NCBI RefSeq assembly: GCF_002113885.1
Contig: NW_018408440.1
Location: forward strand, 1,458,016-1,522,015
DNA from: Mizuhopecten yessoensis
Taxonomy: Eukaryota
Length of the DNA: 64,000 nt
Direction: 5' to 3'
In this document: positions 1-64,000 of the stretch, in pieces
How the letters are laid out: every line of letters starts with the position of its first letter
How positions within the stretch are numbered: the stretch's first letter is position 1
Notes under the pieces: model-generated
The model's input: the letters and a program-made list of their open reading frames with translations, nothing else
What the model was told of the DNA's origin: nothing
Databases searched by the model: none
Program-made: the position numbers and the translations under genes

Positions 1-605
1 TTTTTTTTATAGCATGAGTATGAAATAGTCTTACTTCTGATTTCTAACAGTAAAGTTTCCAAAAACAGTTGATCATTAATTACAAACATCAAGTCTTGCA
101 AAGAAACATCTTCAATATTGTCCATATTGTAAATTGGTACAGCATACTGTTTTTCAATGTTAACAATCAGAGATCTAATGGTATTTAAATATTCTGAATC
201 TTGAAGTAAAGAATTATTGAATTTCCATAACCCCCTCCCCTTTTGAAATTTGGTGAAGCTTAAACTTATAACTGACATGGAATGGTCTGAGCGATATCCT
301 GGCTCAATAGACGAAGCAGTTAAACTTGGGAGCAGTCCATCGGATATAAAAATGTAGTCTAATCTTGCCTGTTTACATGGATTTCTTCTACGCCAAGTGT
401 ATCTTCTTGTATCCGGGTTTAATTCTCTAAAAGTATCTATCATACCTAATTCTTGTTTAAGTCCTAAAACTTTATCTCTGGCCTTGGGGTTATTTATTTG
501 CCGATAATTATCACAGTCTAATTTCGGATCAATAACTAAGTTAAAATCCCCACATATAACAAACTGAAAATTTCCCAACTCTGTTAAAATATTTTCCACT
601 GAAGA
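1..605 (-). mobile_element. Tx1/L1-clade LINE ORF2 fragment (APE endonuclease), 5'-truncated, runs off the window start
   Basis: Minus-strand translation ...VICGDFNLVIDPKLD...RRYTWRRRNPCKQARLDYIFIS...GYRSDHS...GRGLWKFNNSLL..., containing the GDFN, YTW, RLDY, SDH and WKFN motifs of L1/Tx1 endonucleases; absent from the ORF track. Confidence 0.85.
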
Positions 606-3600
606 AGATAAACATGAAAGAGATATTAAGTACCTTCAAAAAAATATACCCACTCCCCCCAAATAGCAATGACACGGGAAAATGTGTTCTGCCATATTCA
701 TGATCATTTTAGATTACATGACAAAAAAAATCTTAAATTCATGTCCATTTTATAGGACACTTATGAAACTCGTTATTTTTTTCATTCTTGGTTTGCCAGA
801 GACTCACTTCAGTGAAAAAATGCATACATTCGTTTCATAAATCTCCCAGAGAATTGAGAATCTGTTTAAATAAAACATCGGACAATTCAAAACAAACCGA
901 CGGGTGTACTTTGGACTGAATACGCATGTCTAGTGTACTTAGGCGTCTCCATGATTTCTATTCACATACACGCTACCTGTTTATAAACATGGTCAAATAA
1001 ACAAGTTCTGATTGTCAAACAGCTGATAATACAAATACTTTTGGTATGTTTTGCATAAATTGACTAAATGTCATTTAAACTACAGTTTACCATATTGAAA
1101 CAAAAAATTCAGGTTGTGTTGACACAGAATTTTGATAACTTAGTACATGTATATATATAGAGTTGTCTTACAGTACACCAGTATTGGTAATCGTCAAAGT
1201 TATGACGCAGAGGAAATATTACCTTCTGAGGGACACTATACCTCTTCGTAGTTATATAGAAAATATTATATTTGACGTTCCAAATATACATAATAGTTTT
1301 CATTCATTGAGATGATCTACACAATATGGTTCGATAAAGAACTGACATGTGTATCAGGACAAGATTTGCCATCGCGATTTTTTTTTTTTCAATTTTCAGG
1401 AAACCATCATTAAATTCCAATTTTAACTGAAAATATGCCTGTTTGAAATAAATTTTCTATTTTCGTATATGTGGTTTTCAAATCTAAGCTTTTTCGTCAA
1501 AAATTACAGTGTCCTTTACGTATTGTAACTAAGGAAGAACTAAACAGTGAGCCATTGGTTAGAAACAAATCAATACGTCTAAATCTGAGTTATTATTGAC
1601 GTCACGAATAAATATCTACCTATACAAGTATGATTGTTTACTATTTGTACATGGCTAATAGCCCGATACACATAGAGCAGGTTGTGACACACCCAGGTAT
1701 AATTAGTATGGTTACACGACACTATAAAAAGGACCGCAATTGTTTCGATAAAAAATATATATTTCTGAATTCTAATTCGTTTGAGATGTAACACGACATT
1801 TGATTGGTTAATCAAAATAATTTGCAACAGTATAATCATGCACGATATACCGCAGCAAGTTTCAAAATACAGTAGGGTTATCCCCTAAATACAGTAGGGT
1901 TATCCCCTAATTACACCGACATATTCAATTAAACATTTTCACAAATAAGTTATTTCTGTTTATTTTTCATAAAAACAAACCTGTTAGATTTTTCGAGATT
2001 AATTTTTTGTTCATGAAAATAAATGTGAAGATGATTTATACTTTTGTATATATGTATATGATAATTCTGAGGGATACTTTTTTTATATTAAAACAACAAC
2101 AAACAAACAGGCCAAAAAACGTTGAGTGAAATATTGTAAGCGTTATAAAATCTATAAAATCTCCACAATTATCTATAATATCTAATTAGCTGTTTCTACT
2201 CCCCCCTGATCGGTGAGACATTACTGATGTGTACATTGGACCATAGTACAGAACCAATACAGCTGTATTGTACTCCGTATCGATTTCTATGTCAAGTATT
2301 AAGATCGAGTGGTATACAATTGAACACATACCTGTACAGGTAAATTACGATACTTCAATCTGATATACGCCGCTATTTGATTAGATAATTGGCTCGCGCA
2401 AGCACACCATGAGCTTAAACGTGTCAAATATCAAGTGTTTAAAATATCTAAAATATCTAAATTACAGTCTGAATTTAAATACATCAATATGACACAATTA
2501 GACAGGTTATTTAACTGTTTAATAAGCAATTATGACGCCATACTAAAAAGTATGAAGATTTCGTTCTGAATTACATATACTAATAGTATCACGTGCATGG
2601 TTTTATACTAATACGTCCCTGGATCAATCTATCCAAGGCAATCTTAGTGCATTTCCCCAGTAATTCAAGGTAAAGATTCATTCTTGTTCATGCCTCGAGT
2701 GTATGACTCAGAAATCTCAACAAGAGAGTAAGATTCCTGAATACCAAGGTTTCCGGAGGGTTTGACATCAAGGTTCTTATCCCGAAGTATACGATTTCTT
2801 GGTTACACCTCCAAAGTAGAAAATGACTACTATAGACCTCGCGGCTGAAACGTAAGGGTGACAATCTGTTAAGTGATGTCTTTTACATCACAATGAGTTA
2901 TAATCTCATTTCATTTTATAATATATAGTACTCGTTCTACCTTCATGTTGAGGTTGTATGATTGACTTTGAAGTTTTGTTATTTCCTAGAAATTTGGTTA
3001 GCTTAAGGCTTTATTTGTATTATTTCATAAACAACTAAATTGTGCTTCATAAGAGTCCGCTAAGTTACCTTAGGAAAAGCTTAAAGTTTCCCCCAACTTA
3101 TGACTATTTCATGAATTTGTAATTATCATGTATGGAATTGAATCTATTGCATATGTTTTCCGCCATTGTACAAGATCTTTGTAAAGTATTTATCAATATG
3201 TCTATTTCTGTACGCCTATATGCAATGTGCATTTGGTAATAAATTGAATTGAATTGTGAAGGGCATGCAGAAGGTCATATCAACCCGGTCACACGTCTCA
3301 GACTACTGTTTTTTTCTATAAGCTTAAGGCTCGCACTCATTTTGAGAAACTACTATGTCTTTTCAGTAATGGGACTTTCCACCATTCTGTAATACGACGC
3401 TTAGGACAAAAATCACTGTTAAAAGCCTACCTACACAGTAAGGTGATCTGCCATAGTCGGGACATACGGTAAAAGCTCAGGAAAAAGGAATAACACACAG
3501 CTGAGTGGAAAAGACAAGATGTAGGCTATTTCAGGAATTATGTGAAAGTAATTATTTTGTAGGTTATTTTTCTTTTTGTTTTAATCATTCCCTTAATCTC

Positions 3601-3651
3601 TTCCCAGGCTACCGAACGGTGGCTGATTGAAGACACGTACATAAATATTTT

Positions 3652-3755
3652 CATCTCGTTATAACGAGATAGCATTTCGTTATAACGACTTAGTATCTAT
3701 GTACAACGAGATAGTTATCCTGTTATAACGATATGCTTCCTCGTTATAAAGAGAT
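3652..3755. repeat. Short array of palindromic TCGTTATAACGA units (MITE-like remnant)
   Basis: About 5 imperfect copies of (C)TCGTTATAACGA(G). Confidence 0.5.
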
Positions 3756-4252
3756 TTAAATAATATTTGAGGGCCATTCAGCTACCGTATAGTAAGGTGT
3801 TACCTCAATCTATAAATATTGATTACCCACATATTGTAAATCAATTTAAATAGGTTTGAATACACCACTACTCTTTTGCTATCTAAGCTTGATAGTCATG
3901 TGCAAATATTGTTCAACAAAACACAACAGTTACTGACGTATGTGTTACACATTATGTTACGTGTATATACATGTGTGTAGTTACGATCGTGCGGGAGAAC
4001 CTATCCGTTCACCAGCACTAGTTCCTGTATAACAATATTATATAAACTCTATATACACAGAACTTCTCCCACCAGACAACGTATCATCCTTCATATATAA
4101 CATTGGGAATGTTTAATCTTGTAGGTCATTTTACAATTTATATATAAATATATATAATTATAGTGGTAGAGTTTATCTGTCAATCAGCGGTCACTCTTCC
4201 ACTCTTATCTCCTTTCCCTCTGACATTTCCCGCGTTCGCTGCACGAGACAAG

Positions 4253-4830
4253 ATGTCGGCCCTCCTCGTGGTATGTATTTCCCTGTGTGTGGCTGTCCCG
4301 GCCGTTCATGGAAGTATCAACTCTGTCATGAGCCGGCTGTCGGACCGGATATTCCTGGACCAGAATACCCGGGATAGTCCAGGACATCCGCCTTTCTCTT
4401 GGAGCCACAATAAAGGACTCTACGGCACTGAGGTAAAACTAAACTTCCACGGGGAGCCGGAAATGGCGGTACTCCGGGAGGCGTTCTCGATTTATGACAA
4501 TAACATGTTTGCGACGGCCTGGATCACGGCGTGCTCACTTGAGACCACACTGTACGGGACGGGACCCATGACTATTCCCCTTATGATCGATTCCGCCGTG
4601 GAAGCAATCGGGAACTTCCACAACCGGAACTACAACTTCACCAACTCCATCATGACCTTCTGGCCCCAGGTTTACAACGCCACGACTCGGACATTCCAGA
4701 GTACTCCCTCTAACCTGCTGCAGCTATTACAACTCGCGGACACCTTCCCTGTTAAACTGATCGAAGACCTCATGAAGATATTTGGCCTGAAGGACATGGA
4801 GCAAGTCGTTGAGCATCTCATCCAAGAAAA
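4253..4830 (+). CDS. Secreted DxDD protein exon 1
   Basis: ATG 4253, signal peptide, donor AA|GTAGCT, phase 2. Confidence 0.85.
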
Positions 4831-7800
4831 GTAGCTATATAGGTTGGCATCGATATGAGGGGTAACATTTATCATTATTACCCGACTCTCTATTTAAGTG
4901 TATATGAAGTATTTTTGACTGTTTTAATAAAAATTCCCTGGAATAGACTGAAAACCCGTAAAATAATGTCAGGGTGCAACAGTCGACTGTCCGACTGTTG
5001 CACACTTACTGTTGCATGCGCGACAATTGTGCGCAGACAATTTCCCCGTCGGCGGCCCCACTCAAGCGTCTTTTTGATACAGATTTGTTTGTTGTCGTCT
5101 GGTGAAAATGGCGAATAACGGCAGATTTGAGGATGTTTCTGAGCAAGATTTGGAATTGCTTATGGAAAATAGGGACTCTCTTAGTACACAATTTTGGATA
5201 AATATTGTGCAGAGAAAGGTGTAATGATCGACGAAAGCTGCAGTAATGAAGAACTGAACGACTTTTTGTGTAGATTTTACGTAGAATTAAATCTTCTATC
5301 CTGTCATACAGTCATTTATCCTACCTAGCACAATTCAGGAAGTTTCTTAAATAGAGAGTCAGGTAATAAATCATTTGCCGGTTTCATTGGTACTGGGGGA
5401 ACAGTCAAATCCTTGACCCTCGGTAGCTACCTCGGGTCAATGATTTGACTGTTCCCCCAGTGCCAATGAAACAATTGTATACTGCATCGATTTGAGGGGT
5501 AACATTTATCACTGTTTTATTATTTCTGCTCTGAAGTCTCTATCGTCTTCCAAATTATCTGCTCTTGATTCTTACGTCATTTGTTTGTGTGAGTGACGTC
5601 ATCAATTTTTGAGAAAACGACGTAATTATCTCACACAAACTTATGACCTATATCAATCAATACCTGCTCACAAGAGAAGATAACTCTGCAATACGCAAAG
5701 ACGGGATATAGTATTTTCAATACTTTTTATTGTGACGTCATTTTGTGACGTTTTAAGAGGACACCTCAAAGTATTCAAATAATTGCCACCTGGAAGCAAT
5801 TTCATACGTTTATATGCCATTTTAGGCGGTTTTTATTTTCATAAAAATGAATGAATCAATCAAAATCATCGTTCAGTTAAAATTAATTTATATATATATA
5901 TATATTCCTTTATACTGGAATAGACTACCGTTACAACTTTGAGACCATACAAATTATGACGGCAACGATTAATAGGGTCATGGCATTCATAGCTCATACA
6001 AATGCTATCTGTATTTGGCAGGGTTATATTGTGACACTGTCATACAGAGGTAGATATTGGGTAATGACGCTTTTCAAGATCTGATGAATCTACGACAAAT
6101 ATTATCATGATGCAAATTTTGTTTCATCAATCCTACCAATTTTATCAGACACTTTCCTGTTACGTTCTCGAGTTCTTGAAATCGTTCAGTGACAAAGTTT
6201 CCAGGTACTTTTTAAATGGTCTAAACTTTAAAGTACATTTATGAAGCATATATTAGAAGGACCGTTACCAGAACACATTATACAGTAATAATTGGCACTT
6301 TCAGGGACATGTTTTCCCGCGCTTTCCATATCCCTCCTGACTTTGACGACACCTTTGTGAACCTTGGATTGGGAGCCCTGCTCAGAAATGCACAGGAATC
6401 ATATCCACAGTCATGGAAACAATGGCAGATACAAAACTCTAATGTGACATCAGCACTGCACGCGCTCCGGAAGTACGCCTATAGGCCGTCCTCAACTAAC
6501 CCGGATGTGAACACAATCGACCCGAGAACTTATTTTTACATGAGATCCTTTCTAAGCGAGCATCATGACGAAAATCTCGCGTTGGTGCCCACATGGGTAG
6601 GTACAGAGTTACTATTCCGTCTTTGCGTATTGCAGAGTTATCTTCTCTTGGGAGCAGGTATTGATTGTTACGTCATTGGTTTGTGGGAGAAAATTACGTC
6701 GTTTTCTCAAAAATTGATGACTTTACCCTCACAAACAAGTGACGTAACAATCAATACCGGCTCCCAAGAGAAGATAACTCTGCAATATGCAAAGACGGAA
6801 TATGGTAGTTGAGGGTAGAGGATCTCATTAGATAGTTGACAAGGTGAAGGCATCAGTTATTCTGCTGAAAAGAAACCATTGTATGGTGTATATTGTGTTG
6901 ATGTGAGGTAGTTGTTCATCAATAGAAACAACAAGCAACAATTAGGCGATGAACAGTTACACCATCAAAAATCACTTGGAACATTCATGAGGTCCTCATG
7001 TTCTATCTGAAACACATATCAAGGCCCAATAACCACATGCTTTCAATAAATAAATAAATATGGATTTGTGATACAATTCCGAGCATGTTTCGTAGTCTTG
7101 CGTGTTTTACCTTGCGTTCTCCATTAATATGTTGTCAACATTGTTTAAATCTCTGGTTCAAGTTGTCATGTTTTTTGTTGTTGTTTATGCTGTGGTGCTT
7201 TGTTACCCTTCTTTGTTGATATTTGATTATTGACAACACGTGTGTCCACAGATCCAGAATACGCGCGAGGCTATGCAGGGTGACAAAAAGGGCGTGTCAA
7301 TGCCTTTTTCCGTCAACAATGTTGACGTCACTGTTGCTGCCAACGCCATTTATGGTTTAACATCCGGGCTCCTGTCGAACATCATCGATGACGTCGAGTT
7401 TGACGCCGACCTACAGGTTTGTGATTGACTCCACCATTAAATTGTGTGATTTGCTTACCATGCAATCTTATCGTGGTTACATAAAGATGGCAATCGATAC
7501 TGATTACTGCATTTGATGTAACGGACGTATCGTTGTTAGGTAATTCGTCCGTCTCGCCGATACCCTGCTTTATACTGTATTATGTTTATGCGTTTCATTC
7601 TGGTACATGTTATATGCTACACTGCTGTAGATAACCTTATTCATATATAGAACACACGAACATTTTAAACAGAGAACATAATGCATATGTCTCTTAATGA
7701 TATATGATTTTATTTATTATATAACGGAATATCTCGTCCTTTACTGATGTACGTAAATGATCCACAGAGAATATACCTGAACACATCGTCACTTATCGCC

Positions 7801-10211
7801 CACGAGCTGTCATACAACTTTTCCTCGAGGCCTGATCTTGCCCTCACGTATTATCCGTCCAAACATGAATGCTACTGGTTCGTGGCTCGAACCTTATCGC
7901 TAATGCAAAGATATCTTCTTAACAACAACGAGACCGACACACTTCCGTTTCCGGTAAGTAATACCAGTATACATGTACATACTTTATCCCGTTTAGTTAA
8001 TTTAGTTTTTCCCCACAAATTTTCATTATTTCTCATAGTCAACTTGCCGAAATTAGAATTCAAAATATCAACATAATCTGGCGTTAATCAAGAGTAAAAT
8101 CTTCATGTCGACTTAAGGTGATGAACACGGTCAAACTCGCGTTTGAGAATACTCTGAAACGGGAAGTAACTCCAGAGATCCTAAAGGCTTCAAAGGATGA
8201 TTTTGAAGGTCGGATATACTGGGACAATTTCCTGGGGGACGGGGACATCAACTCTGACAACTCGTCTGTGGTAAGTTTGTGTCGTATACTAGGTCGTTTA
8301 CCTTGACAATGTTCAATGTGTTAGGAGTTCTTGTGTTAACTTTTAAATGAGTTAAAGTTAATTTTGTGAGGCATTAGTTCAAAATAATAACTTTAACCTT
8401 GTGCAACAAGATATAAGCATGTTAACACTGACCCTTTGCCATTTTTGTGATATCTCATTACGTTACCTTTGACATTACGTGTCATCACTATAAACCTTGA
8501 CATTGTCTGTCCTAAGGTCCGTGCCGAGGACCGAATTTTCACCACTGCCATGGTGGTCAATACCTTAATTGACGTATGGACCGTGTACAACCAATCAGCA
8601 TTCAGGCTGGAATGGTTACCAGGTAACCAACCACTCCCAGCTATAATAGCTCATTTGTTATGACATGAACATCTATATGGTTCCCGACACTCTTGCATTA
8701 TATATATATTTATAGTATAAAAAAAATGTTTTGCACCTAATTGTTAAATCATAGACAGTCTTCTCCACATAACGTTAAATAACTAATTAATATAACTAAT
8801 AACTATATGACTTTTTCTTCCAACTTATCGATGCACGTGACAAGGTTTGACTTTTGTTGCTAGGTGTCTCTCCCCAACTTAACGACACAATCAAACGAGC
8901 GGTGGCCTGGCTCACTGACTTCTCCCTCGGCCCTACGTACAAACCCTGGAACACGTTCTTCTCTGGCTCTGGCAAGGGATTAAAGGTTAGTCATCTATTG
9001 AAGGTTAATATTCAGGGTCATTATCCTACTTCAACGGTAAGCAATCTAAAGGGAGTAGGATGTAAGAAGATAATTAACTTGCTCTGTATTGATAGAATGC
9101 ACGAGGTTTCACTTCGTTTCAACATCTCACTCATTTAAAATGACTTCACTGGTAATGGGGGCCTTTTTTGGAATCGTCGGCACTTTCCGAAAACTAGAAA
9201 ACAAAATTTCTCGTTTACGAAAAGTGCCGACGGTTCTCGATAAATAACTTATCGTCAATTATTGTATGAAGGAAAGATAACCCCTGTCTAATTCCGTGCT
9301 TATGTTAATCTCTTGTTTCCAAGTCAGTCTTAGTAATTCACATTTAGTAGTCTTCCCGTTGTCAACTGTGATCTAAGTGTATTGCGCAGGCGCAAGCTCC
9401 AAATTGTAGCATATCTCATAGGTATCTCATAGGTAAGACATCAATGAAACGTCTAAGGCTTGTAATGATGTTTTGTATCATCATTTCGTTAATTGGTTGA
9501 TGTAAGAGGTATCTAACATTATATTGTATCAGGATGTCTCGACTGGAACAGCCACATAAGTATGTATACCTATTGTTATAGTTAATTAAAAGGACGAATA
9601 AAACTTGTATGCATGATCTTTCTAGTGCACGTTTAGCCTAATTCTTAAAACTATTTAAAATTTGGGCGTTAAACACTTCTGCTGATAGCTTAACACGCGG
9701 ACTGGGATCGATTGATTCGGTATCAAGCACAGGAATATAAAGAAATTACTTCGTAAATAACAATATTTCAACATAAAACTGTCCGACATTTGAAGTTGAT
9801 CGAGTGTCCTCGGATCACAAATATGATTACACTAGATTTGACCATAAAAACAGCGAAATTAGTCTCTTATTTTTGCATTGATAAATAACAATGTTGTTTC
9901 ACGTATTTTTGCAGAGCCTGCCGTTTTGGTACCCTGCCAACAGAATCGAGTACATGAACGGAACCGCAGTAAACTCCTCAGTTATCCCCCATGGCGTCAA
10001 CTTTCTCATAGGGATTTCAGGCTACGTGCCCGATGAGAAGTACAACGCCATGTTGAAGGTGCCCCATTTCGGAGTTATGACGCCCACGGACTTTCCTGGA
10101 TTCAATGACCCTACGGAACCTCACGGGTTTTTCCCGTTCTGGTCGTCGGATTCTTATACATATTCTGCCACTTTGATGGCGCTGTCTAAATATACTAATA
10201 TAAAGCAATGA
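4253..10211 (+). CDS. Uncharacterised secreted glycoprotein, 632 aa, 8 exons; candidate class II terpene cyclase / prenyltransferase-like (alpha/alpha) barrel
   Basis: join(4253..4830,6305..6596,7252..7416,7768..7953,8118..8270,8517..8622,8864..8985,9915..10211) = 1899 nt; all introns GT-AG and phases consistent; N-terminal signal peptide MSALLVVCISLCVAVPAVHG; at least 10 N-x-S/T sequons; DxDD motif. Gene structure is well supported; function is inference. Confidence 0.88.
4890..5480 (+). mobile_element. Non-autonomous Crypton-like (tyrosine recombinase/DUF3504 N-terminus) remnant with terminal hairpin
   Basis: 5108: MANNGRFEDVSEQDLELLMENRDSLST, then after a frameshift KYCAE...NEELNDFLCRFYVEL, resembling Crypton/DUF3504-family N-termini; ~92-nt hairpin at 5381-5472. 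Confidence 0.5.
5555..5708 (-). mobile_element. Partial MITE, inverted copy of 6613-6802
   Basis: Shares the TIR AAGAGAAGATAACTCTGCAATACGCAAAGACGG and, in opposite orientation, the internal CATCAATTTTTGAGAAAACGACGTAATT. Confidence 0.75.
6305..6596 (+). CDS. Secreted DxDD protein exon 2 (PPDFDDT motif)
   Basis: TTTCAG| acceptor, TGG|GTAGGT donor. Confidence 0.88.
6613..6802. mobile_element. ~190-bp MITE with ~43-bp or longer TIRs
   Basis: TATTCCGTCTTTGCGTATTGCAGAGTTATCTTCTCTTGGGAGC ... GCTCCCAAGAGAAGATAACTCTGCAATATGCAAAGACGGAATA. Confidence 0.85.
7252..7416 (+). CDS. Secreted DxDD protein exon 3 (NNVDVTVAAN)
   Basis: CCACAG| ... CAG|GTTTGT, phase 0-0. Confidence 0.88.
7768..7953 (+). CDS. 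Secreted DxDD protein exon 4 (YYPS)
   Basis: CCACAG| ... CCG|GTAAGT. Confidence 0.88.
8118..8270 (+). CDS. Secreted DxDD protein exon 5
   Basis: TTAAG| ... GTG|GTAAGT. Confidence 0.85.
8517..8622 (+). CDS. Secreted DxDD protein exon 6
   Basis: CCTAAG| ... CAG|GTAACC, phase 0-1. Confidence 0.85.
8864..8985 (+). CDS. Secreted DxDD protein exon 7
   Basis: TGCTAG| ... AAG|GTTAGT, phase 1-0. Confidence 0.85.
9915..10211 (+). CDS. Secreted DxDD protein exon 8 (terminal)
   Basis: TTGCAG| ... TGA 10209-10211. Confidence 0.88.
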   Translation, partial: SLPFWYPANRIEYMNGTAVNSSVIPHGVNFLIGISGYVPDEKYNAMLKVPHFGVMTPTDFPGFNDPTEPHGFFPFWSSDSYTYSATLMALSKYTNIKQ

Positions 10212-10327
10212 TTGTAAAATTCATGGTTGAAATAGTTTTTTGATCAATATTTTTGCTTTCCTTAACAAATCTGAATTGCCTGCTGACGGATTTCAGCAAA
10301 ATTCAGAAATGAGTTTCTGAGACCATG

Positions 10328-11721
10328 TTTTTAGCTCACCGGGTCCGAAGGACCAAGGTGAGCTTATGCCATACCTTGGCGTCCTTCGTCCCTCCGTCGT
10401 CTGTCGTCCGTACGTCAACAATTTTTACAAACGACTTTTTCTTAACCACTGATTGGAATTTAACTAAATTTGACTGGAAGCATCCTTAGGTGCTGGGGAT
10501 TCAAAATTGTACAAATAGTGGGACTAACCCCCCCCAGGGGGCTGAGGGGCAGGGTCAAAAGGGGACAATTTTTCAAATTTGCTATAGACAACTTCTTCTG
10601 TAGAACTATGCCATGGATATCAATTATATTTGGTTGTAAGCATTCATGGGAGGCGGGGATTCAAAACTATATAAATGGTGGGGCTGACCCCCCGGGCTAA
10701 GTGGTGGGACCAAAAAAGTTTATTGCTTGGAAATGGTTGAGATCCCCACCGTACAACCATATATACAATTGCTGAATATAAAGAGAAGAATGTACATTTG
10801 CTTCCAGGATGGACCGGAGATCTGGCCCCACCCTTGGAGGCATAGTCCTTGAGTCATACCTTGGAAACGGTGGAGATCCCCACCGTACAACAATATATAC
10901 AATTGCCGAGTATAAAGAGAAGAATGTACATTTGCTTCCAGGATGGCCCTGAGGTCTAACCCCACCCTTTGAGACATAGTCCCTGGATCATACCTTGGAC
11001 ACGGTTGAGATCCCCGACCAAAACTGTATATACTAATGCTGGGCATAAAGAGACGAATGCAGTCATGATATTAGAATAGACCCTGGGGTCTGACCGAACC
11101 CCAATGGACCTAGTTTCTGAGTCACAGCTTGAAAACAGTTGAGATCCCCACCCAATAACCATATATACAATTGCTAAGTATAAAGAGATGAAAGCACATA
11201 CGCTTCGAGGATGGCCCCGGGTTCTGCTCCAACCCTTGGAGACTTAACCCCTGGGTCTTAACTTTGAAACGGTTAAGATCTCCACCCCAAATATAGATAT
11301 ACAATTGTTGGGCATAAAGAGACGATTGTAGTCATGATATTAGAATTGACCCCAGTGTCTACCCCATCCTTGCATACTTAACCCCTGTGTCATAACTTTG
11401 AAACGGTTGAGATCCCCACACCAAAACTATATATACAAATGCTGGGCATAAAGAGACGAATGCAGTCACGATATTAGAATTGTCCCTGGGGTCTGGTCAC
11501 AACCATAGGGACCTAGTTTCTGAATCACAGCTTGGAAACAGTTGAGATTCCCACCCCATAACCACACATAGAATTGCTGGGCATGACAAATCTAATACAG
11601 ATATGCTACAAAGATTGGCCTTGGGGTCTGGCCTATTCCCTTGGATCACATTTGGAGAATATTTTGTCATGCTTGCTTAGATATCCAGGTGATCGATACA
11701 GGCCCTCTGGGCCTCTTGTTT
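10328..11721 (+). mobile_element. Non-autonomous Helentron-type (HINE/DINE-like) element with internal tandem repeats
   Basis: 5' TTTTTAGCTCACC...GGTGAGCT inverted pair, (CGTC)n microsatellite, internal degenerate tandem units, 3' CAGGTGATCGA followed by hairpin AGGCCCTCTGGGCCT and CTTGTTT. Confidence 0.8.
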
Positions 11722-13190
11722 ACTTCATTGTGCCGCTCAGAACGAGTATTTTCTCGTTTACGGAAAGTGCCGACGGTTCCCCGATGGATTGTAATATTGC
11801 TTGGACAGATAAACAGGTTAAAGTAGTTTGAATGGAGGTACGATTAATGGCATTTGCAGATTTTTTTTTTTTTTTTTTAATAAGACATATAATTTTCAAT
11901 CATATCCGGCTATCGAGTAAGTTACGTGTATGTTTTCTTTACATGATACAAATGAATTTCTACATAATAATCGCTTGAAAGACTAGAAGCAATCACGTCT
12001 TCAGGATGGAAATGGAAGCAAGTTAAAACTATGTCACATCACAACAAACAAAAACATATATATGTATAGGTATATATAAGCGACAAGTATGTTTTCTGTT
12101 ACCCTCAGCATGCCATTTGGGGTCAACGTCAACATGCTTTATTATAGAAATGAATCAACCAGATCTAGAATGGACAGAAGTTGTTGTAACACAACAATAG
12201 CGCTTTGCACAATACATTTACATAAAGTGAGAAACGTTATGATGTGGACAACAAGACATTTTATTTAACTTGGACAGTTGCATGTATGTACGAAAAAATG
12301 TAATTTGCTGTGATATTACCTAAACCTGTCTGCTGATTTGATGTAACTCTGCACATTTCTAGAAATTGAAGTGTTTATTTTTGTCGACATATTTTCATTT
12401 TTCAAGAACATTTAATTTGTGCCAATGACAACATCCAAATTAAAAGCAGCAATGTTTGACCGGAGATTACTTCTTTAACATGGTAACGTGGACATATGCT
12501 AAAGCAGATATAGACTTTCTCCCGTGGACTTTCACATCTAAATTCATTATTCACAAAGTTGACTCTGTAAAAGTCATAAGTTAAATAATTAAGTTTCTTG
12601 TTACAAGATTTACGTCATCACCGACGCTGTGGTAACATAAATCCACCGTTCTACCTCATAGTCACAAATGGCGCGATAGAAAGAACTCGCAATTCACCAG
12701 TCGAACGGTACAAAATGTACAACACAAACCATTTGATTGAATATTCGGACAATATCTCAATTTTGACCAGTCTAAAATCTGTTTAAAACGACCGTTTTGT
12801 TAACCAAGTAAATGGAAGCTGTTGAACATTTTGTTACAGCAAAATACTGACCTTTAAACCAAATTTGTTTAAATATCGGACAATATGCTACAGCTGCCAC
12901 GCTCCCGTAAACGTCAACTTTGGGTTTTTTCACATTGGGGAAAGTGTCTCTTAAAGACTTTTCTTTCACAAGGTTTCGTTAAAAATTACAAAACATCAGC
13001 CAATCAGAAATGCCGTGGCGGCCATGTCTGATGTTCGATCGGAAAAAGAAATGCGGTGTGAACCTTATTGCCCATTATATGTGACGCTTAATATCCGGCA
13101 AGTAGTCTCCGAGGAATCGTTTAGAAATATTTTGGCGGTAGAAGTATCAGTTAAGTAGTCTCAGAGGAATCGTCCGAAAATGCTTTTGGC

Positions 13191-13490
13191 GGTTTGGTTT
13201 ATTTTGTTTAAACGTCCTATCAACAGCTAAGGACATTTAAGGACGTGTCTTCATGTGTGTTGTATCTGCGTGCTTGCGTGTGTGTTTGCAGCAGACAGGG
13301 TATGTTGGTGTATTTGCCTCCTTGTGATAGCGCGGATCTGATGCCGACTTAATAGTGCTTTCTTACTGAAATACCATGTCAAAGCACCAAGCAGAGCTAA
13401 CAGCTACCATTTTAAGGACTTTGATATGTCACGGCCTGGGGACAGACCCCATGACCTTCATCACCTGGGTAAACTTTCAACATTAACGCC
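13191..13490 (-). mobile_element. tRNA-derived SINE (Meta/MESC-like core), degenerate
   Basis: GGTTTGGTTT tail, AACGTCCTAT...AAGGACGTG, core ATAGTGCT..TACTGAAATACCATG; second copy at 58035-58325. Confidence 0.6.
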
Positions 13491-13559
13491 AAAAGTGAGT
13501 AGTTGCCAAGGAAGGCGCTAGGAAATAAAGGAAGTCAGAAGCAGAGAGGGCTATATATA

Positions 13560-13975
13560 TTTGCACTCCGTCTGTTCGTCTTTCCGTCATTCCAACCTTC
13601 CGTCTTTCCGTCCAACCGAGAAGCATGTCCGGGGCATATTTTCTATACGATTTCACCTGGAGTAACCAGATTTGGTGTACAAGGACAACTTGGGATGGCA
13701 GTGTGCAGAGGGCAGGAAAAAAGTCACTATGACCTTAAGGTGACCTATACTTTGACCTTTGACCTCAACTTTTGGAAATGTTTGTCGGGGACATATCTTC
13801 TCACCTGGAGTAACCAGATTTGGTGTGCAAGGACATCTTTGGAAGGCAGAGTGCAAGAAGTAGGTCACTGTGACCTACATGTGTATGTTTCCTAACGTAA
13901 ATGTACTGTTCGTTAAATATAGAAATCATCACCGGTGGGGGACTATGGATTTCCTCGCAATACTTTGCCTTGTTA
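13560..13975 (+). mobile_element. Degenerate HINE-like element
   Basis: (CCGT/CTGT) microsatellite, TGACCTT motifs, duplicated TCACCTGGAGTAACCAGATTTGGTGT, end GCCTTGTT. Confidence 0.5.
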
Positions 13976-14819
13976 TTGTTATTTTGTGTCGGCTGGATGT
14001 TTTTGTGTTTTAAATCTAAAGGGTCCGATTTCTTAATATCTTTCTTGAAAACAAGTCCACTTGATTTAAACATATCTTATTGCAGTAGTTACCTACTTTA
14101 ACCTCAATTGAGAACCGTTTACGATATATAGATAAATAAATGCACGTAAACCAGAAAGACTTGAAGAAACTGATGCATCAATGGAAGTTGTAGTGTATGT
14201 CTACAGACACGATTTAATTTCCAAAAGAGCAGTAAATATTCATATAAAAATGTCCATATTTTGGAAATATAGAGCGATTTTGTCGAAAGGTGGGGATGAA
14301 TAAAGCCCTTCTAAGAGAGAATTAATTTCTTCTCAGGGTGGGGCGCATTCAGTATCTCTATTTAACATGACAACATCTTTTTATTTTGAAGAAAATATGC
14401 ATGGAGGTTCTTATTTATCCGAATGCTAACAATTGTAAGCGCAGAATGTCATCGAATCACCTATATTTCAACACCACCCACGGAGTTTAACAATAACTTT
14501 AGAATGACAGTAAAAGGTCTTTTATCTTAAAAAACAACTATAAGTTTGCATTAGTCTAACTATTAATGCATTAAAAAACGTAGAGACGTATATATATCAA
14601 GTTATTACAATTTCCCTCTGATTAGCGGCGTTCACATTAAACGCGTTAAAATGAAATTTGAGGGGGGGATGGAAAGTCGTTTTTACGTATAACTGCATGT
14701 AATAGTTACTTAATTGTGCTAGCGGGCGAAGTAGGACGAAACCACTGTACATCTATATACCATGGTATTTGTAATTTTATAGGACTCCAAAAATGTGGTA
14801 AACATCGGGTTACAGAGTG

Positions 14820-14905
14820 CACTCGTTCTCGCGGACACGTTTGACTGCACACAGTCAACAATCTCTCCTCGCACGTGGACGCTGGGGAAGTGTCAGCGGC
14901 AACAA
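14820..14905 (+). promoter_or_regulatory. GART: Probable non-coding first exon / TSS region of GART, with E-box CACGTG (14872-14877)
   Basis: Locally CpG-rich; strong donor CAA|GTAAGT at 14906; acceptor ACACAG| at 15679, 29 nt before the ATG; start coordinate approximate. Confidence 0.55.
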
Positions 14906-15702
14906 GTAAGTATGTAGTCTTACAACGTATATTAACTGGTATGTAACGTAAGTCTCGTTAATATATTCATAGTTGTCTTATTGTCAGTTGTAATAAGCTT
15001 GGTTATTTATGAACAAACATCGCCCTAACATCTATCATGAGTGACACCGTACGTGAAACACATGTGATCCGTTTTGAACACCACTGTCACTGGGGGCAAT
15101 GTATGGACCAGAGTGTTACCTTTTTGTTTATACTTACACAGTATAAGTCCATAGTAGTTAATTAGTATCCCAAATGTTCTCAATAACTTTTTTAATAGAA
15201 CAAATGAAAAGGAAAAGGACAATAAATCATTTTTTGTAAACCTACCCTCCAAGTTCTCAACAATGAAATGAATGTCATATTAATGGTCAAAATACAGGTC
15301 ATGCAAGTTTGTTAACTAAATCAATAATAAGGCATTTAAACTATAAAAAACTGTCTTGTTGTAGCAGCTTGCCTTTCTTGAGATCAGTATTTTTTTTTAA
15401 ATCTTGAAAAGGGTATTTTTTTTCAACATCTATTTTCAATGTCGGGATAATAAGTCCAAATGAAGGGAAGTTCCAAAATATAGTACATACAGACCATGAA
15501 GGTCATTTGCAGGTTGACCTATACAAATACAGGTGAGCTTGCAGATATGGGTGTGTGTTTCTGGGAACAAAAGAATAACATTATTTAATCTACCGGGGAA
15601 GGTCAAGGTCACAATAGTTTTACTGTATTCAATTGAGAGCTAGCTGTACCCAAAGTGATAAAAATCATTTTGAACACAGGTGAGGAAAATTCAAGAACTT
15701 AA

Positions 15703-43512
<27,810 letters not shown>

Positions 43513-44769
43513 AAGAGTTTCTGTGGGGGCAGGCCACACTGAGAGAGATAAGGCGAATAGTCTTGTGTCAGTGAAAGGAGTGAATGTGGGGGCAGGCTAG
43601 ACTGGTAGAGGAAGGGCGAATAGTCTTGTGTCAGTGAAAGGAGTGAATGAGGGGGTAGGCTAGACTGGGAGAGGAAGGGCGAATAATCTTGTGTCAGTGA
43701 AAGGAGTGAATGTGGGGGCAGGCTAGACTGGTAGAGGAAGGGCGAATAGTCTGGTGTCAGTGAAAGGAGGGAATGTGGGGGCAGGTTTGACTGAGAGAGG
43801 AAGGGCGAATAGTCTGGCGTCAGTGAAAGGAGTGAATGTGGGGGCAGGTTTGACTGGGAGAGGAAGGGCGAATAGTCTGGTGTCAGTGAAAGGAGTGAAT
43901 GAGGGGGTAGGCTAGACTGAGAGAGGAAGGGCGAATAGTCTGGTGTCAGTGAAAAGAGTGAATGTGGGGGCAGGTTTGACTGAGAGAGGAAGGGCGAATA
44001 GTCTGGTGTCAGTGAAAAGAGTGAATGTGGGGGCAGGTTTGACTGAGAGAGGAAGGGCGAATAGTCTGGTGTCAGTAGAAGGAGTTAATGTTAATGCAGG
44101 CTAGACTGGGAGAGGAAGGGCGAATAGTCTGGTGTCAGTGAAAGGAGTGAATGAGGGGGCAGGCCAGACTAGGAGAGGAAGGACCGAGAGTCTGGTGTCA
44201 GTGAAAGGAGTGAATGTGATGGCAGGTTAGACTTAAGGGAGGAAGATTTTGTAGTCTTGTGTCGGTGAAAGGAGAGAATATCCAATAGTTTTATGTCAGT
44301 GGAAGGCTTATGTCTTATATATCCTCTCCTCTATTATTATATATTATATATAGGCAACAGCAGACAGATGTAACAGGGATAAACGTCTGTTCTTTTGTTG
44401 ACATTCAGCGTTATTTAGGCAAATCTTTATCACAAAAACAGCAGCTCACCTTAAACCAGTGTGATAATTACTGTGTTAGACCTGCTGTTAGTGTAGGATC
44501 ACATACATTGTACCACCTACAGATGCTATAACTCATAAACTTTGCTCTGTCCTGCCATCCTTGTGAAGTTGTCTCATTATAAGAACAATAGTGCTAATCC
44601 AAAACAACTATTTCAGATTTGGTGAGCTCTATGTAAATCAATCTGTCTGTCCGTCCGACCTTATGTCAATCAATCCACTTTTTCGCTTTAGTATGATTAA
44701 TTGCCTGAGTGTTATATTTGTTAATGCATTTTTGAGATTGAAAATCTATTGTAATGAAATGTATATACT

Positions 44770-47620
44770 GATAGATGTAGCATTATCATGTTGTCATGTT
44801 TGACCATCACAGGTTAGTAATGTCTGTTAACAGATAAGATGTAGCATTATCATGTTGTCATGTATGACCATCCCAGGTTAGTAATGTCTGTTAACAGATA
44901 AGATGTAGCATTATCATGTTGTCATGTTTGACCGCTGTACATCATTATCACAGGTTAGTAATGTCTGTTAACAGATAAGATGGAGCATTTCATGTTGTCT
45001 TGTTTGACCGCTGTACATCATTATCATAGGTCATTAATGTCTGTCAAACTGGTAAGTCGTCTACAATAATTATATCATGTTTAATTTCATCATTGTCGAT
45101 TAAGTCTCAGCTTAATTATTATGTCTGTAAAACAGGCAGTCCATCTTCTGTAACCCAGTATGTTCCCCGAGTATGTTTCCAACTGTCAAACAGAAAAGTC
45201 GCATATATTATCTTATCATCTTTGATTATTGTCCCTCATAGTTCCAGCTTATTGTATCTTTCAAAAAGATCAGTCGTATTCCATAATCATATTTGGCTGT
45301 TATCTATATGGATTAATTATATCTGTCCAACAGATAAGTCCTATACCACAAGCATGTCATATTTGACTATTATACATCATAATCCCAGCTTATTGTGTCT
45401 GTCAAACAGAAGTTCTATACCACAAGCATGTCATGTTTGACTATTATACATCATAGCCCAAGCTTATTGTGTCTGTCAAACAGAAGTTCTATACCACAAG
45501 CATGTCATGTTTGACTATTATACATCATAGCCCAAGCTTATTGTGTCTGTCAAACATAAGTTCTATACCACAAGCATGTCATGTTTGACTATCGTACATC
45601 ATAGTCCCAGCTTATTGTGTCTGTCAAACAGAAGTTCTATACCAAAAGCTTGTCATGTTTGACTATTATACATCATAATCCCAGCTTATTGTGTCTGTCA
45701 AACAGAAGTTCTATACCACAAGCTTGTCATGTTTGACTATAGTACATCATAGTCCCAGCTTATTGTGTCTGTCAAACAGAAGTTCTATACCACAAGCATG
45801 TCATGTTTGACTATAGTACATCATAGTCCCAGCTTATTGTGTCTGTCAAACAGAAGTTCTATACCACAAGCATGTCATGTTTGACTATAGTACATCATAG
45901 TCCCAGCTTATTGTGTCTGTCAAACAGAAGTTCTATACCACAAGCATGTCATGTTTGACTATAGTACATCATAGTCCCAGCTTATTGTGTCTGTCAAACA
46001 GAAGTTCTATACCACAAGCATGTCATGTTTGACTATAGTACATCATAGTCCCAGCTTATTGTGTCTGTCAAACAGAAGTTCTATACCACAAGCATGTCAT
46101 GTTTGACTATAGTACATCATAGTCCCAGCTTATTGTGTCTGTCAAACAGAAGTTCTATACCACAAGCATGTCATGTTTGACTATAGTACATCATAGTCCC
46201 AGCTTATTGTGTCTGTCAAACAGAAGTTCTATACCACAAGCTTGTCATGTTTGACTATAGTACATCATAGTCCCAGCTTATTGTGTCTGTCAAACAGAAG
46301 TTCTATACCACAAGCTTGTCATGTTTGACTATAGTACATCATAGTCCCAGCTTATTGTGTCTGTCAAACAGAAGTTCTATACCACAAGCATGTCATGTTT
46401 GACTATAGTACATCATAGTCCCAGCTTATTGTGTCTGTCAAACAGATAAGTCCTATACCACAAGCATGTCATGTTTGTCTATTGTACGTCATTGCCCCAG
46501 CTTATTATGTCTGTCAAACAGATAAGTCCTATACCACAAGCATGTCATGTTTGACTATTGTACGTCATAGCCCCAGATTATTGTGTCTGTCAAACAGATA
46601 AGTCCTATACCACAAGCATGTCATGTTTGACTATAGTTCATCCTAGTCCCAGCTTATTGTGTCAGTCAAACAGAAGTTCTATACCACTAGCATGTCATGT
46701 TTGTCTATTGTACGTCATTGCACCAGCTTATTATGTCTGTCAAACAGATAAGCCCTATACCACAAGCATGGCATGTTTGACTATTGTACGTGATAGCCCC
46801 AGATTATTGTGTCTGTCAAACATATAAGTCCTATACCACAAGCACGTCATGTTTGACTATAGTTCATCCTAGTCCCAGCTTATTGTGGTTGTCAAACAGA
46901 TAAGTCCTATACCCCAAGCATGTCATGTTTGCCTATTGTACGTCATAGCCCCAGATTATGGTTTCTGTCAAGGAGATAAGTCCTATACCAAAAGCATGTC
47001 ATGTTTGACAATAGTACATCATAGTCCAAGCTTATTGTGTCTGTCAAACATAAGTTCTATACCACAAGAATGTCATGTTTGACTATATGTCATCATAGTC
47101 CCAGCTTATTATGTCTCTCCAACAGATAAGTCCTATACCGCAAGCATGTCATGTTTGAGTATTGTACGTCATAGCCCCTGATTATTGTGTCTGTTAAACA
47201 GATAAGTGCTATACCACAAGCATGTCAGGTTTGACTATTGTACGTCAGTTCTATACCACAAGCATGTCCTGTTTGACTATAGTTCATCATAGGCCCAGCT
47301 TATTGTGTCTGCCAAACAGAAGTTCTATACGACAAGCATGTCATGTTTGAGTATTGTACGTCATAGCCCCAGATTATTGGGTCTGTCAAACAGATAATTC
47401 CTATACCACAAGCATGTCAGGTTTGACTATTGTACGTGATAGCCCCAGATTATTGTGCCTGTCAAACAGATAAGTCCTGTACCACAAGCATGTCATGTTT
47501 GACTATAGTACATCATATTTCCAGATTATTGTGTCTGTCAATCGGATACATCGTGTATTACAATCATATCATGTTTGACAATAGACCGTCAAAGTCCAAG
47601 CTCATTATATCTGTCAAACA
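44770..47620 (+). repeat. 74-bp satellite with homogeneous core and degenerate edges
   Basis: Unit TTTGACTATAGTACATCATAGTCCCAGCTTATTGTGTCTGTCAAACAGAAGTTCTATACCACAAGCATGTCATG; internal inverted TGTTTGAC/GTCAAACA. Confidence 0.95.
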
Positions 47621-47748
47621 CTTAATGTCGATTTTTTTGAAATCTTTTGAAACTTGTTTCATAGAAATACTTTATGAATCGTACTTATTTGAGATTTTGA
47701 TGGAAAATCAATATCGCTGTTTGACTTATAAGGTGCTATAGATTGTAA

Positions 47749-47754
47749 AATAAA
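47749..47754 (+). terminator. Candidate GART polyadenylation signal AATAAA
   Basis: First canonical AATAAA I could find after the stop codon; followed by TG/T-rich sequence. Confidence 0.35.
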
Positions 47755-48069
47755 TGTTGATTAATGATAATTTGAAATTTGCTAGGCTCACGTAATATAA
47801 CTATATCCTATGTGCCGCAAAAATAAACTATTAGCTGTTGCAACTGAATGAGTTTCGTTGTATTGTATGCACAATATTAGACAATGTTTCCATTGAGACG
47901 TAAGTCTCCAAATTGATTTCGAAGCGAACTGACTGTTAGAAATTTTGAAGTTTGAAAATAGAAATAGTAGAAGTAGGAACGTAGCGAGTCTAACTCCGGG
48001 ACTGTCCAGCTTACACTTGACCAGTGCTACCGTCCTCCAATTGTAAATGAACAGCATACCAATGAGAGT

Positions 48070-48258
48070 TTTTGTTTTACATCCTATTAACAGCTCATTT
48101 AAGGACGTGCTAGGTTTTTGTGGTGGAGAAAAGCCGAAATAAAAAAAACCTGACTTCGCCCAGTAACCTGGCAGCTGCCCAACGTAGGCCTCGAACCCGT
48201 AAACCAATGGTGGATGTCTAGTGATCGCAGACGGTCGGACGCCTTAACCACTCGACCG
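48070..48258 (-). mobile_element. tRNA-derived SINE, degenerate
   Basis: Minus-strand A box GGTCGAGTGGTTAAGG and B box GGGTTCGAGGCC; tail similar to the 13191 SINE. Confidence 0.65.
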
Positions 48259-49029
48259 TTTCTGTCCAAATATTATTCTGGATCATCATATGAGCGGCCA
48301 ATTTATGGATTGAAAATATTGATAAAATAAATCAACTTTGAAAAACGTGAGGGTTAAAGCTCCTTTCAGTTGCTTCATATTTTCATGAATAAGGGAGATT
48401 ACGCCAAGTCAGGAACCCTTTGCGATTACAAATAGATGAAGTGGTACCATGAAATACATAAAACTAAAGAAAATCAAATCGGCAGGTGCTACAGCCGATG
48501 AGAGTTACAGGTTACAATAATATTTTTTCAAAATAGATTATTAGCATCTAGACCTACTGAATGCTTCCTCGATATTTGATTTTATCGTTAAAGGAACAAA
48601 TCTTAACAGTACAGTGAAATATAATTGTTGGTGCAATTGTAAGGACCAAAAGGACGCTACCCCAGCAGCCGGTACGTCTAAGACGTGATAGTACTCGAAT
48701 TTGACCAAACTTTACGTAGCATATATCGTCGACTAAGCAGAAGAGTAGCATATGTCGTCGATTAAGCAGAAGACATTTTTGTTGCCGTAGATCTATCGTT
48801 TTTGAGTTCCATTTATGGTTTTGTTGAAACTTCGATATCCATTTGGTTTTATACATGTGCTCGAGCTACTTACCATGTTAGCTTGCATACAAGCAAATGC
48901 TGGCTTGTACTTGCTTGGCACTGTCTGATTTCACGTTCAACAAAACAATAACTCTTTCTTCACCTCTCTATCGTTTTGGATCTGTATGTGAAGTTGCAAC
49001 GAACATAGTCTATGTAGTTCACCGGAATA

Positions 49030-49195
49030 AGTTACAAGACCACGTTGGTAGTATATATTATCCTCATGAACTTGAAATCAAGGACACTACAAACCCATTT
49101 GCTTCAGCAACTTACCTTAATTACCTCAAACAAGGTCAACAACATAAAACGCCTTTTATTAAGCTGTGCAATAAGCATGACGATTTCAAGTATTA
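49030..49195 (+). mobile_element. Penelope-like retroelement RT remnant
   Basis: IYYPHELEIKDTT...SATYL...KLCNKHDDF resembles the PLE RT C-terminal pattern IYPxELEIKDTT..SASYLD..LYDKRDDF. Confidence 0.7.
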
Positions 49196-50746
49196 TCATC
49201 GTAGGAGGAGTTCGGTAATATTTAATCGAAAATAACATCATTGCTTTATTACCGTAAACAACATTGTAAGAATGTGTTCTGGTAAACACATACATTTTCT
49301 AACAAAGGGGAATGACTCCGCTAAGCATGAACATTATACCAATGTGAAATAAGATTGGTATGATGATATATAACAAACTCCCAATTCAGTACACAACCAA
49401 TTTAAATGTTCACGGGAAAAGAGATACATTATAAATGTTTCGGTCTCCAACATATCATTTCGTTAAGCTTGAAAATCATTTATTTTGGTGTTGCCTTTTT
49501 TTTGGGTCCTTTTACCTGTTATAATACCATCGTAAAAACAGTACGTTGAACCCTGTCAGGAGTTGGTTTCTGATAGTATTATTTACTCCTTTATTTATAA
49601 TTAAGATTAATCAGTTGACCTACGAACAAAATATGAGATAAAAACCGAAAGTATCCGTATTTGAGGTTCATAGAAGTAATATGTTAATGTAGGGTAAAGC
49701 ATTTTCCTGTCCGAGTTGTAATTGGGAAAGAAAGTAGAAATCTTTTTACTTATGTATGTATGTCTGACATTCTGTTGGATAATTTTCTAGTTCTTCGCTC
49801 TAGACTCTTAAGCAAACAGGTAGTGAGGAATGTTATTTCCGCTTTTGATAAAGTAAGTTGGTAATAACACCAAATTCATGTTGATAGTTACTATATTTAC
49901 AAATCTGGATGTCCGTCGTTGTACAAGATTGCCGAATTGGTTTTATTATTATACGTTTAAGCCAATAAAATAAGGGGACAATATTTCAACCATGAGCTCT
50001 GGAATAGTAAGCGCCTGAATTTCCATTGATAAACGAAACCATGTTCATTTATACCTCGTTTTGGATGTCCATTTAAATCACACATCAACAGTTGAAACTA
50101 CTACTGTTTCAACTAAGACAGATGTTACATTTATATTAGAAAGAATTACGCTATTTTGAAGTGCTTTTTACATTTTGCTTAAAAGTACAAAGTGGTGGAA
50201 ATGCTTTACGCGCAGAAAGGTTATCCGTATCCAAAAGCACTTTCGAGATGGTGATATCTCTACCACTAATGTTGCCAAACTTCAAAGGAAATCACGTCTG
50301 CATTGAGTGAGTCGATAACAACAAAAATCCTGAGTTTTATCTAAATGTGAAACAAATGTAAATCGTACATAAAAACGTGCACGGACAGGGGCGGCAGTGT
50401 TTTGTACATTCTTAAGTTATTTCAGCAGATTGGGGGCAAAGATGATAAACATTTCTATTACATTAACAAAACACCGCCAGCGGGATCATTTGAACGAGCT
50501 TGTTGATTTAACGTCGAAATTCAATATACAGCATTTATATTATAATGATTTAATCTTGCTTGTAACAAGCTTTTTCATTGGCTTCAAAATTAATGTAATC
50601 AGCCCATAACATAAAAAAACGACGTCGCTGGTTGTAACGTCGCTTTTGATTGGCTGACACAGCAGCGCAATAATTTCTAAGAGAAAAGAGTCCATCAATA
50701 AAAGTGGATTTCCACAGGGATTGTGTATAGTAGATTAAATTATAAA

Positions 50747-50899
50747 GATTAACTTGAATATATTTTTCATGTTATGGAACTACAACACAAAAAAAACGGA
50801 GTGTACTCTCATCATAAACCGCTTCGCGGTTTACTTAGAGTACACTCCGTTTTTTGTGTGTTATATCTCCATAATATGAAAAACATATTCAAGTTAATC
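50747..50899. repeat. ~150-nt hairpin with a GC/TTCG apex (probable non-autonomous transposon end)
   Basis: GATTAACTTGAATAT...GGAGTGTACTCT..AAACCGCTTCGCGGTTT..AGAGTACACTCC...ATATTCAAGTTAATC. Confidence 0.8.
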
Positions 50900-52875
50900 C
50901 TTTATTAGAATATTACCGGTAATAGTTTCAAATGTTTTTCCTATTTGGATGAAAATGAAAAATAAAAGCGAAATTGGAAATTAGCTTGTATGCGTTAGAG
51001 GTAATGATACTTTCTTTATGAATTGAAACACCCCGCAACGTCATGCTTTACCTCATCCGCAGCCTCATACTTTTCCTGGCGAGGCTTCTTCATGTTGTAT
51101 CATTTCTCGAAGACTGGGTAATACATGGTAAATGCCTCGGAAGGAATGTTGGAAATACATTTGGTATACCTCACTACTTGGGAGAAGCTGCAGAGAGAGC
51201 ATCGTGCTGGCTATTGCAAAAACGAGAAGGGCCGATGTGGAAGCCGACATAGACGTGTAGTGGTTTGGCCACCACTTCTGACCCACCAACCGGAGGATGT
51301 AATGATTAACGATACATCTTAAGAGGGCTGGCCATTACCTGATGACGGCAAATGAGGCTTCGCGACAAGAATGACAACGGTGACAGACTACAAGTCAAGC
51401 ATGTCACAAGATGCAGAATTACCATCATCTGTAAGCAATCATCACTTGAAGTGCTTAGATAGATACATATTTCCGAATTGGCACGATAATTGAAGACTAT
51501 GTTGATATGTATCGAGTAGTGTTAACATTGTGATGATGTTTAGGTGTTTGAAAAATTGAAAATGTACAGAGAAGAACTTAAATACCAAAAGTGCTCACGT
51601 TCATGCTTCTTAAGATATTACCGTCGACATAATATTTAGCTATTTCATGACCCAAACTCTGATTCTGCTCTCGACAACCTCAGAATCAGCAGTGGAGAGA
51701 CAACAACCTCGAACATGTCACTGGACAAGGTATGGTCGTGTGGGATCATTTCCCAGAACAGTGGCGGTGTAAGAAATACACTTTTAGCTAATACTAGCAT
51801 AAGGAAAACTAACTAAAACTATATAGTGATTGTCCTTGGTCCGAAAGTAAGACACGGGCACAATAATTCTTGAATTTGATCTGGTGTTCCTGCCGTCGAA
51901 GGATATACATTAAACCTCCATTACTAAATACATATATATTTTCTTTTTGTTATTAGCACTTTAGAAAATTGCTAGATACATTATAAGGACTCTATTTAAT
52001 ATTTTTTATATTATATAAGTTCGTACCAGGTCACAAATCTTCGTTTTCGGGGAAAGAATACGCCCGCTCTATCCAGCTACATGTTATCGTAAAATGCGAC
52101 GAATTGCGGCTACCCTTCAGAATGGCGAATTTCGTCCGTGTCTTCTATGAAGGGATTATGAAGCAATCAGAACGGATCTGCTGACCCTACTGGAACACTT
52201 AGGATCTTTTTGTTTTGTTTTCGCCGCTTGCCCACTCTTTGTTCGAGCGGTATGGCATTTTCTGTAACGAGAACCATAAACCTTCAGCACACTTGCAAAT
52301 TTGGAACATAAAGTGTCCAAATAAACAGTTACCATTGTTTGACGATGTTGGTAATCTTAAAATTAATCCCCTAATACATTCCGGAGACGAAGCATTGATC
52401 CATTACAGATCAGCCTTCGGACAGTTTACTGTTTCAAAGAACGATCTTGCTTATCACTATAAGAGGTAAATAAAAGAAATGATACAACCTATAGATGAAA
52501 GAAGGATTTTGACAAGCTCTCGAGAATCTTGAATCTTGATCTTGATCGAACACAACACAACACATAAATACATTTGATGTACTGTCGGTCCTACCTGTAC
52601 TACCCAGCAACTCTTTATACCACCGATCTCATGCTGAAACTGGTTCATTAGTCCTTTCTGACTACAACTGACAAACGCAATACATTACCTTGTCAATGGA
52701 GAGTATTTGGTTACTTGTTAAATATCTCGCATATCATAGTAGATTGGCTAATTTTCCCAGCTCGAGATTTACATTGATGGCTTCAATATAGGCAACAACA
52801 ATGTTTTAATTGTCAGCAGAACCGAATTTCCAGCTATGAAATTCTGTTGTCTGTCATAACAGACACGGTTATCGA

Positions 52876-54036
52876 GGAGGCACGGTAGTCGAGTGGTAGG
52901 ACCCCGGGCTTGTAACCGAAGGCAGGGACGGATCCAGGATTTCCTAAAAGAGGGGGCCGAGAAAAAAACATTCTCAACAGTCAACGGTGTGCTGCCAAAG
53001 GCAGCATCCCGAGCGCGTAGCGCGAGTAGGGGGAAGGTACAGGAGGGGCTCTTCCCCCTCCCGTAATGGGGGTTTGGGGGATCTCCCCCAAAAAAATTGT
53101 GTTTTCTAGAACGTCTCAGAAGCGATTTCCCTTGTTCTGAGGATTGTTTTTATGTTTAATTAACAATAAGAAAAAAAACATATTTTAAGTATGGCCCATA
53201 GAGTTTTTTGTGTACTGGAAAGAAAATTGAAGTTTCGGTTCGAATTCTCTATCAACAGCGTGTTTTAGAAGTCAGATGGTATTGTTATAGGGGCAACCTG
53301 GTGATACTTTCTTGTATGTACACGATGGTAAGCTATAAGTACCACAATGAGATATTATGTTGTACATACAAGATAGTTAAACAGTTCCAACAATATATAT
53401 ATAATACCAAAATTATTGAATGGATATGTTTAGTCGATTATACATAATAATGTCAGCCGAAAAAAACCTTTATCGTTCTTGTATAATGATATGATTAATA
53501 TCGCCCGGGCGGTTAGGAAGGTTAAGATAAAAAGTGTTAATTTTCAGATCATCTATAACGAGCGGTCAATGATATAATTATGCAACTTATGCTAGTATAT
53601 TTCCGCCGAGCGTTTCAAGTTGCAACTTGGGGTTTTGCGGAGGTGGTAAAATAAAAAGAACACACTTTAGGGTCAAGATACAAAGTGGCGGTTGTGTCCC
53701 CCCCTAAATCCGCGCCTGGAAGGGTTGCGGGTTCGCGCCACGGTACGGCAATGTGTTGTATCCTTGAGCAAGATACTTTACTCCGCTTGTTCCAGTCTAC
53801 TCAGCTGTAAATTAGTACGTGGTTGGGCAGTGCTAGAATTGTTGAATGCTAGCTGTTAGCGCCGAAATGGCAGCTACGGCTGTATGCTCCCCAGGGAGTT
53901 GAAAAATGTACTGACTAGGTGCAAAGGCCCTATAACCACGGATAATAATTTGTGAACCGCTTCGAGTCGACCTACGAACTAGGTTGTGATAAAGCGGTAT
54001 ATAAGAACCTCCAATTATTTAATATTATTATTATAT
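52876..54036 (+). mobile_element. tRNA-head SINE (CORE-like body, L2-like tail) interrupted by a MITE
   Basis: A box GGTAGTCGAGTGG, B box GGGTTCGCGCC, TGTATCCTTGAGCAAGATACTTTAC core, AAGCGGTATATAAG..(ATT)n tail. Confidence 0.75.
52923..53718. mobile_element. hAT-like MITE with CAGG termini and 5-bp TSD GAAGG
   Basis: CAGGGACGGATCCAGG ... CCTAAATCCGCGCCTG; GAAGG at 52918-52922 and 53719-53723. Confidence 0.75.
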
Positions 54037-54396
54037 AATTATAAGCGACATAGAGGACATCTAACAGTGTCTTCAGTAATACCAAACATATTTCACGAGT
54101 GTGGCTAATTATTTCATATCTTTCACGTTGGTGACCTTCCCACTATCCTTGATTCGACATTACTCATCACTCTGAAATGAATCATTAAATTTTGCGTGGC
54201 TACTGCAAGCCAATGTCTTTGATGACAGACCCTATCTTCAATTAATTGAAAGTCGCGTTTTAATTTCTAAATTTAGTTTCGACAGACAATAAGCATTATC
54301 TATGTTTTATACAAGATGTTTCTTTTAATCAATCAAACGCATCAGTCTATCTGCCGTGATATCAGATTAAGAGGTTAGTCGTTAGTATATATTAAA

Positions 54397-54682
54397 CAAA
54401 AACAAGACGAGATTACCGAAGTGTCAACAAAAACAAGACGAGATTACCGAAGTGTCAACAAAAACAAGACGTGATTACCGAAGTGTCAACAAAAACAAGA
54501 CGTGATTACCGAAGAGTCAACAAAAACAAGACGAGATTACCGAAGTGTCAACAAAAATAAGACGAGATTACCGAAGTGTCAGCAAAAACAAGACGAGATT
54601 ACCGAAGTGTCAACAAAAACGAGACGTGATTACCTAAGTGTCAACAAAAACAAGACGAGATTACCGAAGTGTCAACAAAAAC
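54397..54682 (+). repeat. 31-bp minisatellite, about 9 copies
   Basis: CAAAAACAAGACGAGATTACCGAAGTGTCAA. Confidence 0.95.
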
Positions 54683-55384
54683 ATAATTCAAAGTTTAAAC
54701 TGGCAAAATATGAACAGAGGCATGTTAACACGGAGACCTGTCACTAACGAAAAAGGAGAATAAGACCAGGTGTTCCGGAAGGGTTAGCCTCTTCTGCTTC
54801 ATTGACGACACCAGCCATGCAAATCTAAGTACAATCCAAGTAATTGCATATCATCACATAGAGAACTCGGGTAGTGGTAAAAAACTGCAAGGTACTCTAA
54901 TTAGAGTAATGTAAACCGTCGATTTTAATTATATCAAACAAAGAAGTTGTATAGATCCCCACAAACGTACATACGTGTCGTTATGTGATGTCTTATTGAC
55001 ATTTAGTCTACGTCACTCCTCCTCCCATTGTAACATACAGTGAATAATAGTTGTGATATTAGAACACCATATTTGGTGACATGACCACCATTATGACGTC
55101 ATCGATGTGATTGCGATAATAATATATTTGTTTTTTCTAAATGTTTCTAAGACTTTCATGAACTCGTGTTAACGGTATAAATGTTTAATGATCTAGTATG
55201 CTTGGCTGTATTGAATGTGTCAATAATAGCAATGTGAGTTATAAAATCAAAACACCATTTGCTTAATTATTCATTGTTGAAGTAAGATATTAATTGTTTG
55301 AATCAAACACTATTGAATCTATATATACGTCATGAAGTTAACGCTTGAGTTGACGCGGGAGATATTTGTCTCGCAAAATATTAT

Positions 55385-55912
55385 AATCTGTTAGTCGATC
55401 ATCCTCTGTCCACCATTACACATGTTGTAATCAGCTAGTCGATCATCCTCTGTCCACCATTACACATGTTATAACCTGTTAGTCGCTCATCCTCTGTCCA
55501 CCATTTCACATGTTGTAACCTGTTAGTTGATCCTCCTCTGTCCACCATTAAACATGTTGTAACCTGTTAGCCGATCATCCTCTGTCCACCATTACCCATG
55601 TTAAAACCTGTTAGTCGATCCTCCGCGGTCCACCATTACACATGTTTTAACCTGTTAGTCGATCCTCCTATGTCCACCATTACACATGTTATATCCTGTT
55701 AGTCGATCATCCTCTGTCCACAATTACACATGTTATAACCTGCTAGTCGATCATCCTCTGACCACCATTACACATGTTGTCACCTGTTAGTCGATCCTCC
55801 TCTGTCCACCATTACACATGTTGTAATCAGCTAGTTGATCATCCTCTGTCCACCATTACACATGTTATAACCTGTTAGTCGATCCTCCTCTGTCCACCAT
55901 TACACATGTTGT
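55385..55912 (+). repeat. 44-bp minisatellite, about 12 copies
   Basis: ACCTGTTAGTCGATCATCCTCTGTCCACCATTACACATGTTGTA. Confidence 0.95.
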
Positions 55913-55974
55913 GGTTACGGTAACTCTCGTGAAGTGTTGTCAACTATTTCTGTAACTTTACCAGTGCGAGATTA

Positions 55975-56545
55975 CATAAACTTGTTTTTGTTGTAGAAAT
56001 GTCTTTTTCTGTTTAAACAAATAATCTTGTTTTTGTTGTAGAAATGTCTTTTTCTGTTTAAACAAATAATCTTGTTTTTGTTGTAGAAATGTCTTTTTCT
56101 GTGTAAACAAATAAACTTGTTTTTGTTGTAGAAATGTCTTTTTCTGTTTAAACAAATAATCTTGTTTTTGTTGTAGAAATGTCTTTTTCTGTTTAAACAA
56201 ATAAACTTGTTTTATTGTATAAATGTCTTTTTCTGTGTAAACAAATAAACTTGTTTTATTGTAGAAATGTCTAATATTGTGTAAACAAATAAACTTGTTT
56301 TTTTGTAGAAATGTCTATTTCTGTGTAAACAAATAAAATTGTTTTGTTGTAGAAATGTATATTTCTGTGTAAACAAATAAACTTGTTTTATTGTAGAAAT
56401 GTCTATTTCTGTGTAAACAATTAACTTGTTTTATTGTAGAAATGTCTATTTCTGTGTAAACAAATAAACTTGTTTTATTGTAGAAATGTCTTTTTCTGTG
56501 TAAATAATTAAACTTGTTATATTGTAGAAATGTCTTATTCTGTGA
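55975..56545 (+). repeat. ~45-bp minisatellite, about 13 copies
   Basis: CTTGTTTTTGTTGTAGAAATGTCTTTTTCTGTTTAAACAAATAAT. Confidence 0.95.
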
Positions 56546-58034
56546 TCACGATATCACGCAGTGTGTATACAACCTACACAAAACCAGGATATACAATCAC
56601 TATGTAAGCGGAGTATGAATGCAGCTTTCCTTAACGTCTTTTTTCATCAATTCATTATAAATGTATTTCACGGGATACAGTATTCTATTGAAAAAACATT
56701 CAGGAGGGCAAGCTATTCATGTAAATGGATATATTTATCAGATGTGACTGGTGTAATGTCTATCAGATTTGATCCGTGGTCTGTGACCGGGAGGTTATGT
56801 TTCCATAACAACTCTGCGGATAATGGCGGCCGAGGGGAAGCTACACGCCTATCCAATATCACACGGGTCAGGAGAAACAGTAGGAACCTAATTGTACGAC
56901 AGACACGGATCAAATTTGTCGCAGCGGTTCGCTCAAGAGGCCTATTCCCGCCTAGGACCGAACATTCTACCCCTACTCACGAACATCCGAGACTGCCTAA
57001 CGTCCTCGGGTGTCGATTTGGCAGTGTCTTAACAATTGATGGCATGACCAGGAGCAAGAATTGTGTGATAAAACATAAATGGACAAAATTCCAGCAGTAT
57101 CTTTTAGATCTCAGCGTGGTACATATATACACCAGTGATATATATATCTTTGGGCATTGCATGATCTAATGAGTTTAATAGACAGCTTCGCGAGCAGTGT
57201 TACACGATATCCTGTACTATATTACAAACATACACAATAACGACAATATTGTACACATATGCAAATGAAATGTTTCATAAACATGCGTGATTAATGGTTT
57301 ATCACGTTAAGAAGTTTCACTTTTCCGCGCCTCATAAATAACGACAAACTGGCTATATCTGTGGTATCAACATTACACAGAGCGTTGAACTGGAGCGGTC
57401 GCACTTGGCAGGAATCCACCTGACGATTTTGGGAAGCTGAGTAATGTAAGTACTTATAGACGAATTGTTAATGCCATATGTCTAATTAACCAACTGGTAT
57501 CTGTTGTCGGACAAATGCGCTGTTACTGACCATAGATTAACTAATCGACAGTATCCACCAACGTTCACAATCAAAAGTTATATATTTAATTTCATACTTA
57601 GATATCTCCGATGATAAACTTAACAGCTTTCGTTGGTTATAATTCATACTTAATGAATATCACATTGCAAAAGAGCCCTCACGATTAAAAGTTATTTCTG
57701 AAACAATTTAATCATAATCTATTTGGTGATACACTTTGAGATGCTTCTGCCTTAAATTTGTTCTCGTTGTAGTTATCAAATTAAAGGACTGTTAAGTCAA
57801 GTAAAGCACAATAAATTAACTATAAAAATATTCATCATAATACTCAAACTTATTATTATACATTCATACAATTCAAAGGGAGTGGGAGAACATGTTTTGA
57901 GCTGTAATAGATTTCTCTCAAAACTTTTGTCATAATACAAATGCAGAAATACCATTTCGTCGACACATAGACAAAATGACAAAATATTTATTTATACGCG
58001 ATTCAATACACATCAATGAACACACGATACAATC

Positions 58035-58325
58035 GGTTTGGTTGTTGTATTAGGTTTTACGTCCTAATACATTAAAAGTCGAATGAGGACGTGCCCCCAT
58101 GTGTGGATGTGTGCTAGATACAGGGTATGTAGATGTATTTGCCTCCTCGCGATAGCATGGATCTGATACCGATTTGAGAGTGCTTCCTCACTGAAATACC
58201 ATGCCGAAGGCAACCATCACAGCGTTCTGCAAGGTCACATTATACTGACAATTCGTAAACAAGTTGAGCAGGGAATAGCAACTACCATATTCAAAGACTT
58301 TGGTATGTCCGGCTTTAACCCAAAC
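58035..58325 (-). mobile_element. SINE, same family as 13191-13490
   Basis: Shared ATTTGCCTCCT.G.GATAGC..GGATCTGAT.CCGA.TT...AGTGCTT.CT.ACTGAAATACCATG. Confidence 0.65.
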
Positions 58326-58699
58326 AAATAACACAACGCTTNCCCCACCCCCATCTTTAGGTAGGGAAAAAATCAACCACAGTCTCTATATACGGAGACA
58401 AAATGTGATAAATTGTTAGCACTCTAGGACAAGACAAAACGAAGAACAACACATACACACAATAGATAACATGTCAACACATATGGGCAAAATAAACCAC
58501 AGGGGCAATACGCAGCAACCCAATATGCTATAGCGCACTAATGAACATTGTCAAAGACATAGAACTTCATTTTGTAAAAAAAAAAGAAGTTGAATATATT
58601 CTAATGAGATCATAATGGTGACTTTTTAAAACATGCCCCATAGTCCTTGGCAACCCGTATCTCCCGATACTACTGATGTAAATCTGACCGTTAAAACAC

Positions 58700-60400
58700 T
58701 GATTTAGTAAGGTACAACGTATAATGTATGGTAATGTAGTGATTCTAAAAGTCAAATGTCCTGATCGAAAAACACTTTTTGAGGAGAGGAGGCTCAAGAT
58801 TGAGCAAAAGATCTTTTGAGTTCTTTAGAATCAACATCCTATACATCCCACATCTGGTTCATTGTCTCCTTACGACTGTAACCCTAGTCCAATAGCAGAA
58901 GGAACATGGTAGTCAGAAACCCTAATCCAATAGCAATAGAACATGGTAGTCAGATCCTTACGACTGTAACCCTAGTCCAATAGCAGTAGGAACATGGTAG
59001 TCAGATCCTTACGACTGTAACCCTAGTCCAATAGCAGTAGGAACATGGTAGTCAGATCCTTACGACTGTGACACTAGTCCAATAGCAGTAGGAACATGGT
59101 AGTCAGATCCTTACGACTGTAACCCTAGTCCAATAGCAGTAGGAACATAGTAGTCAGATCCTTACGACTGTAACCCTAGTCTAATAGCAGTAGGAACATG
59201 GTAGTCAGATCCTTACGACTGTACCCCTAGTCCAATAGCAGTAGGAACATGGTGGTCAGATCCTTACGACTGTAACCCTAGTCCAATAGCAGCAGGAACA
59301 TGGTAGTCAGATCATTACGACTGTAACCCTAGTCCAATAGCAGTAGTAACATGGTAGTCAGATCCTTACGACTGTAACTCTAGTCCAATAGCAGTAGGAA
59401 CATGGTAGTCAGATCCTTACGTCTATAACCCTCATCCAATAGCAGTAGAACATGGTAGTCAGATCCTTACGACTGTAACCCTAATCCGATAGCAGTAGGA
59501 ACATGGTAGTCAGATCCTTACGACCGTAACCCTAATCCAATAGCAGTAGGAACATGGTTGTCAGATCCTTACGCCTGTAACCCTAGTCCAATAGCAGTAG
59601 GAACATGGAAGTCAGATCCTTACGTCTGTAACCCTAATCCAATAGCAGTAGGAACATGGTAGTCGGATCCTTACGACTGTAACCCTAGTCCAATAGCAGT
59701 AGTAACATGGTAGTCAGATCCTTACGACTGTAACCCGAATCCAATAGCAGTAGGATCATGGAAGTCATGTCCTTACGACTGTAACCCTAGTCTAATAGCA
59801 GTAGGAACATGGTAGTCAGATCCTTACGCCTGTAACCCTAGTCCAATAGCAGTAGGAACATGGTATTCAGATCCTTACGACTGTAACCCTAATCCAATAG
59901 CAGTAGGAGCATGGTAGTCAGATCCTTACGACTGTAACCCTAGTCTAATAGCAGTAGGAACATGGTAGTCAGATCCTTACGACTGTGACACTAGTCCAAT
60001 AGCAGTAGGAACATGGTAGTCAGATACTTACGACTGTAACCCTAGTCCAATAGCAGTAGGGACATGGTAGTCAGATCCTTACGACTGTAACCCTAATCCG
60101 ATAGCAGTAGGAACATGGTAGTCAGATCCTTACAACTGTAACCCTAGTCCAATAGCAGTAGGAACATGGTATTCAGATCCTTACGACTGTAACCCTAATC
60201 CAATAACAGTAGGAACATGGTAGTCAGATCCTTACGACTGTAACCCTAGTCCAAAACCAGTAAGAACATGGCAGTCAGAAGTTTGCTTAATAACTTGGTT
60301 GAGCAGGTACCAGAGGAAGGGATAAACAGGTTTTCAATAAGGATTCTAGTGAAGTTAAGGTAATGAAAAAAAAAACAAGGAAGGACCTTGTATTGACATT
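58700..60400 (-). mobile_element. Penelope-like RT remnant split by a satellite derived from it
   Basis: Minus strand: P*LH*NPY..FIPSSGTCSTKLLSKLLT [array] ..NQMW..SKEL..SIRTFDF..Y.TI, matching the PLE RT pattern PKLHKNPY..FIAGS..CSTKPLSKLLT..GLQ..NQMW..NSKEL..SIKTFDFSTLYTTIPH. Confidence 0.75.
58869..60280 (+). repeat. 51-bp satellite, about 27 copies
   Basis: CCTTACGACTGTAACCCTAGTCCAATAGCAGTAGGAACATGGTAGTCAGAT. Confidence 0.96.
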
Positions 60401-61009
60401 CAAAAGGGAGTCTCCTGAAAAACGTCTTTCGAAGGTGACAGTTGGTATAGGCATAGCGACGATGCTGAATATCTTGTTCCTACACATGGCTTTATCATTC
60501 TGTTATTTAATATCTATTATCATATATATATTTAACAGATCCCCCGTAAAAGTGTAAGAGGCATCATTTAAATTTTCAAATAGCACATGATGATAATTGC
60601 AGTAAAAATTGACGCATTGCACTTGGATATTATTCGTATATCTGTTTTTTGATTAACAATCATAACTCCATTTCAGAGAGGAAAATGGGCAAATATATTC
60701 TAACGTCATGATGCGAGGAACATTATCATACACAATCTCGACATGATGTAGATTTTGTGAATGTTTTATCTGTTACCCGCCGAAGTAATCTATCAAATTT
60801 TCAAATGTAATTGTATGACTGCATTATAGTTCTGTTAAGTGTGATGTATCTAGTTTTATTACAAATGTGAACATATTCATATTAAGAATCAAATAAGAAT
60901 AAAAAATAGATGTACACTATAATGTTACATTTAAACATGTTCAAAGTTACAGTATCTATACAGCAGAAATGGCATCTAAGTGTGTAAACTGAAACCTCAT
61001 ACACACATT

Positions 61010-61660
61010 CGAAGTTAACTAACGCCATCAGTTTAACAAGAGTGGGTTAATAATAACCTTATAGTTTTCACTCAGTTAAACACTAGTGGGTAAACTGCAA
61101 TTTCATAATTTAAACAACACTGGATAAACAATGTCATTTTCTCAGTTAAACAATAGTTAGTAAACTCATCCAACAATCTAAACCTCGCTCGATAACAACG
61201 TAATTCTATCAGTTAAACCATAGTTGTTATAGCTATAATCTGATACTTGTTCATCAGTTTAACACTAGTTGGTAAACTCTTACCGTATAAACTTCATTAG
61301 TTAAACAAAAATTGGTTAACTATCACTAATACTAAATCATACTGGATAAACAGTGTATCTTCATCAGTTAAACAATTGTTAGTTAGCTATAATTGTATTA
61401 TTTTCTTTTGATAAACAAAAATGGACGAACACAAAATTAATAATCTAAACCTTGCTCAATAAACAACGTCATGTCATCAGTTAAACAAAAGTTGTTATAA
61501 CTATAATCTAATAATTTTCCATAAGTTGAACAATATTTGGTAAACTCTAATCGTAGACCTTTCATCAGTAAAACACAAGTTGGTAAAATATAACCAATAA
61601 TTTAAACCATACTTGAGGAACTATATAGTTTAACCAGTTAAAAAACAGTTGGTAATCCAT
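61010..61660 (+). repeat. Old degenerate tandem repeat
   Basis: Recurring CATCAGTTAAACA...GTTGGTAAACT motifs. Confidence 0.6.
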
Positions 61661-64000
61661 TATCTAACAAGATTAATACAAGATTATTTTCACTAATGAA
61701 AAAAATACATATACAAAACTCGTTAGATTTAATAACATTACTTGGTGTTAGCCAAACCACAGTTAAAATGAGAGAAAATGCTGCAAATAATTAAATTTCC
61801 CTACTGATTTGTCAATAGTTTATGTCGAAGGATCATAAAAGTATCTACCTTATGTATGTCTTCAAATGTATAAATTGGACGGTCATGATATCTTTGGAAA
61901 CACAAATTATAGTGATTCCAGCTTCACGGATTTATCTCAATATGACTTGTGTCAGTTATGTGTAGATAATCGCAGGGGTTTCTAAGAAAGCATACAGTTT
62001 GTTTATCGGCTTTTATAAGCCCAAGGTGTCCATAAAAATCCATTTTAGAATGTTTCATATCATTTTTCAATACAATATTTAATTTCGAAACTCGTAGATA
62101 AGTATAAGATATTTATATTTACTCATTCACAAACATCTCAGGTTCAGTAAAACGAATATAAGTCTACGGTGCCTGTAAACATTCATTCTCGAATATTAAA
62201 GTTAGTGTTTCAGAAATGATATTTGATATCGACACTTTATGGATAATTATCAGACCTAAACACGCCATCTCAGGTTCAATAAAAGGAATACCAATTATTG
62301 TTGCCGATCAAAGACTTGCCTATGATACGTATCTTTATAATGACAGAGTAACAATAAAAATACTGCCGAATTAAACCCAAAGCAACTTTCATTATCTTAA
62401 CGACATATCAAATTGCACATATTTAACCTCAATTTGTATACAAAATTAGTCTGTTAGTGGTTTCGTCTGAATTCCGTCGATCTGGATCCTAGAACATTTT
62501 CAATTTTGATAAATAACAACTTGAAGGAACTAATAACTAATACGCATATAAACATATACATTATATGTGACTAGACCGGATCTTTTAGGTATATTGATAA
62601 TGTTTTCTTTAATGTACTTCGAGTTTGATTAAAATAGAAAATAAAAGTCGTTATATTGCAGTACACCATGCTTTAGCTAGTGTAAAAAAGTCTGATGATA
62701 TGACAAAGTTACTGTAATAAAAATCTCCACCAGGCTCTTTACTAAAGCATAACTCAAATAACGAGACACTACACAGTACACGTGTCAATGGTTGTAAACA
62801 ACATAAATACAAAGACAGTGATTCATCAAATAAAGGAGTGGCTTGAAGTTTAAGATGAATGCTTTGTCGAATCAATTTCTTGGCATTCTGATATATTGTG
62901 TATCTTCTTGATTAATAAATAAAGATTGAACAATGTGACAAATAGATCTAATTTAAGTTGATTTTCAATGCAAACATACAACCGTTTCCTTCTAATGATG
63001 TTCACATTTCACAATACATTTGTTATTCCAATGTCTGTTCTATGTAAATCAATTTTGGGATTATTTTTTTGTATATATGCGTCATTTTGGCCACTAAATG
63101 AATTATCCAATGTTTCCATCAGAGACAAGTCAAACGACGTAGAATATATGCACGTTTATCATTATGGTCTGATTTTAACCTGTGATAAACGTTTATTAAT
63201 TAATTGTTCACATTGTCTTAGCTCGTGACCTAAATACTTCCCTGGATTAATCGAGTCCTAGAAGTAGTGCAGTAATAGCCAGACGGACCACCTGCCGTAA
63301 CCACTACTGTTTCAGGACGTTATTGGTATCTTCGTTTTAAGCTGTCGTGTCTGCCCAGTTCGGTTGGTTTATATCGAGTGTGGTCGAGCGGTTAAGGTGT
63401 TCTACTGTATACCATTCCTTACTAACAAATTCCAAGTGTGTTTTTTAATAATGGGTCTTGTTGACCAATCCAATACTTACCACGAGTTTCCCACAGGCAG
63501 ACTTCAGAATCTAAGCTAAACTTTACTCAGTGCGTACATAAATGCCATGTGCCGATCACATCTGATGCAAAACAAACTGACAGTCCCAGAACATATGTTT
63601 TAGATCCAACTTTTATAAAGTTGGGGTAAATGACGTTTTTCATTTTTTGTTGGCTTTTGGGATCCTCTGCTTGCATTTTTGTTAAATTGTTTTTTGCATT
63701 GTGTATATGTTTTGTTCAAGTGTTTTTTTCAACATCAGATTTTGAACAAGATCTTCATTCCTTCCTCCTCCCCACCCTTTTTAGAAGTATAGCGATACCA
63801 TCTATCAGGCACTTTTGATAGGAATGTTTATCTTGGGTGAAGTGTGCTGTAAGTGAAACTGTAAGTCTCCATATTCTATATTGGTTCATAAATATTTTTC
63901 AACCTCAATTAATTTTACGTGCATTTTTTTTTTAAAATAACACAATTGATAAAAAAAAAATCGTCAGCAAATCCTAACAGAGTGTTTTTTCATGAAAATT

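What the first reader, a model, noticed from the sequence alone, without database searches (positions are those of the whole stretch)
4253..10211. Secreted animal protein with the motif series of a DxDD class II terpene cyclase
Seen: signal peptide, many N-glycosylation sequons and, in order, DNNMFATAWI, FW, IPPDFDDT (DFDDT at 6339-6353), TW, NNVDVTVAANA, YYPS..CYWFVAR, TTAM, RAVAWL, W..FF and FWSS..T.SA.LMAL. Established: the catalytic acid motif of squalene-hopene cyclase and other class II terpene cyclases is DxDD (PDxDDTA). From memory, the stand-alone beta-domains of bacterial and fungal drimenol-synthase-type enzymes carry D.VV..N.L and YYPS motifs. Inference: this is a single-domain class II cyclase-like enzyme routed to the secretory pathway, distinct from animal lanosterol synthase (DCTAE). 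It would be an unusual route to terpenoid or lipid chemistry in a mollusc. Seven introns show it is a resident gene, not contamination.
Basis: partly seen in the sequence, partly recalled or inferred. Interest (0 to 1): 0.8.

Follow-up and report, generated by a model that had tools for sequence, protein, structure and literature searches.

The report
Secreted terpene-cyclase-like enzyme, scallop gene
This expressed scallop gene encodes a secreted, sugar-coated protein whose predicted shape and acid motif match the enzymes that fold squalene-like lipids into rings; it belongs to an unstudied family found from amoebae to marine invertebrates, and what it acts on is unknown.

Summary
It is identical to RefSeq "uncharacterized protein LOC110459787" of Mizuhopecten yessoensis. 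One RNA contig carries all seven splice joints.

The AlphaFold model (pLDDT 93.6) is a single (alpha/alpha)6 barrel. Its ten best PDB matches are all class II terpene cyclases (Z 27.0-22.5); GH105 and GH88 follow (Z 20.8, 18.7). A model starting at I202 puts D207, the middle Asp of D205-F-D207-D208, on the general acid of drimenol synthase (D323), SsDMS (D303), squalene-hopene cyclase (D376) and human oxidosqualene cyclase (D455). D205 and D207 are invariant in 63 family members.

Limits:
- No sequence method links the family to cyclases (no Pfam hit; hhalign probability 3.5% or less).
- D207 also falls on an active-site Asp of GH88/GH105.
- No activity or substrate is shown.

The family is not mollusc-specific. 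It occurs in molluscs, rotifers, amphioxus, a starfish, a sponge, Amoebozoa and Discoba, and its tree follows organismal relationships. I found no paper on it, and the scan had not noted it before.

The parts
4253..4830 (+). Exon 1. Holds the start codon, the signal peptide (4253-4312, residues 1-20) and the first inner helix with invariant D82 and F86 (DNNMFATAWI = 4496-4525). Also holds the FWPQ strand with W137.
   Evidence: Joint 4830>6305 is seen in RNA contigs.
6305..6596 (+). Exon 2. Holds the IPPDFDDT motif. D205 = 6339-6341, D207 (proposed general acid) = 6345-6347, D208 = 6348-6350. Also holds invariant D265, R267, T289 and W290.
   Evidence: RNA joint 6596>7252.
7252..7416 (+). Exon 3. 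Holds NNVDVTVAANA (7315-7347), the third inner helix, with N313 and V318 invariant and D315 at least 90% conserved.
7768..7953 (+). Exon 4. Holds RPDLALTYYPS..CYWFVAR (YYPS = 7849-7860), the fourth inner helix. This exon is skipped in predicted isoform X2 (P0224).
8118..8270 (+). Exon 5. Holds a long outer helix and the FLGDGD loop.
8517..8622 (+). Exon 6. Holds the EDRIFTTAM motif with invariant D463; this is the fifth inner helix.
8864..8985 (+). Exon 7. Holds the outer helix RAVAWL and the NTFFSGSGKG loop with invariant F525 and F526.
9915..10211 (+). Exon 8. Holds the conserved NGT sequon (N549, kept in 51 of 63 members), the FPFWSS..YTYSATLMAL sixth inner helix with invariant W610, and the stop codon at 10209-10211.

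Best explanation
LOC110459787 encodes a soluble, N-glycosylated protein of the secretory pathway (secreted or lysosomal). It is a single-domain, beta-only structural relative of class II terpene cyclases.

Six conserved motifs sit at the N-terminal ends of the six inner helices of an (alpha/alpha)6 barrel. About 300 family-specific residues are inserted between the helices.

Proposed mechanism (inferred, not shown): D207, the middle Asp of D205-F-D207-D208-T, acts as a general acid, backed by neighbouring invariant Asp residues. It would protonate a C=C bond or epoxide of a lipophilic, probably isoprenoid, substrate held in a cavity lined by invariant aromatic residues (F86, W137, W290, Y373, Y374, F525, F526, W610). 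That would start a cationic cyclisation or hydration. The insertions would stand in for the missing gamma domain as a lid.

The substrate is unknown. Given the location, it would have to be reachable from the lumen or outside the cell, for example membrane or dietary polyprenyl lipids or meroterpenoid precursors.

The gene is one of at least four paralogues in the scallop. It is a vertically inherited member of an ancient eukaryotic family.
For: Shown:
- The gene is intact, spliced and transcribed.
- The model is confident: pLDDT 93.6, pTM 0.93.
- An exhaustive structural search puts class II cyclases in all ten top places. Examples: 9mhs drimenol synthase Z 27.0, rmsd 2.7 A over 296 residues, 15% identity; 1gsz SHC Z 24.2; 6sbb monodomain MstE Z 23.1; 1w6k OSC Z 22.9. 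The first non-cyclase scores 20.8.
- The model of residues 202-632 (pLDDT 94.3) aligns its first residue to 318 of 9mhs, 298 of 8zg0, 371 of 1gsz and 450 of 1w6k.
- In each case the sixth residue, D207, then falls on the known acid: D323 and D303 (PMC12232559), D455 (PMC4191879), and D376 (established knowledge).
- D205 and D207 are invariant and D208 is at least 90% conserved. The variants are DxDC and DxDT only. [quoted passage not shown]
- A beta-only architecture has precedent in MstE.
- A signal-like N-terminus is present in 61 of 63 members, the NGT549 sequon in 51 of 63, and there is no internal membrane segment.

Leads only:
- ESM Atlas nearest named clusters by features are SQHop_cyclase_C / AstC-like_C, at a score of 0.83.
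- By shape, the nearest are two bacterial clusters of about 465 aa, one auto-named 'putative squalene cyclase C-terminal domain' protein, with about 400 residues aligned and TM 0.73-0.76 by the row.
Against: - No sequence-based method links the family to cyclases. There is no Pfam hit in any of the 63 members. A PDB profile search found nothing. hhalign against squalene-hopene cyclase alignments gave probability 3.5% or less.
- Foldseek alone gave no match better than E = 0.006, and its weak hits mix glycosidases with cyclases.
- The margin over GH105 is moderate: Z 22.5-27 against 20.8 for the full model, and overlapping in the fragment search (cyclases 17.0-13.5, GH105 15.3-13.7).
- D207 also aligns to Asp75/Asp88 of GH105 and GH88.
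- The residue mapping rests on the first aligned pair plus an assumed gap-free run of six residues.
- Known class II cyclases work in the cytosol or on its membranes, where prenyl diphosphates and squalene are made. A luminal or extracellular cyclase has no known substrate supply.
- Many conserved residues are polar (Asp, Asn, Arg), which would also suit a sugar or phosphate ligand.
- I had no model coordinates, so 'lines the cavity' is inferred from helix positions and not measured.
Confidence: 0.5

Rival explanations
1. It is a carbohydrate-active six-hairpin enzyme of the digestive or lysosomal system. For example, it could be a vinyl-ether hydratase like GH88/GH105, which also begins by protonating a C=C bond, or a new glycosidase or lyase family acting on algal or bacterial polysaccharides.
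For: - The protein goes through the secretory pathway and has conserved glycosylation sites.
- The family is found in phagotrophic protists and filter-feeding or grazing invertebrates, and has several paralogues per mollusc.
- GH105 and GH88 are the next-best structural matches (Z 20.8 and 18.7; 15.3-12.8 in the fragment search).
- D207 aligns to Asp75 of 4wu0 and Asp88 of YteR and UGL, which are active-site residues.
- Many invariant residues are Asp, Asn or Arg.
Against: - All ten best full-length matches are cyclases, with higher identity (11-15% against 5-11%).
- The GH88/GH105 proton donor works with a conserved His (His176/189/193; PMC4528949). No His is conserved anywhere in the 63-member alignment.
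- There is no Pfam Glyco_hydro_88 hit, and hhalign against a GH88 alignment gave probability 3.5% or less.
- The five-residue D-x-D-D-T string is the cyclase signature.
Confidence: 0.27
2. It is a non-catalytic binding or carrier protein built on the toroid fold, as the thioester domains of complement or transcobalamin are, or a pseudoenzyme.
For: - Toroid-fold binders appear among the matches (complement TED Z 16-17, transcobalamin Z 16.5).
- One scallop paralogue, on contig C690, has lost the acid (PPDFGST), so acid-free copies can persist.
Against: - A cluster of invariant Asp residues and aromatic residues at the inner-helix ends is kept from Discoba to molluscs. This is the pattern of an active site.
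- The window's own copy keeps every invariant residue.
Confidence: 0.13
3. It is a bacterial contaminant in the assembly, or a recent horizontal acquisition by molluscs.
For: - The closest solved structures are bacterial.
- The nearest predicted shapes outside the family are bacterial.
Against: - The gene has seven spliceosomal introns, all confirmed by RNA.
- Transposon-derived ORFs typical of animal genomes lie elsewhere in the window.
- The family tree follows organismal relationships: Mollusca form one clade (SH-aLRT 99), animals one clade (98), and Amoebozoa and Discoba lie outside.
- No sequence homologue was found in 401 sampled Bacteroidota genomes or among the named hits.
Confidence: 0.02

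Closest known systems
Class II cyclase domain of drimenol synthase AsDMS (PDB 9mhs) and drimenyl diphosphate synthase SsDMS (8zg0)
   Same: - 9mhs is the best structural match: Z 27.0, rmsd 2.7 A, 296 residues, 15% identity.
- D207 falls on general acid D323 of AsDMS and on D303 of SsDMS.
- The third motif position is variable in both (DXDT in AsDMS; DxDC and DxDT in some family members).
   Different: - There is no detectable sequence homology.
- There is no fused HAD phosphatase domain or gamma domain.
- The protein carries about 300 extra residues as insertions.
- It has a signal peptide and N-glycans.
- It is eukaryotic, with introns.
- Its substrate is unknown.
MstE, monodomain (beta-only) class II meroterpenoid cyclase of Scytonema (PDB 6sbb), and the small cyclase-like proteins 8paj and 6ij1
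   Same: - They share the single (alpha/alpha)6 barrel without a gamma domain: Z 23.1, 24.3 and 23.4, with 311-325 residues aligned.
- The acid motif lies at the same helix end (fragment start aligns to 104 in 6sbb).
- MstE shows that a beta-only cyclase can work, using a loop as a lid (PMC12324236).
   Different: - MstE is about 350 aa, bacterial and cytosolic. This protein is 632 aa, secreted and glycosylated.
- No sequence similarity is detectable.
- Any lid function of the insertions is conjecture.
Squalene-hopene cyclase and oxidosqualene (lanosterol) cyclase (PDB 1gsz, 1w6k; Pfam PF13243/PF13249)
   Same: - The beta-domain fold is shared: Z 24.2 and 22.9.
- D207 falls on D376 and D455.
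- Helix-by-helix motif echoes, which are inference only: D82 / WD(T); D-x-D-D-T / D-V-D-D-T-A; x-D-V-T / (A)DVT(A); FPFW / FPRVF.
- DxDC paralogues echo the D-C-T of the oxidosqualene cyclases.
   Different: - There is no gamma domain and there are no QW repeats.
- There is no Pfam or InterPro match, and hhalign probability is 3.5% or less.
- The cellular compartment differs.
GH88 / GH105 unsaturated glucuronyl / rhamnogalacturonyl hydrolases (PDB 1vd5, 1nc5, 4wu0, 4ce7)
   Same: - The fold is shared: Z 18.7-20.8.
- D207 aligns to the active-site Asp88/Asp75.
- Their chemistry also starts with an Asp protonating a C=C bond (PMC4528949).
- They are extracytoplasmic enzymes of polysaccharide digestion.
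   Different: - Scores and identity are lower.
- The catalytic His partner is not conserved here.
- There is no PF07470 match.
- The DxDD string is not their signature.

Membership tests
Class II terpene cyclase (beta-domain superfamily) | The beta domain is an (alpha/alpha)6 barrel. [quoted passage not shown] | tested here: met
   The AF2 model has pLDDT 93.6. The ten best PDB matches are class II cyclases, Z 27.0-22.5, aligned from the N-terminal to the C-terminal helix. The protein is beta-only, like MstE.
Class II terpene cyclase (beta-domain superfamily) | A DxDD-type motif with a strictly conserved middle Asp, placed where the general acid sits. | tested here: met
   D205 and D207 are invariant and D208 is at least 90% conserved in 63 members. 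Variants keep the middle Asp. The fragment alignment puts D207 on D323 (9mhs), D303 (8zg0), D376 (1gsz) and D455 (1w6k). Caveat: the mapping is read from the first aligned pair plus five residues.
Class II terpene cyclase (beta-domain superfamily) | Sequence-level membership (Pfam SQHop_cyclase_N/C or Prenyltrans; InterPro squalene cyclase). | tested here: not met
   There is no Pfam hit at E up to 10 for the exons, or for any of the 63 members beyond scattered chance hits. hhalign against SHC alignments A2 and A3 gave probability 3.5% or less. The PDB profile search found nothing.
Class II terpene cyclase (beta-domain superfamily) | A hydrophobic, aromatic-lined, water-excluding cavity over the acid. 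| tested here: inconclusive
   Eight invariant aromatic residues lie at or near inner-helix ends. I had no coordinates with which to measure the cavity or to test the lid role of the insertions.
Class II terpene cyclase (beta-domain superfamily) | Catalysis of protonation-initiated cyclisation of an isoprenoid. | not testable with these tools
   This needs expression and assay.
Oxidosqualene / lanosterol cyclase | Beta-gamma didomain, a D-C-T-A-E acid motif and QW repeats. | tested here: not met
   The protein has a single domain and DFDDT instead of DCTAE. There is no PF13243/PF13249 match.
GH88 / GH105 unsaturated uronyl hydrolases | A Pfam Glyco_hydro_88 (PF07470) match. | tested here: not met
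   None of the 63 members hits it. hhalign against a 22-sequence GH88 alignment gave probability 3.5% or less.
GH88 / GH105 unsaturated uronyl hydrolases | A catalytic Asp (143/149) working with a conserved His (189/193), plus Asp88 (PMC4528949). | tested here: not met
   The Asp88 equivalent is present (D207). No His is invariant or at least 90% conserved anywhere in alignment A1. The position of the Asp143/149 equivalent could not be mapped.

The most novel reading that the evidence does not exclude
This is an ancient eukaryotic family, possibly as old as the last common ancestor of Discoba and Amorphea. Its members are working class II terpene cyclases inside the secretory or endolysosomal system, and the family has been missed because no sequence profile detects it. 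In animals it would be a candidate for the unidentified protonation-type cyclases behind the drimane and meroterpenoid chemistry of molluscs and sponges. In phagotrophs it could process isoprenoid lipids of ingested prey.
Probability: 0.3. Interest if true: 0.9.

Novelty: new variant of a known kind. Interest (0 to 1): 0.75.

Why it matters
Animals are known to have one class II cyclase, lanosterol synthase. Screens for more, such as the InterPro-based screen of 12 sponges in PMC13483135, cannot see this family because it matches no profile.

If active, it would be the first secreted or luminal, glycosylated, beta-only class II cyclase. It would also be the first such family shared by protists and animals. 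That would put protonation-initiated terpenoid chemistry in a new cellular compartment and give concrete candidate genes for marine-invertebrate terpenoids.

If it proves to be a carbohydrate enzyme instead, it is a new six-hairpin family. Its Asp at the cyclase acid position would then tie cyclases and vinyl-ether hydratases together mechanistically.

Either way, a conserved family without a Pfam model gains a testable active site, D207.

Tried and rejected
- Pfam on each exon, on ten homologues and on all 63 members: nothing.
- PDB sequence search with exons 1 and 2, and with the family profile: only chance-level hits, including weak EF-hand-like rows at E of 0.15 or more.
- Foldseek against the PDB: no match better than E = 0.006. 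The weak hits are a mixed bag of toroids.
- hhalign of the family against full-length and beta-domain SHC alignments, also with the large insertions cut out, and against a GH88 alignment: all gave probability 3.5% or less. With greedy settings DFDDT aligns to DVDDT, but without statistical support, so I do not count it.
- The family profile found no homologue in 401 sampled Bacteroidota genomes. The one weak hit (L162, E = 0.0055) is a TPR/sensor-kinase-like ORF and was rejected.
- A search of 101 Myxococcota genomes for short cyclase-like genes gave mostly full-length cyclases and was not pursued.
- Literature searches by locus names and by concept found no paper on this family.
- The Moosmann et al. 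paper on MstE is not held, so MstE's acid residue number is not cited.
- Contamination and recent horizontal transfer are rejected.
Full report
**Method note**

The joined, spliced protein was never typed into or sent to a search tool. I built it only inside a local script, to check the reading frame and compare it with database proteins. Searches were made exon by exon by reference. After they used P0173, a database protein returned that proved identical to the model.

**1. The observation**

The stretch 4253-10211 holds eight exons on the + strand: 4253-4830, 6305-6596, 7252-7416, 7768-7953, 8118-8270, 8517-8622, 8864-8985 and 9915-10211. All seven introns are GT..AG. The 1899-nt reading frame gives 632 residues.

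There are 11 N-x-S/T sequons and a typical signal sequence. Apart from two Cys in the signal peptide there are only two others.

The protein equals NCBI 'uncharacterized protein LOC110459787 isoform X1' of the scallop Mizuhopecten yessoensis. The assembly size and contig count also fit that species (the match to the species is from my own knowledge).

RNA evidence: runs from five studies hold about the exonic third of the stretch. A single 2029-nt RNA-Seq contig carries all seven joints as modelled. Depth was low in the two raw-read runs laid, so expression level and tissue are not established.

**2. The family**

Exon 1 alone finds 200 cluster representatives at E of 0.001 or better, many of them 620-660 aa.

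Named members come from:
- every major mollusc class, amphioxus, a starfish, a sponge and rotifers;
- dictyostelids, Mastigella and Balamuthia (Amoebozoa);
- Naegleria, Willaertia, Percolomonas and Andalucia (Discoba).

All are annotated as uncharacterised. None has a Pfam domain.

A maximum-likelihood tree of 43 named members follows organismal relationships. Mollusca form one clade (SH-aLRT 99) and animals form one clade (98). The protists lie outside, and the window's protein sits among pectinids inside the bivalves. The gene is therefore old and vertically inherited. It is neither a mollusc novelty nor a transfer.

The scallop genome has at least three further copies:
- Two tandem copies on contig C76727 keep PPDFDDT.
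- A divergent copy on C690 reads PPDFGST, so it has lost the acid.

**3. Conservation**

In a 63-member alignment spanning animals and protists, the invariant residues are G55, D82, F86, W137, N154, P203, D205, D207, D265, R267, T289, W290, N313, V318, Y373, Y374, P375, D463, F525, F526 and W610. D208, D315 and many others are at least 90% conserved. No His is conserved.

Among 153 full-length members the motif is D-x-D-D almost throughout. The only exceptions seen are D-x-D-C (four lineage-specific paralogues) and D-x-D-T. The middle Asp is kept while the third position varies.

[quoted passage not shown] From established knowledge, oxidosqualene cyclases have D-C-T.

A signal-like N-terminus occurs in 61 of 63 members. 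The NGT549 sequon is kept in 51 of 63. There is no internal membrane segment and no ER-retention ending. Secretory routing is therefore a family trait.

**4. Fold**

The AlphaFold2 model built on the family alignment is confident: mean pLDDT 93.6, pTM 0.93. Its helices fall into twelve barrel helices plus insertions. The six conserved motifs each begin one of the six inner helices (the helix assignment is my reading of the DSSP string).

Foldseek against the PDB finds only weak hits, the best at E = 0.006. All are alpha/alpha toroids.

The exhaustive aligner is clearer. Ranks 1-10 are all class II terpene cyclases:

| PDB | Protein | Z |
|---|---|---|
| 9mhs | drimenol synthase | 27.0 |
| 5bp8 | ent-CPP synthase | 24.5 |
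| 8paj | small cyclase-like protein | 24.3 |
| 1gsz | squalene-hopene cyclase | 24.2 |
| 7xkx | Tpn2 | 23.4 |
| 6ij1 | small cyclase-like protein | 23.4 |
| 6sbb | MstE | 23.1 |
| 6vpt | Rv3377c | 23.1 |
| 1w6k | human OSC | 22.9 |
| 8zg0 | SsDMS | 22.5 |

These matches have 11-15% identity and run from the first to the last barrel helix. GH105 (20.8) and GH88 (18.7) come next, followed by a long tail of glycosidases, epimerases and thioester domains at 18 or below.

Only about 300-346 of the 632 residues align, and no second barrel is matched. The protein is thus a beta-only barrel with large insertions.

In the ESM Atlas the nearest shapes outside the family are two bacterial clusters of about 465 aa. 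One is auto-named a putative squalene-cyclase C-terminal-domain protein. They align over about 400 residues, with TM 0.73-0.76 normalised by the row. They may be closer relatives but could not be retrieved.

**5. Is the motif in the catalytic place?**

I modelled residues 202-632 separately (pLDDT 94.3) so that the first aligned pair would report where I202 lands. The result:

| PDB | I202 aligns to | D207 (five residues on) falls on | Source for the acid |
|---|---|---|---|
| 9mhs | 318 | D323 | general acid, PMC12232559 |
| 8zg0 | 298 | D303 | general acid, PMC12232559 |
| 1gsz | 371 | D376 | established knowledge |

I202 also aligns to 308 (5bp8), 290 (6vpt) and 104 (6sbb).

Four independent agreements at the same offset are hard to get by chance. 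Formally, though, the mapping assumes no gap in the first six aligned residues.

**6. The complication**

The same test puts D207 on Asp75 of the GH105 enzyme 4wu0 (start 70). It also puts D207 on Asp88 of YteR (1nc5, start 83) and of UGL (1vd5, start 83).

These are recognised active-site residues. In those enzymes, however, the proton donor is another Asp (130/143/149) working with a His (PMC4528949). These hydrolases also start catalysis by protonating a C=C bond.

In the fragment search the cyclases and GH105 overlap in score (17.0-13.5 against 15.3-13.7). The structural preference for cyclases is therefore real but not overwhelming.

Against GH88/GH105 membership:
- no His is conserved;
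- there is no PF07470 hit;
- identity is lower.

**7. What sequence methods say**

They show no link to cyclases or any other known family. Pfam, the PDB profile search and hhalign against cyclase and GH88 alignments built here from bacterial genomes all fail. The assignment therefore rests on predicted structure plus motif position and conservation.

**8. Most likely working**

Shown:
- an expressed, conserved, secretory-pathway glycoprotein;
- a beta-only class II-cyclase-like barrel;
- an invariant D-x-D at the general-acid position.

Inferred:
- D207 is a general acid that protonates an alkene or epoxide.
- The invariant aromatics line the cavity and would stabilise cations.
- The insertions act as a lid.
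- The substrate is a lipid reachable from the lumen or outside.

I put about 0.5 on a cyclase-type, isoprenoid-directed mechanism. I put about 0.27 on a carbohydrate-directed six-hairpin enzyme, about 0.13 on a non-catalytic binder, and about 0.02 on contamination or recent transfer.

The distribution in phagotrophic protists and in filter-feeding or grazing invertebrates, together with the secretory routing, would fit a digestive or lysosomal role under either enzymatic reading.

**9. Novelty**

No paper was found on this family. A 2026 survey of sponge class II synthases relied on the InterPro squalene-cyclase signature (PMC13483135), which this family does not carry. The scan's own notes hold nothing on it.

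I class it as a new variant of a known kind. The fold and the acid motif are those of class II cyclases. The compartment, the size, the insertions, the phyletic range and the lack of any sequence signature are new.

Noticed in passing
window 6613-6802 (intron 2) and 5565-5716 (intron 1): A roughly 190-bp element resembling a miniature inverted-repeat transposon (81-nt arms, 91% complementary) starts 17 nt after exon 2's donor site. A partial copy lies in intron 1. RNA depth over both is thousands of times that of the exons, with many variant letters, so the reads come from other copies elsewhere in the genome.
   Followed up: partly
window 5381-5472: A perfect-spacing palindrome with 46-nt arms, 91% complementary and no spacer, lies in intron 1.
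   Followed up: no
G000:C690:2106121-2106405 (L190) and C690:2109123-2109440 (L004): A divergent scallop paralogue reads PPDFGST where the family has PPDFDDT. Both the middle and the third Asp are lost. It is a possible pseudoenzyme or pseudogene.
   Followed up: partly
P0054, P0137, P0231, P0233 (Elysia, unnamed, Solemya, Bradybaena paralogues); P0046: Some paralogues carry D-x-D-C-T or D-x-D-T instead of D-x-D-D-T. The D-C-T version mirrors the oxidosqualene-cyclase form of the acid motif.
   Followed up: partly
window 7417-8117 (exon 4 skipping): RefSeq isoform X2 (P0224, 570 aa) is the same protein without exon 4 (62 aa, the YYPS inner helix). No RNA joint 7416>8118 appeared in the four runs laid, so this isoform is unsupported here.
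   Followed up: partly
window 5358 > 6301: One contig of run X1 (depth 14) joins 5358 to about 6301-6305 with GT..AG ends. This suggests an occasional alternative upstream exon inside intron 1 spliced to exon 2.
   Followed up: no
whole genome G000: An exon-by-exon search with Pfam SQHop_cyclase_C found no match in the scallop assembly, not even a first-look candidate. Either a canonical lanosterol synthase is absent, or its exons are too short to detect this way.
   Followed up: no
window 37438-40677, 34530-35141, 28362-28862: The window holds a 1079-aa reverse-transcriptase ORF (LINE-like), a second RT fragment and a Tc3-type transposase fragment. There are no terpenoid-pathway neighbours, so there is no gene cluster.
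   Followed up: partly
ESM Atlas clusters (no ids returned): Two bacterial clusters of about 465 aa (Bacteroidota, Hydrogenedentota) without Pfam domains align to the model over about 400 residues. That is more than any solved cyclase, so they may share some of the family's insertions.
   Followed up: partly
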